Notes: generated by a model not told the origin, from the sequence alone. A DNA stretch of 64,000 nt from Holophagales bacterium (GCA_009837885.1 VXSP01000015.1:14065-78064), one strand, 5' to 3'. Shown: positions 1 to 64,000, counted from the stretch's first letter. Numbers and translations are program-made.

Positions 1-587
1 GCCAGGGAGTCGGCGCCTTCCGTCTCGACGGCGATCACCGGGACGTCGGACCAGCCGTGCCGCCTCATCCCCTCGACCAAGCCGCACAGCAGTCCGCCGC
101 CGCCGACGGAGACGACCAGGGCGCCGGGCTTGACACCTGCCCCCGCGACCTCGTCGACCAGGGTGGAGTGGCCCTGCCAGACGAGGGGGTCGTCGAACGG
201 ATGAACCAGGACATCCGACTGGCCGACCGTCGACTCGGCCAGTTCGTTCGCCTCCTGCCAGGAATCGCCGTGGACGAGGACTTCGGCGCCTTCCTGCCGG
301 ATCAGGGCCTTCGCCCTGTCGCTGGTGGTTTCCGGCACCACGATCAGGACGGGCACCGAGAGATGGCGCCCAGCATAGGCGACCGCGATCCCCGCGTTGC
401 CGCCGGAGGAGGAGATCAGGCGTTTGGCGCCTCGCCGAACGTACTCCTGGCAGGCGAAACCGATGCCGCGGATCTTGAAGGAGCCGGGCGGCTGCAGCGC
501 GTCGAGCTTCAACCAGACGCTCCGGCCGGCGTGGAGGGAGAGCGGACGCGACTCGAAAAGCGGTGTCTCGATGTGGAGGGGCTTCAT
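1..587 (-). CDS. PLP-dependent serine/threonine dehydratase family protein (PALP fold); its 3' end runs off the window start
   Basis: The minus-strand ATG is at 585-587. The translation reads MKPLHIETPLFESRPLSLHAGRSVWLKLDALQPPGSFKIRGIGFACQEYVRRGAKRLISSSGGNAGIAVAYAG..., with the PLP-lysine motif SFKIRG and the glycine loop SSGGNAG typical of threonine/serine dehydratases. The ORF is open to the window edge, so it is absent from the ORF track. Confidence 0.6.
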   Translation of the reverse strand, partial: MKPLHIETPLFESRPLSLHAGRSVWLKLDALQPPGSFKIRGIGFACQEYVRRGAKRLISSSGGNAGIAVAYAGRHLSVPVLIVVPETTSDRAKALIRQEGAEVLVHGDSWQEANELAESTVGQSDVLVHPFDDPLVWQGHSTLVDEVAGAGVKPGALVVSVGGGGLLCGLVEGMRRHGWSDVPVIAVETEGADSL

Positions 588-667
588 GACCGGTGCTGGT
601 CCCGGGAAAGGCCCGGTAGCCTCGCGACGTTAGCGGGTTCGGCCTGAACTACCGCGGGGGAAGACAG

Positions 668-1519
668 ATGGAAGGTGCTCTCAGCGTTGGTCTCCTGTTC
701 CGCAACTTCAGGGGACGCATTCTCGTTACCTGGTTCCTCGTCCTGCTCGAGAACCTCCTCTGGGCCCTCGTGCCGCTGTTCATCGGCCGCGCCATCGACG
801 CCCTTCTGGAGCGCCGCCCGAGCGCCCTGTGGGAGGTGGCCGCGATCCTGTCGGCGCTGATCGTGGTCGCCACTGTCCGGCGCTTCTATGACACGCGTTG
901 CTACGGAACGATCCGCGTCCGCTTCGGAGGAGAACTCGTTCGCCGGTCGCAGGACGCGCCCGTCTCGCGGCTCAACGCGCGCCTCGACATGAGTCGGGAG
1001 ATGGTGGACTTCCTGGAGGGGCACGTACCCGGGGTGCTCACTGGCGTGGTGCAACTACTAGTGAGCATCGCCGTTCTCTTCAGCTTCGACCGCCGCCTGG
1101 GGCTGGCCGCCCTCGGCGCGCTGGCCGCGATCGTTCTGGTCTACGCGCTATTCCACGGCCGCTTCTACCGACTGAACGGCGAACTGAACGCGCAGACCGA
1201 ACTCCAGGTCTCGATCCTGGAGCAGCGCCGCCTGGAGTCGCTCGTGGGGCACCTGAGGAAGCTGCGCCGAAGCGAAGTCCGTCTGTCGGACACGGAGGCC
1301 GTCCTCTACGGCGGGATCTTCGCCGCCATGTTCGCCTTCGTCCTCGGCAATGTGTGGATCTCCGCGACGATCCCGATGATCACGGCGGGCGCGATCTTCG
1401 CGATTCTCAGCTACTCCTGGGAGTTCGTGGAGTCGAGTGTCGCGCTGCCGATCGCGCTTCAGGAATGGTCACGGCTCGGCGAGATCCGCGACCGGCTGAA
1501 TCGCGCGACGGAGGGATAG
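668..1519 (+). CDS. ABC exporter-type transmembrane domain protein with no ATPase domain (orphan TMD)
   Basis: 283 aa with multiple hydrophobic helices. It shows the ABC_membrane-like pattern (IGRAIDALL; GELVRRSQDAPVSRLNARLDMSREMVDFLEG) but lacks Walker A/B and the ABC signature. It resembles the N-terminal halves of the fused exporters at 9687-14245. Confidence 0.5.
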   Translation: MEGALSVGLLFRNFRGRILVTWFLVLLENLLWALVPLFIGRAIDALLERRPSALWEVAAILSALIVVATVRRFYDTRCYGTIRVRFGGELVRRSQDAPVSRLNARLDMSREMVDFLEGHVPGVLTGVVQLLVSIAVLFSFDRRLGLAALGALAAIVLVYALFHGRFYRLNGELNAQTELQVSILEQRRLESLVGHLRKLRRSEVRLSDTEAVLYGGIFAAMFAFVLGNVWISATIPMITAGAIFAILSYSWEFVESSVALPIALQEWSRLGEIRDRLNRATEG

Positions 1520-1525
1520 CCTCGC

Positions 1526-1577
1526 CGCTTCGCGGCTTGGCCCGGATGCCGGCGGGGACGCCGGCGCACCCAGTGTG
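1526..1577 (+). repeat. REP-like hairpin repeat, copy 1 (left stem-loop degenerate)
   Basis: ...CCGGATGCCGGCGGGGACGCCGGCGCACCCAGTGTG. The stem TGCCGGCG and its complement CGCCGGCA flank the loop GGGA. It lies 6 bp downstream of the stop of the gene at 1584-3164. Confidence 0.8.
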
Positions 1578-1583
1578 ATTCGG

Positions 1584-3164
1584 CTAGGGGCCGGCGGATG
1601 ACGCCGTCCCGCCGCCGACCGGTTCGGCGAACAGCGGCATCTGCTGCGGCTGGTCGGTGTCCGCGCCGATCGTGACCGTTCCCTGGAGTTGACCCTTGTC
1701 GTTGAGGCGGCCCTCGATCACGGTCGTCGTGGCGCTCGCGTTGAGGGTGGGGAACTGCGTCGTGATCCGAAGGGCGTCGCCCTGCCACTCGAAGTCGTCG
1801 AGGACGATGGAGTAGATGCCGCCCATGTAGAGCCAGCCTTCGCCTTCATGCGGAACGTGGAAGCCCATGAAGGCTCCGGACACGTAGGAGTCCTTCGCCG
1901 GATGCAATGCCAGGAGGTCGAGGATCTGCTCCCTCTGGTTCTGCTGCTCGAAGAGGACGCCTTCCTTCCGGGTGACCTCGATGAACCCGTTGAACATCTC
2001 GCTGAACGTGTCGCCGCGGTAGATGATCTCCTGCGTCGGGTCCGGGTTGGCCGGGTTGTCCTCGGAGTTGTCCCAGACGGCGGTGACGTCGAGGCGGCTG
2101 CCGGCCGGAATGTCGATCGGCTGGGTCGGGTAGTACAGCCACTGCCAGTTGTAGTCGTAGTTCGGTACGTCCAGCAGCGTCTCGGTGGAGCCGTCCGGGT
2201 AGGTGACCTCGTAGCTCATCGCCTTGCCGCGGACATGCATGTGCGGGCTGAAGGCGAGAATCTGGACGTCCTTGTCGAACAGGTAGTGGGCGTTCTCGGC
2301 GTGGTGGCCGGCGCCCGGCGGAATGCGCAGGCCGGTGTTGGTCACCGGAATCGTGATGACCTCCTTCTCGAGATCGCCTTCGCCGAAGTGGAGCCCGATT
2401 CGCGAGGCGTCACGCGTCGCTTCGCCGATCGGATGGTAGTGCTGATCGACGATGATGCGGATCTTCGAGCCGAAGCGGCGGCCGACGCCGTCAGGGAAGA
2501 CGTAGGGCGGCATGCCGGCCGTCCAGATGCCGAGGACGCCGGAGGCGGCGGGGTCGCCCTCGTTCAGCTCGCTCACGTAGGTCGTCAGGAAGTGATGGGT
2601 GACGCGGGAGTCCTCGGGCAGGAACTCGATGGCACGGACCCAGCGCGGCTCGCCGAGGTCGACCTCGACGATCTGCTGCGGGAAGATGTCTTCGCCCTCG
2701 GCCGGCACCTCGATGCTGTCGAGGGTGACGACGAAGTCCGGCTCGCCGAGCTTCCAGCCCTTCGGGAAGGTCGGGGCTTCTGGCATATCGGCAAGATCGC
2801 CCTGCGGAGCGCCGGACTTCGCCCAGGTCACGATCGTCTCGATCTCGCTGTCGGTCAGCGAGAGGTCGTTCGACCAGACGTGGTTCTCGGACTCGCCGCT
2901 CCACGGCGGCATGTCGCGGTTCTCGACGGCGCGGGCGATCGAGCGGGCCCACGGCCGGGCCTCCCTGTACGTCATCAACGACATCGGAGCGACCTCGCCG
3001 GTCCGGTGGCACTGCACGCAGTTGCTGAAGAAGATCGGCGCGACGTCGCGCGTGTAGGTCGGTGCCTCGGCGGCGGCGGCGGGGGATGACGCGACGATGG
3101 CGAGCGCAAGCGCGGCTGCAAGGAAGAGGGTCGCGGTCGGGATGCGGAGTGCTCTTTGGTTCAT
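1584..3164 (-). CDS. Secreted c-type cytochrome (Planctomycete cytochrome C-like CxxCH domain) fused to a copper type II ascorbate-dependent monooxygenase-like domain
   Basis: The start is at M16 of the tracked ORF (MNQRALRIPTATLFLAAALALA is a signal peptide). It has a haem motif CVQCH followed by ...MPPW. PHM/DBH-like copper ligand pattern: HH (THHFL), H (HYHPIG), HxH...M (SPHMHVRGKAMSYE), and NYDYNWQ. It is a paralog of 44859-46220. Confidence 0.65.
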   Translation of the reverse strand: MNQRALRIPTATLFLAAALALAIVASSPAAAAEAPTYTRDVAPIFFSNCVQCHRTGEVAPMSLMTYREARPWARSIARAVENRDMPPWSGESENHVWSNDLSLTDSEIETIVTWAKSGAPQGDLADMPEAPTFPKGWKLGEPDFVVTLDSIEVPAEGEDIFPQQIVEVDLGEPRWVRAIEFLPEDSRVTHHFLTTYVSELNEGDPAASGVLGIWTAGMPPYVFPDGVGRRFGSKIRIIVDQHYHPIGEATRDASRIGLHFGEGDLEKEVITIPVTNTGLRIPPGAGHHAENAHYLFDKDVQILAFSPHMHVRGKAMSYEVTYPDGSTETLLDVPNYDYNWQWLYYPTQPIDIPAGSRLDVTAVWDNSEDNPANPDPTQEIIYRGDTFSEMFNGFIEVTRKEGVLFEQQNQREQILDLLALHPAKDSYVSGAFMGFHVPHEGEGWLYMGGIYSIVLDDFEWQGDALRITTQFPTLNASATTTVIEGRLNDKGQLQGTVTIGADTDQPQQMPLFAEPVGGGTASSAGP

Positions 3165-3232
3165 GGGCGGCTCGCCTTGGTTGTTTGGGGCTCTGGCGGC
3201 TGGGCTCACTGTATCGTGAGTGTTGACTCAGT

Positions 3233-5314
3233 TTATTCGACGGGGACGACCTCCACGCGATCGATGCCGAGTCGCCCCTCCTCGACGACCAAGCCGATGG
3301 CGCCGCAGTCGAGGGCGTCGTCGGTGGCTTCGACGAGCGTCGCGCCGTCAACCTTGCCGGCGAGGCGGTCGCCACGGGCCTCGAGGGTCAGTTCGTAGCT
3401 CTCGCCGAGTCGCCACTCGAGGTCCGCTTCGGCGAGCACCTCTTCGGTATGCAGCACCCGCACGAGCTGCACGCGGTTCCCGGGAGCCAGTAGCAGGCCG
3501 TAGAAACGGGTGAGGCCCTGGACCCTGGCTGCGACGCCGGCCCTCCGGACGAGGTGAGGCGTCACGGCGGCGGTCACGGAGTAGTCGCGCCACTCGCGGG
3601 TTCCCTGCATCAGCAGGCCCATGCCGGTGTTCTGGACCAGCCGGAACATCTCGATTCCCTTGGTCAGCAGGTCGACGCCGTTGACCCAGGCGCGGCGCCA
3701 CATCGTGCCGCGGTGGGTCGAACGCTCGAGTCGGAACTTCGGGGCGCCGGACCACTTCAGCGACTCGAGGAAGACGGGTCCGGCCGGGCCTTGAACGCGG
3801 ACGCCCGCGGAGAAGACGGGGCCGGGCAGGGCCGGACTCGTGAACGACACCCGGGCGCTCTCACCCGGCCCGAGTTCGATGGTGTCGTCGTCGAAGGTCG
3901 CCGTTTCGTCGTCCTCGCCGTAGTAGCCGAGATAGACGTTCGCCCGGGCGCCTTCCTCGCCGGCGCTGAGCGTCGCCTCGACGGTCTGGCCGGGGAAGAT
4001 CCGCGGCGAGGCCATCAACGGATAGACCCGGCCCTCGAACCACTTCGCGGTCTCCAGCGAGGGGATGAAGACGGGAGAACCGACCCGGGCTTCTTCCGAG
4101 GCGTCGATGCGCAGCGCGCGCTCGCCGGAATCCAGGGTGACGTTCCTGACCTCGGCCTCGCCGTCGGCGACCTGGAAACCCTGAACCGAGCCGGGGAAGG
4201 CGAAGTGGAACTGCGCGCCGTCCCTGGGCGCCAGCGCCTCCCTGCCGGCGAGTCGGCGCCCCATGTTGACGATCTGCAGCGCTTCATGGCCGCAGTCGCT
4301 GATCGCCCGGCCGCCATCGGCCGTCGGCAAGTAGATGCGGTCGGCCACCGGCCCGCGCCAGTCGAGGCCCTTCTCGAGTCCGGCCTCGATCCCGGCCAGA
4401 CCCCCCTTGATGCCCAGGAGGCAGCCGACGTTGCCCGAGTTGCAGTCGGTGTCCCAGCCGCAGGTGTTGACGATCTTCAGCGTCTCGGCGAAGTCGCTCT
4501 CGCCGTGCAGTAAGGCGAGGATGATCAGGCCGTGGTTGGGGACCATGTGGCAGTTGCCGCCGTACTTGTCGTAGCCGTAGCGCTCGGCCAGCCTTTCCCG
4601 GTTGGCGCGCCAGTCGCCGTTCGCGGCATGCCAGCGACGCAGGTCCCCGATCATCCGGGCGATCACCGAGTCCCGCGGGATGTAGCCGAGGGCGACGTCC
4701 AGGAGCGTGTCCGTGTCCTGATCGACGAACGCCATCGACTCCATCGCGGCCAGCACGCGCGCGCCGTAGACCGCTTCGCCGTCGTGGCTCACCCGCGCGG
4801 CGGCGGTGGCCAGGCGGACCGCCAGGTCCGGGTCGCCAGGAGCGACCATCGCCCAGCCGTCGATGAAGATCTGGGCGCCGATCTGCTCGGCCACCACCTT
4901 GCCGTTCAGCTCCATCGAGCCGCTCTCGGGCGCCTCGATCCCGCTCTTGAGACGCAGGTAGGCGGTGTGCTCGGTGGAGTTGCCGAGGCCGCCCCACCAC
5001 AGCACCGTGCGCTCCCGGATCAGGTAGTTGAGCCACGTCTCGCCGACTTCCCGCGAACTGAGATCGGCGCCGGAGCCGTGGTCCTCGAGCGCGCGCAGGA
5101 AGGTGAAGGTCCCCGTGATGTCGTCGTCGGTGACGATCAGGGGAACGTCGAGCCGGTCGTGGACGTAGTACTCGATGTCGCCCAGCCGTTTGCGGATCCA
5201 CTCGTAGGGCCAGCCCTCGAAGGGGCGGCCGAGGTAGACGCCGATGACCTTGCCGAGGACGCCGGCGTAGACGCGGTCCTTGTAGTCCTGGGGTAGTTGC
5301 ATGTCTTCGGCCAA
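3233..5314 (-). CDS. ADP-ribosylglycohydrolase family protein with a C-terminal DUF1080/LamG-like (3-keto-disaccharide hydrolase-like) domain
   Basis: 693 aa. The N-terminal ~330 aa match the ARH fold pattern (VLGKVIGVYLGRPFEG...; TDDDITGTF; GWDTDCNSGNVGCLLG). The C-terminal ~200 aa resemble a DUF1080 jelly-roll (TREWRDYSVTAAV...GRLGIDRVEVVPVE). Confidence 0.65.
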   Translation of the reverse strand: MAEDMQLPQDYKDRVYAGVLGKVIGVYLGRPFEGWPYEWIRKRLGDIEYYVHDRLDVPLIVTDDDITGTFTFLRALEDHGSGADLSSREVGETWLNYLIRERTVLWWGGLGNSTEHTAYLRLKSGIEAPESGSMELNGKVVAEQIGAQIFIDGWAMVAPGDPDLAVRLATAAARVSHDGEAVYGARVLAAMESMAFVDQDTDTLLDVALGYIPRDSVIARMIGDLRRWHAANGDWRANRERLAERYGYDKYGGNCHMVPNHGLIILALLHGESDFAETLKIVNTCGWDTDCNSGNVGCLLGIKGGLAGIEAGLEKGLDWRGPVADRIYLPTADGGRAISDCGHEALQIVNMGRRLAGREALAPRDGAQFHFAFPGSVQGFQVADGEAEVRNVTLDSGERALRIDASEEARVGSPVFIPSLETAKWFEGRVYPLMASPRIFPGQTVEATLSAGEEGARANVYLGYYGEDDETATFDDDTIELGPGESARVSFTSPALPGPVFSAGVRVQGPAGPVFLESLKWSGAPKFRLERSTHRGTMWRRAWVNGVDLLTKGIEMFRLVQNTGMGLLMQGTREWRDYSVTAAVTPHLVRRAGVAARVQGLTRFYGLLLAPGNRVQLVRVLHTEEVLAEADLEWRLGESYELTLEARGDRLAGKVDGATLVEATDDALDCGAIGLVVEEGRLGIDRVEVVPVE

Positions 5315-5489
5315 ATCTGAACCGCTACTTCAGCTCATCATGATGGATTGCGGTAGCAGTTCAGTTCATCAGGTTGGATCTGCGATGCTGGGCTACGACG
5401 TGAACCTTGAACGGTGTATCATGTTCAACGGATCAAGAGCTAGCTCGCCGGCACTCCGTCGCCGGCACCACAACGGAGGGAAAACCGCC
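5315..5489. promoter_or_regulatory. Divergent intergenic promoter region between the ARH-like gene (-) and the TonB receptor gene (+), with candidate operator palindromes
   Basis: A locally AT-richer 175-bp spacer. It contains the perfect palindrome CATCATGATG inside an imperfect inverted repeat (GAACCGCTAC...GTAGCAGTTC). The RBS GGAGGG lies 10 nt before the ATG at 5490. Confidence 0.3.
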
Positions 5490-8411
5490 ATGGAGAGCAG
5501 ACTTCGAGTCGTACCGAAGACCCTGAGAGTCTTCACCCTTTGGACCCTCGCCTTGTCGCTCCTGGCCTTGCCCGCGTTTGCCCAGGACGGCGCCGTTTCG
5601 GGGACCGTCTCCGACGCCGACGGCGACCCGCTTCCAGGCGTGACAGTCAGCGTCGAGGGCGGCGGGGACGCGATGACCGACGCGGACGGCGCCTTTTCGA
5701 TCTCGGGTGTCGCGGCCGGCAGCCACACCGTCACCGCCAGCCTTGAGGGCTTCCAGTCGTCGAGCCAATCCGTGCAGGTGACGGCCAGCGGCGCCACGGT
5801 GTCCTTCGAGATTCGCCCCGCCTACCACGCCACGGTCGTCGTCACGGCGGAGCGGGTCGAAGAGAACGTCATGGACGTGCCGATGACGATCTCGGCGTTC
5901 GACTCGAGCCTCCTCGAAGAGCTAGTGATCCAGGAGAGGACGGATCTGCAGAACCTGGTTCCTGGCCTTCAGTTCGGCGACGAGATCGAGCAGCAGGGCC
6001 AGGGAACGGTCATGCGGGGCATCGGCACCAGGAACGCCCAGTACGACCAGTCCGACTATGCCGTCGCGACCTACGTCGACGGCGCCTACACGCTGGGCGT
6101 TTACGGCACGACGCCCGGCGGCGGCTTCGATCTCGAACGGGTCGAGGTGGCCCGTGGCCCCCAGGGAACCCTGAACGGCCGCAACTCGATCGCGGGAGCG
6201 ATCAACGTGGTCACAAAGGGACCCACGGATCACTGGGATGCCGAGCTGATGGGGGAGGTCACCGACATCTCGCAGCAGCGCCTGAACGGGGCGCTCGGCG
6301 GCCCGCTCGGCGACGGTCCCTTCAGCTTCCGCCTGACAGCCGGCACCCACACGGGCGACGGCAGACAGGAGAACGTCGGGGCCGGCGGCGACCATGACGC
6401 GCCCGATCAGACCTTCTACTCGCCGCAGCTTCGCGCCGAGACCGATCGGTTCTCCGCGAGGGTGCGCGTGTCCAGCGTGGAGGATCGCGGGACGCCGCGG
6501 GGCTTCGTGCAGCTTTCGAACGTGGACCGGACGACTGGCGGCTACTCCCGGGACCGCTACTACCTCTGGGAGACGCCCAATCCGGCCCTCGATCCGAGCT
6601 GCGGCCTCAATCTCCCCGCCTGGAACTGCCCCGGGGAGATCCAGAACAGGGTGGCGTTCAACTACCCCGGAACCAACGAGAGCGAGAGCGATTTTGGCGT
6701 CCTCCGGGCCGACTGGCAGGTCTCGAGGGCTCTCGGCATCAGCTTCAACGCGAGCAGCGGCGAAACGGTGCAGCAGGCGCTCCGGGACGCCGACTACACG
6801 AATCGGGTGCCGATCGGCACGCCGCCGGGCGGTCACGGCCTGGGCGGCGACCCCAACTCGCTGGACCACACGCTGACGTCCTGCACGCCTGGGCGCTGGG
6901 ACGGCCTGTGTCCCGACGGAACGGTGCAGTTCTCGAACTCGTTCTACGACCTTCCGTTCGAGTACGAGGAAGACTCGCAGGAACTCCTGTTCAGGTCGAG
7001 CTACGCCGGTGACTTCAACTTCATCGGCGGGCTGTTCAGGTACAAGAACACGAGATCCGGGACGATTCACCGCCACGACCTGGATCCGGCCTTTCGCTTC
7101 GGGACGGCGGACGAGCAGGCCCGGAGGGCTTCGCCGATCTGGGGCTTTGTCGAGGTCGACAGTTGTCAGGACATCATGACCAAGATCGTCGAGGGATTCG
7201 GCTTCGGCACGACGGACCCGGCGGGCGACGAGGAGGGGCTCTACTGGTACTGCCCGGAGGGCGACGACCACGCCCATCTGCTCAGCTTCTTCAACGTCGG
7301 CAAGAACTGGACCGAGGCCGCGTTCTTCAGCGCCGACTACCGTTTCAACGACAAGTGGGCGCTCTCGGGCGGCATTCGCTACACGGAAGACGAGAAGGAG
7401 CAGAAGCCGGAGGACCAGGGTGGGTTCGCGGCTTTTGGGTTTGGAGGACCCGTGGTCGCGGTCGCTCTTGCCGGTGAGGGCAACCCGTTCCCTCAGACCT
7501 GGTCGCGGCCGATCGGCCACCTCGCTCTGGAGCGCACGACGGACGCCGGCCATCTGGTGTACGGCCGCATTTCCACGGGCTTCCGTTCCGGTGGCTTCAA
7601 CATCGGTCTGCCGGGCCAGGTGCCGCCGTACATCAAGGAAGAGACGCTGGTGAACTACGAACTCGGGGCGAAGGGCTTCTTCCTCGACTCGCGTCTCCAG
7701 CTTTCGGCCGGCCTCTGGTACAACCAGTTCGACAACTACCAACTCGCTGCCACGCAGGCGCCGCCGCCGGGCACGGACATTTCGATTTCGATCTACTCCC
7801 CGACGCCGCTCGTCGAGTACACGGCCAACATCCCCGACACGACGATTCAGGGCGTGGACGTCGAGTTCAGCTACCGGATCGGCTCCTTCGGGCTTCGGGG
7901 CTTCTATGCCTGGCAGGACTCGGAGATCGGTCCGCACGCCTCGGTGATCGACGGCCATCCCTATGGCCAGACGGCGATGTGGGACTACATTGACTTCGAG
8001 ACCGGCCAGCCGGCGACCAGCGAATACGATCTGCCGACGGATCAGTCCGGAAACCGGTTGCCGAAGCAGCCGGCCAACAAACTGGCGCTGACGGCGTCCT
8101 GGTTCAAGTCGCTCGCCTCCAACGGCCACCTCTCGTTCCAGTCGACCTACGCCCACACCGACCCTGCGTATCCCAGCATCGGCAACATCGACATCTGGGA
8201 GTTACCGGCATACGACCGGCTGGACGTGGGCGGTACGTGGAGCGCTCCAAGCGACCGCTGGTCGGTCTCGCTGTTCGTCAAGAACGTCATGGACGAGGTC
8301 GCGGTCCTCGAGTACCTGCCGATCTCCGGGAACGGGGCCGTCCCCGCGATCGGCTTCGTGACGCCTCCCCGCGAAGTCGGCGTGCAGCTTCGCTTCCGGC
8401 CGTTCAACTAG
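5490..8411 (+). CDS. TonB-dependent outer-membrane receptor (SusC/RagA-like, with an N-terminal CarboxypepD_reg domain)
   Basis: The start is at M64 of the tracked ORF, preceded by an RBS. It has a signal peptide (LALSLLALPAFAQ). The CarboxypepD_reg-like segment is GTVSDADGDPLPGVTVSVEG. Plug-region motifs are present (FDLERVEVARGPQGTLNGRNSIAGAINVV). The long beta-barrel ends in a terminal aromatic (QLRFRPFN). Confidence 0.85.
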   Translation: MESRLRVVPKTLRVFTLWTLALSLLALPAFAQDGAVSGTVSDADGDPLPGVTVSVEGGGDAMTDADGAFSISGVAAGSHTVTASLEGFQSSSQSVQVTASGATVSFEIRPAYHATVVVTAERVEENVMDVPMTISAFDSSLLEELVIQERTDLQNLVPGLQFGDEIEQQGQGTVMRGIGTRNAQYDQSDYAVATYVDGAYTLGVYGTTPGGGFDLERVEVARGPQGTLNGRNSIAGAINVVTKGPTDHWDAELMGEVTDISQQRLNGALGGPLGDGPFSFRLTAGTHTGDGRQENVGAGGDHDAPDQTFYSPQLRAETDRFSARVRVSSVEDRGTPRGFVQLSNVDRTTGGYSRDRYYLWETPNPALDPSCGLNLPAWNCPGEIQNRVAFNYPGTNESESDFGVLRADWQVSRALGISFNASSGETVQQALRDADYTNRVPIGTPPGGHGLGGDPNSLDHTLTSCTPGRWDGLCPDGTVQFSNSFYDLPFEYEEDSQELLFRSSYAGDFNFIGGLFRYKNTRSGTIHRHDLDPAFRFGTADEQARRASPIWGFVEVDSCQDIMTKIVEGFGFGTTDPAGDEEGLYWYCPEGDDHAHLLSFFNVGKNWTEAAFFSADYRFNDKWALSGGIRYTEDEKEQKPEDQGGFAAFGFGGPVVAVALAGEGNPFPQTWSRPIGHLALERTTDAGHLVYGRISTGFRSGGFNIGLPGQVPPYIKEETLVNYELGAKGFFLDSRLQLSAGLWYNQFDNYQLAATQAPPPGTDISISIYSPTPLVEYTANIPDTTIQGVDVEFSYRIGSFGLRGFYAWQDSEIGPHASVIDGHPYGQTAMWDYIDFETGQPATSEYDLPTDQSGNRLPKQPANKLALTASWFKSLASNGHLSFQSTYAHTDPAYPSIGNIDIWELPAYDRLDVGGTWSAPSDRWSVSLFVKNVMDEVAVLEYLPISGNGAVPAIGFVTPPREVGVQLRFRPFN

Positions 8412-8430
8412 CGTTACCGGCGCCGTAGTC

Positions 8431-9660
8431 ATGGGCAGGGGGATCGGGCGCCTTCCGATCCCCCTGTTGTTTCTCTTGATGGCGACCGGAGCCGGCGGCA
8501 CTGAGTACGCCCTCGGCCCCGACTCCCTGCCCCAGGAAGGCGTCCCAACGGGCACGGTGGAGAAGCGCACCTGGGACGCCAGCCGCATCTACCCGGGCAC
8601 GACGCACGAGTACTGGGTCTACGTGCCGGCCCAGTACACAAACGCCGAACCCGCGCCCGTCATGGTTTTCCAGGACGGTCAGTTCTACGTGGAACCCGAG
8701 GGCCCCGTCAGGGCGCCGACCGTCTTCGACAACCTGATCCACAGGAGAGAGATGCCGGTGACCATCGGCGTCTTCATCAACCCCGGGATGAAGGAAATCC
8801 CCTGGGACCAGCGGAGCAACCAGTACACGCCGCTCGACGACACCTACGCCCGCTTCCTCCTGGAGGAGATCCTCCCGGAAGTCGGCAAGGACTACAGCCT
8901 GACGGGCGAGGCGGCGGGCCGGGCGATCGCCGGCATGAGCGACGGCGGGCTGGCCTCCTTCACCGTCGCTTGGCACCGTCCCGACGCGTTCAGCAAGGTC
9001 GTCAGCCACGTCGGCAGCTACACGCGGCTCGAGGGCGGTTCCCGGTACCCGTACCTGATTCGGAAGACCCGCGGGAACCCGAAGCCGATCCGCGTCTTCC
9101 TCCAGGACGGGGAGAACGACATCAACCTCGCGGAGGGCAACTGGGCGCTGGCCAACCTCCAGATGGACTCCGCCCTGATGTTCGCCCGCTACGACTACCG
9201 CTTCGAGATGGGCACGGGCGGCCACGATCTGAGGCACGGAGGCGCCATCTTCCCGGACACGCTGCGCTGGCTCTGGCGCGACTATCCGGGTGTCAAGGGC
9301 GCCGGGGAGCCGGCGGATCCCTCCGCGGTGGTCGGGGAGTGGGACGTTCTGACGAAAGTCCTCGGCGAGTTCCGTCGCAGCGTGCTGACGGTGTCCGGGC
9401 AGGACGGCGCGCTTGCCGCGACGCTCCACGACGAGGTGGACGGCGAGATGGAGGTCACTGCGGTCCGGTTCGAAGACGGCATCCTGAGCTACGAGTACGT
9501 AGCGTCCGGATCCCAGGTGAACTGGGGCAAGGGATCGGTGGGCAGGCTGAGCGCCTGGCTGCAGGTGCGGGGCGACACTTTCCGCGGCGCCCTGAGCCTC
9601 AATGTGCCCCCCGCGGGCGACTACTCGGTCGAGGGCCGCAGGAGAACAGCGGATCCCTAG
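8431..9660 (+). CDS. Secreted esterase family protein (PF00756 / CE1-like alpha/beta hydrolase)
   Basis: Signal peptide; the GxSxG nucleophile motif is GMSDGG. The pattern VMVFQDG...DDTYARFLLEEILPEV is typical of the putative-esterase family (enterochelin esterase/CE1). It lies 19 bp after the TonB receptor. Confidence 0.7.
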   Translation: MGRGIGRLPIPLLFLLMATGAGGTEYALGPDSLPQEGVPTGTVEKRTWDASRIYPGTTHEYWVYVPAQYTNAEPAPVMVFQDGQFYVEPEGPVRAPTVFDNLIHRREMPVTIGVFINPGMKEIPWDQRSNQYTPLDDTYARFLLEEILPEVGKDYSLTGEAAGRAIAGMSDGGLASFTVAWHRPDAFSKVVSHVGSYTRLEGGSRYPYLIRKTRGNPKPIRVFLQDGENDINLAEGNWALANLQMDSALMFARYDYRFEMGTGGHDLRHGGAIFPDTLRWLWRDYPGVKGAGEPADPSAVVGEWDVLTKVLGEFRRSVLTVSGQDGALAATLHDEVDGEMEVTAVRFEDGILSYEYVASGSQVNWGKGSVGRLSAWLQVRGDTFRGALSLNVPPAGDYSVEGRRRTADP

Positions 9661-9686
9661 CGCTGCGGCGTAGGCTCCCGGCAGGT

Positions 9687-12149
9687 GTGGACGATCTGAA
9701 GCAGGCGCGGGCCCTCCCCTTCTGGGGCGAGGGGGACACCCCTCCGGAGCCCACGAGCAAGGCCCCGGAGGAGCAGGGCTTTGTCGCCGTCTTCCGCATC
9801 TTCGTTCGGACCTGGCCCTACCTTTGGCCCCAGATCGTCGGCCGCTGGCGGGAGCTGCCGCGCGGGAGGGCCGCCGGCGGCGCCGCCGCCGCGGAGGGCG
9901 CCTGGAGCTTCCGTCACGTTCCGCCCCTGGTCACTGTCCTGACGGCGCTCGGCCCGCTCCTGTGGCTGGCGTCCCCGGGCACCGACTGGCGCCACGACCT
10001 CCTGCTGGCCGGCGCGGTCCTGATGACCGTCCTCGTGTGGACGCTCCTCTTCGTCAGGGGCCGTGCCTACCTCTGGTCATCCTTCGCGCTCGTGCTCGTC
10101 GGCACTGCGGCGTTTCTGTTCGCGCTGTTCGGCGTGGAGGGCCTCGCCGACACCCTCTACGTCGGACTCGTCGCGGCGGGATGCGTCTGCATCTGGGTGC
10201 TGCAGTACCGGGTGGACGGCGGCAAGCTGCGCTTCCGCATCCGGCTCGCCAGCCACCTCGTCTACTACTTCGTCCTGGTGTGGGCCTCGACCCTGCTGAC
10301 GATGGTGATCGCTCTCTTCTCCGTGGACCTGATCAGCCAGTCCATCCTGCAGGCCGAGCCGCTGACGCCGTTCCTGGCCGACTTCATCGGCCGGTCGGAA
10401 CTGGCCGGCGAGGCGCAGCCCGACGCCGGAGCGGAGTCCGCGGAACCCGATGCCGACGCCGCAGAACCGAACATCGACCTGGCGCCGCTGACCGCCGAGC
10501 AGCGGCACAGCCTGAAGTGGATCTACGCGGTCTTCATGGTCTTCGGCTGGTTCGCGCAGCTCCCGGTGATGATGCTGTTGCCCTACTACTACATCTTCAT
10601 CATGCAGCGCGTGAACCAGGACCTGCGGATGGCGCTGGTCGAGCGCTGGCTCGGGCTGTCCCTCCGCTACCACAGCGACCACAGGGTGGGCGATTCGGTC
10701 TACCGCATCTACCAGGACAGCGCCCAGGTCACGGCCGTCATCGGCAACGTGACGCAGTCGATGCAGATGCTGAGCACCTACGCGATCGGCGTCGTCTTCC
10801 TGGCCGCGCTCGATCCGATCCTCGGCGGCATGGCGCTCAGCATCGTCCTGCTTGCCGTCCTGTGGGGACGCTGGTTCTCGCCGCGGATGCGCGAGCGATC
10901 CCTCGCTGCCCGTGAGGCCAACTCTGACTTCACGTCGCGCGTGCAGGAGACGTTCGCTGCGATCCGGGTGATCAAGGCGTACGGCGCCGCGGACAGGGAG
11001 CAGGAGCGGCTCGAGCGGGATTCCGTGAGGGCGTTCAACGCGTCCTTCCGCGTCCGGTCGCTGATGGCGGTCGTCGGCATCGTCACTTTCTCGATCGCCG
11101 CCGCCGCGCTTCTGAGCGCGCAGTTCCTGATGGCGGTCTGGGCCAACGGGGAACGGGAGACCTTCGCGACGGCGCTCGTCGCCCTCGTCGGGCTCAGTTT
11201 CGTGACGTGGAACCTGGCCGCGTACAACTGGGCCCAGGAGCAGATCGGCGCGTCGAGCGTCTCCGTGCGGAACGTCGTCACACTGTGGTCGCAGGCCCAG
11301 GACATGGCGATGGGGCTCGACCGGTCCTTCGACATTCTCGACATCGAGCCCGACGTGAAGAACGCTCCCGACGCCGCGCCGATGGGACCCTTCCGGCGCC
11401 AGATCCGCTTTGACAACGTCGACTTCGCCTACGAACCGGACCGTCCCGTTCTGCGCGATGTGAGTCTCGCTGTCGAACCCGGCAGCATCACGGCGATCGT
11501 CGGCCCGACGGGATCGGGCAAGAGCACGCTGGTCAGTCTGCTGCTTCGGCTGTTCGATCCCGACTCCGGAACGGTTTCGATCGACGGCGTCGACCTCCGC
11601 GGGCTGGACGTGGACAGCCTGCGCGGCAACGTGTCCGTCGCCCTGCAGGAGAACGTCCTGTTCGGCATGTCGGTCCGCGACAACATCCGCTACGTCGTTC
11701 CCGACGCGGACGACGAGCGGGTGCTGGAGGCGGCCCGCGTCGCCTGCGTGGACGAGTACGTCGCCGGGCTGCCGGAAGGCCTGGACACGGTCCTGAGCGA
11801 CCGCGGCGGCAAGCTGTCGACGGGGCAGCGCCAGCGCCTCTCGATCGCCCGGGCGATCGTCAAGGACGCTCCGATCCTGATTCTCGACGAGCCCACGGCC
11901 GCGCTCGACGCCTACACCGAACACCGGGTGCTGGAGCGCCTGTCGGCGTGGGGCGAAGGCCGCGCGATCTTCCTGATCACGCACCGGATCTCGACGATTC
12001 AGCGGGCGGACCGGATCCTCTATCTCGACGGCGGCCGGATCGTCGAGAACGGGTCCCATGACGAACTCATGGCGGTGGACGGAGGGCGCTACCGGTCCTT
12101 CGTGGAGACCGAGGCGAGACTGTCGAGACGCGCCGGCGAGGCCGGTTGA
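9687..12149 (+). CDS. Fused ABC exporter (TMD plus NBD) with an extended N-terminal membrane region; first half of a heterodimeric pair
   Basis: The start is inferred at a GTG (V240 of the tracked ORF, 26 bp after the esterase stop); the exact start is uncertain. The C-terminal NBD has Walker A GPTGSGKST, signature LSTGQRQR, Walker B ILILDEPT and an H-loop. Its stop overlaps the next ABC start by 4 bp (ATGA). Confidence 0.75.
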   Translation: MDDLKQARALPFWGEGDTPPEPTSKAPEEQGFVAVFRIFVRTWPYLWPQIVGRWRELPRGRAAGGAAAAEGAWSFRHVPPLVTVLTALGPLLWLASPGTDWRHDLLLAGAVLMTVLVWTLLFVRGRAYLWSSFALVLVGTAAFLFALFGVEGLADTLYVGLVAAGCVCIWVLQYRVDGGKLRFRIRLASHLVYYFVLVWASTLLTMVIALFSVDLISQSILQAEPLTPFLADFIGRSELAGEAQPDAGAESAEPDADAAEPNIDLAPLTAEQRHSLKWIYAVFMVFGWFAQLPVMMLLPYYYIFIMQRVNQDLRMALVERWLGLSLRYHSDHRVGDSVYRIYQDSAQVTAVIGNVTQSMQMLSTYAIGVVFLAALDPILGGMALSIVLLAVLWGRWFSPRMRERSLAAREANSDFTSRVQETFAAIRVIKAYGAADREQERLERDSVRAFNASFRVRSLMAVVGIVTFSIAAAALLSAQFLMAVWANGERETFATALVALVGLSFVTWNLAAYNWAQEQIGASSVSVRNVVTLWSQAQDMAMGLDRSFDILDIEPDVKNAPDAAPMGPFRRQIRFDNVDFAYEPDRPVLRDVSLAVEPGSITAIVGPTGSGKSTLVSLLLRLFDPDSGTVSIDGVDLRGLDVDSLRGNVSVALQENVLFGMSVRDNIRYVVPDADDERVLEAARVACVDEYVAGLPEGLDTVLSDRGGKLSTGQRQRLSIARAIVKDAPILILDEPTAALDAYTEHRVLERLSAWGEGRAIFLITHRISTIQRADRILYLDGGRIVENGSHDELMAVDGGRYRSFVETEARLSRRAGEAG

Positions 12150-14245
12150 TGGCCGAAGCAGCCCGAGCGTCGCGACCGTCGCTGCGGGAGCACGAAAAGC
12201 AACTCGACCGCGCGGCCAGCGTTCTCGACCTGGGCACGGATATCGGGTTCCGGGAGGTCCTGCGCATCTTCGCGCGGGTCGTCTCGACCTTCCGGCTGTT
12301 CAAGGCGCGGATCGCGACGAAGCTCGCCTTCATCACGGTGGAGCTCGTCTTTCGGCTGATGGTCGCGCCCTGGCCGGGCAAGGTCGTCGTCGACCACGTC
12401 ATCCTGGGCATGCCCATTAGCGACGCGTCGGGCTTTCCTGCCTTCCTGGCACCCGCCGTGCTGCTGCTGGACGGCATGGGGCCGGTGGAGATGATGCTCT
12501 GGGTGTTCCTGCTCGGGGTGTTCATGGTGACGGTCTTCGGGTTCACCACGAGCCGGGGCGCGGGCAGGTCTCCCAGCGGAGCGCCCACAGGGGCCTCGGC
12601 GGGCTCTTCCGGGGGCGCCACGGCCCTCACGCCGCAGGGCCTCGGCACCCTGGCCCAGGGCCACGACATCGCCACGCAGACGGAGAATCAGGCCAACCTC
12701 GGTTCGGGCCTGATGGCGGGCATCCTCGGGTTCATCGACTTCCGGGTGCATCTTCGCCTTTCGCAGTCGATGAACCACTTCCTCCGAACCCGGGTAGCCG
12801 GGAAGCTGCGGTCGCTGCCGATGACGACCCTGGACGACCTGCGGATCGGCGACAGCGTCTACCGCGTCCTGTACGACACCACCAGCGCCAACATGCTGCT
12901 GCACGGCATCGCGCTGGGGCTCTACTCCGGCCTGCTCGGCGTGGTGATCACCCTCTACATCATGTTCACGTACTTCGGCGCCGCACCGGAGGTCATCGTG
13001 CTGGGCATGCTCGCCCTTCCGATCGTGTTCCTGATCGAACTCCCCTTTGCCCGCATGGCGCGGCGTCGAGGCCAGGCCAGCCGCGCCTCCGGCTCGAGCA
13101 CGACGAGCAACATCGAAGAGGGGATGAGCAACGTTCTCGCCGTTCAGAGCCTCGGCGGTAACGAGCGGGAAGCGCGGCGATTCCGGCGGGCGAGTGCGGA
13201 GTCGTTCAAGCGTTTCCGCACGGAGTGGTTCCTGGTGCTCACGGTCCGGCAGGCCTTCAGTCTGGCGCTGATGCTCGGCCAGGTCCTGTTCTTCATCGTG
13301 ATGGCGGGCCGCGTGATCGACGGCACGTTCACCGCCGGCGACTACTTCGTCCTCACGTACTACTACTTCGTCCTCAGCGCGACGTTCGGCGCCTGGGGCT
13401 TTGTGTACACGGAGTGGCAGGGCTACATCGCCGGCATGCGCCGGGTGTTCTTCCTGATGGGCCTGCCGGAAGAGAAGACGCGGGACGGCGTCGAACTGGA
13501 CAGGATCAAGCGCGGCGTCGAGATGAGGGGCGTCGGCCTGACCTACCCGGACGGCCGCCGCGCGCTCCGCAACGTCGATCTGGAAGCCCGCATCGGCGAG
13601 ATCGTCGCGTTCGTCGGCCCGACCGGGGCCGGCAAGACCAGCCTCGCGTACATGGTGCCGGCCTTCGTTCAGGCGACCGAGGGGACGGTAGAAGTCGACG
13701 GCGTCGATCTGAAGGACGTGGCGGTGGAAAGCCTCAGGAAGCAGGTGTCGTACGTCTTCCAGGAAACGCAGCTCTTCTCCGATTCGATCCTCGAGAACAT
13801 CCGCTACGGCAACCAGGCCGCGACGGAGGCGCAGGTCGAGCGTGCCGCGCGCGTTGCCGGCGCCCACGACTTCATCGCCGCGCTGCCGGACGGCTACCGG
13901 ACCAACCTCGGCACCGTGACCAGCAAGCTGTCGGTCGGACAGAAGCAGCGCATCGCGATCGCCCGGGGGCTCCTCCGGGAAGCGCGCATCCTGATCCTGG
14001 ACGAACCGACCTCAGCGCTCGACCCGGAGACCGAGGCCTACCTGGTCGACGCGCTGCACGAAGCGGCGAAGGACCGGCTCGTCATCATCATCGCTCACCG
14101 TCTGTCGACGATCGCCAACGCCGATCGGATCTACTTCCTGGAGGACGGCGAGGTGCGTGAATCCGGCTCGCATGAGGAGTTGATGGCAACGCCGGACGGG
14201 CGGTACCGCGAGTATGTGTCGCTGCAGGCTGGTTCACAGGCTTGA
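12146..14245 (+). CDS. Fused ABC exporter (TMD plus NBD); second half of the heterodimeric pair
   Basis: 699 aa. Walker A GPTGAGKTS, signature LSVGQKQR, Walker B ILILDEPT. It is translationally coupled to the upstream exporter. It is ~80% identical in protein to the exporter at 17778-19730. Confidence 0.85.
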   Translation: MMAEAARASRPSLREHEKQLDRAASVLDLGTDIGFREVLRIFARVVSTFRLFKARIATKLAFITVELVFRLMVAPWPGKVVVDHVILGMPISDASGFPAFLAPAVLLLDGMGPVEMMLWVFLLGVFMVTVFGFTTSRGAGRSPSGAPTGASAGSSGGATALTPQGLGTLAQGHDIATQTENQANLGSGLMAGILGFIDFRVHLRLSQSMNHFLRTRVAGKLRSLPMTTLDDLRIGDSVYRVLYDTTSANMLLHGIALGLYSGLLGVVITLYIMFTYFGAAPEVIVLGMLALPIVFLIELPFARMARRRGQASRASGSSTTSNIEEGMSNVLAVQSLGGNEREARRFRRASAESFKRFRTEWFLVLTVRQAFSLALMLGQVLFFIVMAGRVIDGTFTAGDYFVLTYYYFVLSATFGAWGFVYTEWQGYIAGMRRVFFLMGLPEEKTRDGVELDRIKRGVEMRGVGLTYPDGRRALRNVDLEARIGEIVAFVGPTGAGKTSLAYMVPAFVQATEGTVEVDGVDLKDVAVESLRKQVSYVFQETQLFSDSILENIRYGNQAATEAQVERAARVAGAHDFIAALPDGYRTNLGTVTSKLSVGQKQRIAIARGLLREARILILDEPTSALDPETEAYLVDALHEAAKDRLVIIIAHRLSTIANADRIYFLEDGEVRESGSHEELMATPDGRYREYVSLQAGSQA

Positions 14246-15266
14246 GGGGCACACCGGGAGGGTCGAGGCCCTCACGGTGACGCCGGACGGCCGGCGCGTC
14301 GTCTCCGCGTCGGCGGACGCTACGCTGCGGGTTTGGGACCTCGAATCGGGGCGGGCCCTGCACACGCTCGAGGGTCACCGCGCCGGTGTTTGGTGTGTCG
14401 CCGTAACGCCGGACGGCAAGCGAGCCGTATCCGGTTCCTTCGACGCTACGTTGCGGGTCTGGGATCTTGACTCCGGCCGTACGCTCCATGTGCTCACGGG
14501 ACACGCGACGGAGGTCTACTCGGTTGCGGTGACGCCCGATGGCACGCGGGCCGTCTCCTCCTCCGCGGATGCCACCCTGCGGGTCTGGGACTTCGGGACG
14601 GGCCGGGAAGTGCACGTGTTGGAGGGGCACACGGACGACGTCAAGTCCTTCGCCCTGACTGCCGACGGCACTCGTGTCGTCTCCGTCTCCTGGGACAGGA
14701 CAGTCCGAGTGTGGGACTTGGAGGCCGGACTGGAGTTGCGCACCCTCGAAGGACACACCGGTGCGGTCCACGCCGTGGCCGTCGCTCCGGACGGCAGGCG
14801 AGCCATCTCCGCGTCCGGCGACCGGACGCTGCGCGTCTGGAATCTCGACTCGGGCCGCGCATTGCATGCGCTCGAAGGACACACGGCAGAGGTCTACGGC
14901 GTGGCAGTGGCACCGGACGGCGCAACAGCAGTCTCCGCGTCTGCCGACACAACACTCCGCGGCTGGAATCTCCAAACGGGCCGTGGCCGCCACGTACTTG
15001 AGGGACACACCGAACCGGCTTTCTCCGTGACTTTGACGCCGAACGGCCGGCGCGCCGTCTCCACCTCCCCGGACCGGACCTTGCGCTTATGGAACCTCGA
15101 ATCAGGGCAGCAGCTCGCCGCCTTCGAGTGCAACGACTGTGTACGCCCTTGCGCCGTCTCGCTCGACGGCCAGACCGTCGTCGCCGGTGACGCAAGCGGC
15201 ATCGTCTATGTCGTTAGCGCCGGCACAGTTCGTCGAGACGCTCGGTCAGCGTGCGGACGACTCTGA
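14214..15266 (+). CDS. WD40-repeat beta-propeller protein (8 highly regular repeats, no other domain)
   Basis: Eight tandem ~42-aa units of the form LEGHTxxVxxVAVTPDGxRAVSxSxDxTLRVWDLxSGRxLHx. Its start overlaps the ABC exporter stop by 32 bp. Confidence 0.8.
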   Translation: MCRCRLVHRLEGHTGRVEALTVTPDGRRVVSASADATLRVWDLESGRALHTLEGHRAGVWCVAVTPDGKRAVSGSFDATLRVWDLDSGRTLHVLTGHATEVYSVAVTPDGTRAVSSSADATLRVWDFGTGREVHVLEGHTDDVKSFALTADGTRVVSVSWDRTVRVWDLEAGLELRTLEGHTGAVHAVAVAPDGRRAISASGDRTLRVWNLDSGRALHALEGHTAEVYGVAVAPDGATAVSASADTTLRGWNLQTGRGRHVLEGHTEPAFSVTLTPNGRRAVSTSPDRTLRLWNLESGQQLAAFECNDCVRPCAVSLDGQTVVAGDASGIVYVVSAGTVRRDARSACGRL

Positions 15267-15398
15267 GGAGTTCCACGATCGCAGCCTCCGGAGACGTGAC
15301 TTGAGGCCCCGTTCCGGCTCCGAGCTTGTCCTCGATCCGGGCGAGCTGTTCGGTGATCATGCGGAGTTCGGGGTCGTGGAGCTTCATCACATACGTCC

Positions 15399-17195
15399 TT
15401 AGTAGGGATTCGAAGGCGTGATCTTCCAGGCCTTTAGGGAGTGCACGCGGGTGTCGCCGCCAGCGGAAAAGACCCTAACGCCGATGCTGTCCCGGCGAGA
15501 AGGATAGATGCGCCGCGCGATCGCCTGGCGGCGATTGGCGAAGACCTCGACGACCGACTTGTCGACGAAGACTCTGAGCTTCAGTCGCTCGCCGGGCTTC
15601 AGTTCGAACGGAGCTGCCTCGACGGCCTTCGGCGTGTCGTCAGGACCCGATCTGCGCGTGTCGATTTTGAGCAGCTTCTCTTCGGCGTCGTAGAAGATGG
15701 ACGTTTCCTCTTGGCCGTCGGGCGAGACGCACACCTTGACGCCGAAGTGCGATGCCTTCGTGCTTTGCAGCTCGACCTCTAGTTCCAGGCTGTTGCCGCT
15801 GACGCCTTCTACGAGCACTTCCTCGCCGGCCGGCACGACGAACGGCCCCATCCGCACCTCGCCGTAGCGCAGCGCCTCGATCTCCTCCGGCACGTCCATG
15901 CGGAGCAGCCCGTCATCTCCGAGCGACAGCACCCGCGGCAGGCTCAGCGTGCCGGACCAGCCGTGCTTCGTTCGCGCTCCGAAGAGAGGCTCGTCGAGGA
16001 TCCAGGCCCACATGATGCGGCGGCCCCGGTCGTCGACCAGGCTTTCCGGAGCGAAGAACGAGTTGTCGACCCAGCTCATCCGGGCGTGAGACCCGGGATG
16101 GAACTGTTCGTTCCTCCATTCCCCGACGTAGTAGCGGCAGCCGAGCCGATGGCTGATGCAGAGGAGCACGTGCTTGCCGCCGAGTTCGAAGAGATCCGGG
16201 CAGGACACGTCTTCGTCCAGCGACACGCCTTCGACACCGTGAGCGAAGAGGTCGCCGGCGTACTTCCATTCGCCGTCGAGTGCAGCCGACGTCGCAACCG
16301 CCGGGCGTTTGCCGCCGAAGATCGCGTAGTAGGTGTCGCCTTCGAGCCACCCGAAGGGGTCCCATGACCGGTACCTGCCGTGGTGTTCGTCGCCCTCCCG
16401 CGTCTCCGGCGTGATCGGGTTCGAGTCGAGCTTCCTCCAGTCGTTCAGGTCCTCGTCCAGGGCAACCGCCATCGCGTTGCCCAGGCCATGCTGGTGGTAG
16501 CAGATCGTCGGCAGACCTTCCTTGTTCAGGAAGCAGTTGCCGCTGTACATGCCGTCGAGCAGGCCGGTGGGGTGGTGGCGCCAGTGGAAGAGGTCCGCGC
16601 TCGACATGTGGCCCCAGTGGTCCGACCGCTCGCCCAGCCGCGCGTCCTGGAAGATGTAGAACAGGTGGTAGCGGCCCTTCCAGTGGATCGCCCCGTTCGG
16701 GTCGAACGGCATCGCCACGCCTTCCGGAATCACGAAGTGGTAGCCGGGCCGTGCCGGGTCGCTCAGGATTCGCTCGCGGAGTTGGCGCGCGTTCTCGGCG
16801 AGGCGGTTAGCCTTTCGGGAACCGACGACGGACACGCAGCGCCAGGCGCCGTCCGATTCCCTCGTCATCCTGAACTCGAAGAAGCCGCCCCCGGTCGGCG
16901 AACGAAGGACGACCGGATCGACGGCGGCAGTGTCTCCGTCGAACACCACTTCGGCGTCGTCGAGGACGAAGCGCTTCTCCCGATCGGTCGGTCGGTCGAC
17001 CTGCTTCCGCAGATACTCCCGGAGATCGGCCTTGGTCGTGCCCGAACTGCTTCGCCACGTTTCCGAGAAGAAGTCGACTTGCCCGTCGATGTCACCGACC
17101 CTGGTCGCCTTGTCGTAAGCACGCAGAGCGGCCAGGACGTCGTCGATTGCCTTGGTCGAGGACGTAGTCGCGCGTTTACTCATCGTCAGAGCCAC
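15399..17195 (-). CDS. Glycoside hydrolase family 32 (beta-fructofuranosidase/levanase-like) with an N-terminal NTF2/SnoaL-like extension
   Basis: GH32 catalytic motifs are present: HFVIPEGVAMPFDPNGAIHWKGRYHLFY (the NDPNG-type block), RSWDPFGW (RDP-type) and VSCPDLFEL (EC-type). The ~140-aa N-terminal extension is predicted as alpha+beta. Confidence 0.8.
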   Translation of the reverse strand: MALTMSKRATTSSTKAIDDVLAALRAYDKATRVGDIDGQVDFFSETWRSSSGTTKADLREYLRKQVDRPTDREKRFVLDDAEVVFDGDTAAVDPVVLRSPTGGGFFEFRMTRESDGAWRCVSVVGSRKANRLAENARQLRERILSDPARPGYHFVIPEGVAMPFDPNGAIHWKGRYHLFYIFQDARLGERSDHWGHMSSADLFHWRHHPTGLLDGMYSGNCFLNKEGLPTICYHQHGLGNAMAVALDEDLNDWRKLDSNPITPETREGDEHHGRYRSWDPFGWLEGDTYYAIFGGKRPAVATSAALDGEWKYAGDLFAHGVEGVSLDEDVSCPDLFELGGKHVLLCISHRLGCRYYVGEWRNEQFHPGSHARMSWVDNSFFAPESLVDDRGRRIMWAWILDEPLFGARTKHGWSGTLSLPRVLSLGDDGLLRMDVPEEIEALRYGEVRMGPFVVPAGEEVLVEGVSGNSLELEVELQSTKASHFGVKVCVSPDGQEETSIFYDAEEKLLKIDTRRSGPDDTPKAVEAAPFELKPGERLKLRVFVDKSVVEVFANRRQAIARRIYPSRRDSIGVRVFSAGGDTRVHSLKAWKITPSNPY

Positions 17196-17249
17196 TAGCG
17201 AGTCGTCCTAGGTTCCCCATGCACGTTGTCGCCGTGGTAGACGTGGGTC

Positions 17250-17501
17250 GTGGACGGGATGACGACAATCCTGGTGGGAGATCGCGGCAGAGTCGTGATT
17301 CCGGCGGCGGTTCGTCGTAGAGCCGGTCTGTCGGCAGGAACGGTGCTGTGTCTGCTCGAGACGCCGGGCGGGCTGGTCTTGATGAAGCGCGACCAACTCC
17401 GGGACCATGTCCGCGCCGAACTCGCCGGACTCGATCTCGTCTCTGAGCTGCTCGCGGAACGCCGCTTTGCAGCCGACGCCGAGGACGCCACCTCAGGCTA
17501 G
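17250..17501 (+). CDS. AbrB/MazE/SpoVT-family antitoxin-like DNA-binding protein (solitary)
   Basis: 83 aa. The looped-hinge helix motif is GRVVIPAAVRRRAGLSAGTVLCLLETPGGLVLMK. No toxin gene lies downstream; its 3' end overlaps the convergent brnA-like gene by 4 bp. Confidence 0.55.
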   Translation: MDGMTTILVGDRGRVVIPAAVRRRAGLSAGTVLCLLETPGGLVLMKRDQLRDHVRAELAGLDLVSELLAERRFAADAEDATSG

Positions 17502-17743
17502 CCGCCTGCAGGCGAGCCGAGTGACTCCAGGTGCCTCGCGATGAGCATCTTGATTAGAGACTGCCGAGGCACTCCCAGCCTCGAGGCCTCGCGATCGAGG
17601 GACTCGATCATCCAGATCGGAAAATCCACGTTGACGCGTCGTTGGTCGTGGCCGGGTCGACGCGCCTTCGTCAGTTCGAGGTACTTCATGATGCTCTCGC
17701 CGGCGTCGAACTTCCGGTCGAGTTCCTTCGCCTTAGCCTTCAT
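17498..17743 (-). CDS. brnA: BrnA-family (CopG/RHH-like) antitoxin with no BrnT partner
   Basis: 81 aa: KAKELDRKFDAGESIMKYLELTKARRPG...RVNVDFPIWMIESLDREASRLGVPRQSLIKMLIARHL matches the BrnA consensus. There is no room for a brnT gene between it and the ABC exporter stop at 17778. Confidence 0.65.
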   Translation of the reverse strand: MKAKAKELDRKFDAGESIMKYLELTKARRPGHDQRRVNVDFPIWMIESLDREASRLGVPRQSLIKMLIARHLESLGSPAGG

Positions 17744-17777
17744 AGAGTGCGACCTCCTCTCTCCGGAGCACGGAAGG

Positions 17778-19730
17778 CTAACCTGCCCCGGCCTGCAGTG
17801 TGGCGTACCTCCGGTATCGCCCGTCGGGTATCGCCATCAGCTCCTCGTGAGTTCCCCGTTCCTTGATCGCTCCTTCCTCGAGGAAGTAGATCCGGTCCGC
17901 GTTGGCGATCGTCGACAGGCGGTGGGCGATGATGATGACCAGCCTGTCCTTCGCCGCTTCGTGCAGGGCGTCGACCAGGTAGGCCTCGGTTTCCGGGTCG
18001 AGCGCGGAGGTCGGTTCGTCGAGGATCAGGATGCGCGCGTCGCGCAGGAGGCCCCGGGCGATCGCGATGCGCTGCTTCTGGCCGACGGACAGCTTGCTGG
18101 TCACGGTACCGAGGTTGGTCCGGTAGCCGTCGGGCAGGGCGGTGATGAAGTCGTGCGCGCCGGCGACGTGCGCGGCACGCTCGACTTGCGCCTCGGTCGC
18201 GTCCGTGTTCCCGTAGCGGATGTTCTCGAGGATCGAGTCGGAGAACAGTTGCGTCTCCTGGAAGACGTAGGAGACCTGATCGCGGAGGCTGTCGACCGAC
18301 ACGTCCTTCAGGTCGACGCCGTCGATCGTCACCGTACCTTCGGTGGGCTGCACGAAGGCCGGCACCATGTAGGCGAGGCTCGTCTTGCCCGCGCCGGTCG
18401 GGCCGACGAATGCGACGATCTCGCCCAGGCGGGCCTCGAGGTTGATGCCGCTCAGCGCCCGGCGTCCGTCGGGATACGTCAGCCCTACGTTCCTCATCTC
18501 GACGCCGCGGCTGATCCGGGGCAGCCCGACGCCTTCGCTCGTCTTCTCCGATGGCAGGTCCATCAGGAAGAACACCCGGCGCAGTCCGGCGATGTTGTCC
18601 TGCAGAACCGGGTAGATGAAGCCCATCCCGCTGAACGTCGCGCTCAGGACGAAGAAGTAGTAGTTGAGGACGAAGTAGTCGCCGGCCGTGAACGTGCCGT
18701 CGATCACGCGTCCGGCGATGACGACGAAGAACAGGACCTGGCTCAGCAGGAAGGCCAGGCTGCCGAATTGTTGGTAGGTCAGCTTGAGCAGCGACTCGAT
18801 GCGAAAGCGCCTGAAGGACTCCTCGCTGGCCTTCCTGAATCGCTGGCCTTCCCGCTCGTTTCCACCGAGGCTCTGCACGGCGAGCACGTTGCTCATGCCC
18901 TCTTCGATGTTCGCCGTCGTCGCGGCGCCCGAGGCGCGGCTGGCCTGGCTTCTGCGCCGTGCCATCCGCGCGAATGGACCGACGAAGATGAGCATGATCG
19001 GCAGCGACAGGGCGGCCAGCAGGATGACCTCTGGAGCGTCGCCGAAGTACGTGTACATCATCATTGCGCTGATCGTGATGCCGAGCGCGTGGGAGTAGAA
19101 CTCGAGGCCCACCTCGTAGAGAACGCGGCTGACACTCGTCGTGTCGTAGAGGACGCGGTAGATGCTGTCGCCGATCCGCTGGTCGTCCAGGGTCGTCATC
19201 GGCAGGCGCTTGATCCGCCCGGCGAGTTTCGTCCTGAGCAGGTGGTTCATCGACTGCGTCAGGCGCAGGTGCACCCGGAAGTCGAGGAGTCCGAGAATGC
19301 CGCCCATCAGGCCGGAGCCCCGGTTGGCCTCGTTCTCGGTCCGGGTGGCCGTGTCGTGCCCCTGGGCCAGGGTGCCGTGCCCCTGCTGGAGGAGGACGGT
19401 GGCGCCGCCCGACGAGGCCGCGGATGCTCCGGTGGGCATCCCGGTCGCGGACCTGACGGTGCCCCGGTTCGTCGTGAACCCGAACACGGTCACCATGAAG
19501 ACGCCGAGGACGAGTACCCACGCCATGATCTCCAGCGGGCTCCTGCCGGCCAGGAGCAGCACGAACGGGCTTAGGTATGAGGGGAACCCGGCCGCGTCCA
19601 CGATGGGCATGCCGAGGATGACGTGGTCGACGACGACCTTGCCCGGCCACGGCGCGACGAGCAGCCGGAACGCCATCTCCGCCGTCAGCAAACCGAACTT
19701 CGCGGCGACCCGCGCCTTGAAGAGGCGCAT
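17778..19730 (-). CDS. Fused ABC exporter (TMD plus NBD), inverted paralog of 12146-14245; the annotated ATG start truncates a conserved N-terminal region
   Basis: 650 aa from the ATG at 19728-19730. It has Walker A, signature and Walker B motifs. A further ~45 codons upstream (19731-19865) are conserved with the paralog N-terminus (LREGEKALDRSASALDTQTDIPFREVLRIFGRALAY versus LREHEKQLDRAASVLDLGTDIGFREVLRIFARVVSTF) but contain no ATG, GTG or TTG. Confidence 0.8.
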   Translation of the reverse strand: MRLFKARVAAKFGLLTAEMAFRLLVAPWPGKVVVDHVILGMPIVDAAGFPSYLSPFVLLLAGRSPLEIMAWVLVLGVFMVTVFGFTTNRGTVRSATGMPTGASAASSGGATVLLQQGHGTLAQGHDTATRTENEANRGSGLMGGILGLLDFRVHLRLTQSMNHLLRTKLAGRIKRLPMTTLDDQRIGDSIYRVLYDTTSVSRVLYEVGLEFYSHALGITISAMMMYTYFGDAPEVILLAALSLPIMLIFVGPFARMARRRSQASRASGAATTANIEEGMSNVLAVQSLGGNEREGQRFRKASEESFRRFRIESLLKLTYQQFGSLAFLLSQVLFFVVIAGRVIDGTFTAGDYFVLNYYFFVLSATFSGMGFIYPVLQDNIAGLRRVFFLMDLPSEKTSEGVGLPRISRGVEMRNVGLTYPDGRRALSGINLEARLGEIVAFVGPTGAGKTSLAYMVPAFVQPTEGTVTIDGVDLKDVSVDSLRDQVSYVFQETQLFSDSILENIRYGNTDATEAQVERAAHVAGAHDFITALPDGYRTNLGTVTSKLSVGQKQRIAIARGLLRDARILILDEPTSALDPETEAYLVDALHEAAKDRLVIIIAHRLSTIANADRIYFLEEGAIKERGTHEELMAIPDGRYRRYATLQAGAG

Positions 19731-19992
19731 GTAGGCGAGGGCACGCCCGAAGATGCGCAGGACTTCCCGGAACGGGATGTCGGTCTGTGTGTCGAGCGCG
19801 CTCGCCGAACGATCGAGCGCCTTCTCTCCCTCTCGGAGCCTTGCCCGCCAGGACTGCGGGCGGCGCGGGAGTCGCGGGGCGGCTGCCGGCTGCGTCAGAT
19901 CGACTCCGAGAGCAGTGCGCCGAGCAACAGGAGTGCGGTTTGCTGTCTCATGGTGTGCGTCCCGTGAGTCATTAGAGTTGCACGATTCCAGG

Positions 19993-21630
19993 ATGTCTAT
20001 TGTTCCGCTGCAGTCGCCGTCGAGATTGAGCGTATCCGCGCCGTCGCTTCTGCTTGCGGGGCTACTGACCTTCGTCGTTGCCTGCGCGCCCGAGAGTCGC
20101 GCCGATCGGCTGGAGTCCGCCGGCCTGAAGGCGCGCCCGCCCGCGGTCGGCGGTCCGCGCTACGGCGGCCACTTGCGGGTGGGCCACTCTCTGGAGCCCA
20201 CGTCGCTCGACGCGATTCTGGGCCGGTCGGGCGCCGACGCCTACTTCTGGCGGCAGATCTTCGATCAACTGGTCGACGCGGACCCGCAGCTCAATCCGCG
20301 GCCGGAGACCTCGCTCGCGACGTCCTGGGAGATCGCGACGGATCCCGACTCGATCACCTTCCACCTGCGGGAGGGCGTCGTCTTCCATGACGGCACTCCC
20401 TTCAATGCCCATGCGGTCAAGGCCAACATCGAGCGGATTCTGGACCCCGCGACCGTCGCGACGCCGCGCGCATCGCTGGCGGTGATCGAGGGGGTCGAGG
20501 TGATCGACGAGTACACGGTGCGCTTCGACCTGGCCGGGCCTTGGGGCGCGGGTTTCGGCATGCTGGCCGACCGTGGCGGTGTGATGAGCTCGCCGGCCGC
20601 GATCGAGGCGCTCGGCGCCGACTACGGCTGGAGCCCATCGGGAACCGGGCCGTTCCGGGTGAAGGAAGTGATCACCGGCACCCTCGTGCATTTCGTGCGG
20701 AACGAGGACTACTGGGGCCGCGACGAGCACGGCAACCAGCTTCCGTATCTCGACGAGGTCACGGTCCGGGTGATCCGCGACGAGACCGTCCGCGCCGCGG
20801 CCCTGCGCACGGGCGAGATCGACGTCACCTACCTGCCCTACAAGGACGTTTCGACCTTCGAGCGGGACGAGCGGGTCCGGATCGAGACGATGCCGGGAGG
20901 AGGCATTGCGCTGACGCTGGTCTTCAATGTCGACAAGCCGCCGCTCGACGACGTGAACGTCCGGCTGGCGATCGCCCACGCGGTCGACCCGACCGTGATC
21001 AACAGGGCGATCTTCTTCGACCGCGCGATCGAGGCCGACGCGGGCATGTGGCCGGTGGGTTCCTGGGTCCACGAGCCGGACGGCGAACGGCCCACCTACG
21101 ACGTCGACAAGGCCCGGCAGTACCTCGCGAAGGCGGGGCGGGAGAGCGGCCTGGAGTTCACGGCGGTCACCCACCACAACCCGCTGCTCGTTTCGAGCGC
21201 CGAGGTGGTGAGGGCGATGCTGAAGAAGATCGGCATCCACATGGACATCGACGTGCTGTCCAGCGGCCCGGCGACCGAGAGGTTCAACCACGGCCAGGAA
21301 TACCCGATGTTCATCACCTCCTGGAGCCGCTATCCCGAGCCGGACTGGATGGCGTCGCTGGCCTACAAGAGCGACGGGTACTACAACCCGGGCAACGTGC
21401 TGCGGCCGGACGTCGACGAGCTGGTGGAGCTGGGCGCCTCGCTCTACGACAACGAGGCCCGCAAGCAGGTCTACATCGAGCTCAACCGGACCGTGCTAGG
21501 CGAGGCCTGGTTCACGCCGCTGCTCTACGGCGTGACGTTCGCGGCGGCACCCGGGAGGGTGCGCAACCTCGACCAGTTGATGGGCTGGGACGGCAAGATG
21601 AACTTCGCGACGATCTGGCTGGAGGAGTAG
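19993..21630 (+). CDS. ABC transporter substrate-binding lipoprotein, family 5 (peptide/nickel/oligosaccharide, DppA/OppA-like)
   Basis: The start is at M81 of the tracked ORF (MSIVPLQSPSRLSVSAPSLLLAGLLTFVVAC, lipoprotein signal). It shows typical SBP_bac_5 length and composition and is followed by two permease genes. Confidence 0.8.
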   Translation: MSIVPLQSPSRLSVSAPSLLLAGLLTFVVACAPESRADRLESAGLKARPPAVGGPRYGGHLRVGHSLEPTSLDAILGRSGADAYFWRQIFDQLVDADPQLNPRPETSLATSWEIATDPDSITFHLREGVVFHDGTPFNAHAVKANIERILDPATVATPRASLAVIEGVEVIDEYTVRFDLAGPWGAGFGMLADRGGVMSSPAAIEALGADYGWSPSGTGPFRVKEVITGTLVHFVRNEDYWGRDEHGNQLPYLDEVTVRVIRDETVRAAALRTGEIDVTYLPYKDVSTFERDERVRIETMPGGGIALTLVFNVDKPPLDDVNVRLAIAHAVDPTVINRAIFFDRAIEADAGMWPVGSWVHEPDGERPTYDVDKARQYLAKAGRESGLEFTAVTHHNPLLVSSAEVVRAMLKKIGIHMDIDVLSSGPATERFNHGQEYPMFITSWSRYPEPDWMASLAYKSDGYYNPGNVLRPDVDELVELGASLYDNEARKQVYIELNRTVLGEAWFTPLLYGVTFAAAPGRVRNLDQLMGWDGKMNFATIWLEE

Positions 21631-21640
21631 CACCCGCCAT

Positions 21641-22594
21641 ATGCGCAGCTTCCTCGCGCGCCGCCTGTTGCAGGCGGTGCCCGTTCTCCTCCTGGTCACG
21701 TTCCTGGTGTTCGCGCTGATGCTCGCGATTCCGGGCGACCCGGCGCGGGCGTTCATCGGGCCCGGCGAGGCGCTCGACGAAGAGCAGTTGCAGCTCATCC
21801 GCGAACGTCACCACCTGGACGAACCGGTGATCGTCCAGTACCTGATCTGGCTCGGCAACGTCCTCCAGGGCGACTTCGGCCGTTCGACCCAGAACATGCG
21901 CCCGGTGGCGGAGGAACTCGGCGGCCGGGCTCTGGTGACCCTGCAGTTCGGCCTCGCGGCCTGGATTCTCGCGGTGCTGGTCGGCGTGCCGGCCGGCATT
22001 GCATCGGCGGTCTATCGCGGCAAACCGATCGACTACGCGGCGACGGTGGTCTCGATCGGCGGGGTCGCCATCCCGAACTTCTGGCTCGGCATCATGGCGA
22101 TCCTGCTCTTCGGCGTGGGGCTCGGCTGGCTGCCGAGCCAGGGCTACGTGAGCCTCTTCGACGACCCGCTGCAGAGCCTGCGCCACATGGTCCTGCCGGC
22201 GTTCGCCCTCGGTGTCACGAGCTGCGCGCTGATCATGCGGCAGAGCCGCTCGGCCATGCTCGAGGTGCTTGCCCAGGACTACCTGCGTACCTCTCGTGCC
22301 CGGGGGTCGAGGGAGCGCACCGTGATCTGGTCGCATGCCCTGCGCAACGCGCTGCTGCCGGTCATCACGATTCTCGGCCTGCAGACGGGCCGCATCTTCG
22401 CCGGGGCGATCGTCATCGAGACGCTCTTCGGCATCCCCGGCACCGGCCAGTACATCGTGCAGGCGATCTTCGCCCGCGACTTCCTGGTCGTGCAGGCGGC
22501 GGTGCTGCTGATGGCGGTCGCCGTGCTCGCCGCGAATCTCGTCACCGACCTCGCCTGCGCCTGGCTCGACCCGAGGATCAAGTTCGGTGACTAG
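21641..22594 (+). CDS. ABC transporter permease (DppB/OppB-like)
   Basis: 317 aa, 6 TM. The N-terminus MRSFLARRLLQAVPVLLLVTFLVFALMLAIPGDP is typical, and the EAA-like loop is present (DYLRTSRARGSRERTVIW). Confidence 0.85.
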   Translation: MRSFLARRLLQAVPVLLLVTFLVFALMLAIPGDPARAFIGPGEALDEEQLQLIRERHHLDEPVIVQYLIWLGNVLQGDFGRSTQNMRPVAEELGGRALVTLQFGLAAWILAVLVGVPAGIASAVYRGKPIDYAATVVSIGGVAIPNFWLGIMAILLFGVGLGWLPSQGYVSLFDDPLQSLRHMVLPAFALGVTSCALIMRQSRSAMLEVLAQDYLRTSRARGSRERTVIWSHALRNALLPVITILGLQTGRIFAGAIVIETLFGIPGTGQYIVQAIFARDFLVVQAAVLLMAVAVLAANLVTDLACAWLDPRIKFGD

Positions 22595-23567
22595 GAATGT
22601 GCGCCGCAAGACCGGGTACGCCGCCGCCCCGGCCAACCGGGTGCTGTCGATTGGGTGCGCCGGCGTCCCCGCCGGCATCCGGCGCGAAGCGCCGGCCTCT
22701 GGAGGCGCTGCTCCGCCCAGCCACCCGACCCTCGAGCTGCTGCGCAAGCTCGCCTCTGTGCCCCAGGCGCTGGCCGGCCTCGTCGTGCTGGCGCTGATCG
22801 CCGCGGCGGCGGTGCTGGCGCCCTGGATCGTCCCCGTCGACGCCGAGGAGATGGACTTCGACAACCTGCTCTCGGGCCCGAGCGCCGCGCACTGGCTCGG
22901 CTCGGACCAGATGGGCCGCGACACGCTGGCCCGGCTGATCGTCGGCGCGCGGATCGCGCTGTCCGTCAGCCTTGGCGCCGTCGGCCTCGGCGTGTTGCTG
23001 GGAGTGCCTCTCGGCCTGCTGTCGGTCTACTTCCGCGGCCGCGTCGACGACGTGCTGATGCGGCTCATGGACGCGCTGGTCACGTTCCCCAGCCTGCTGA
23101 TCGCGGTCGGTCTGGCCGCCGCCCTCGGCGGCTCGCTCCGCACCGTGATCATCGCCATCGGCATCGCGAACGTGCCGTGGATGGCCAGGATCGTTCGCAG
23201 CCAGGGGCTCTCCATCCGCGAGCGGGACTTCGTCAAGGCCGCGGAGTCGCTCGGCCTCAGCCACCCGCGCATCATCCTGCGCCACATCCTGCCCAACTGC
23301 ATCGCCCCGGTCATCGTCCAGAGCACCCTCAGCATGGGCTACGCGGTGCTGACCGAAGCCGCCCTCGGCTTCGTCGGCGTCGGCATCCAGCCGCCCACGC
23401 CGACCTGGGGCAACATGCTCCAGCAGGCCTTCCCGATGCTCGAGCAGCAGCCGCTGCTTTCGATCGTCCCGGGCGTGGCGATCTTCCTGCTGGTGCTGTC
23501 GTTCAACTGCGTGGGGGACGCGCTGCGGGATCTGCTGGATCCGCGGCTGCGGGGGGTGATTCACTAA
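22587..23567 (+). CDS. ABC transporter permease (DppC/OppC-like); its 5' region contains a REP copy, so the true start may be the GTG near 22758
   Basis: 326 aa. A GTG start overlaps the dppB-like stop. The conserved core begins at ~LELLRKLASVPQALAGLVVLALIAAAAVLAPWIVPVD, and the EAA loop is FVKAAESLGLSHPRIILRHILPN. Residues 20-40 (GCAGVPAGIRREAPASGG) are encoded by a reverse-oriented REP. Confidence 0.8.
   Translation: MTRNVRRKTGYAAAPANRVLSIGCAGVPAGIRREAPASGGAAPPSHPTLELLRKLASVPQALAGLVVLALIAAAAVLAPWIVPVDAEEMDFDNLLSGPSAAHWLGSDQMGRDTLARLIVGARIALSVSLGAVGLGVLLGVPLGLLSVYFRGRVDDVLMRLMDALVTFPSLLIAVGLAAALGGSLRTVIIAIGIANVPWMARIVRSQGLSIRERDFVKAAESLGLSHPRIILRHILPNCIAPVIVQSTLSMGYAVLTEAALGFVGVGIQPPTPTWGNMLQQAFPMLEQQPLLSIVPGVAIFLLVLSFNCVGDALRDLLDPRLRGVIH
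22653..22706 (-). repeat. REP-like double-hairpin repeat (full-length copy, reverse orientation) inside the tracked dppC-like ORF
   Basis: The reverse complement reads GGCCGGCGCTTCGCGCCGGATGCCGGCGGGGACGCCGGCGCACCCAAT, with both stem-loops (CCGGCGC-TTC-GCGCCGG and TGCCGGCG-GGGA-CGCCGGCA). Confidence 0.8.
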
Positions 23568-23569
23568 CC

Positions 23570-23917
23570 ATGACCGAGACCGTGACGATTCCGAAGGCCG
23601 AGTATCAACGATTGTCTGCCGTCGAGGAAGATCACGCCGACATCCGGGCCGTGCTCGCCGTGCAGGCGAGAGTGGACGCCGGGACCGAGGAGCTCGTGCC
23701 CGCCGCGATGGTCAGCCGTCTGATCGATGGCGAGTCGCCGTTACGGGTCTGGCGCGAGTACCGTGGCCTCTCGCAGGCCGCTCTGGCCCGCACAGCTGAT
23801 ACGAGTCGTGTCCAGATCGTTGACATCGAAGCCGGTCGCCGAACTGGCTCCGTGCGCACGCTTCGCCGGCTCGCTGACGCCCTCGGTGTCGGCTTGGACG
23901 ACGTCGTTCCAGGCTAG
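23570..23917 (+). CDS. HTH-XRE family antitoxin-like protein (C-terminal helix-turn-helix), copy 1
   Basis: 115 aa. ESPLRVWREYRGLSQAALARTADTSRVQIVDIEAGRR is an XRE-type HTH. The start is 2 bp after the dppC-like stop. It is ~70% identical to 24934-25245. No toxin partner is recognisable. Confidence 0.65.
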   Translation: MTETVTIPKAEYQRLSAVEEDHADIRAVLAVQARVDAGTEELVPAAMVSRLIDGESPLRVWREYRGLSQAALARTADTSRVQIVDIEAGRRTGSVRTLRRLADALGVGLDDVVPG

Positions 23918-23981
23918 CTTCGGCGGCTCGCCGGTTCGTAGCGGTTTGTCGCCGTGTATTCTGAGCGAAGGAGGTAGTGGA

Positions 23982-24251
23982 GTGAGGGCCGAGAAGGTTG
24001 AACTTGGAATGCAGTACTTGGAGGAGGCTGTGATGGAGGTGCTTCTGGAGGCGGCGCAAGGCGACGAGTGCCTGGGTCCGGCTGAGGTCACTCTTCGCGC
24101 CGGCCTCTATCGGGGCACCTTTCTGAAGAACGCTATCGCTGCCGGCACGCTCAACAAGCTCCTGGAGGAAGGCCGTGTCGTCCGCTGCCTACAGGCAAAC
24201 GGAAGGGGGGGCTGGAAGGCAGCAGCGGTTGACCCGGACAGTCTCTCGTGA
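23982..24251 (+). CDS. Small hypothetical protein (about 89 aa)
   Basis: A GTG start sits 8 nt after a strong RBS (GAAGGAGG). Codon usage is coding-like. Sequence: ...MQYLEEAVMEVLLEAAQGDECLGPAEVTLRAGLYRGTFLKNAIAAGTLNKLLEEGRVVRCLQ... with no recognised domain. Confidence 0.35.
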   Translation: MRAEKVELGMQYLEEAVMEVLLEAAQGDECLGPAEVTLRAGLYRGTFLKNAIAAGTLNKLLEEGRVVRCLQANGRGGWKAAAVDPDSLS

Positions 24252-24365
24252 GTGCTTGATTCGAACCAAGCGACCACGCGAGCAGATGACACGGATAGGC
24301 GGCCGGAGAGCTCGACGGCGTGAACGCCTTGGCTGAGTGCTCCGGCGCACGCCTCGCCGCCTTCT

Positions 24366-24602
24366 TCAACCCCCGTACACAAAATCCGTTCCTAGCTCAC
24401 CGGCTATCCCTGCGGCGTGGAGTTCGACGAAGAAACGGACGGCGGAGCAGTGTCGGAGGGTTCGGGCGGCGGCTTCCGCGACTTCGCGGTCGCACGCGTA
24501 GTGCAGCTCGCCTTCGGCGGAAGTTTGGGCCTCCTCGAGGACGTGTTCGAGAGCGTGGAGCAGTTGGGGCGTGATGGAGGGACTGGCGATTGGTTTGCTC
24601 AT
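24366..24602 (-). CDS. Small hypothetical protein (78 aa), divergent from the RHH gene
   Basis: The minus-strand ORF shows GC3-rich codon usage. No recognisable motif. Weak call. Confidence 0.25.
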   Translation of the reverse strand: MSKPIASPSITPQLLHALEHVLEEAQTSAEGELHYACDREVAEAAARTLRHCSAVRFFVELHAAGIAGELGTDFVYGG

Positions 24603-24658
24603 TGGTGATCCTTCTGTTCGTGGTGGAGGCGGGAGGTGACGCTCATTAGGAGGTCGAA

Positions 24659-24868
24659 GTGGCGATTGTGATCAACGCGAAGCTGGACGAAGCCGTCTGG
24701 AACGAGCTTCGCGGCTTGGCGAGAGCGACGGGACGGGACGTTTCGGTAGTGCTCTCCGAAGCGGTTGAGGAGTACCTGGCGCGGCGCCGCGCGCGGCCCG
24801 ATGTGCGTCAGCATCTGGAGGGCTCTTTATCCGAGAACGAGGGATTGGGGAAGCTCCTCGCACGGTAG
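24659..24868 (+). CDS. Ribbon-helix-helix (CopG/ParD-like) small DNA-binding protein
   Basis: 69 aa. A GTG start sits 5 nt after the RBS AGGAGG. The N-terminal beta-strand IVINAKLDEAVWNEL followed by helices (GRDVSVVLSEAVEEYLARR) is RHH-like. Confidence 0.5.
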   Translation: MAIVINAKLDEAVWNELRGLARATGRDVSVVLSEAVEEYLARRRARPDVRQHLEGSLSENEGLGKLLAR

Positions 24869-24933
24869 CCCTGTCTGCGGCGCCCGTCGCGGGCCGCGAG
24901 TAGCCTGGACGGGGCAGCGACCCGCGTCTTCTG

Positions 24934-25245
24934 GTGAAGGCGCTCCGCAACGTGGCGGAGTTCGAGGAGGATCAGGCCGCGCTCGCCGTTCAGGCGCGAA
25001 TCGACGGCGGAATCGAGGAGTTCGTGCCCGGGACGGTCGTCAGCCGGCTAGTCGACGGCGAGTCTCCGCTGCGCGTCTGGCGCGAGTACCGTGGTCTCTC
25101 GCAGGCCGCCCTGGCTCGCGCCGCGAGCACGAGCCGTGCCCAGATCGTTGACATTGAGGCGGGGCGTCGAACCGTCAGCGCCCACACGCTCCGCCGGCTT
25201 GCTGGTGCTCTGGGTATAGAGCCGGACGACATCGTTTCGGGCTGA
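24934..25245 (+). CDS. HTH-XRE family antitoxin-like protein, copy 2 (paralog of 23570-23917)
   Basis: 103 aa. ESPLRVWREYRGLSQAALARAASTSRAQIVDIEAGRR is nearly identical in its HTH core to copy 1. Confidence 0.65.
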   Translation: MKALRNVAEFEEDQAALAVQARIDGGIEEFVPGTVVSRLVDGESPLRVWREYRGLSQAALARAASTSRAQIVDIEAGRRTVSAHTLRRLAGALGIEPDDIVSG

Positions 25246-25298
25246 CCGGGGCGAAGCGAACGACCGATGAAGCCGTTTCTCGAAACGAGAACGGAGAA

Positions 25299-26084
25299 AT
25301 GAGAATCGCGACCTGGTGCATTGGCGGGGTTCTCGGTCGTCTGGAGTTCCTCTGCCATTGGCTCGAACGGCGGCTGCCCGATGTCGTGGCTCTGCAGAAG
25401 ATCCGCGTTTCCGAGGAGAAGTTCCCGGCCGAAGCGCTGGCGGGTGTGGGCTACCGTTCCGAACCGCTTCGCAGGGAGTCGTGGTATGGCGTTGCGTTGC
25501 TGGCTCGGAACGATGGGCCGAAGCCCAAGATTCTGGACAGGGGGCTTCCGCCTGGCGACAGTCCAGACGACGATGGGTTCCTGACCGCTCGAATCGGTGA
25601 TCTCGTCGTTTCCTCCGTGTACGCGCCTTTCGGCGATCCCAAGAGGCGTGGAAGAGCAGGTGCTCTGGCGTACAAGGTCGCTTGGCTGGGTCGCCTGATC
25701 GCACACCTCAAAGAGCAACGGACTGGCCGGGATCGTTTGGTGCTGTGCGGCGACTTCAACGTGCTGCCCGATGTTCCGGCCAAGCGCGGCGTTCTGAACT
25801 GCACTTCGGACGAGAAGAAGCAGCTACAGGAGATCCTCGATACCGGGTTCGTTGACCTCTACAAGCCCGTCGGCCCACTTTCGGGCGCGGGTCTCAACTA
25901 TGGCTTCAACCCCAAGCTGGCACCGACGGCGAGGCTGCAGCTGGTGCTTGGCAGCAAGAGCATGGCGGATTCCGTGGCTTCCGCGTGGGTCGATCTGGAG
26001 TACCGGAGGCCGGTCGATGGGCTGCCGGGCCGGAAGTGGCCGGCCAGCGCTCCCTTGATCGTGGACTTGGCTGATCCGGCCTAG
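25299..26084 (+). CDS. Exonuclease III / EEP-family homolog with a degenerate active site (probable pseudo-nuclease)
   Basis: 261 aa, alignable to E. coli ExoIII: MRIATW..., WYGVALL and LCGDFNVLPD (the GDxN block) are conserved. The catalytic positions are substituted: N7 to C (TWCIGG), E34 to K (LQKIRV), D229 to Q (RLQLVL) and D258/H259 to A/S (WPASAPL). Confidence 0.75.
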   Translation: MRIATWCIGGVLGRLEFLCHWLERRLPDVVALQKIRVSEEKFPAEALAGVGYRSEPLRRESWYGVALLARNDGPKPKILDRGLPPGDSPDDDGFLTARIGDLVVSSVYAPFGDPKRRGRAGALAYKVAWLGRLIAHLKEQRTGRDRLVLCGDFNVLPDVPAKRGVLNCTSDEKKQLQEILDTGFVDLYKPVGPLSGAGLNYGFNPKLAPTARLQLVLGSKSMADSVASAWVDLEYRRPVDGLPGRKWPASAPLIVDLADPA

Positions 26085-26129
26085 CGGTGGTCAGCCGGCG
26101 TAGACCAGGGCGGGGGATGGAGGAACTCA

Positions 26130-26357
26130 CTACCTTTCATGAGCTTCCTCACGCGTCCAGGAACGCTCGGAACCGTAGCTTTCCTCGGCCCAGAGCGCGT
26201 CCAGCCGTGCGACCACGGCTTCGGAGTCGTCCGTGCGGGTGAGATCGTGGAGGTAGTCCCGCACGAGCTGGTTCAGGCTGGTTCCCCGCAGGGCGGCGAT
26301 CCGTCGGGCCTCGGCGACTATCCGGTCGTCGAGGGACAGTGTGACGTCCATGAGCAC
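26130..26357 (-). CDS. VapB/FitA-like ribbon-helix-helix antitoxin (solitary)
   Basis: 75 aa: MDVTLSLDDRIVAEARRIAALRGTSLNQLVRDYL is the classic RHH antitoxin N-terminus. Downstream on its strand is the convergent EEP-like gene, so it has no toxin. Confidence 0.5.
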   Translation of the reverse strand: MLMDVTLSLDDRIVAEARRIAALRGTSLNQLVRDYLHDLTRTDDSEAVVARLDALWAEESYGSERSWTREEAHER

Positions 26358-26396
26358 AGGCTAGGTATGGACGGGGTCCGCGTCAACTGAAAGAGC

Positions 26397-26430
26397 CAGA
26401 GCCGGCGGGGACGCCGGCGCACCCAGTCTG
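26397..26430 (+). repeat. REP-like repeat, partial copy (right stem-loop only)
   Basis: AGCCGGCGGGGACGCCGGCGCACCCAGTCTG, lying between the sulfatase stop and the RHH gene start. Confidence 0.75.
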
Positions 26431-26458
26431 GACAGTCGAGGTTCTCCGGCGGAGATTC

Positions 26459-27832
26459 CTAGCTGTCACGCCCCGAAGGCAGCACCCGGCCCTCTGGGTA
26501 GTCGGCGCCGGTGACGCTCTTGTCGACGGACCGGTTCCAGGCATCCAGCTCCGCCCGCATGCGGGCGGCGAGTTCGGGCTGCTGCTCGATCAGGTTGTCC
26601 TCTTCCCCGGGATCGTCGATCACGTTGTAGAGCTCGAAGGGATCGGTCGGGTCGGAGAAGTAGTTCCGCACCAGTTTGACCTGGTTGTCCAGCCAGGCGA
26701 GACCGCCGCTGGCGCGGAAGCCGATGGGCTGCTCCCGGCGGGCGGGCTCGGACTCGAACACGCGGACAATGGAGATGCCGTCGTGGACCTCGTTGATCGA
26801 CGACGGGTCGAGCCCGGCGACCTCGATCAGGGTCGGGAAGATGTCCATCGTGCTGGCGGGGAAACTCGTGATCCTCGGGGCGATGCCGCCTGGCCATTCG
26901 ATGATCGTCGGCACGCGCAGGCCGCCCTCGTAGAAGTCCTTCTTGAAGCCGCGCAGGTGGCCGGTGGTGTCGGGGCGGACGCCGGGATGCTCGGGGCCGT
27001 AGGAGATGTCGGGCAGGCCGCCGTTGTCGCTGGTGAACCAGACCAGGGTGTTGTCGGCGATTCCGAGTTCACGCAGGCCCTCGCGGAGAGCGCCGATGGA
27101 GCGGTCCATCGCGACGATCTCGGCGTGGTGCGTCCTGGAGGCATCGTCCAGCGCCGTGAAGGGCTGCTCGTCTTCCGGCAGGGCGGCGAACGGCCGGTGC
27201 GGTGAGGCGTACCAGATCACCGCGAACACCGGCTTCCCGCTCTCCCGCTGCTCCGAGATGTAGCGCAGCGCTTCGGCGACCAGGATCTCCGACGAATCGC
27301 CCTCGAACTGCTTCGGCACTCCGTTCTGACTGAAGACGGGGTCCAGGTTGAACTGGTTCGTGTGGCTCAGCCAGTAGCCGAAGCCGAGTTCGCCGGGATT
27401 GTGGGGGTCGTCCGCGGGCATCGGATTGTCGCCGCTTGGATGGACCTGGTTCAGGTGCCACTTGCCGAAGTGGGCCGTGGCGTATCCAGCCTGCCGGAAT
27501 GCCGTGGCGAGCGACTTCTCCTGTTTGTTGATCGAGTCGCCGACGCGGAAGGCCCCTGTGCGATCGTTAGTGCGCCCGGTCAACACCGTCGCCCGGGTCG
27601 GGGTGCAGCTCGGCGCGCCGGCGTAGAACCGGTCCATGCGGAGGCCAGCGCCGGCCATCGCGTCGAGGTGGGGCGTCTGGAGCAGTGGATGGCCGTAGTA
27701 GCCGGTCTGCGCCCAGCCCATGTCGTCGGCCATGAGGAGGACGACGTTGGGCGGATCGTTCTCGGCTGCGGGCTGGCAGGCGAGAACCGCGAAGAGCGGC
27801 AGGGGGAGGAATCGGGGAAGAGACTTCAGCAT
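26459..27832 (-). CDS. Sulfatase (formylglycine-dependent arylsulfatase family), secreted
   Basis: 457 aa. Signal peptide. The sulfatase signature is SCTPTRATVLTGR (C-x-P-x-R), with NVVLLMADDMGW as the metal-binding start and GKWHL. Confidence 0.9.
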   Translation of the reverse strand: MLKSLPRFLPLPLFAVLACQPAAENDPPNVVLLMADDMGWAQTGYYGHPLLQTPHLDAMAGAGLRMDRFYAGAPSCTPTRATVLTGRTNDRTGAFRVGDSINKQEKSLATAFRQAGYATAHFGKWHLNQVHPSGDNPMPADDPHNPGELGFGYWLSHTNQFNLDPVFSQNGVPKQFEGDSSEILVAEALRYISEQRESGKPVFAVIWYASPHRPFAALPEDEQPFTALDDASRTHHAEIVAMDRSIGALREGLRELGIADNTLVWFTSDNGGLPDISYGPEHPGVRPDTTGHLRGFKKDFYEGGLRVPTIIEWPGGIAPRITSFPASTMDIFPTLIEVAGLDPSSINEVHDGISIVRVFESEPARREQPIGFRASGGLAWLDNQVKLVRNYFSDPTDPFELYNVIDDPGEEDNLIEQQPELAARMRAELDAWNRSVDKSVTGADYPEGRVLPSGRDS

Positions 27833-27850
27833 GGGGTGGTTCCTGGACTT

Positions 27851-27901
27851 CCGGAATTCCGCTGTCCGGATGCCGGCGGGGGCGCCGGCGCACCCAGTGT
27901 G
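27851..27901 (+). repeat. REP-like repeat (variant left arm)
   Basis: CCGGAATTCCGCTGTCCGGATGCCGGCGGGGGCGCCGGCGCACCCAGTGTG, in the divergent spacer between the sulfatase and the DUF2911-like gene. Confidence 0.8.
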
Positions 27902-27978
27902 AGCTTCTACACGGACTACGGGTTTCCGTCTATCCTACGGTCGCGAGCGAACAGAACACTCTCTAGCTGGAGGACGAC

Positions 27979-28512
27979 ATGCACAAGTACCGAGCAACGA
28001 TTCCCCTGATCTTCGCGGCCCTCCTGGTCACGGCGCTCCCGGCCACGGCGCAGCGCGCTGACGATGCCGACCGGGCGAGCAAGAACGGCAAGGTCGAGGG
28101 AATGATCGACGGCGTCACCGTCACTCTCGAGTACGGACGCCCCAAGGTGAAGGGCCGGACGATCTGGGGCGGACTGGTTCCCTACGGCCAGGTCTGGCGC
28201 ACGGGCGCCGACGAGGCGACCACGATCACCTTCAGCGCTGACGTCGAGATCGGCGGTCAGAAGCTGGCCGCGGGCACCTATGCCCTCTTCACCGAGCCGG
28301 GCGAGAACGAATGGACCGTCATCTTCAACAAGGTCGCGCAGCAGTGGGGTTCCTTCCGGCACGACGCCGGCCAGGACGCGCTGCGAGTGACCGCCACCCC
28401 GAAGTCCATCGGACAGCACGTGGAGGAGATGGAGTTCGTGATCGTCGATTCGTGGGTCGCTCTCCAGTGGGAGCGGCTCGCGGTGCCGTTCGAGGTGAAG
28501 AAGGCGGGTTAG
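27979..28512 (+). CDS. Secreted DUF2911-like protein
   Basis: 177 aa with a signal peptide. The pattern GRPKVKGRTIWGGLVPYGQVWRTGADEATTITFS...GTYALFTEPGENEWTVIFNK is reminiscent of the DUF2911 family. The family assignment is from memory. Confidence 0.5.
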   Translation: MHKYRATIPLIFAALLVTALPATAQRADDADRASKNGKVEGMIDGVTVTLEYGRPKVKGRTIWGGLVPYGQVWRTGADEATTITFSADVEIGGQKLAAGTYALFTEPGENEWTVIFNKVAQQWGSFRHDAGQDALRVTATPKSIGQHVEEMEFVIVDSWVALQWERLAVPFEVKKAG

Positions 28513-28608
28513 CGCGGGAGAAGTCCAGAACTCGGCGCTACGCGCCCGCGAAGAACCCAGTTCCTGCCGCGCAGGCTCCCAGGGCGACCAACAGTCGAGG
28601 CAGTGCCT

Positions 28609-28986
28609 TCAGAAGGCGATCCGCCGGACACCGTCGACGGCGTCGAAGTGGGTGTCGTTGCTCAGCACCGGCAGGGCGTGCTGGCGGCAGAGAGCGGCGA
28701 TCCATGCGTCGTTCGATGGGATGGGCGTGCCGGTCCGTTTCAGCTTCAGTCTGATCTCGGCGTAGACCTCGGCCGTTCCTGAGGTTACGGTGGCTACTTC
28801 GGCGAGGGGCAGGTGACGGCGGAGCCAGCCTTCGTAGCGCCGTCGGTGCCGCGACTGACGGATGCCGAAGTAGTACTCGCCGAGGACGATACTCGGTACG
28901 ACCAGCCGCCGCGCCGAACGGAGAGGTGCTTCCACCGGCGCGAACCCCTCCGCCCACGCCGACAGCGCGTTCGTGTCGAGAATCAC
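28609..28986 (-). CDS. vapC: VapC PIN-domain toxin
   Basis: A GTG start overlaps the vapB stop by 4 bp (GTGA). ILDTNALSAW...SNDTHF carries the PIN acidic residues. Confidence 0.75.
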   Translation of the reverse strand: MILDTNALSAWAEGFAPVEAPLRSARRLVVPSIVLGEYYFGIRQSRHRRRYEGWLRRHLPLAEVATVTSGTAEVYAEIRLKLKRTGTPIPSNDAWIAALCRQHALPVLSNDTHFDAVDGVRRIAF

Positions 28987-29276
28987 GGAGCGTCGCCGGG
29001 GTCGAGCTTCTCGAACTCCTCCTCGATCGCCTGGAGGACGTTCCGGTGCTCGTCGCGGAGGTCGGCAAGTTCTCCGAATCCCTCCATCCAGGGAGGCTCC
29101 GGCGGTACGGGTGCGATCCCGTGGGGGTCGGCATTGGCTCGCGTACCGGCAGCATGTCGGCCGAGGTGCAGTTCGACGGCGTCCGTGAAGAACCGCTTCA
29201 GCGTCATTCCGCGGCCAGCGGCAAGGGCCTTCGCGCGGCGGAACGTGGTATCGGGCAGTTCGATGGTAGTCTTCAT
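28983..29276 (-). CDS. vapB: VapB antitoxin
   Basis: 97 aa: MKTTIELPDTTFRRAKALAAGRGMTLKRFFTDAVELHL. It sits immediately upstream of vapC and overlaps it. Confidence 0.75.
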   Translation of the reverse strand: MKTTIELPDTTFRRAKALAAGRGMTLKRFFTDAVELHLGRHAAGTRANADPHGIAPVPPEPPWMEGFGELADLRDEHRNVLQAIEEEFEKLDPGDAP

Positions 29277-29336
29277 GTCCCCATATTGCCATATTTACGG
29301 TACGAGTGGGCAAAGATCGAGCCAGGAGAAAGACGC

Positions 29337-30551
29337 ATGAAGCTCAGACAGAACGAGGCGCTCAAGGCGCGGGGCGAGCGGGTGCTCCCGGGCGGTATGT
29401 ACGGACACATGTCCACGTACCGCCTCCTGCCGCCCCGGTACCCGCAGTACTTCGAGCGCGCCGAGGGCTGCCGGCTATGGGACGCCGACGGCAACGAGTA
29501 CATCGACTTCATGTGCTCGTTCGGTCCGATGATCGCCGGCTACGGCAATCCGCGCATTCGGGCCGCCGCGGACGCGCAGCGCGACCGGCTCGACATCGCG
29601 AACGGTCCCCCGGCGCTCATCGTCGACCTGGCCGAGCGATTCGTGCGTCAGGTCAGCCACGCCGAGTGGGCCATCTTCGCGAAGAACGGCAACGACGCGA
29701 CGACCGTCTGCAACATGGTGGCTCGCGCGCGGGGCGAGAAGCGCAAGATCCTCGTGGCCGAGGGCGCGTACCACGGCGCGGCGCCGTGGGCCAACCGGAT
29801 GTCGAGGGGCACGCCCGCGGAGGATCATGTCCACTTCCCGACGTACCGCTACAACGACACAGGCAGCCTCGACGCGGCGGCCCAGGCGGCGACCGGCGAC
29901 CTCGCGGGCATCGTCGTCTCCGCCTTCAGGCACGACGCCGGCCACGACCAGGAGCTGCCCGATGTCGCCTTCGCCCGCCGCGTCCGCGAGATCTGCGACG
30001 CCGAGGGCGCGGCCCTCATCCTGGACGACGTGCGGGCCGGGCTGCGCCTGTCGCTCGACGCGAGCTGGTCCGAGTTCGGCGTCCAGCCGGATCTGTCGGC
30101 CTGGGGCAAGGCGATCGGCAACGGCGAACCCGTAGCCGCCATTCTCGGCAGCGAGGCGTACCGGGAGGCCGCGACGCGCGTCTTCGTCACGGGCTCGTTC
30201 TGGTACCAGGCCGCGCCCTTCGCCGCGGCGATCGAGACCCTCGACCTGCTGGCCGAAGTCGACGCGCCGGCCGTCGTGGAGCGGCTGGGGCAGCAGTTCC
30301 GGGACGGCCTGGAGGAGCAGGCGCGTCGCTACGGTCACCCGATCCGCCAGACCGGACCGCCGCAGATGCCGGCGGTCCTGTTCGAAGACGACGACAGGAG
30401 AGAGAAGGGGTTCGCCTTCTGCAGCGCGGCCCTCGACCACGGCGTCTACCTGCACCCCTGGCACAACATGTTCCTGTCGGTCGCCCACACGGAGGCCGAC
30501 ATCGAGCAGGCGCTCGCCGGGACGGAGAAGGCGTTCCAGGCGCTCGGCTGA
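29337..30551 (+). CDS. Class III aminotransferase (glutamate-1-semialdehyde 2,1-aminomutase-like)
   Basis: The start is at M138 of the tracked ORF, with an RBS AGGAGA. PLP-fold motifs include GNEYIDFMCSFGPMIAGYGNP, ILDDVRAG and SAWGKAIGNGEPVAAILG (the PLP-lysine region). Confidence 0.8.
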   Translation: MKLRQNEALKARGERVLPGGMYGHMSTYRLLPPRYPQYFERAEGCRLWDADGNEYIDFMCSFGPMIAGYGNPRIRAAADAQRDRLDIANGPPALIVDLAERFVRQVSHAEWAIFAKNGNDATTVCNMVARARGEKRKILVAEGAYHGAAPWANRMSRGTPAEDHVHFPTYRYNDTGSLDAAAQAATGDLAGIVVSAFRHDAGHDQELPDVAFARRVREICDAEGAALILDDVRAGLRLSLDASWSEFGVQPDLSAWGKAIGNGEPVAAILGSEAYREAATRVFVTGSFWYQAAPFAAAIETLDLLAEVDAPAVVERLGQQFRDGLEEQARRYGHPIRQTGPPQMPAVLFEDDDRREKGFAFCSAALDHGVYLHPWHNMFLSVAHTEADIEQALAGTEKAFQALG

Positions 30552-30566
30552 GCGCGCTCGGTCAGT

Positions 30567-31970
30567 TCACGCCTGCCCGGTGGCGATGATGTAAAGGCGG
30601 TCCGAGATGTCGCGGACCGTCGCCTCCATCTCCGGGTAGAACTCGCCGCGGGTGGTCATCAGACCCTGGTGCTGAGCCTGCTCCTTGCCGGGCATGGTCT
30701 TTGCGGTGTCGATCATCCCGCACATGTGCCAGCCGACGAAGTCGGGACGGGCGGTGGCGTTCTCCATGAACTCCCGCGTCCAGAGCGCTCGCTCCGCCAT
30801 GTCGCGCGCGTGCTGCCCATGCGGATTGGGCATGGTCTCGGTGGGCAAGGTGTAGGCGGCGTCGCCGTTGAGGAAGGGTTGCCCCACAGCGTCCGTCAGC
30901 CGATCCATCGTCTCGCGCTGACCCTCCCAGCGGGCATAGTGCTGCGTGTTGACAAGGTCGGTGTAGCGGCTGGTCACTGCGGCGATGGAGTGGAGCCCGT
31001 CCGTGTCGCCGTTGATCTTGTCGCCGAGGAAGAGGTGGTTCGGGTCGGCGCGGCGGAGAGCGGCCCTGGCGACGGAGTAGTAGCGCTCGACGCAGAGCAG
31101 CAGGAACGCCGCGTTGTCGCTGCGCTCCGCCTCGTTCGCGGGGGCTTGATCGGGTCGCCAGTTTCTCGCCTTGAGGAGATCCGGCCACGCGGTGAAGCTG
31201 GTGCCGTATGTGGCGTTGAAACCGGACACGTCGCCGTAGCGCTCGCGCATGCAGTCGACGTAGGCCTGCTTGCCGGGCGCGTCGGCGGCGAAGTTGCGTA
31301 GCCGGCGGGGCCACGTCGTGCTGCCGTTCCATACCGCTTCGTTGTCGGTCAGGGGTGGACAGTCGGCCATGCAGTAGCCCAGCACCATGGGATCGTCGCG
31401 GTAGGGCGCGGCGACTTGCCGGGCCGTGCGCTCGCACTGCGCCTCGAACGCCGGGGCGAAGACGTCCGCGTAGGCATCGGGCTGGGGCTTGAGATAGTGG
31501 GACAACACAAGCGGCTCGTAGGGCGCGACGAAGGGAAACCGGGCCTGGCCCGGCGGGTGGGTGAGCATCGTGGCGTTCGTGTGAATGCCCAGGGTGTTCA
31601 GGCCCAGCCTCCGCAGGTCGGCCAGGGCGGCCTCGCGGAAGCCCCTGTTCCAGGCCCGGTCGTACACATCCTCCGCGCGGAATCGCCGCAGCCAGAGATC
31701 GCGGTTGTAGTCCTGCGCCCACCAGTTCGCGTGGTAGTGGTTGACGCCCCAACTGATGAACGCGTGGCCTTCGGGAGTGACCAGCCACCATCGTCGTCCG
31801 TCGTGCTCGGTGCGAAAGAAGCCGGTGGCGTCGAACTTCAGTCCGGTCCAGCCACCGAAGCGATCGCGACCGCCGGCTATTCGCGCGGCCCAGGTCGGCC
31901 CTCCAAGGTAGGCGCCGAACCCGATCAGAGCCGACTTGAGCAAGTCGCGTCGGGCAATGGAGAGAGGCAC
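30567..31970 (-). CDS. TAT-secreted hydrolase-like protein (probable glycoside hydrolase; family not identified)
   Basis: 467 aa from a GTG start 14 bp after the symporter stop, preceded by an AAGGA RBS. A twin-arginine signal is present (SIARRDLLKSALIGFGA). The composition is TIM-barrel-like (FISWGVNHYHANWW...). It is hidden inside a 1592-aa artefactual ORF in the track. Confidence 0.5.
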   Translation of the reverse strand: MPLSIARRDLLKSALIGFGAYLGGPTWAARIAGGRDRFGGWTGLKFDATGFFRTEHDGRRWWLVTPEGHAFISWGVNHYHANWWAQDYNRDLWLRRFRAEDVYDRAWNRGFREAALADLRRLGLNTLGIHTNATMLTHPPGQARFPFVAPYEPLVLSHYLKPQPDAYADVFAPAFEAQCERTARQVAAPYRDDPMVLGYCMADCPPLTDNEAVWNGSTTWPRRLRNFAADAPGKQAYVDCMRERYGDVSGFNATYGTSFTAWPDLLKARNWRPDQAPANEAERSDNAAFLLLCVERYYSVARAALRRADPNHLFLGDKINGDTDGLHSIAAVTSRYTDLVNTQHYARWEGQRETMDRLTDAVGQPFLNGDAAYTLPTETMPNPHGQHARDMAERALWTREFMENATARPDFVGWHMCGMIDTAKTMPGKEQAQHQGLMTTRGEFYPEMEATVRDISDRLYIIATGQA

Positions 31971-31984
31971 GGCGTCCTTTGGCC

Positions 31985-33625
31985 CTACCGGACGAGCACG
32001 TACATCACCACCAGCGCCACGGCCAGCAACCCCGCCAGCAGCCGCGGGTCGCGGACTCCCGTGATCTCCGACCGGGCCAGGAACGCGTACGGCTTGTCCC
32101 AGGTCAGGCCGTCGATCTGCTCGGGCTTCGGCGGCGGGGTCGCCAGGCTGACTCCCACGTAGATGAGACTCAGGATGCAGAAGTACCACCACGCTTGCAG
32201 CAGGAACGGGATCCCCAGGCCGTTCACCGGGTCGGAGACGTACTGGACGCCGCCGAGGAATCCGAAACCCATGTCGAACAGGAAGATGATGAAGCCGGCG
32301 ACGAAGCCGAAGAGCAGGGTGAACGTGCCGGCTTGACGTGTTCCGCGCCGCCAGAAGACGCCCCAGAGGAGCACCGTCGCGATGGGAGGGGCGATGAACT
32401 GCGCCGGCAGCTTGTTGATCGCCTCGAAGATGGAGCCGAACCGCTCGCCCTGGGTGGACCAGGCGATGGCGACGCTCATGACGACGACCGAACTGATGCG
32501 TCCGATGCGCACCTGCGACGTCTCGGACAGGTCGGGCCGGAAGTGCTTGGCGATGTCGACGGCGACCAGGGTTCCGGTGCTGTTCACCGCGGCCGCGATC
32601 GTGCTCATCAGCGCCGCGAGCAGCGCCGCCGCCATGATGCCGATGAGCCCGGTCGGCAGCAGCTCGGTGATCAGCGTCGGCAGGGCGTCCGTCGGCTCGG
32701 TGATGATGTCCTTGAACAGCACGTAGGCGAACACGCCCGGCAGGACCATGAAGAGCGGCGGCAGGAACTTGAGCAGGGAGGCGAAGAGCGCGCCGTGCTG
32801 CGCGTCGCGCAGGGTCCCCGCGCCCAGCACCCGCTGAACGATCGTCTGGTCGGTGCACCAGTACCAGATGCCGAGGATGGGGAAGCCCAGCAGGAAGCCG
32901 TACCAGATCGAGCCGGGATCGAAGCCCTCTTCCCCGGGAAGATGAATCATGCTGAGCTGGTTCGGCTTCGTCGCCTCGAGGAGATCGCCATAGGAGTCGA
33001 TCCCCACGCCAGGCAGCCTGGTCATCGCGATGATCGTGATCAGGATGGCGCCGCCGAGCAGGATGACGGTCTGGATCGTCTCGGTGACGACGACCGCCCG
33101 GAGGCCCCCGACCACGGTGTAGATCACCGTGATGATCGAGATCATCGCGATCGACGCAAAGGACGGGATGCCGAAGAACCGCTCGAACACGGCGGCGCCG
33201 GCGTAGAGGCTGATGCCGATGTGGATCAGCATCGCCGACATGATGAACATGAAGGAGAGCGTCGTCCGGGCGGTCGGGCTGTAGCGCCGCTCCATGAACT
33301 CGGGCAGCGTCGTGATCCGGCTCTTGAAGTAGATCGGCACGAAGACGAGGCTGAGCAGGATGATCGTGAAGGACGCCATCCACTCGTAGTTGCCGACGAC
33401 CATGCCGACGCCGAAGCCGCTCTCGGCGAGCCCGACCAGGTGAATCGTCGAGATGTTCGAGGCGAACAGCGCGGCCCCCACCACGGGCCACTTCAGGTTG
33501 CGGCTCGCCAGGAAGTACGACTCGCTGGTCTGCCGCTTGATCTTGCGCACCGACCACAGGCCGACGAACAGGATGCCCAGCAGGTAGACGACGATGATGA
33601 AGAGATCGACGAGCGCGATGGTCAT
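31985..33625 (-). CDS. Sodium:solute symporter family (SSF) transporter
   Basis: 546 aa, ~13 TM. SSF hallmarks include GRISSVVVMSVAIAW and the N-terminal YFLASRNLKWPVVGAALFASNIS. Confidence 0.9.
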   Translation of the reverse strand: MTIALVDLFIIVVYLLGILFVGLWSVRKIKRQTSESYFLASRNLKWPVVGAALFASNISTIHLVGLAESGFGVGMVVGNYEWMASFTIILLSLVFVPIYFKSRITTLPEFMERRYSPTARTTLSFMFIMSAMLIHIGISLYAGAAVFERFFGIPSFASIAMISIITVIYTVVGGLRAVVVTETIQTVILLGGAILITIIAMTRLPGVGIDSYGDLLEATKPNQLSMIHLPGEEGFDPGSIWYGFLLGFPILGIWYWCTDQTIVQRVLGAGTLRDAQHGALFASLLKFLPPLFMVLPGVFAYVLFKDIITEPTDALPTLITELLPTGLIGIMAAALLAALMSTIAAAVNSTGTLVAVDIAKHFRPDLSETSQVRIGRISSVVVMSVAIAWSTQGERFGSIFEAINKLPAQFIAPPIATVLLWGVFWRRGTRQAGTFTLLFGFVAGFIIFLFDMGFGFLGGVQYVSDPVNGLGIPFLLQAWWYFCILSLIYVGVSLATPPPKPEQIDGLTWDKPYAFLARSEITGVRDPRLLAGLLAVALVVMYVLVR

Positions 33626-33667
33626 GGGAACAGGTTAGGAGACTCGACGATCGCGGTAGAACGTCCG

Positions 33668-33719
33668 GAAGCCGGCGCTTCGCGCCGGATGCCGGCGGGG
33701 ACGCCGGCGCACCCAGTGT
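33668..33719 (+). repeat. REP-like double-hairpin repeat (full copy) abutting the DUF1501 stop codon
   Basis: GAAGCCGGCGCTTCGCGCCGGATGCCGGCGGGGACGCCGGCGCACCCAGTGTC. Its 3' end provides the complement of the TGA stop of the DUF1501 gene. Confidence 0.85.
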
Positions 33720-35146
33720 CAGACGATGATGTCGTCTACGACGATCCCCTCGACGTCGGTCAACCGGAAGTCGCGCCCCTGCGAGCGGTACGTCAACTGC
33801 TCGTGGTCGAGACCGAGCAGATGCAGGATCGTGGCGTGCAGGTCGTGGATGTGGACCTTGTCCTCGATCGCGTAGTAGCCGTAGTCGTCCGTCCGGCCGT
33901 GGCTGTGGCCGGGCTTCACGCCGCCGCCGGCCATGAACATCGTGTAGCCGTGGGGGTTGTGGTCGCGGCCGTTGCGGGCGCCGGCTTCGGCGCCGGGGGT
34001 CCGTCCGAACTCGCCGCCCCAGAGGACCAGGGTCTCGTCCAGCAGTCCCCGTGACTTCAGGTCCTTGATCAGGCCGGCCACCGGGCGGTCGACCTCGGCG
34101 CAACTCTGCGGCAGGCCGGTGATCAGGCCCGAGTGGTGGTCCCACTTCGTGTCCGGGCCGTGGGTCGCCTGCACGAAGCGCACGCCGGACTCCGAGAAGC
34201 GGCGGGCCAGCAGACAGCGGAGGCCGAAGTTGCGGGCCACCGGGTCGTCGAGTCCGTAGAGCCGCCTGGTCGCGTCGGACTCGCCCTCGATGCTCATCAG
34301 TTCGGGCGCCTCGGTCTGCATGCGGAAAGCGAGCTCGAACGACTCGATGCGGCCCTCGAGCGCCTGGTCGGGCCCGGTCTGCTCGAGCTGGCGGCGCTGC
34401 CAGCGCTGCAGCAGGTCGAGTTCGCTTCGCTGGACCTCCGGCGACACCGATTCGTTGTCGAGGAAGTCGATCGTCGCGTCCTCCGTCTTCATCCGGGTCG
34501 TGCCGATCGCCGTGCCGTTGTAGGCGGCGGGCAGGAAGGCGGACGAGTAGTTCTGGACGCCGCCGTGCTGGTACGAGGGGCAGATCGTGATGAAGCCGGG
34601 CAGGTTCTCGTTCTCGGTGCCCAATCCGTAGGCGATCCACGAGCCCATCGACGGTCGCACGAAGCGGTCGCTGCCCGTGTTCATCGCCAGGATGGCGCCG
34701 CCGTGGGCGGCGTTCGTGCCCCACATCGAGCGGATGAAGCAGAGATCGTCGACCACGGAGGCGATGTTGGGCAGAAGCTCGCTCACCCAGGCGCCCGACT
34801 GGCCGTGCTGCCTGAACTCCCAGGGGCTCTTGAACAGGTTGCCGGTCTCGTTGAACTGGACTCGCGGCTTGGCGAAGGGCAGCGGCTTGTTGTCGTCGCG
34901 AATGAGGAGCGGCTTGTACTCGAACAGGTCGTGCTGCGACGGCCCGCCGTGCATGTGCAGGAAGATGATCCGCTTGGCCTTCGGCGCGAAGTGCGGCGCC
35001 CTGGGCGCGAGCGGGTTCGTGGATGTCGCGGCCAGGAGGTCGCGCTGCAGCAGGGACGAGAGCGCCAGGCCGCCGAAGCCGCAGCCGCAGGTCTTCAGCA
35101 TCTGCCGGCGGGTCAGGGGTGGCGGCTGGTAGTGGGGGTAGCGCAT
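33719..35146 (-). CDS. DUF1501 family protein (sulfatase-like fold; partner of PSD1 proteins)
   Basis: 475 aa. A TAT-like signal is present (LTRRQMLKTCGCGFGGLALSSLL). The body is conserved DUF1501 (HMHGGPSQHDLFEYKP...WGGEFGRTP...DHNPHGYTMFMAGGG). It starts 23 bp after the PSD1 gene. Confidence 0.85.
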   Translation of the reverse strand: MRYPHYQPPPLTRRQMLKTCGCGFGGLALSSLLQRDLLAATSTNPLAPRAPHFAPKAKRIIFLHMHGGPSQHDLFEYKPLLIRDDNKPLPFAKPRVQFNETGNLFKSPWEFRQHGQSGAWVSELLPNIASVVDDLCFIRSMWGTNAAHGGAILAMNTGSDRFVRPSMGSWIAYGLGTENENLPGFITICPSYQHGGVQNYSSAFLPAAYNGTAIGTTRMKTEDATIDFLDNESVSPEVQRSELDLLQRWQRRQLEQTGPDQALEGRIESFELAFRMQTEAPELMSIEGESDATRRLYGLDDPVARNFGLRCLLARRFSESGVRFVQATHGPDTKWDHHSGLITGLPQSCAEVDRPVAGLIKDLKSRGLLDETLVLWGGEFGRTPGAEAGARNGRDHNPHGYTMFMAGGGVKPGHSHGRTDDYGYYAIEDKVHIHDLHATILHLLGLDHEQLTYRSQGRDFRLTDVEGIVVDDIIV

Positions 35147-35169
35147 CGTTCGTGAGCTGACGTTGGAAC

Positions 35170-38100
35170 CTAGTTGATGTAGATGAACTCGCTGGCCGCG
35201 AGGATGACGTGGGAGAGCCGGGTCCAGGCGTAGAGTTCGGCGTCCGCGGAGGCATGGTCGCCGCTTCGCGGCGCGTTCCCCTCGGAAGCCGGCGAGGACG
35301 CCGGCGCACCCAGTGTGCGGCCACCCAGTGTGCGGCCGCTTCCACGGGCGCACCCGGTGTCCGACGCGCAGCTCCGCATCTCGTCGAGGAAGGCGAGGCT
35401 GTCGGCGATCTCGATGTCGTCGGCCGGGCGCCCGTAGGCGCGGACGAAGGCGGTATCGATGCGATCCGCGGCGTCGGCGTCCTCGATCTCCAGAAGTTGC
35501 TTTGCGAAGCCGAGCGCCGCCTCCTGGACGAACGGGCTGTTCATCATCAGAAGCGCCTGCCGCGGCACGACCGTCTCGGATCGATCGCCGACCGAGTCGC
35601 TGGCGTCGCCGAAGTCGAAGCCGCCGAAGATCGGATAGACAGCGGTACGCACGATCGGCATGTAGATCGAACGCCGCGGCGCGTCGTAGATGTCGACCCG
35701 GTCGAGTGGGCCGTACTCGCCGAAGACGTATCCCCGGGCGTTGTACTCTTCCACCCGTCCACCGATCGTCAGGTCGAGCCGGCCGGCGAGCTGCAGCAGG
35801 GCGTCGCGAATCGGCTCGACCTCGAGGCGTCTCCGGTTGTTGCGCCAGAGGAGGCGGTTCTCCTCGTCGACGGCCGCGTTCGCCGCGTCGTAGTCGCTCG
35901 ACAACCGGTACGTGCTGGACAGCATGATGTCGCGGTGGAGCTTCTTGAGCGACCAGCCGCCCTCGACGAAGCGGCGTGTGAGCCAGTCGAGAAGCTCGGG
36001 ATGCGTGGGTTTGCTGCCGATCACGCCGAAGTTGCTCGGCGTGTCGACGATGCCGCGGCCGAAGTGCCAGTGCCAGACGCGGTTGACGATGACGCGCGCG
36101 GTGAGCGGGTGCTCGGGGTGGGTGATCCAGCGGGCGAGCTCGAGCCGTCCGCTCGTGTCGCCGGCGACTGGCGGCGGCGGCACCAGGTGGTCCGTGACCT
36201 TCAGGAAGCCGCGCGGCTCCGGTTCGTCGGCCAGGTTCAGGTGGCTGCCCCGGATGTGTACCGGCAGGTCGACGGCCGCGGTCTCGTCCACTGCCATGGC
36301 GTGGGGCGGCGCGGGGGGTGAGGCTTCCTCCAGGCGTTCGACTTCGGCGCGCAGCTCCGTGAGCTGCTCCAGGGCCTCCTGCGGGTAGAGCTTCTCCTCC
36401 TCTTCCTGGTCGAGGCAGAGGATGCAGAAGTAGCCGTCGTAGACCAGCCATCGCAGCTCCTCCTGCTCGCGCGGCAGCCTGAAGTCCGAGGGTGAGAGTT
36501 CGTCCTCGTCCTTGAGCCCGAGTCGCATGAGGTGCTCTTCCCAGGCGATCTCGATGGTCGCGAACAGGCTCGCGTACCGCCAGGCGACTTCCTCGAGCGT
36601 CTTCGGCGCCGGCCCGCGGACTAGGCTCCGGGTCAGAGGCGCCGTCAGCACCTTCTCCGAGGCGATGATCGCCCGCAGCTCCTCGGTCACCTGTTCGTAG
36701 CGATCAGGAGAGGCGGCGGCGTAGGCGTTCCAGATCACGAAGACGGTGCTCGGGCTCGGGGCGTCCCCTTCGACCGGCGGGCCCTCCCGGTACCGGTAGA
36801 AGGCCCTGACCCAGCGTTCAAGAACGGCCGGCTCCAGCCCCCTGTTCCCGGCGACGCGGGCGATGGCGAGCGAGCCCGCCGAAGGGGGCTTGGCTGCCCC
36901 AGCGTCCCCATGGGGAGACGAGCCCTCGGATGCGCGTGCTCGTACCGCCTCGTCGTTGCTCCAGCTCGGGTAGGCCTCCTCCGCGGCGAGCAGGTACTCG
37001 GCGAGGGCCGCGCGGCGGGGGCCACGCAGGACGTCGTTCTGCTCGCGGACCACCCCGTCGACCTTCTCCTGCGCCTCGGCGACCAGCCTCTGCGCCGCCT
37101 CGTACGCGGCGATCTCGTCTTCCGGGGCCAGTGGCCGCTCCAACCAGCGCATGCCGGCGGCGTCGCTCATCGTCTCGGTCGAGCGCAGGATGCCGGCCAT
37201 CGCGTAGTAGTCGGCGGTGGGGATCGGATCGAACTTGTGGTCGTGGCAGCGGGCGCAGCCGACCGGCAGGGCGAGAAAGGCGCGGCCCAGGGTGTTGACC
37301 TGCTCGTCGACGATGTCGATCAGCATCTTGTCGACGTCCTGCTCGGCGAGCACCTTGGGGCCCAGCATCAGAAAGCCGGTGGCGGTGATCTGCTCGAAGC
37401 GCTGCGCGTCGGTCTCCGCCGGCATCAGATCGCCGGCGATCTGCTCGCGGACGAAGCGGTTGAAGGGCTTGTCGCGGTTCAGGGAATCGACGACGTAGTC
37501 GCGGTAGCGGAAGGCGTTGGGGAACGCGATGTTCTCGTCCAGGCCGTTCGAGTCGGCGTAGCGGGCGACGTCGAGCCAGTGGCGGCCCCAGCGTTCGCCG
37601 TAGTGGGGCGATGCGAGCAGCCGATCGACGACCTTCGCGAAGGCATCCGGGCTCTCGTCGGCGAGGAAGTCCTCGATCTCCGCTTCCGACGGGGCCAGGC
37701 CGATCAGATCGAAGGTCGCGCGTCTCAGCAGCGTGCGCTTGTCGGCTGGCGCCACCGGCGCGAGGCCGCGTTCCTCGAGGCGCGAGAGGATGAAGCGATC
37801 GAGGTCACGGCTGACCCAGGCCTCGTTCTCGACTTCGGGCAGCGCGGGGTCTTCGACCCGCCGGAAGGCCCAGTGCTCGCGGCCCGGGCCGTAGTCGAAC
37901 GCCTCGGCGGCTCTCGTGGCGACCACCGTCTGCTCCCCGCCGGTACGCGGGTCGGGCGCGCCGCGGCGGATCCACTGCTCGAAGTCGGCGATGACGTGCG
38001 CCGCCAGCTTGCCGTCCGGCGGCATCTGGGTGAGGCCTTCGTAGTGGAGCGCCTCGATCATCAGGCTGTCCTCGGGCGACCCCGGGACGATCACGGCGCC

Positions 38101-38319
38101 GCTGTCGCCGCCGGCGCGCACGCCTTCCGCGTCGAGCAGGATCAGCCCGCCGCGGATCTTCGCGGGATCGCCGCCGTGACACTGGTAACAGCGCTCAGCC
38201 AGGACCGGCCGGATCTTCGACTCGAAGAACTCGAGGTCGGCGGGATCGATCTCCGACGCGCCGGCGACCGTTCCGACCGCCGCCAGCCAGGCTAGTAGGA
38301 AGGGCGCAGCGCGGATCAT
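35170..38319 (-). CDS. PSD1-type protein: Planctomycete cytochrome C (PSCyt1) plus DUF1549 and DUF1553 domains
   Basis: 1049 aa with a signal peptide. The haem site is CYQCHGG...GGLILLD...PGSPEDSLM (PSCyt1), and the DUF1553-type C-terminus ends ...AASEFIYIN. The C-terminal region contains an in-frame REP-derived insert (GRTLGGRTLGAPASSPASEG). Confidence 0.85.
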   Translation of the reverse strand: MIRAAPFLLAWLAAVGTVAGASEIDPADLEFFESKIRPVLAERCYQCHGGDPAKIRGGLILLDAEGVRAGGDSGAVIVPGSPEDSLMIEALHYEGLTQMPPDGKLAAHVIADFEQWIRRGAPDPRTGGEQTVVATRAAEAFDYGPGREHWAFRRVEDPALPEVENEAWVSRDLDRFILSRLEERGLAPVAPADKRTLLRRATFDLIGLAPSEAEIEDFLADESPDAFAKVVDRLLASPHYGERWGRHWLDVARYADSNGLDENIAFPNAFRYRDYVVDSLNRDKPFNRFVREQIAGDLMPAETDAQRFEQITATGFLMLGPKVLAEQDVDKMLIDIVDEQVNTLGRAFLALPVGCARCHDHKFDPIPTADYYAMAGILRSTETMSDAAGMRWLERPLAPEDEIAAYEAAQRLVAEAQEKVDGVVREQNDVLRGPRRAALAEYLLAAEEAYPSWSNDEAVRARASEGSSPHGDAGAAKPPSAGSLAIARVAGNRGLEPAVLERWVRAFYRYREGPPVEGDAPSPSTVFVIWNAYAAASPDRYEQVTEELRAIIASEKVLTAPLTRSLVRGPAPKTLEEVAWRYASLFATIEIAWEEHLMRLGLKDEDELSPSDFRLPREQEELRWLVYDGYFCILCLDQEEEEKLYPQEALEQLTELRAEVERLEEASPPAPPHAMAVDETAAVDLPVHIRGSHLNLADEPEPRGFLKVTDHLVPPPPVAGDTSGRLELARWITHPEHPLTARVIVNRVWHWHFGRGIVDTPSNFGVIGSKPTHPELLDWLTRRFVEGGWSLKKLHRDIMLSSTYRLSSDYDAANAAVDEENRLLWRNNRRRLEVEPIRDALLQLAGRLDLTIGGRVEEYNARGYVFGEYGPLDRVDIYDAPRRSIYMPIVRTAVYPIFGGFDFGDASDSVGDRSETVVPRQALLMMNSPFVQEAALGFAKQLLEIEDADAADRIDTAFVRAYGRPADDIEIADSLAFLDEMRSCASDTGCARGSGRTLGGRTLGAPASSPASEGNAPRSGDHASADAELYAWTRLSHVILAASEFIYIN
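35285..35340 (+). repeat. REP-like repeat with tandem duplication of its 3' arm, located in frame inside the PSD1 coding sequence
   Basis: GAAGCCGGCGAGGACGCCGGCGCACCCAGTGTGCGGCCACCCAGTGTGCGGCC. Translated on the minus strand within the PSD1 ORF it gives ...GRTLGGRTLGAPASSPAS... about 60 codons before the natural stop. Confidence 0.75.
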
Positions 38320-38370
38320 TGAGGACTCAGGATTGAACGGCGCAGTCTACCAAGCAGCCGGTCCCTGCTG

Positions 38371-38440
38371 GGTGCCGCTGCGGGATCTCGAGGCTCCACA
38401 CTGGGTGCGCCGGCGTCCCCGCCGGCTGCCGCCGGAGGCG
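38371..38440 (-). repeat. REP-like repeat (reverse orientation, with a partial second copy)
   Basis: CACACTGGGTGCGCCGGCGTCCCCGCCGGCTGCCGCCGG is the reverse complement of the core, and it is preceded by the degenerate half-copy CTGGGTGCCGCTG. It lies between the sulfatase stop (38488) and the PSD1 start (38319). Confidence 0.75.
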
Positions 38441-38487
38441 GCTTTGAAACGCGCCGGCCGTCAGGCCGGCTCCGCTTCGCGCCGCCC

Positions 38488-40311
38488 CTACTTTCTCCGC
38501 ACGTACACGTAGTAGGCGCTCGCGATGACTTCCCGCCCTTCTTCGAACCAGGTGTGCAGGGCCATGGGACCCTCGGGCAGTGTCACCGTGAAGGTGGCCT
38601 CCCTGTCGTCGCTGTCCACTCGCGTCGTCAGCCCCTCGAAGCCGTAGGGCCTCTTGTCGCCGATGTCGAGGTGATGGTGGTCGCTGATGAACAGGCGTGC
38701 CGAGGAAATCGGCAACGCCGTGCTGCCCTCGGGCGCCGATGCGAGCGGTACGTCGATTTCCCTGGGCCAGCGCCGCAGTGCGAACTCGTACTCGCCCGCT
38801 TCGGCCACGTCGAGCAGCCAGTACCCGGTCTTCCGGGTGCCGCGCCGAACCTGCGCCTGCTGATCGACGAAGACGTCGAGCCACTCGCAGCCGGTCAGCA
38901 TCATGGGGTTCTCGATGTCGTCGCCGATGACGATCCGCTGGGGCTCGTTGGCGGTCGCGGCCACTTCGTCCCACCACTCGTAGAGGTGGTCCCGCATCCT
39001 GGCGACCACTTCAGGGTGCCGGTCGATCACGTTCGTGGTCTGCAACGGATCGGATGCCAGGTCGTAGAGCTCGCGGTCTTCGAGCAGGCGCCAGTGCTTC
39101 CACAGGACCCCCGCGTGACTCCGGGTGAGGATCGACTGGGTGTAGGGCGAGGGGTAATTGAAGCCGGACGGCATCCGGCTGTAGTTGATGATCAGCATGC
39201 GGTCCTCGGGAACGCCGGCGTCGCCGCGCAGCACGGGCGCCAGACTCATGCCGTTGAAGTTCGCGGCTGCCGGCGTTTCGATGCCGGAGAGGTCCAGAAG
39301 CGTCGGCAGGACATCCTGAACCTGTGTCAGGCCCGTCACGTCCTGCGGGTCGGCCAGGTCGCCGTTCGGCCAACTGATGAAGAACGGCACGCGATGGCCG
39401 CCCTCCCACAACTCGGTCTTCATGCCGCGCATGCCGGCGTTGAAGTAGAGCGGGCCGTGGGTGCTGCCGTTGTCGGTCATGAAGATCACGATCGTGTTCT
39501 CCCGGAGCCCTTCCTCCTCGAGGAACTCGGCGAGCTTGCCCATGTTTGTGTCGATGTTGCGGACCATCCCCAGGTACCTGCTCAGCCTGGTCTTCAGCGC
39601 CGTGCTCATGTCGGCGAACTCGGGCCGGGCCAGCGCGGCCGCCAGCGCAGCTTCGTCCTCCTCCTTGGCGATCAGCGGACCGTGCGGCGTGTTCGGAGCG
39701 ATGTAGGTCAGGAAGGGCGTTCCGGACGCCACGGAACGCTTCATGAACTCGATTGCTTCGTCGAAGAAGACGTCGGTGCAGTACCCCTTGAACGCCTCCC
39801 GTTTGCCATTGCGAATGTAGGTGTCGTCGAAGTAGTCGTTGCCCCAGAAGTCGGGTACCGAGCCGATGTGGGAGGAGGGGAACCACACCGTTTCGTGGAA
39901 GCCGCGGTCCTCCGGCCGGAAGGGGTAGTTGTCGCCGAGGTGCCACTTGCCGAACACCCCGGTTCGGTAGCCGGCCTCCGCGAAGATGTCGGCCATCGTC
40001 GGGATCTCGGGCCGCAGCAGGGCGCGACCGCTGCTGACGTTGATCGCGCCATTCCGCGCGGCGTCCATGCCGGTCAGCAGTTGTCCGCGGGTTGGCGTGC
40101 ACATCGGCGCCACGTGAAAGTCGTCCAGGCGCACGCTCTCGCTTCGCAGGCGGTCGAGATGCGGTGTCTCGAGCACAGGGTTGCCGTGGGCGGACAGTTC
40201 GCCGTATCCCTGATCGTCCGTCATCACGAGGACGACGTTCGGCGGCTGGGCGAACGCGGCCGCGGTGAGCGCGAACAGCAGAACACCGGCAAGAGACGTT
40301 GCTAGCCTCAC
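38488..40311 (-). CDS. Sulfatase (N-acetylgalactosamine-6-sulfatase/arylsulfatase-like), secreted
   Basis: 607 aa with a signal peptide. The signature is PMCTPTRGQLLTGMDAARNG (C-x-P-x-R), with NVVLVMTDDQGYGEL. Confidence 0.9.
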   Translation of the reverse strand: MRLATSLAGVLLFALTAAAFAQPPNVVLVMTDDQGYGELSAHGNPVLETPHLDRLRSESVRLDDFHVAPMCTPTRGQLLTGMDAARNGAINVSSGRALLRPEIPTMADIFAEAGYRTGVFGKWHLGDNYPFRPEDRGFHETVWFPSSHIGSVPDFWGNDYFDDTYIRNGKREAFKGYCTDVFFDEAIEFMKRSVASGTPFLTYIAPNTPHGPLIAKEEDEAALAAALARPEFADMSTALKTRLSRYLGMVRNIDTNMGKLAEFLEEEGLRENTIVIFMTDNGSTHGPLYFNAGMRGMKTELWEGGHRVPFFISWPNGDLADPQDVTGLTQVQDVLPTLLDLSGIETPAAANFNGMSLAPVLRGDAGVPEDRMLIINYSRMPSGFNYPSPYTQSILTRSHAGVLWKHWRLLEDRELYDLASDPLQTTNVIDRHPEVVARMRDHLYEWWDEVAATANEPQRIVIGDDIENPMMLTGCEWLDVFVDQQAQVRRGTRKTGYWLLDVAEAGEYEFALRRWPREIDVPLASAPEGSTALPISSARLFISDHHHLDIGDKRPYGFEGLTTRVDSDDREATFTVTLPEGPMALHTWFEEGREVIASAYYVYVRRK

Positions 40312-40394
40312 GATCGAGTCTCCATGGTGGGTGCTTCAAATGGCGAGTGTCGGCACCGCAGCGTAGCGGAGACGTTCGCGGACGCGGTGGCGGC

Positions 40395-41177
40395 GTGACC
40401 TCGTTCCGCGACCGGTACGGGGGCTGGGCACTGGTCGCCGGCGCCTCTGAGGGTCTGGGCGCCTCGTTCGCGGAGTGCCTCGCCGAGCGCGGCGTCGACC
40501 TCGTGCTGATCGCCCGGCGTGAGTCGTTGCTCGAGGATCTGGCGGACAGGCTTCGCGAGCGGTACGGCGTCGAGGTGCGGCCGCTGGCGATGGACCTTGC
40601 CAGCCCGGGCCTCGCCGACGCTCTCGCTGCTGCCACTGAGGACCTCGACTTGGGTGTGCTCGTCTACAACGCCGCCTTCGTGCCGGTTGGGCGCTTCGTC
40701 GAGGCCGACGTCGACGCGCTAGAGCGCGCGGTCGACGTCAACGTCCGCGCGCCGGTCGTCATGCTGCACACGCTCCTGCCGGGTCTCGAGCGGCGCGGCC
40801 GTGGCGCGGTGATCCTGATGTCCTCACTGGTGGGCCTGCAGGGGACGCCGCGAGTTGCGGCCTACGCCGCCACCAAGGCCTTCAACACCGTCCTCGGCGA
40901 GGGCCTGTGGCAGGAGCTCCGCGAGAGCGGCATCGATGTGGTTGCCTGCTGCGCCGGCGCGATTCCCACGCCGGGCTACGAGCGCTCGGGCAAGGGCCGG
41001 GTGCCGGGCATGCTCGACCCCGACGCGGTGGCGCGGCGAACGCTCGACGCGCTGGGCAAGGGTCCGCGGTTTGTGCCTGGACTCGTCAACCGGTTGGTCG
41101 CCGTGCTGCTTACGCGTCTCCTCCCGCGCAAGGCGGCGATCCGGCTGATGGCGGGCAACACCGGCGATATCGGCTGA
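40395..41177 (+). CDS. Short-chain dehydrogenase/reductase (SDR) family oxidoreductase
   Basis: The start is inferred at the GTG at codon 33 of the tracked ORF, which avoids overlap with the divergent sulfatase. The Rossmann motif is ALVAGASEGLGAS, with the NAA block and catalytic YAATKAF (YxxxK). Confidence 0.75.
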   Translation: MTSFRDRYGGWALVAGASEGLGASFAECLAERGVDLVLIARRESLLEDLADRLRERYGVEVRPLAMDLASPGLADALAAATEDLDLGVLVYNAAFVPVGRFVEADVDALERAVDVNVRAPVVMLHTLLPGLERRGRGAVILMSSLVGLQGTPRVAAYAATKAFNTVLGEGLWQELRESGIDVVACCAGAIPTPGYERSGKGRVPGMLDPDAVARRTLDALGKGPRFVPGLVNRLVAVLLTRLLPRKAAIRLMAGNTGDIG

Positions 41178-41186
41178 AGAGCGGCT

Positions 41187-41588
41187 CTAAGCGAGGATCG
41201 CCACGCCTTCGGCGGCGGCCGCTTCGGTCAAGCGGCGGTCCAGACTCGCCAGAGCGCAGCCTTCGCGAATCGCCAAGGCCAGGTAGCTGGCGTCGTAGGC
41301 GGTCAGGCGGTGTTCGCGCGCCAGCGTCATGACGTGTCGATCGTCCGTTTCAGCGGCGCAGCGGATACGGAGCCTGCGCAGCCGCGACATGGAGGCGTCG
41401 GCGTGGCGGCCGTCGATGCGGCCTCGACGTTCGGCCGACAGCAGGAGATTCCGCAGTTCGTGCCAGAACACGTCCGGGACGGTCGCGTCCTCGACGCCCA
41501 GCCGATCCAGGGCGAGGTCTGCGAGCGCTGCGTCTTCGTCCGGCAGCACCCACGTGGCCGCGACCGAGGCGTCAGGCACGAACGCCAT
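41187..41588 (-). CDS. vapC: VapC-like PIN-domain toxin
   Basis: 133 aa from the ATG at M222 of the tracked ORF; the start overlaps the phd-like stop (ATGA). The PIN pattern is FVPDASV...D...TAYDASYLALA. Confidence 0.7.
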   Translation of the reverse strand: MAFVPDASVAATWVLPDEDAALADLALDRLGVEDATVPDVFWHELRNLLLSAERRGRIDGRHADASMSRLRRLRIRCAAETDDRHVMTLAREHRLTAYDASYLALAIREGCALASLDRRLTEAAAAEGVAILA

Positions 41589-41830
41589 CAGCGTTCGTGC
41601 CCCTCGTGCCGCCAGGACAGGATTTCCGAGGTCGTCACGCTCTGCTGCTTGGCACGTTCCCGCCGCATCGTCGCGCACAGCGCGGCGTGTTCCTCGCCGT
41701 CGACGTGGGGGGTCACACGGGCGATCGGCTTCGACCCGCGGCAGATGACCACGTCCTCGCCCGCCTCCACCTTCACCAGCAGTGCCGAAAGGTGTGTCTT
41801 GGCCTCGCCGATCTTCACGTAGCGTGTCAT
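41588..41830 (-). CDS. Phd/YefM-family antitoxin
   Basis: 80 aa from M29 of the tracked ORF, with an RBS AGGAGA. MTRYVKIGEAKTHLSALLVKVEAGEDVVICRGSKPIARV is the Phd/YefM fold signature. Confidence 0.75.
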   Translation of the reverse strand: MTRYVKIGEAKTHLSALLVKVEAGEDVVICRGSKPIARVTPHVDGEEHAALCATMRRERAKQQSVTTSEILSWRHEGHER

Positions 41831-42021
41831 CGTCTCCTGGCTCCCTGGGCGATCCCGGTTCCCGATCAGGTTCGACGCGCTTGAACTGTAGGCTCGGAGA
41901 CCCGACTTGGTCAAGTGCTTGGTTCGGTCTGGGTCCCGACGGTCGGGAGAACGAGGGGGCGGAGTCAGTTCTGCCCGGAGGCCCAGCGCTTCCTTCGCTG
42001 GGGGCGATACGATGACGCTCC

Positions 42022-44064
42022 ATGATGCACAACCTGACGCGGCTCTTCTTCCTGGCTGCCGCGCTGCTCGCCGCTGCCGGGAATGCCTCCGACAAGCGGC
42101 CGATCACGATCGTCGAGCTGATCGACGTGCCCGGCATTGGCAGTCCGCGCATCTCCCCGGACGGCGCCCAGCTCCTGTACACCCGCAGCGACACGGACTG
42201 GAAGAAGAACGGCCGCACGACCCACATCCACCGGATCGGGATGGATGGCACGGGCGACGTCCGCTTGACGTACGGCGAGAAGGGGGAGTCGAGCCCGCGC
42301 TGGTCTCCGGACGGGACCTACGTGGCCTTTCTCGCGACCCGCGGCGAAGACGAGTTCTCCCAGATCTACTTGCTGCCGAACGGGGGCGGGGAAGCCTCGC
42401 CGCTGACCAGCCACGAGAGTTCGGTTCAGAGCTATGAGTTCTCGCCGGACGGCGAGCACATCTTCTTCGTTGCGGCCGATCCGAAGACTCCCGAGGAGAA
42501 GAAGAAGGACGAACTGAAGGACGACGTCTTCGCCTTCGACGAGGACTACAAGCAGCGTCACCTCTTCCGGGTCGCCTGGACCGGGGACGACCGGGGCAGC
42601 GTCGAGCGGATCACCGACGGCGACTTCTCGGTCGTCGGCTTTCGGATCTCTGCGGACGGGGCGCGCATCGCCCATCACCGGGCGCCCACGCCGCTCTTCG
42701 ACAACCGGGACGAGGGCGAGGTCTGGATCATGGACGCGGACGGCGGGAACGCCTTGCAGCTCACGGACAACACGGTGAGCGAGTCGGGAGCCGAGCTGTC
42801 CCCCGATGGGCGGCACGTCATGTTCCTGACCAACTCCAGCGCCGACCTGGAGACCTACTTCAACACGAACGTCTTCGTCGTCCCCGCCAGCGGCGGCCCG
42901 CATCGTCTGCTCTACGAGGAGATGCCCCACGAGGTCAACGGCGCCCGCTGGGCCGAGGACGGCACCATCTACTTCACCGCGAACACGGGGGTGCGAAGCC
43001 AGCTCTTCCATGCCGCTCTGGACGATTCGGCGCCGAGGGCGCTGACCGACGGGGACCACGCGCTGGGCTCCTGGAGTTTCTCGCGGGGTGCGGGCCTGCA
43101 TGCCTTCGGCATCAACCGCCGCGAGAACGCCGGCGACATCCACGTGATGCCTGCCGAGGGCGGGACTCCGACCAAGGTGACGTCGGTCTACGACTACCTC
43201 GACGAGACCTTCCTGCTACCTCGCCAGCAGACGATCCGCTGGCCGGGGGAGGACGGCGTCGAGGTGGAGGGTCTCCTCTACTACCCGCTCGACTACGAGG
43301 AGGGAAACCGGTACCCCCTGGTCGTCCAGACGCACGGCGGACCCGCGGCCTCGGACAAGTTCGGGTTCGGCCGCTGGTCCAACTATGTCCAGGTACTGGC
43401 CGCCCGGGGCTACTTCGTCTTCAAGCCGAACTACCGGGGGAGCACCGGCTACGGGGACCCGTTTCTGCGCGACATGGTCGGCCACTACTTCCACCAGGCG
43501 CACCTGGACGTGATGACCGGGGTCGACCACCTGATCGAGCTCGGACTCGTCGACGGCGACCGCATGGCCAAGATGGGCTGGAGCGGCGGCGGTCACATGA
43601 CGAACAAGATCATCACCCACACCGACCGCTTCAAGGCGGCGTCGTCGGGCGCCGGCGCGGTGAACTGGATCTCGATGTACGGCCAGAGCGACGTACGGAC
43701 CTATCGCACTCCCTGGTTCGGGGGCACGCCGTGGCAGGAGGACGCTCCGATCGGGGTGTACTGGGAGAACTCGCCGCTCAAGGACGTCTACAAGGTGACC
43801 ACGCCGACGCTCGTCCTGGTCGGTGAGAACGACGTGCGCGTGCCGCCGCCCCAGTCGGTGGAGCTGTATCGGGCGCTGAAGACGAACGGAGTGGAGACCC
43901 ACCTCTACATCGCTCCGCGTGAGCCCCACGGCTGGCGGGAGCTCCGCCACGAGCTGTTCAAGGTGAACGTGGAGATCGACTGGTTCGAGCGCCACGTTCG
44001 GGGGATCGAGTACGAATGGGAGACGGCTCCCGGGTCGAAAGGCGACGAAGACCCGGAAGCATGA
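42022..44064 (+). CDS. S9-family serine peptidase (prolyl oligopeptidase/acylaminoacyl-peptidase-like) with an N-terminal beta-propeller
   Basis: 680 aa with a signal peptide. The TolB-like propeller repeats are SPRISPDG...SPRWSPDG...SPDG. The catalytic serine sits in GWSGGGHM, with later Asp and His (PHGW). Confidence 0.85.
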   Translation: MMHNLTRLFFLAAALLAAAGNASDKRPITIVELIDVPGIGSPRISPDGAQLLYTRSDTDWKKNGRTTHIHRIGMDGTGDVRLTYGEKGESSPRWSPDGTYVAFLATRGEDEFSQIYLLPNGGGEASPLTSHESSVQSYEFSPDGEHIFFVAADPKTPEEKKKDELKDDVFAFDEDYKQRHLFRVAWTGDDRGSVERITDGDFSVVGFRISADGARIAHHRAPTPLFDNRDEGEVWIMDADGGNALQLTDNTVSESGAELSPDGRHVMFLTNSSADLETYFNTNVFVVPASGGPHRLLYEEMPHEVNGARWAEDGTIYFTANTGVRSQLFHAALDDSAPRALTDGDHALGSWSFSRGAGLHAFGINRRENAGDIHVMPAEGGTPTKVTSVYDYLDETFLLPRQQTIRWPGEDGVEVEGLLYYPLDYEEGNRYPLVVQTHGGPAASDKFGFGRWSNYVQVLAARGYFVFKPNYRGSTGYGDPFLRDMVGHYFHQAHLDVMTGVDHLIELGLVDGDRMAKMGWSGGGHMTNKIITHTDRFKAASSGAGAVNWISMYGQSDVRTYRTPWFGGTPWQEDAPIGVYWENSPLKDVYKVTTPTLVLVGENDVRVPPPQSVELYRALKTNGVETHLYIAPREPHGWRELRHELFKVNVEIDWFERHVRGIEYEWETAPGSKGDEDPEA

Positions 44065-44747
44065 AGGGTCCGAAGATCCCGGTCGCGGCCTTCGTCGTCA
44101 TCGTCGTCGCTCTCCAGACAGCGGCCTGGAACGTGGCGAGCCACCGGCTGCACGGCGGCGTCGATCCGACCTACTTCGTGCTCAGCCTGTTCCTGTCGAT
44201 CAACCTGTTGATCTGCTACTGGGAGGCCTGCCTGTACCTGCGGCGCGACTACATCGCGCAGCGGGCGGAGTACTGGCGCGAACGCGGCGCGGAGACCGGC
44301 CGGCCGCCAGCCATCCTGTTCCTGTTCTCGGGGATCCCGCTCACGGGCATCCTTTCGCCGACGGCATGGGCGGACGTCTGGGCGGCCTACTCCGTGTACG
44401 ACGACGCCTATACGGACCGGCGGACCTTCGGCTTCAACTGCGACGTCGGCAACGGCTTCGCCACGCCGATCCCGTCGATGGTCCTGCTGCTGTCGATGAC
44501 CACGGGTTTCCTGCCGGCCGTGGTCGCGGGGATCCTCGGCGTCGCGCTGTTCTGGCAGTGGGTCTACGTCAGCTCGCTCTACATGGTGAGCTTCTACGTC
44601 TCGGGCGGGCACCGGGCAATCGGCCGGCTCGACCGGCTCGTGTGGGTGTGGGCGCCCAACACGATCTGGGTCGTCGTCCCGATGTTCGGGCTGTACGTGG
44701 CGGTGCGGCTGGTGCTGGACGGGACGTACGCCGTGTTGGGGCACTGA
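44061..44747 (+). CDS. Polytopic membrane protein of unknown function, translationally coupled to the S9 peptidase
   Basis: 228 aa from M16 of the tracked ORF. The ATG overlaps the peptidase stop (ATGA). There are 5-6 predicted TM helices and no recognised family. Confidence 0.5.
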   Translation: MKGPKIPVAAFVVIVVALQTAAWNVASHRLHGGVDPTYFVLSLFLSINLLICYWEACLYLRRDYIAQRAEYWRERGAETGRPPAILFLFSGIPLTGILSPTAWADVWAAYSVYDDAYTDRRTFGFNCDVGNGFATPIPSMVLLLSMTTGFLPAVVAGILGVALFWQWVYVSSLYMVSFYVSGGHRAIGRLDRLVWVWAPNTIWVVVPMFGLYVAVRLVLDGTYAVLGH

Positions 44748-44778
44748 GACCGGGCCGGGCGGACCAGGCAGAGGTCCA

Positions 44779-44843
44779 GAAGCCGGTGCTTCGCGCCGGA
44801 TGCCGGCGGGGACGCCGGCGCACCCAGTGTGGGATGCCGGCGG
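44779..44843 (+). repeat. REP-like double-hairpin repeat (full copy plus partial tandem reiteration)
   Basis: AGAAGCCGGTGCTTCGCGCCGGATGCCGGCGGGGACGCCGGCGCACCCAGTGTG followed by GGATGCCGGCGG. It lies between two convergent genes. Confidence 0.85.
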
Positions 44844-44858
44844 ACCTAGTGGCCGGAC

Positions 44859-46220
44859 TCAGCCGCTGGTTTCGGCAGCGGCCGCCTTGGCCGCTTCCCG
44901 CTGCTGGCGCCGGAACTCGCGAACCCGCTGCATCTGCTCCCTCAACTGCTCGGGCACGATGAAGGTGGGCATGTTCGTCTGCTGCGTCTTGTCGCTGAAC
45001 GTGTAGTGGATGAAGCCGACCATCATCTCGTCGGTCGTTGCCTCGCCCCAGGTCACGTTGGACGTCGGATCGGGGTTCGCCAGGTTGTCGGTTGAGTTGT
45101 CGAACTTCGCGTCGACGCGGATCGTCGTGCCGGCCGGGATCACTCTGGGCGCCGTCGGCGTGTAGGTGAGCTGCCAGTTGAAGTCGTAGTTCGGCACGTC
45201 GAGCAGGACTTCCTTGCGGCCGTCCGGGTACTCGGCCGTGAACGTCATCGACTTGCCCCGCAGGTGCATGTGGGGCGTGAAGTCGAAGAGCACCGCCTCG
45301 TGTTCGGTGGTGTACGACGACCAGGAGTGGTAGTCGCTCTCGCCCGCCGGGATGTTGAGCGTCGGATCGACCAGCCACAGCGTCTCCACCACGTTCTCGG
45401 GCTTCTCGTCGTGGAAGTAGAGGCCCATCGTCGTCTGGTCGGTGCCGCCGGTGCCCGGGCCCGGGGTCTTGTGGTAGTGCATCTGGAAGAACAGCGTGCT
45501 GTTCGGCGGCATGCGCATTCCGTGCCCTTCCGCGAACTGGAGCGGCGCGACGCCCGGACCCCAACCGCCGACGAAGGTGAGGTCCAGGGTTCCGGTCGTG
45601 CTCCGCACGCCCGCGATGGTGGCGTCGGGCGGCGCCAGGTAGGTCAACTGGTGATGTACCGCTTCGACGAATCCTGGGTGGATCTCGATCGCCCGGATCC
45701 AGCGCTCTTCGTCGACCGGGTTGTCCACCTGGAGCCACTCGTAGTGATCCTCGATGTCGTCTGAGACGTGGAACTCCGGCGCGGTGTAGATGACGTCCGG
45801 CTCACCCAGCTTCCAGTGGGAATCGAACGTGGGCGGCTCCGGCGCCTGCGAGAGGTCGCCGGCCGGTGCGCCTGCGGCGACCCAGTTGTTCAGCGTCTCG
45901 ATCTCGGCGTCGGTGAGGCTCGGGTCCTCCACGAACTCGCCGTGCTCCGGATTGGCGAACCACGGCGGCATGGTGCGGTCGCTCACCGCCCGGCGGATCG
46001 ACCTCGCCCAGGGGCGCGTCTCGTCGTAGGTCAGGAGCGACATCGGCGCGGTCTGTCCCGGCCGATGACAACTCGCGCAGTTCTCGTGGAGGATGGGCGC
46101 GATGTGATCCGCCCAGGTCACCTCGGCGGGATCGGCTGCGTTGTTGGCTGGCGGCGCCGCGACGGCGGCACCGGCGAGGAGCGCGAGACCGAGGACGAGG
46201 AAGGGAAGGCGGGACTTCAT
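44859..46220 (-). CDS. Secreted c-type cytochrome fused to a copper monooxygenase-like domain (paralog of 1584-3164)
   Basis: 453 aa from M59 of the tracked ORF, with an RBS AGGAGA. Signal peptide MKSRLPFLVLGLALLAGAAVA. CASCH haem motif, then ...MPPW; copper ligands HH (VHHQL), HMHLRGKSMT and NYDFNWQ. Confidence 0.65.
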   Translation of the reverse strand: MKSRLPFLVLGLALLAGAAVAAPPANNAADPAEVTWADHIAPILHENCASCHRPGQTAPMSLLTYDETRPWARSIRRAVSDRTMPPWFANPEHGEFVEDPSLTDAEIETLNNWVAAGAPAGDLSQAPEPPTFDSHWKLGEPDVIYTAPEFHVSDDIEDHYEWLQVDNPVDEERWIRAIEIHPGFVEAVHHQLTYLAPPDATIAGVRSTTGTLDLTFVGGWGPGVAPLQFAEGHGMRMPPNSTLFFQMHYHKTPGPGTGGTDQTTMGLYFHDEKPENVVETLWLVDPTLNIPAGESDYHSWSSYTTEHEAVLFDFTPHMHLRGKSMTFTAEYPDGRKEVLLDVPNYDFNWQLTYTPTAPRVIPAGTTIRVDAKFDNSTDNLANPDPTSNVTWGEATTDEMMVGFIHYTFSDKTQQTNMPTFIVPEQLREQMQRVREFRRQQREAAKAAAAETSG

Positions 46221-46280
46221 GGGGTTCTCCTTGGGCGGGTAGGACGCCTTGGTTGGGGCGAGTCTAGCGGCAGAGCGACC

Positions 46281-46400
46281 GGAGCCGGCGCTGCGCGCCG
46301 GATGCCGGCGGGAACCCGTGTGGCGCGGGCCCGCGCCACACGCGTCACAGTCCGTGCGCCCGTCATCGGGCGCACGGATGACACGCCGGCGCACCCAGTC
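46281..46400 (+). repeat. Composite REP-like element: a REP copy whose loop carries a ~70-bp insert with two further perfect palindromes
   Basis: GGAGCCGGCGCTGCGCGCCGGATGCCGGCGGG, then the insert AACCCGTGTGGCGCGGGCCCGCGCCACACGCGTCACAGTCCGTGCGCCCGTCATCGGGCGCACGGATGACA, then CGCCGGCGCACCCAGTCTG. The insert contains the palindromes GTGTGGCGCGGGCCCGCGCCACAC and TCCGTGCGCCC-GTCAT-CGGGCGCACGGA. Confidence 0.8.
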
Positions 46401-46415
46401 TGAGCGCGTGCCTCT

Positions 46416-47342
46416 TCAGTCGAAGGCGGTCAGAATCTCCTCGTCGATCTGCTGCCAGGCCTCCGGCCGGTTGCCGATGCCGCAGAGGACGATCTCCTCG
46501 GCGCCGGCCTCGACGTACTGGTGCAGCAGGTCCTGGACGTAGGAGGCGGTGCCCCAGCAGTACCAGGGCTGCCCCGGCGATCTGGCGGCTTCCTGGTCGC
46601 TCGCGAAGAGCCGGAAGGGCAGGCCGACCGTTCTCTTGATCTCCGCCGGGTCGCGGCCGGCGTCCTCGCAGTGGCGGTCGAGGACCTTCTGCTTGTGCCT
46701 GAAGACGTCGACCCCGGCCGGGTGCCAGAAGTCCAGGTTGCTGATGTCGCCGTAGCGGGCGCAGGTGCGGAGCGTTCGCTTCTCGCCGTTGCCGCCGATC
46801 AGGATCGGGATGTGGGCCGTCCGGGTTGCACGCGGCCGGGTCGAACCCGGCACGAGGGGCGCCTCGTCCAGCCTGTAGTGGTTCCCCTCGAAGCTGACCT
46901 TCTCGCCCTCTTCCGCGGTGAACAGGAGGCGGATGAGCTGAGCCGCTTCCTCCAGGCGGTCGGAGCGTTCGCGCAGGGTGGGGAAGTCCCAGCCGTAGGC
47001 CTGGTGCTCGCGCTCGAACCAGGCGGCGCCGATCCCCAGCTCCATGCGTCCGCCGCTGATGTGGTCGACGCTGGCGCAGATCTTCGCGAGCAGGGCCGGA
47101 TTGCGGTAGGTGACGCCGCAGGCGAGGGTGCCGAGGCGGACGCGTTTGGTCACGACCGCCGCGGCGGTGATCAGCGTCCACACCTCGAGGGCCGACAGGT
47201 GTTCGTCGTTGGGAGCGGCCGGGGGCAGAAAGTGGTCCGAGAACCAGAGGCTGCTCCAGGTGCCGTTCTCGATCGCCTGAACCGTGGCTTCGGTTTCCGA
47301 CCACGGCACGCGGTAACTGCTGAGCTGGGCGCCGAACTCCAT
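46416..47342 (-). CDS. LLM-class (luciferase-like) flavin/F420-dependent oxidoreductase
   Basis: 308 aa. Bacterial luciferase-like TIM-barrel motifs are present (LWFSDHF...; GRMELGIGAAWFEREH; IGGNGEKRTL). Confidence 0.85.
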   Translation of the reverse strand: MEFGAQLSSYRVPWSETEATVQAIENGTWSSLWFSDHFLPPAAPNDEHLSALEVWTLITAAAVVTKRVRLGTLACGVTYRNPALLAKICASVDHISGGRMELGIGAAWFEREHQAYGWDFPTLRERSDRLEEAAQLIRLLFTAEEGEKVSFEGNHYRLDEAPLVPGSTRPRATRTAHIPILIGGNGEKRTLRTCARYGDISNLDFWHPAGVDVFRHKQKVLDRHCEDAGRDPAEIKRTVGLPFRLFASDQEAARSPGQPWYCWGTASYVQDLLHQYVEAGAEEIVLCGIGNRPEAWQQIDEEILTAFD

Positions 47343-47390
47343 GGGGCCGTAAGTTACTCCAAGTGGTACGCTGTTCCAAGTTTGTGACGC

Positions 47391-48896
47391 GTGCCGATGA
47401 CAGCCGACACCCAGCCTCAGACGGCCGCCGACTCACCCGGCCGCGGGCGTTCCGATCGCCGGCGAAAGGTGCCGCTGCGCACCAAGCTCGCGTTCTCCTC
47501 AGGCGGCTTCCAGCAGGGGATGGTGGTCGCCGGCCGCGTCACCACGCTGATCTTCTACAACCAGGTGCTCGGCGTCTCGGCGGCTCTTTGCGGCGTCGCC
47601 TACCTGGTCGCGAGCATCGTCGACGCGGTTTCCGATCCGATGGTCGGGGCGATTTCCGATCGCTTCCGGAGCCGGTGGGGGCGTCGCCACCCGCTGATGC
47701 TGATGTCGGCGCTGCCGATCGCGATCTCGTTCTACTTCCTGTATCAGCCCATCTCGGGCCTGAGCGTGGGCGCCCTCTTCGCTTGGCAGGTGTGCTTCCT
47801 GGTCCTGCTCCGCATCTCGACTTCCTTCCACAACATCCCGCGCGACGCGCTCGGCGCGGAGCTGACCGACGACTACCACGAAAGGACCTCGGTCTTCGGT
47901 TGGTACAACGTCGTGGCCACGGGCGCCGCGGTCGGGTTGAGCCTGCTGGTCCTGAACGCCGTCTTTCCGTCCACGCCGGAGTTCAGCAACGGGCTCCTCG
48001 ACCCAAGCCGGTACGTGATCCTGGCCGGCTTCGGCGCTTTCGTGGTGCTGGCGGCCGTTCTCGTGTGTACCTTCGGCACGGCCGACCAGATTCCCCATCT
48101 GCACACGAACACGCGTCGGCGTTTCGACGGCCGCGACCTCTACGGAGAGCTGCGGCAACTGCTCGCGAACCGGTCCTTCGTGTCGGTGACCGCCTCCTGG
48201 TTGACCATTGCCGCGGCCCAGGGCGTGCTGGACATGGTCAGCATCTACACCTGGATCTGGGTCTACGGTCTGTCGACGGAACAGTTCTCGGTCCTGGCCT
48301 TCGCGAAGATTCCCGGGATCTTCGTGGCCCTGCCGCTCGCCACTTGGATGACGCGCCGCTTCGACAAGAAACCGACGGTCATCTTCACCAGCGCGGTGTC
48401 GGCCGTCCTGGTGGCCTTTCCGCATGTCCTGCGCCTGACGGGTCTGTTTCCGGGGAACGACTCGGCGCTGCTGCTGCCGCTGCTGTTCGGACCGTTGTTC
48501 GTCGGCTACGCCCTGGTGACGGTAATGGCCATCGTGGTCGACTCCCAGTTGGTCGACATCGCGGACGACCACGAACTCCGGACCGGAAGCCGCGCCGAGG
48601 GCACGATCTTCTCGGTTCGGGAGTTCGCGATGAAGGCGACGGAGGGCTTCGGCGGGTTGATCGGGGGCTTCGGGCTGGAACTGATCCGGTTCCCGCAGAA
48701 CGCCGAGGCGGAAGGGGTGTCGGCGGGGACGCTCACCGGCCTGCTGGTGATGAGCGGACCGCTCTGCCTCGTGATCTACGGCGTCGGCATCCTGTTCATG
48801 ATGTTGTACCGCCTGAACGCTGGCAGGCATGAGGAGATCCTGACCGTGCTCGAGGCGAGGCGCGCGGCGCGCGCGACGGGAGCCGGCGGCGGATGA
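47391..48896 (+). CDS. MFS transporter of the glycoside-pentoside-hexuronide (GPH):cation symporter family
   Basis: 501 aa, 12 TM. The GPH signature is DAVSDPMVGAISDRFRSRWGRRHP. Confidence 0.85.
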   Translation: MPMTADTQPQTAADSPGRGRSDRRRKVPLRTKLAFSSGGFQQGMVVAGRVTTLIFYNQVLGVSAALCGVAYLVASIVDAVSDPMVGAISDRFRSRWGRRHPLMLMSALPIAISFYFLYQPISGLSVGALFAWQVCFLVLLRISTSFHNIPRDALGAELTDDYHERTSVFGWYNVVATGAAVGLSLLVLNAVFPSTPEFSNGLLDPSRYVILAGFGAFVVLAAVLVCTFGTADQIPHLHTNTRRRFDGRDLYGELRQLLANRSFVSVTASWLTIAAAQGVLDMVSIYTWIWVYGLSTEQFSVLAFAKIPGIFVALPLATWMTRRFDKKPTVIFTSAVSAVLVAFPHVLRLTGLFPGNDSALLLPLLFGPLFVGYALVTVMAIVVDSQLVDIADDHELRTGSRAEGTIFSVREFAMKATEGFGGLIGGFGLELIRFPQNAEAEGVSAGTLTGLLVMSGPLCLVIYGVGILFMMLYRLNAGRHEEILTVLEARRAARATGAGGG

Positions 48897-49537
48897 GCCT
48901 GGAGCAGCTCAAACGGGACTTCGACCGGGACGGCTACGTCGTCCTGCGCGGTTTTCTTTCGCCCGGGGAGCTCGAAGAGCTGCGCGCGCGCGCCGAAGGA
49001 TGTCTTGGCGAGGCCGAGAAAGGCGAGGCGTACCCCGGCGTCGTCAAGAACCTGAACAGGGTGGATCCGTGGTTCGAGGACCAGCTCCAGCGCGGCAGGC
49101 AGAGGGAGCTGATCTCCGCGCTGCTGGAGGACGACCTCGAACCCGCGACGGCCGCCTGGTTCGCCCGGCTTCCTGGAGAGACATCGGGGATCAGGCCGCA
49201 TCTCGATGCGGTCGGGCACCGCCAGAAGGGCGCGACGATCTGGATCGCCCTCGATCGGGCGGACCGGGAGAACGGTTGCCTCTACTACGCGAGGGGCACC
49301 CACCGGCAGGAGCTGCCGAGTGTTGTCGGCCTGGAGGGCTTCAGCGCCGAGTCCGAGGAGGCGGTGGCGGTCGAGGTCGAGCCGGGCGACGCCACGATTC
49401 ACAGCTCGCTCACGGTGCACTGGTCGGAAGCGAACCGCAGCCAGCGGCCGAGGGAGGCCATCTCGTACTTCTACTGGGCGGCTTCGGACGAAGGCGAGAC
49501 GGCGGACCCAGAGACTCTTGAGAGGGGGGAGCGATGA
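48893..49537 (+). CDS. Phytanoyl-CoA dioxygenase (PhyH) family Fe(II)/2-oxoglutarate-dependent oxygenase
   Basis: 214 aa. The start overlaps the GPH stop by 4 bp. The HxD...H facial triad candidates are PHLDAVGH and TIHSSLTVHW, and the N-terminus DGYVVLRGFLSPGELEEL is typical of PhyH. Confidence 0.7.
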   Translation: MSLEQLKRDFDRDGYVVLRGFLSPGELEELRARAEGCLGEAEKGEAYPGVVKNLNRVDPWFEDQLQRGRQRELISALLEDDLEPATAAWFARLPGETSGIRPHLDAVGHRQKGATIWIALDRADRENGCLYYARGTHRQELPSVVGLEGFSAESEEAVAVEVEPGDATIHSSLTVHWSEANRSQRPREAISYFYWAASDEGETADPETLERGER

Positions 49538-49588
49538 GCGAACTGAGGAAGTGCCACGCTGGCGGACTCCGGACGAGGTCTTACTCCC

Positions 49589-49640
49589 GCAGGCCGGCGC
49601 TTTGCGCCGGATGCCGGCGGATGACACGCCGGCGCACCCG
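49589..49640 (+). repeat. REP-like repeat variant (loop ATGACA) overlapping the start of the downstream serine hydrolase gene
   Basis: GCAGGCCGGCGCTTTGCGCCGGATGCCGGCGGATGACACGCCGGCGCACCCGGTGG. The ATG in the loop is the inferred start codon of the 49621-50880 gene. Confidence 0.75.
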
Positions 49641-50880
49641 GTGGCTTGCGGCTTGCGTGGTGGCAGTGGCCGCGACGCCGCTTCCTGCTCAGGAGATTCC
49701 AGTGGCGGCCCCGGAAGACGTCGGCATGTCGAGCGAGCGTCTGCTGGAGATCGACGCCGTCATCAAACGGCACATCGACGCGGGCGAGATCCAGGGGGCG
49801 GTCACGGCCGTGGCGCGGCGCGGGAAGGTCGTCCACTTCGAGGCGTACGGCCTGTTGGACGTCGAGCGGGCCCGGCCGATGGAGAAGGATGCCATCTTCC
49901 GCATGGCCTCCTCGTCGAAGCCGGTGCTCGGGGTCGCAGCGATGATGATGATCGAGGAGGGTCTCTTCGATCCGGCCGACGAGGTCGCGAAGTACCTGCC
50001 TGAGTTCAGCGACATGCAGGTCGCCGTGCTCAAGGAGCCGGCGGACAGGGACGTCATTCCCGCGTTCGTGGCGCCGGGCGAGACGCCGGCGCACCGCCTG
50101 GTGCCGGCGGAGCGCCCGATCACGATTCACGACCTGCTGACCCACACCGCTGGCTTGGGCAGCTACGGACTGGGCACGGCGGTCGCGAAGCTCCCGAACG
50201 TCGGCCCGGACGACACCCTTGCGAGCCGCGTGCCGCTGTACGCCCGCATGCCGCTCGACTTTCAACCGGGCTCGCGGTGGGGCTACAGCCCGCGCATCGG
50301 ACACGACGTGGTAGCCCGCATCATCGAGATCGTCTCGGGCGTGTCCTACGACGACTTCCTTCGCCGGCGGATCTTCAGGCCGCTCGGCATGACCGATACC
50401 CACTTCTTCCTGCCGCCGGAGAAGGAGTCCAGACGGGTCGTGATCCAGGGTCTCGATGCCAAGTCGAAGGGGTGGGACAAGCCGAGCCGCTATGCCTCGG
50501 CTTCCGGCGGACTCTCCAGCACCGCTGAGGACTTTCTTCGTTTCGAGCAGATGCTGGCCGGCGGCGGCGCCCTGTTCGGGAACCGTCTGCTGAGCCCGGA
50601 GTCGGTCGCCCTGATGTCGAGCAACCAGGTTGGTGGGCTCTACGGACAGGGAGGCAAGCAGCCCGGCTCAGGATTCGGCTACGCCGTCTCCGTCGTGCTC
50701 GACCCGGTGGCCGCGAGGAGCGCGCGCGGCAAGGGCGCCTTTGGTTGGGGCGGTGCGTTCGGAACCGTGTCCTGGACCGACCCGGCGAACGAGATCACGG
50801 CCGTCCTGATGGTTCAGCAGGGCAGCAAGGGCGTGTCAGCCGGTTTCGAGAACGCCATCAAGGCCGCGATCGTCGACTGA
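49621..50880 (+). CDS. Beta-lactamase-family serine hydrolase (class C / penicillin-binding protein-like)
   Basis: The start is at M30 of the tracked ORF. Signal peptide MTRRRTRWLAACVVAVAATPLPAQ. The SxxK nucleophile motif is MASSSKPV, followed by the YSPR (YxN-like) block and a later GWGG. Confidence 0.8.
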   Translation: MTRRRTRWLAACVVAVAATPLPAQEIPVAAPEDVGMSSERLLEIDAVIKRHIDAGEIQGAVTAVARRGKVVHFEAYGLLDVERARPMEKDAIFRMASSSKPVLGVAAMMMIEEGLFDPADEVAKYLPEFSDMQVAVLKEPADRDVIPAFVAPGETPAHRLVPAERPITIHDLLTHTAGLGSYGLGTAVAKLPNVGPDDTLASRVPLYARMPLDFQPGSRWGYSPRIGHDVVARIIEIVSGVSYDDFLRRRIFRPLGMTDTHFFLPPEKESRRVVIQGLDAKSKGWDKPSRYASASGGLSSTAEDFLRFEQMLAGGGALFGNRLLSPESVALMSSNQVGGLYGQGGKQPGSGFGYAVSVVLDPVAARSARGKGAFGWGGAFGTVSWTDPANEITAVLMVQQGSKGVSAGFENAIKAAIVD

Positions 50881-51012
50881 GGAAGCCGCTGCGTCGTCGC
50901 GCGGGCAACCGTGCCGCATAGTGGGTGCGCCGTGGCCTGTTCCGTACAGGCGATCGAGCGCCTGCTCCGCGGGACTTTTCAATGCCTCCGGATCCTTGTA
51001 TACAGCGGTTAG

Positions 51013-53256
<2,244 letters not shown>

Positions 53257-53293
53257 CATCATTGACATCAGAATAGACTCCGCGTATGGTGCG

Positions 53294-53575
53294 TTGATGC
53301 GCACCACGCTGACCATAGAAGATGACATTGCCGCGAGGATCGAGGAGATTCGGAAGCGAGACGGGCAGTCGCTCAAGCAGGTGGTCAATCTGCTGTTGCG
53401 CGACGGGCTCCACCGGGAGGGCCGGCCTCGGGCGAAGCCGTACCGTACGCGTCCCAGCGAACTCGGTCTGCGCCCGGGCTTCGACGCCGTGCGGTTGAAC
53501 CAGCTCGCCGACGAGCTTGAGGTAGACGGCCGTCTGGAGAGCGAGGCGCGTCTACGACCAGGGCCGGGGCGCTGA
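53294..53575 (+). CDS. vapB: VapB-like RHH antitoxin
   Basis: 93 aa: MRTTLTIEDDIAARIEEIRKRDGQSLKQVVNLLLRDGL. It sits directly upstream of a PIN gene. Confidence 0.65.
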   Translation: MMRTTLTIEDDIAARIEEIRKRDGQSLKQVVNLLLRDGLHREGRPRAKPYRTRPSELGLRPGFDAVRLNQLADELEVDGRLESEARLRPGPGR

Positions 53576-53598
53576 TCGTTCCGGACGTCAATCTCCTC

Positions 53599-54018
53599 GT
53601 GTACGCGGTGGACTCGGGGAGTCCGTTCCATGCCCGGTCGCGCGGTTGGTGGGACGGCGTGCTCTCGTCGGGGTCGGACGTGGGGCTCTGTTACCCCAGC
53701 GTCCTTGGTTTCCTGAGGATGACAACGAATCGTCGCGTGTTCGTGTCGCCCCTGGCGGTAGCGGACGCGCTGGATCGAGTGCAGAGCTGGTTGGATCAAC
53801 CCAACGCGACACTGCTGGCGCCCACGGGCCGTCACTGGCCGATCCTGTCCGACCTGCTGAGGACGGCGAACGTCGGCGCCAACCTGACGACGGATGCGCA
53901 CATTGCCGCGTACGCCATCGAACACGCCGGAACCGTGTACTCGAACGACGGCGACTTCGGGCGCTTCGATGGCCTGCGTTGGAGGAACCCTCTGGCCACG
54001 ACCGCGAGACGGTCCTGA
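53599..54018 (+). CDS. vapC: VapC PIN-domain toxin whose annotated GTG start removes the first catalytic Asp; the true start is probably a non-canonical CTG near 53572
   Basis: The tracked ORF starts VYAVDSGSPFHARSRGW... The in-frame upstream codons read ALIVPDVNLLVYA, supplying the conserved PIN N-terminal D. There is no ATG/GTG/TTG there; a CTG overlaps the vapB stop (CTGA). The later acidic residues are LTTDAHIAAYA and NDGDF. Confidence 0.65.
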   Translation: MYAVDSGSPFHARSRGWWDGVLSSGSDVGLCYPSVLGFLRMTTNRRVFVSPLAVADALDRVQSWLDQPNATLLAPTGRHWPILSDLLRTANVGANLTTDAHIAAYAIEHAGTVYSNDGDFGRFDGLRWRNPLATTARRS

Positions 54019-54057
54019 CGTGCGGATGCCTCAGCGCCGCGGGCATTGCGGCAGCAG

Positions 54058-54894
54058 CTAGCCAGCCGGCGGCAGCAGCATCTGCTCCATTGCGGCGACG
54101 AACGCCTGGCGTGACGGCAGGCTGTCGATCAGACCGCTGAGCCGCTCCGCGTCGGCGCCGACGGGGTTGTGCACCGGGATGTCGTTCCGGGTCACGCACT
54201 CGTAGATCTTGTCCGCCACCTCCTGCGGGTCCTGCGGTTCGCCGCCTGAGACGATCGCGGCGAAGTGGTCGCGGAGCATCCGCGAGTGCTCGACGAGTTG
54301 CGGGTCGCCGGTCTCGACGTAGTTGTCCGTGTTGGTGCCGAACGCGGTCGTCAGATAGGCCCCGGGCGCAACGGAAACGACGCGGATGCCGAGCGGTTTG
54401 TACTCGAGCGCGAGGGCCTCGGTGAGTCCCTCGACCGCGAACTTCGACGACGAGTAGACCGAGTTGCCGAGCAGGCCCATCAGGCCTCCCATCGACGTCA
54501 CGTTGACGATGCAGCCGGAGCCCCGTTTCCGCATGTCGGGCAGGGCGCGGCGCATCACGTTCATCAGGCCGAAGACGTTCGTCTCATAGATGTCGCGTAC
54601 GGAGGCATCGGGCGACTGCTCGAAGAGCGCGCTGCTGCCGTAACCGGCGTTATTGACGACTGCGTCGATCGAACCGAACGCGGCGGTGCCCTGCTCGAAG
54701 GCGGCGTCGATGCTCCGCGGATCCTTGACGTCGAGCCTCGTAACCAGGACGCCTTCGAGGCCCGTGAGCTCCGCTTCCTTCTCCGGCGATCGCATCGTGG
54801 CCACGACGTTCCAGCTGTTGGCTCGGAAGGTGTGGACTGCCAGCTTGCCGAAGCCGCTCGAGCAGCCGGTGATGAGTACGGTGCGGTCTGTCAT
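54058..54894 (-). CDS. SDR-family oxidoreductase
   Basis: 278 aa from MTDRTVLITGCSSGFGKLAV (TGxxxGxG), with NNAG and catalytic YSSSKFAVEG (YxxxK). An RBS AAGGGAGA is present. It sits inside a 611-aa artefactual ORF in the track. Confidence 0.85.
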   Translation of the reverse strand: MTDRTVLITGCSSGFGKLAVHTFRANSWNVVATMRSPEKEAELTGLEGVLVTRLDVKDPRSIDAAFEQGTAAFGSIDAVVNNAGYGSSALFEQSPDASVRDIYETNVFGLMNVMRRALPDMRKRGSGCIVNVTSMGGLMGLLGNSVYSSSKFAVEGLTEALALEYKPLGIRVVSVAPGAYLTTAFGTNTDNYVETGDPQLVEHSRMLRDHFAAIVSGGEPQDPQEVADKIYECVTRNDIPVHNPVGADAERLSGLIDSLPSRQAFVAAMEQMLLPPAG

Positions 54895-54987
54895 CGATCT
54901 GGGATCTCCCTTAGGGTTTCTGGTTGGCGACTCAGTAAAGCGGCAGAATGGTAGACCACGAACGCCAGAACGAGGAGTACACGAACA

Positions 54988-55788
54988 ATGCAGCGACCCA
55001 CGATCGGTTTCATAGGACTCGGCGCCATGGGGGAGCCGATGGCGGCCCGCCTGCTCGATGCCGGCTTTCGGGTCGTCAGCTCGATCAACCGCAGCCGCGA
55101 CGCGATCGAGCGGCTTGCGGCGAAGGGGATGGAAGAGCTGGGGACGCCGCGGGAAGTCGGCGAGCGTGCCGACACCCTGATGACGATTGTCTGGGACGAA
55201 GAGCAGACCGATCACGTGCTCCGCGGTGACGGCGGCGCGTTGAGTGCTCTGCGCGAGGGCGCGATCGTCGTGGTGATGAGTACCGTGTCGCCGGTCTACT
55301 GCCAGGAGCTGGCCAGAGAGGCGGCATCGAAAGGCGTGGAGGTGATCGACTGCCCGGTCAGCGGGCTGGTGGCCGGCGCCCGGGAGGGCACGCTCACCCT
55401 GATGGCCGGAGGTGAAGCCACGACGATCGACCGGTGCCGGGAGGCCTTCGACGTGCTGGGCACGACGATGCACTGCGGCGACATCGGCGCCGGTCAGGCG
55501 ACGAAAATCGGCAACAACGCGATCGCGCTCGGCACCTGGGCGCTCGTCCAGGAGGTGCGCGAGGTTGTCGGCGCCTACGGCATGGAACTGGACCGGTTTA
55601 TGGAGATCCTGAACGTGTCGACGGGCCGGAGCTTCGTCTCGAAGAACTTCCCGATGCCCCGGCGGCGCGTGACCTGGCCGGCAATGCCGGTCAAGGATCT
55701 GTCTTTGTGCCTGGACGTCGCCAGGGAGTTCGATGTCGAGGCGCCGCTGGTGAAGGCGAGTCTGGACTCCGGTCAGCCGGAGGCCTGA
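54988..55788 (+). CDS. NAD(P)-dependent 3-hydroxyisobutyrate / 2-hydroxy-3-oxopropionate reductase family dehydrogenase
   Basis: 266 aa. IGFIGLGAMGEPMAARL is the Rossmann motif, and the 6-PGDH-like C-terminal domain contains GAGQATKIGNN. Confidence 0.85.
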   Translation: MQRPTIGFIGLGAMGEPMAARLLDAGFRVVSSINRSRDAIERLAAKGMEELGTPREVGERADTLMTIVWDEEQTDHVLRGDGGALSALREGAIVVVMSTVSPVYCQELAREAASKGVEVIDCPVSGLVAGAREGTLTLMAGGEATTIDRCREAFDVLGTTMHCGDIGAGQATKIGNNAIALGTWALVQEVREVVGAYGMELDRFMEILNVSTGRSFVSKNFPMPRRRVTWPAMPVKDLSLCLDVAREFDVEAPLVKASLDSGQPEA

Positions 55789-55831
55789 AGATACGGCCTT
55801 CGACTCTGAGGGCCGTTTGGAGGAACCTGGG

Positions 55832-56800
55832 ATGAAGTACACGAAGTTGGGCAGTTCCGGTCTTGAGGTATCCCGGATCTGTCTCGGATGCATGAGCTTC
55901 GGCGAAGAGTCGCCGGGGGCTCACGACTGGAGTCTCGATGAAGCTGCCAGCCGCCCGATCATCGAGAAGGCGCTCGATCTGGGCATCAACTTCTTCGACA
56001 CGGCGAACGCCTACTCGATCGGCTCGAGCGAGGAGATCACGGGCAGGGCGTTGCGGGACATGGCGAATCGCGACGAGGTCGTCATCGCGACCAAGGTCTA
56101 CTTCCCCGTCCGGCGGGGGCGCAACGCCCGGGGGCTCTCGCGCAAGGCGATCATGACCGAGCTCGATGCGTCGTTGCGCCGTCTGGGAACCGACTACATC
56201 GACCTCTACCAGATCCACCGCTGGGACGACCGTACGTCCATCGACGAGACGCTCGGCGCGCTGCACGACGCGGTGACGGCCGGCAAGGTCCGCTACATCG
56301 GCGCCTCGTCGATGTGGGCGTGGCAGTTCAGCAAGGCGCTCTACACCAGTGAACTCCGCGGCTTCACGAAGTTCGTCAGCATGCAGAACCAGTACAGCCT
56401 CCTCCAGCGCGAAGAGGAACGCGAGATGCACCCTCTCTGCGCCGATCAGGGCATCGGGACGATCCCGTGGAGCCCGCTGGGCCGGGGGTTGCTGACCCGC
56501 GACTGGGACGAGACGACGCGCCGGTCGCAGAGCGACCCGATGATGGCGAGGCGTTTCGACGAGGCGAAGGACCGGCCGATCGTTGATCGGCTGGGCGAGG
56601 TGGCGCGGGACAAGGGCGTTTCGCGGGCCGAGGTCGCGCTTGCCTGGGTCCTGGCCAATCCGGTCGTCGCGTCGCCGATCGTCGGCGTCACGAAGATGAG
56701 CCACCTCGAAGAGGCGGTGTCCGCGCTCGACGTCGAGCTGACCGCTGAGGGGACGGAGCGGCTCGAAGAGGTGTACACGCCGCGGGCGAACCTGTTCTGA
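55832..56800 (+). CDS. Aldo/keto reductase
   Basis: The start is at M6 of the tracked ORF, after an RBS AGGAGG. MKYTKLGSSGLEVSRICLGCMSFG, DTANAYS, and the IGASSMWAWQ region are typical AKR blocks. Confidence 0.9.
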   Translation: MKYTKLGSSGLEVSRICLGCMSFGEESPGAHDWSLDEAASRPIIEKALDLGINFFDTANAYSIGSSEEITGRALRDMANRDEVVIATKVYFPVRRGRNARGLSRKAIMTELDASLRRLGTDYIDLYQIHRWDDRTSIDETLGALHDAVTAGKVRYIGASSMWAWQFSKALYTSELRGFTKFVSMQNQYSLLQREEEREMHPLCADQGIGTIPWSPLGRGLLTRDWDETTRRSQSDPMMARRFDEAKDRPIVDRLGEVARDKGVSRAEVALAWVLANPVVASPIVGVTKMSHLEEAVSALDVELTAEGTERLEEVYTPRANLF

Positions 56801-56809
56801 GCCGGCGGT

Positions 56810-57949
56810 TCAGCCGCTCGTCCTGAACGCCCGGTACGGCACGACGACGAAGAGCGGCAGCACGATCAGGGCGATGAAGCCCCAGGCGAGCGTGCCGTAG
56901 CCTCTGGCGACGAGGTCGATGATGCCGATCGTGGAGAGGCCGGCGGCGGCCGCGAGGACGAGTACCGCCGTCAGCGCCTTCTGTCTCGGCGTGAGCGCGC
57001 CGGAAGCGGGCCTCCAGCGACGTGGCAGGTCGCCCAGGTTGCGTTCGACGCGATGGAGGAGCGCGTGGATCGAGCCGACCGCGGTCTCGATCAACGTCCA
57101 GCCGGCGACGAGTCCGAAGATGGCGATCCAGAGGGCCGCCCCGCCGGCACGTCCGTCGGCGGCGGTCCCGATCAGTCGCAGCCAGGGCACCTCCGCCTCC
57201 ATCACGGAGGCGTGGGGGAACCGGAGGAGGCAGGCCAGGGTCAGGGCGAACGGAATCGTCATCGCGAGGCCGGAGAGGATCCCGGACGCGAAGGTCTCGC
57301 TGCGCCGGGTCTGCCGGTGGAGGCAAAAGAGGACGGCCGGCACGACGGCGACGTTGTAGGCGACGTACAGGACGGCCGCGATGACGACCTCTCCCGCTCC
57401 GGCCTCGGAGCCGGGCGGTGGCGACGCGGCAGTGTCGCCGACGGGCGCCGTCAGCACGAGGACCGAGAAGGCGCAGTACCCGAGGTACAGGGCCGCGCTG
57501 CCCCAGGTCTTCGCCCGCTCGATGAAGCCGGACCCGCGCCAGGTGAGGAAGCCCACGCAGGCCAGGGCCAGGACCAGGCTGAGCGGCTTCGGGAAGGCCA
57601 GCGTCTGCTGGAGGACTTCGCCGATGGCCGCGGTCATGACGGCGATGACCAGCAGCATCATGCTCAGGAAGAGGAGGTCGACGAGCCACCAGAACGGCCC
57701 GACCAGGTTCCGGCTCCAGGCCTTGTAGTCGTACGCGCCGGCCAGCCGCGCCAGTTCGAAGGCCAGCGCCATGACGAGCGAGAAGCAGACGGCGATGATC
57801 GCGACCGACAACCAGCCCCAGTTGCCGAAGCGGCCGGCGTACTGGACGACTTCCCGCCCTGTGGCGTAGCCGCCGCCGATGATCATCGATTGCGCGATGA
57901 TCGCCGGCAGAAGCAGGGTGTGGAAGCGGGTTGGCGCCCTGCCCGGCAT
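56810..57949 (-). CDS. YkvI-like / amino-acid-permease-like membrane protein
   Basis: 379 aa from M60 of the tracked ORF, ~11 TM. The N-terminal motif IIGGGYATGREVVQYAG resembles the YkvI family (GAGFASGQE). The family call is from memory. Confidence 0.5.
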   Translation of the reverse strand: MPGRAPTRFHTLLLPAIIAQSMIIGGGYATGREVVQYAGRFGNWGWLSVAIIAVCFSLVMALAFELARLAGAYDYKAWSRNLVGPFWWLVDLLFLSMMLLVIAVMTAAIGEVLQQTLAFPKPLSLVLALACVGFLTWRGSGFIERAKTWGSAALYLGYCAFSVLVLTAPVGDTAASPPPGSEAGAGEVVIAAVLYVAYNVAVVPAVLFCLHRQTRRSETFASGILSGLAMTIPFALTLACLLRFPHASVMEAEVPWLRLIGTAADGRAGGAALWIAIFGLVAGWTLIETAVGSIHALLHRVERNLGDLPRRWRPASGALTPRQKALTAVLVLAAAAGLSTIGIIDLVARGYGTLAWGFIALIVLPLFVVVPYRAFRTSG

Positions 57950-57966
57950 TGCCGTCGCCGTCCGCG

Positions 57967-59607
57967 TCAGTCGCCGGCGCGCTGGAAGCGGACGGGCGAG
58001 ACGGACGGCTCGAGCGGAACGGCCACGACGTTGATCTTCCCGTCGTTGCCGTAGTCGAAGCGGACCTTGGCGCCGCCGCGTCCGGCCGCGGGCGCACTGG
58101 CCGGCAGGTCGTACGGGACCATCCACACGTCGTAGTGGTAGTGCCGGAGGGGGAACTCGATGCCCGCGACCTTAAGGACCAGGCCGTCCCCGTCCGTCCT
58201 CACGGTTGCCTTGCCGTAGCCCTCGTGCTCGTACTCGCCGGCGTGGTCGGCGAGCGGGTGGGAGGGACTCGTGTCCGCCACCGCGGCCGCGAGGTCCTTC
58301 TTCTTGGCCTCCTCGGCCTTCTCCTCCGCTTCCGCGATCTGCTTGCGGGCCCGCTCAGCCCAGTCGATCGGCTCGAGACCGAGCATGCGGTCGAACGCAT
58401 TGCGAACGACGAGCGCCGGCACCGTTCCGGAGTGCGACGTGTTGGACAGCGCGACGACGCCGATCTTCTCGTCGGGCAGCCACTCCATCGCCGAGATGAA
58501 GCCGTCGATGCCGCCGCCGTGGCTGATGTGCTTGTGCCCTCGGTACGTGCTCACCATGAGGCCCAGCCCGTAGGTGGGGTCGCCGATCTCCGGGCCGTTC
58601 TGCAGGCGCGCCTGGAGCGGGCCGGTCAGCACCATCTGGGGTAGCTGCATGAGCCTGGCCGAGGCTTCCTTCAGGATCTGCTCGTCGCCGACCTTGCCGT
58701 AGGCGAGATGGAACCGGACGTAGGCGGCGAGGTCGCGGGCCGACATGTTGATCGATCCTGCCGGTCCGATCGCGTCGATGTTGCGGAACGGCACCCGCTC
58801 GATCTCCTCGTCCGCGCCGTAGCCGTAGGAGAAGTCCTCGTCCTCCTGCATCTGGATCACCGAGAAGGTGGCCCGCTCGATGCCGAGCGGAGTGAGGACG
58901 CGCTCCTGGACGAGTTCCTCCCACGACTTGCCGCCGATCCGCTCGGAGACGATGCCGGCGGTCATGAACATCAGGTTCTGGTACTGGTACCTGCTTCTGA
59001 AGGAGGCGGAGGGCTCCAGGTGGTGAAGCCCCGCCAGCAGCTCTGAGCGGTTCCTGCCCGTGGCGTACCAGTACAGGTCGTGACGGGGCAGGCCCGAGCG
59101 GTGGCTCAGCAGGTCGACGGCGGTCATCTCGTCCGTCGCCGCCGGATCGTGGAGCCGGAACTCGGGCAGCACCGTCCGGATCGGATCGTCCCAGGCGAGG
59201 GCGCCGTCGTCCACCTGCATCGCCAGCAGGGTGGCGGTGAACGACTTCGTGTTCGAGCCGATGGCGAAGAGCGTGTCGGGAGTCACGGGCAGCTCTTCTT
59301 CGACGTTGCGCCAGCCGTAGCCCTTGGCGAACACGGTCTTGCCGTCCTCGACGATCGCCACGCCCAGGCCCGGCACCTTCCACTCCTGCATGATCGACTC
59401 GACCCACGGGTCGAAGCCGTCGAGCCGCTCGTCGACGGTTTGGGCGGAGAGGGATGCGGCTGCGAGGGCGAGGGCGGCGAAGAGCAGCGCTTGCGTAGCA
59501 AGGAGCCGCCGGCCTGTGGCCGGCGCGTTTCTTTGGCCGCCTGCGGCGGCGGCCGGCGGGGACGCCGGCGCACCCAGCGTGGGACGGATGTGCTGTAGGT
59601 GCCTCAT
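57967..59607 (-). CDS. Beta-lactamase-family serine hydrolase (D-Ala-D-Ala carboxypeptidase/esterase-like) with a C-terminal DUF3471 lipocalin-like domain
   Basis: 546 aa. The SxxK nucleophile motif is GSNTKSF, with YQYQN (YxN) and HGGG (KTG-equivalent). The C-terminal ~120 aa form a beta-rich domain. N-terminal residues 9-20 (PTLGAPASPPAA) are encoded by a REP. Confidence 0.85.
   Translation of the reverse strand: MRHLQHIRPTLGAPASPPAAAAGGQRNAPATGRRLLATQALLFAALALAAASLSAQTVDERLDGFDPWVESIMQEWKVPGLGVAIVEDGKTVFAKGYGWRNVEEELPVTPDTLFAIGSNTKSFTATLLAMQVDDGALAWDDPIRTVLPEFRLHDPAATDEMTAVDLLSHRSGLPRHDLYWYATGRNRSELLAGLHHLEPSASFRSRYQYQNLMFMTAGIVSERIGGKSWEELVQERVLTPLGIERATFSVIQMQEDEDFSYGYGADEEIERVPFRNIDAIGPAGSINMSARDLAAYVRFHLAYGKVGDEQILKEASARLMQLPQMVLTGPLQARLQNGPEIGDPTYGLGLMVSTYRGHKHISHGGGIDGFISAMEWLPDEKIGVVALSNTSHSGTVPALVVRNAFDRMLGLEPIDWAERARKQIAEAEEKAEEAKKKDLAAAVADTSPSHPLADHAGEYEHEGYGKATVRTDGDGLVLKVAGIEFPLRHYHYDVWMVPYDLPASAPAAGRGGAKVRFDYGNDGKINVVAVPLEPSVSPVRFQRAGD
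59560..59601 (+). repeat. REP-like repeat (partial left arm) inside the 5' coding end of the 57967-59607 gene
   Basis: GGCGGCGGCCGGCGGGGACGCCGGCGCACCCAGCGTG, located 6-40 nt downstream of the inferred ATG (minus strand). Confidence 0.75.
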
Positions 59608-60806
59608 CCCCAGATCTCCTCCAGAACCCGGCGGAAGTTGCCGCCGAGGATGCCCCGAATGTCGGGGTCCGTGTAGCCCCGCCGGATCAGGCCCTCGGTG
59701 AGGTCGAAGACCCGTTGGGGGTGGGCCACTTCCGGGATGTCGATCTGGTCCCGGAAACGGTACTTGCCCTGCTGGTAGGCGGCCTTGAGCCGCTCGTAGT
59801 CCGCCTTCGGCATGTCGTCGTAGCCGTAGAGGTCGATGTCGCTGCCGATGCCCACGTGTTCCGCGCCGATCCGCTTCGTCAGGTAGTCGAAGTGGTCGAG
59901 ATAGTGCTCGACGGTCGTCGGCTCGTCGGCCTTGACGAACATCCGGATGTTCGTCACGCCGAAGACGCTGCCGGCCTTCCTGACCGCGTCGATGACCTCG
60001 TCCGGCTTGCAGCGGACGTGGCCGTCGGCGAGCGCCCGGACGTTCGAGTGGGTGACCAGGACGGGTTTCTTCGAGGCTTCGAAGGCGTCGAGCGACGTGC
60101 GATCGCCGCAGTGGGACACGTCGACGGCCATTCCGACGTCGTTCATCCGCTCGATGATCGCGACGCCCCAGTTCGACAGGCCGCCGTCGATCCGGTCGGT
60201 CGCTCCGGTGCCGATCAGGTTGCGCGCGTTGTAGGTCAACTGCGACACGCGCTGGCCGAGCCCGTAGAAGTAGTCGACGTCCTCCAGCGAGTGGAAGTGA
60301 TCGGCGTTCTGCACGCCGAAGATCATGCCGACGCGTCCGCTTCGCGCCGCCTCGTCGAGGTCCGCGGCTCGAGAGACGCGCAGCATCCGGTGCCCGTTGT
60401 GCGCGACGACGCCGTTGACTCCCGCCACCCGCTCCAGGACGGACTCCCTGGCGCCGAAGGGGCCGGTTCCCACCGCGTCGAGAACGGCGTCGATCCCGGA
60501 CCGGTCGAGATCGTCCCAGAAGGACTCGGGGATGTTCTCCGGGTTGCCGTACCAGGCCCGCATGGTCGACGACGCCAGCGTGAGCGGACTCAGCATGTCG
60601 ATGACCAGCGAATCGCCCATCAGGTCGACCGTACGCGTCGAGTACCGCTCCTCGCTCTGGGCGAACAGCCTGTGCCTGCCGAAGGCGAGGTACGGCGCCC
60701 CGACCGTCGACGCGGCGAGGAGAGCGCCCGCCCCGGCGCCTTGCCCGAGCAGCGATCGGCGTGACAGGCGGGTACGGGCGGGGGTCTTCGACGGCATGGC
60801 TACCAC
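59604..60806 (-). CDS. Membrane dipeptidase (peptidase family M19), TAT-secreted
   Basis: 400 aa. The twin-arginine signal is SRRSLLGQGAGAGALLAAS. M19 motifs include HNGHRML and DVSHCGDRT. Its stop overlaps the downstream serine hydrolase start (ATGA). Confidence 0.85.
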   Translation of the reverse strand: MVAMPSKTPARTRLSRRSLLGQGAGAGALLAASTVGAPYLAFGRHRLFAQSEERYSTRTVDLMGDSLVIDMLSPLTLASSTMRAWYGNPENIPESFWDDLDRSGIDAVLDAVGTGPFGARESVLERVAGVNGVVAHNGHRMLRVSRAADLDEAARSGRVGMIFGVQNADHFHSLEDVDYFYGLGQRVSQLTYNARNLIGTGATDRIDGGLSNWGVAIIERMNDVGMAVDVSHCGDRTSLDAFEASKKPVLVTHSNVRALADGHVRCKPDEVIDAVRKAGSVFGVTNIRMFVKADEPTTVEHYLDHFDYLTKRIGAEHVGIGSDIDLYGYDDMPKADYERLKAAYQQGKYRFRDQIDIPEVAHPQRVFDLTEGLIRRGYTDPDIRGILGGNFRRVLEEIWG

Positions 60807-60873
60807 TCCGTGGTCGAGAGAGTCGGGGTGTAACGGCTACGGGTGCAGAGGGGTGTATACCATCGGCCGGATC

Positions 60874-62404
60874 ATGAGCCACTCATCGTTTGCCAGAACG
60901 GTCCCCCTTCTCGCGACGCTCCTCCTCGCCTGCAACCCCGCCACGGACGGGAGCGGCGAAGCCGACCCGCAGGAGTTCGACGTCGTCTTCCAGGGCGCCC
61001 GCGTCATCGACCCCGAGAGGAGGCTCGACGAGGTCAGGAACGTCGGCATCCGCGGCGACGTCATAGCAGCCCTGACTGAGGAGCCCCTCGCGGACTCGCT
61101 CGCCGATGGCGGCATCCTGATCGACGCCGCCGGCCTGGTGCTGGCGCCGGGATTCGTCGACCTCCACGCCCACGGCCAGGGTCCGCGGGGCCCACGAGTA
61201 CCAGGCTCGGGACGGCGTGACCACGGCGCTGGAGCTCGAATGGGGCGTGCCGGACGTCGGATCGTTCCTGGACTCGAGACGCGGCAGATCGCTCGTTAAC
61301 TACGGCGCCACGGTCAACCACGGCGCGCTGAGGGGCCTGGAGATCGTCCCGGAGGAGGAACGGGCGGATCTCGCGGCGGACTTCGCGGCTGCCGGCGCCG
61401 AAGACGAACCGCTCGACTCCATGCGCGATGCCGCGCAAAGGACGTACTACTCGGAACTGCCGCCCGAGCGCTTCCCGGCCATGCTCGAGCATCTGCAGGG
61501 CGGGCTCGAGCAGGGCGGCCTGGGTATCGGGATGGCGACCCAGTACTACCCCGGCGCCAGCCGCAGGGAGCTCTTCGAGGTCTTTCGGTTCGCAGGCGAG
61601 AAGCGGGCCACCATCCACACGCACGTGCGCTCGATGAGCATCGACGCGATGCAGGAAGTCCTGGCCAACGCGGTCGGGACCGGGGCGCCGCTGCACATCG
61701 TCCACGTGAACAGCATGGCGCTGGGAGAGATCGACACGGTCCTCGACATGATCGACGGCGCTGCCCGCCTGGGGCTGGACGTGACGACGGAGGCGTACCC
61801 CTACACCGCCGGCTCGACCAGCCTCGAGTCCTCCATCTTCGACGAGGGCTGGCAGGACCGCCTGCAGATCGACTACGACGACCTGCAGTGGGAGGAGACG
61901 GGGGAGAGGCTGACGAAGGAGACCTTCGAGCGGTATCGCCGCGACGGGGGAACCGTGATTCTCCACTTCATGAAGGAGGAGTGGATCGAGACGGCCCTCG
62001 CCAACGACTGGGTGATCGTGGCCTCCGACGGCATGCCCTACGCCCCGGGTGCGCACCCGCGGACTGCCGGCACCTACTCCCGGATTCTCGGGCGCTACGT
62101 GCGCGAGCGGGGCACGCTCGACCTGATGACGGCCCTGTTGAAGATGAGCCTGCTCCCGGCGGACCGGGTGGCGACGATGTCCGAGCAGATGAGGCGGAAG
62201 GGACGGATCCAGGTCGGCGCCGACGCGGACATCGTCGTGTTCGACCCGGAGACGGTGATCGACACCGCCACCTTCGAGGGCGGGCTGTCGTTCTCGGAGG
62301 GCATCGTCCACACGATGGTGAACGGTGTGTTCGTCGTGCGCGACGGTGAGACCGTGGAGGGAGTCAGCCCCGGTCGCCCGATCGTCGGTCGCTTCGCGCG
62401 TTGA
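60874..62404 (+). pseudogene. D-aminoacylase (N-acyl-D-amino-acid deacylase, amidohydrolase superfamily) disrupted by a +1 frameshift near 61185-61195
   Basis: The N-terminal part (lipoprotein signal MSHSSFARTVPLLATLLLAC, then ...GFVDLHAHG metal site) is in frame A. The rest (…HEYQARDGVTTALELEWG ... GADADIVVFDPETV...) is in the +1 frame. The junction lies in the run CCGCGGGGCCC. Confidence 0.7.
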
Positions 62405-63774
62405 CCGTCGACACCAGGACCGCGGGCGAAGCCGGGTCGGCGGAGCAGGCCGCCGCCTACCCGTCGCTCGGCGCCGCCAACTACGGCGTCGTCCTCCTGT
62501 TCCTTGCCTACGTGCTGTCGTTTCTCGACCGCAACATCCTCTCCCTCCTGGTCGGCCCGATCCGGGAGCAGTTCGGGATCACCGACTTCCAGTACAGCCT
62601 GCTCGCCGGCGCCGCGTTCGCGCTCGTGTACAGCTTCGCCAGCTTTCCCCTGGGCCGGCTCGCCGACCACTACTCGCGCAGGGTCATCGTCGCCGCCAGC
62701 GTCGCCTTCTGGAGCCTGGCGACGGCGGCGGGCGGTCTGGCCAACAGCGTGTCGCAACTCTTCGCTTCGCGCATGGCCGTCGGCGCCGGCGAGGCCGGGC
62801 TCGCGCCGCCCGCCTACTCGATCATCACCGACAGCTTCCGCCCGGCCCACTTCGGCTACGCGATGTCCTTCTACAAGACGGGCGTGCGGGTCGGCGGCGG
62901 CTTCGCGCTGGTGATCGGCGGCCTGCTCATCGACTACTACACACGCATCGGCCCGATCGACCTGCCGGTCATCGGGACGCTGCAACCCTGGCAGGCGACC
63001 CTGGTGACGGTCGGCCTGCCGGGGGTTCTGCTGGCGCTCCTGCTGCTGACGATGGTCGAGCCGCAGCGAAAGGAGCTGGCGGTGTCACGGAGCGGAAGAG
63101 ACCATCTGCCGGTTTCCGAGTTCGTCAGGTTCATCTGGGAGCGCAAGCGCGTCTACCTGCCGCTGTTCATCGGCTCGTCCATGCTGGCGATGGCCGGCTA
63201 CGGCTCCTCCGCGTGGTACCCGGAGTTCCTCGTCCGCAACTACGGACTGAGCCGCGGCGACGCCGGAACGAGCTACGGGACGATCTCCATCATCACCGGT
63301 GTGGTCGGGATCATGGTCGCGCCCTGGATCGCCAACCGCCTCGCGGCGCGCGGCTACAGGGACGCCTACGTGCGCACCCTGCTGGCGACGACCCTGATCG
63401 CTACGCCGCCCTCGGTCGCGGCCCCGCTCGTGGGCAGCGCGACGCTCACCCTGCTGGTGCTGATTCCGGGCATGGTCTTCTCGGGCGCCTACCTCGGCGT
63501 GATGGCGGCCGCGTTCCAGCCGATCACGCCCAACCAGATGCGCGGCCAGGCCACGGCCTTCTACATCTTCCTGACCAGCTTCATCGGCATGGCCTTCGGC
63601 ACCAGCACACTGGCCGCGTTCACCGATTTCCTCTTCCAGGACGACGGCAAGGTCCACTACTCGCTCGCCACGATGCAGGCGATCTTCAAGCCGGCGGGCG
63701 CGTTGCTGTTCTGGTACTGCCTGTCGGCGTACCGGAAGGCGATGGAGGAGGCGGGGAAGTGGGAGGTGGATTGA
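62401..63774 (+). CDS. MFS transporter (12 TM)
   Basis: 457 aa. MFS motifs include LDRNILSLLVGPI, the GRLADHYSRR (G-x-x-x-D-R/K-x-G-R) loop, and a second half with an analogous loop. A TTG start overlaps the upstream stop. Confidence 0.8.
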   Translation: MTVDTRTAGEAGSAEQAAAYPSLGAANYGVVLLFLAYVLSFLDRNILSLLVGPIREQFGITDFQYSLLAGAAFALVYSFASFPLGRLADHYSRRVIVAASVAFWSLATAAGGLANSVSQLFASRMAVGAGEAGLAPPAYSIITDSFRPAHFGYAMSFYKTGVRVGGGFALVIGGLLIDYYTRIGPIDLPVIGTLQPWQATLVTVGLPGVLLALLLLTMVEPQRKELAVSRSGRDHLPVSEFVRFIWERKRVYLPLFIGSSMLAMAGYGSSAWYPEFLVRNYGLSRGDAGTSYGTISIITGVVGIMVAPWIANRLAARGYRDAYVRTLLATTLIATPPSVAAPLVGSATLTLLVLIPGMVFSGAYLGVMAAAFQPITPNQMRGQATAFYIFLTSFIGMAFGTSTLAAFTDFLFQDDGKVHYSLATMQAIFKPAGALLFWYCLSAYRKAMEEAGKWEVD

Positions 63775-64000
63775 AGGGAGCGCAGCGTTGGGTCGTTACC
63801 CGTGCAGCGGTTCAGCACTCTGCGGCTATGATCGCCGACAAGTTGCACGTGGCCTGTAGGACAGGGAGCGAGTCCTACTTGGCTGACAAAACGTGTTTTC
63901 CGGGGTCCGAATCCGCCGTGCGCGGCAGTTGGTCCGATAGAGTCGAGGATTCGCCATGTTCCCGCTGGCGAGCCCCAACGATCCAGTAACTTCCATCACA

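Follow-up and report, generated by a model that had tools for sequence, protein, structure and literature searches.

A luciferase-like monooxygenase gene and a gene for a secreted protein follow each other on the minus strand of the 64-kb stretch of DNA that was analysed as a whole (hereafter the window, ~67% GC), and the spacer between them holds an intergenic, non-coding element (Table 1). From 46285 to 46399 it consists of a 7-bp hairpin, SL1, a 2-nt linker (AT), a 7-bp stem, SL2 (GCCGGCG/CGCCGGC), and a tail, GCACCCAGT; the element size is 115-135 nt. SL2 closes a 73-nt loop with two perfect hairpins, in the order GGAACC, hairpin 1, CGTCACAG, hairpin 2 and TGACA. On the left, the module CGGCAGAGCGACCGGAG is a degenerate form of the family's left terminal repeat and spacer (consensus CGCGGCAGAGGGTCCGGAAG). 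On the right, CTGAGCGCG could be what is left, in degenerate form, of the right terminal repeat (consensus TTCTGCCGCG), or else host sequence, and the right boundary is uncertain.

A preliminary description of this DNA had reported left and right arms around an insert of ~70 bp. The insert is the 73-nt loop of SL2, and every sequence quoted in that description was found in its place. The 24-bp self-complementary palindrome, GTGTGGCGCGGGCCCGCGCCACAC, is indeed perfect (46318-46341). The second palindrome, given with GTCAT at its centre, is present as well (plus strand), but a 12-bp stem around a 4-nt loop, TCAT, describes it better. Folding, which had been suggested as a check, gives SL1 and a three-way junction on either strand, with energies as RNA of -85.7 kcal/mol (plus strand, z = -4.1) and -90.7 kcal/mol (minus strand, z = -4.6), and as DNA of -55.4 kcal/mol (z = -5.4). 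The focal sequence also occurs in a second assembly of the same organism, GCA_009842435.1, and is therefore no window-specific error.

Table 1. Features at the focal locus, the sister copy, and the modules and copies of the repeat family in the window
Feature	Position	Strand	Remarks
Secreted-protein gene	44859-46220	-	downstream; signal peptide, CxxCH haem motif, Cu2_monoox_C-like domain
CTAG, left border	46264-46267	+	found in element-free orthologous spacers too
Left flank module CGGCAGAGCGACCGGAG	46268-46284	+	from stacked type A copies and terminal-inverted-repeat search
SL1, CCGGCGC-TGC-GCGCCGG	46285-46301	+	type A upstream module
SL2 5' arm, GCCGGCG	46304-46310	+	covaries with 3' arm across copies
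73-nt loop, conserved two-hairpin core	46311-46383	+	from covariance-model match and alignments
Hairpin 1, 11-bp stem, loop GGCC	46317-46342	+	encloses 24-bp palindrome
Hairpin 2, TCCGTGCGCCCGTCATCGGGCGCACGGA, 12-bp stem, loop TCAT (4 nt)	46351-46378	+	
SL2 3' arm, CGCCGGC	46384-46390	+	
Tail GCACCCAGT, single-stranded, conserved	46391-46399	+	most constant motif of the whole family
CTGAGCGCG	46400-46408	+	from comparison with L007 and type A consensus
Luciferase-like monooxygenase gene	46416-47342	-	co-oriented, upstream; stop codon 16 nt from element tail
Sister copy, SL1 and SL2	49593-49639	+	SL2 loop GATGACA (49620-49626)
Core copies in the window	1548, 22653(-), 26401, 27872, 33691, 35288, 38403(-), 44802, 46304, 49613, 59552		
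Type A upstream module			SL1 as in focal copy
Type B upstream module			GCCGGCC-TGAC-GGCCGGC...GCCGCC-TCC-GGCGGC
Type C upstream module			CGCCGC-TTC-GCGGCG

The element lies 60-130 nt upstream of the ATG of the secreted CxxCH/Cu-monooxygenase-like protein, so that the earlier placement of the copy upstream of a secreted redox gene was correct. Read on the minus strand, it ends ~45-60 nt ahead of the ribosome-binding site (AAGGAG, 46227-46232) and the ATG (46220). The same element is equally the 3' flank of the luciferase-like gene, 16 nt past its stop codon. A scan of the focal region gave no sigma-70 promoter consensus, and no intrinsic terminator (GC-rich hairpin with a T/U run) was found on either strand of 46100-46600. 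By heuristic gene calls, the tail stands beside the stop codon of an opposite-strand gene, 3-50 nt away, in 24 of 33 long copies, and the focal copy shows this commonest orientation of the family. As a separate observation, the motif GCTAGACTCGCCCC (window 46264-46275, and the spacers of L006 and L007, two of the fetched loci, which are numbered with an L) is kept ~45 nt upstream of the ATG in all three lineages; it includes a -10-like TAnnnT hexamer, and the element lies directly upstream of it, at the position of a -35 box.

In L007 and L008 (84% protein identity), the luciferase-like gene and the downstream gene are separated by an orthologous spacer of 73 nt without the element, and in L006 (89% protein identity) an unrelated small hairpin occupies this spacer instead. 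This comparison shows that the element reached the present lineage after its split from relatives at 84-89% protein identity, and that its landing site was a 73-110-nt spacer between two co-oriented genes, beside a CTAG. In relatives, ISL3-/IS5-type transposases and phage-type integrases adjoin the syntenic block (L007 1-3166, L009 6037-8284), and gene order near the focal genes is rearranged between lineages.

The focal copy belongs to a repeat family that is dense in the window. Its constant unit is GCCGGCG-GGGA-CGCCGGC-GCACCCAGTG (24-nt SL2 + GCACCCAGT), and the core module GCCGGCG-N4-CGCCGGCGCACCC has 11 copies in 64 kb, where ~0-1 would be expected by chance. The left part, GCCGGCGCTNNGCGCCGGATGCCGGCG, which comprises SL1 and the SL2 5' arm, occurs five times in the window, and the right junction, GGATGACACGCCGGCGCACCC, exactly twice (46376-46396 and 49619-49639), with none expected from shuffles in either case; the right junction is thus common to the focal copy and the copy placed at 49589, as had been claimed. 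The 24-bp palindrome and the 28-nt hairpin are each single in the window, even at 3 mismatches. The constant module is the 7-bp GC hairpin SL2 plus GCACCCAGT, which occurs behind upstream modules of types A, B and C or alone, some constant units carrying no upstream module. Across constant units the stem covaries and the tail is constant. A replication-strand bias was considered and rejected: 9 of the 11 window copies are on the G-rich strand, yet across loci orientation shows no association with local GC skew (40 agree and 32 disagree at an absolute skew > 0.02). The idea that elements always abut TAG stops was rejected too, as flanking stops mix TGA and TAG.

At window 35244-35361, a type C short unit with a duplicated 15-nt tail forms an in-frame 39-codon insertion in a PSCyt/PSD1-type gene (ORF 35170-38319, minus strand), at a spot (DEMRS/.../ADAELYAWT) where the L009 and L007 orthologs hold 5-18 nt. 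At 22595-22716, a type A copy directly follows a CTAG containing the stop codon of a DppB-like permease gene, and it lies within the 5' end of a DppC-like ORF; in the close relative L025 (2218-2227), 8 nt stand in its place.

Outside the window, the exact 24-mer has one match in 185,579 species-representative genomes, in 'Acidobacteria bacterium COS3_bin_14' (L005). This is a different MAG and an unrelated locus, with 96 bp shared at 99% identity; the shared 96 bp are exactly SL2 and the long loop, and the upstream module in L005 is type B. To judge from the name of L005 and those of homologues, the window itself comes from an Acidobacteriota MAG. The composite (L005 4985-5125) lies in frame in a family-2 glycosyltransferase (GT2) ORF (L005:4306-6600), where it separates the DxD half of the first GT2 domain from the C-terminal half. 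A six-frame peptide query led to L010, from a JGI metagenome, which has a ~85% identical copy at a third unrelated locus. The same query of the insert matched one protein only (P0121), and gene callers therefore rarely translate the element. With a degenerate two-hairpin pattern, 39 more loci from marine sponges were found in the metagenome collection, many of them in LXNI (Sarcotragus foetidus), LXNJ (Petrosia ficiformis) and MKWU (Aplysina aerophoba), the sponge metagenomes of PMC5099237. The pattern fixed 26 positions, and conservation is informative only at the other positions and in nine bystander copies, which were found by anchor or covariance model. The covariance model, built from 39 copies, gave 52 strong matches (70-122 bits) in 474 kb, of which exactly one is in the window (46300-46400; 113 bits, E = 9e-27). 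Short copies score ~20 bits in this model, as end-to-end matches with the interior deleted.

These counts bear on the origin of the insert. Loop length in SL2 is bimodal: among the copies in ~474 kb sampled, the loop is 4 nt long in 66 (AGAA, GGGA, GGAA and others) and 73 nt long in 34, with only stragglers between, and the distinct long-form copies number ~40. The same 73-nt loop recurs in the same SL2 arms at ~40 distinct loci of other Acidobacteria MAGs and sponge metagenomes, its stems kept by compensatory changes, which bears out one suggestion of the preliminary description, a subfamily with a longer loop. The opposite outcome, an insert that is unique and not palindromic, did not materialise, since relatives are present at dozens of loci. 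As compared across these loci, the insert is no private event; it is a conserved module, integral to a subfamily whose copies spread as units. A one-off local event, such as a template-switch palindrome, or an assembly chimera without relatives would fit with stems that are perfect, with an exact 24-mer that is not found elsewhere in the window, and with a short-read assembly of the same sample that ends two contigs inside the insert, within the palindromes (L002 1-40 and L004 3330-3372, with end errors). Dozens of loci with the same module, from assemblies, samples and host sponges independent of one another, refute it, and its probability is next to nil.

Searches of other collections gave little. 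Rfam at the gathering score had no match in the window, and at E <= 10 it gave only noise of 13-16 bits in 46200-46480. The core REP had 0 matches in viral contigs, where the generic long-loop pattern had 2, both chance matches in coding DNA. In the literature, a full-text search for the tail motif gave unrelated matches only, and nothing relevant was found on MITEs in sponge Acidobacteria.

The long form is conserved as a structure. Among 41 distinct long copies, 98% of the cells in the three helices are standard pairs, and both sides have changed at 11 of 30 pairs, in 41 cells. None of 500 shuffles matched the observed pairing values, slid controls were 27-48% paired, and a MAFFT alignment gave the same covariation result. 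At the innermost pair of the outer stem, 26 copies have C-G and 12 have G-C; four pair types occur at the base of hairpin 1; and for one hairpin-2 pair the counts are 28 C-G, 8 U-A and 3 U-G. Two compensated pairs are found in the outer stem of L020, and three in the hairpins of the divergent copy L022:3103. The unpaired junction bases AGAACC, GAACCAG and TG are almost invariant, and the hairpin-1 tetraloop is hypervariable (1.4-1.8 bits of entropy). The length of that loop varies by 1 nt, so that no reading frame is conserved.

Compensatory changes in three helices, near-invariant junctions and a free hairpin-1 loop are also what would be seen if the module were primarily a selected structured RNA, that is, if the three-way junction were a cis-acting element (a 3'-UTR or intercistronic stabiliser, or a processing or protein-binding site) or a small RNA, maintained by selection locus by locus, and its spread were secondary. 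The folding z-scores of -4 to -5 and the orientation bias relative to the neighbour's stop codon, 24/33, are consistent with this. However, no Rfam family appears even at E <= 10, and mismatches of the G.U (G.T) and A.C types are balanced, 9 against 8, so that neither strand is favoured as RNA. Presence and absence vary at orthologous sites of close relatives, copies lie in frame within coding regions and in tandem arrays, and there is no terminator-like U tract. We therefore regard a selected RNA as a very improbable primary explanation. Junction lengths, compared by eye with the hammerhead core, do not fit a hammerhead ribozyme, and attC/integron, CRISPR and tRNA-like elements were rejected on mixed gene orientation, lack of spacers and lack of an Rfam match.

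In the short form, the loop (AGAA/GGGA) is identical to the opening four bases of its long counterpart, and nothing is left over on the other side. Arms of the form GCCGGCG go with ...GATGACAC cores and GCCGGCC arms with ...GATGGCAG cores; arm variants thus covary with core sub-lineages, and arm and core therefore travel together. The preliminary description had also proposed that a second small palindromic element targets the loop, as a nested insertion. In the form considered here, a ~70-nt core (GAACCC-hp1-GCGAACCAG-hp2-TGGCA) would be an independent mobile element that inserts site-specifically into the SL2 tetraloop in repeated independent hits. Such an element would explain why identical cores and junctions stand behind different modules, type A in the window and L010 and type B in L005, L021 and L024, and why short and long states differ at orthologous sites. 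It would also suit the five loci (L019, L023, L022:3103, L029:4416 and L022:8915) in which the core lacks recognisable SL2 arms and which make the core a separable module; the cores at L029:4416 and L022:8915 sit in another repeat context. Against it, the core has neither terminal inverted repeats nor a target duplication of its own, the short loop is identical with the start of the long one and leaves no remainder on the other side, and in the L019/L030 comparison arms and flanks have changed as well, which amounts to replacement and not to a clean insertion. At least 85% of core copies lie inside SL2, and the covariation of arms with core sub-lineages is as expected for joint propagation. 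Repeated nested insertion is for these reasons unlikely. The arm-less cores in L022 and L029 are divergent (L022 3103-3189, which equals L048 8222-8308; L029 4416-4505; L022 8915-9004); two of them lie within a larger repeat bounded by GCGCACCC ... GGGTGC, and they carry several compensated stem changes.

The sister copy at 49613 is probably an internal-deletion derivative of the long form, to judge from its sequence. A 66-bp loss between the CGG repeats at 46309-46311 and 46375-46377 of the long form would leave it, and a second such remnant, with the loop GATGACG, is present in L018. This derivation is the best explanation for the right junction that the 46304 and 49613 copies have in common. 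The loop of the 49613 copy also contains an ATG (49621-49623) that is the likely start codon of a beta-lactamase-family gene, and the loop and 3' arm together encode MTRRRT, the start and positive head of the signal peptide of that protein. In L006, the orthologous PhyH/beta-lactamase junction has a unit in the opposite orientation and the gene has its own N-terminus, MLVGLRRS. The supply of a start codon could explain the retention of the GATGACA loop variant.

Comparison between relatives shows that sites of the family turn over. Window copies 22653, 35288 and 38403 are missing from relatives at ~90% nucleotide identity. The type B copy at 38403 (window 38328-38491) stands between two GTAG in direct repeat, where L009 (15719-15738) has GTAG once; the stop codon of the upstream gene falls in the first of the two. 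It is the one copy found with a clean pattern resembling a target duplication. Site 44802 carries a different composite in L009, and the copy at 1548 is short where L015 has a long copy and a half unit. L030 and L019, with flanks 99% identical, carry a short and a long form respectively at the orthologous site, and L051 has one short unit more than L039. Clusters are head-to-tail, apart from a single tail-to-tail pair (L016 8323/8369). At L037 997-1127, L043 3563-3693 (which equals L016 8207-8337) and L043 2258-2367, three or four short SL2 units follow one another head-to-tail in arrays that repeat every 33 or 39 nt, and the tail motif GGCGCACCCAGTG is tandemly duplicated on its own at window 35299-35340, L037 4440-4463 and L043 776-840.

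Some type A copies (L017, L019, L038, L047 and L049) are enclosed in the form CTAG-CGCGGCAGA...TCTGCCGCG(N0-6)-CTAG, with terminal inverted repeats of 10-14 bp, the repeat of L038 being a perfect 14-bp one. Type B, type C and solo copies have no terminal inverted repeats; the focal copy has a CTAG at its left end alone, where the repeat is degenerate, and no clean target duplication. IS630 prefers CTAG, and in the sequence of their ends the CTAG-bounded copies resemble a TA/CTAG-targeting MITE. A search of the fetched loci found no RAYT/Y1 or IS630-type transposase near any copy, and Y1_Tnp is absent from the precomputed Pfam lists of these loci. A crude HUH...Y regular expression had 0 matches among all ORFs in 474 kb, which is a weak negative. 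As for a parent IS, the solitary CTAGCGCGGCAG site in L017 neighbours FG-GAP/TPR genes and no transposase; a parent IS630-family transposase may be bounded by GCGCGGCAGA ends.

On the grounds of site turnover, alternation of short and long forms, arrays and in-frame copies, we class the element as a dimorphic, mobile REP/MITE-like module, which carries either a short SL2 loop of 4 nt or a long two-hairpin core of ~73 nt that makes a three-way junction. We consider it likely that the focal feature belongs, as a long-form copy, to a family of modular, non-coding repeats in sponge-associated Acidobacteriota, and that its subfamily spreads as a unit. An enzyme acting in trans would copy the element by recognising its hairpin shape and conserved single-stranded tail, with a REP/RAYT-like logic; for the composites bounded by terminal inverted repeats, the alternative would be a TA/CTAG-targeting DDE transposase. 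This mobilising enzyme is purely inferred. Recombination or slippage between copies may then turn short forms into long ones and give rise to arrays. Another proposal is that the two-hairpin core, in which each hairpin follows GAACC, is a functional motif specific to sponge-symbiont Acidobacteriota, either the substrate that an undescribed single-strand (HUH-type) transposition or domesticated system recognises and cleaves, or a cis-acting RNA three-way junction under selection at the 3' ends of genes; the hypervariable tetraloop would then be its sole neutral part. We hold this proposal to be quite doubtful.

At the focal locus, the element of this mobile family has come between two co-oriented genes, and once inserted it is probably co-transcribed with them. 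The stable GC-rich junction might then be a 3'-end barrier or a processing site on the intercistronic RNA, and in this way would uncouple or modulate expression of the luciferase-like gene and of the secreted cytochrome c/Cu-monooxygenase-like gene. Such a regulatory effect of the focal element we infer by analogy with REP, ERIC and Correia elements (PMC2229807).

A feature that looks unique in one window proves to be a conserved, dispersed module. It belongs to a dense family of interspersed repeats of uncultured sponge-associated Acidobacteriota that is apparently defined here for the first time, there being no Rfam model and no literature match for the motif; the family seems undescribed, although as REP/MITE-like selfish DNA it belongs to a well-known kind. 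Short-read assemblies break at these repeats and MAGs are fragmented, so that counts taken from MAGs fall below the true copy numbers. Relatives at ~90% nucleotide identity differ in intergenic spacers that the repeats have remodelled; some copies are tolerated in frame within genes, and one probably provides a start codon together with the charged beginning of a signal peptide. Assembly breaks, spacer remodelling and in-frame copies therefore make the repeats relevant to MAG quality, to gene calling and to how symbiont genomes evolve. The three-way junction, strongly compensated, offers a ready starting point in the search for an enzyme or RNA-binding partner that recognises it.

Among known repeats, the family shares with REP, BIME and REPIN elements a short GC-rich hairpin with an adjacent conserved single-stranded motif in many copies (11 per 64 kb here), a mostly extragenic position at gene ends, a stem that compensates while the motif stays constant, and clustering. 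However, the motif here is 9-12 nt (ACTGGGTGC on the other strand), longer than GTAG; the units are mostly head-to-tail with a period of 33 or 39 nt, unlike the inverted doublets of REPINs and BIMEs; no RAYT gene is found in the sampled DNA; and some copies are intragenic. BOX elements of Streptococcus pneumoniae are modular, different boxes being combined and the middle module repeated variably. The present family is alike in its modular build, but the BOX modules are others and show no nested long/short dimorphism. The Rfam search gave no match of the element to a curated model of a known structured RNA, among them the hammerhead, twister and other small ribozymes and the omega/HEARO RNAs. 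The RPE repeats of Rickettsia and the YPAL repeats of Yersinia are tolerated in frame within protein-coding genes, where a part of a signal peptide may come from them (PMC2229807). In-frame copies of the present family stand at window 35244-35361, in the GT2 gene of L005 and at window 49621; unlike these other family members, the focal copy (46285-46399) is intergenic.

In its length of 115-135 nt, its lack of an ORF and its presence/absence polymorphism between relatives, the element is like bacterial MITEs (<300 bp). ERIC (IRU) sequences of enterobacteria are similar in being imperfect palindromes with shorter and longer variants. Wilson and Sharp, in 2006, reportedly described both shorter ERIC variants with an internal deletion and longer ones with an insert of ~70 bp at fixed internal sites. 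ERIC has no sequence relation to the present family, its insert is not known as a covarying junction, and the density here is far higher. ERIC elements are co-transcribed, and their effect on mRNA stability depends on orientation (PMC2229807). The Correia elements (NEMIS) of Neisseria, IS630-type MITEs, are likewise small non-coding repeats near genes in two sizes that differ by an internal block, with terminal inverted repeats beside TA and with filled and empty sites between relatives; their transcribed hairpin acts on neighbouring mRNAs (RNase III). Their sizes are ~107 and 155 bp, with a 50-bp internal sequence, so that both dimorphic MITEs and effects at the RNA level have precedent (PMC2229807). 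The family described here differs in that the extra block is a covarying two-hairpin three-way junction nested in the loop of the terminal hairpin, in that only a subset of copies has terminal inverted repeats, and in that the constant unit, the hairpin with GCACCCAGT, also spreads alone and in head-to-tail arrays. There is no sequence similarity, and the host is an acidobacteriotal one. The closest analogues of the present family are the dimorphic Correia (107/155 bp) and ERIC elements.
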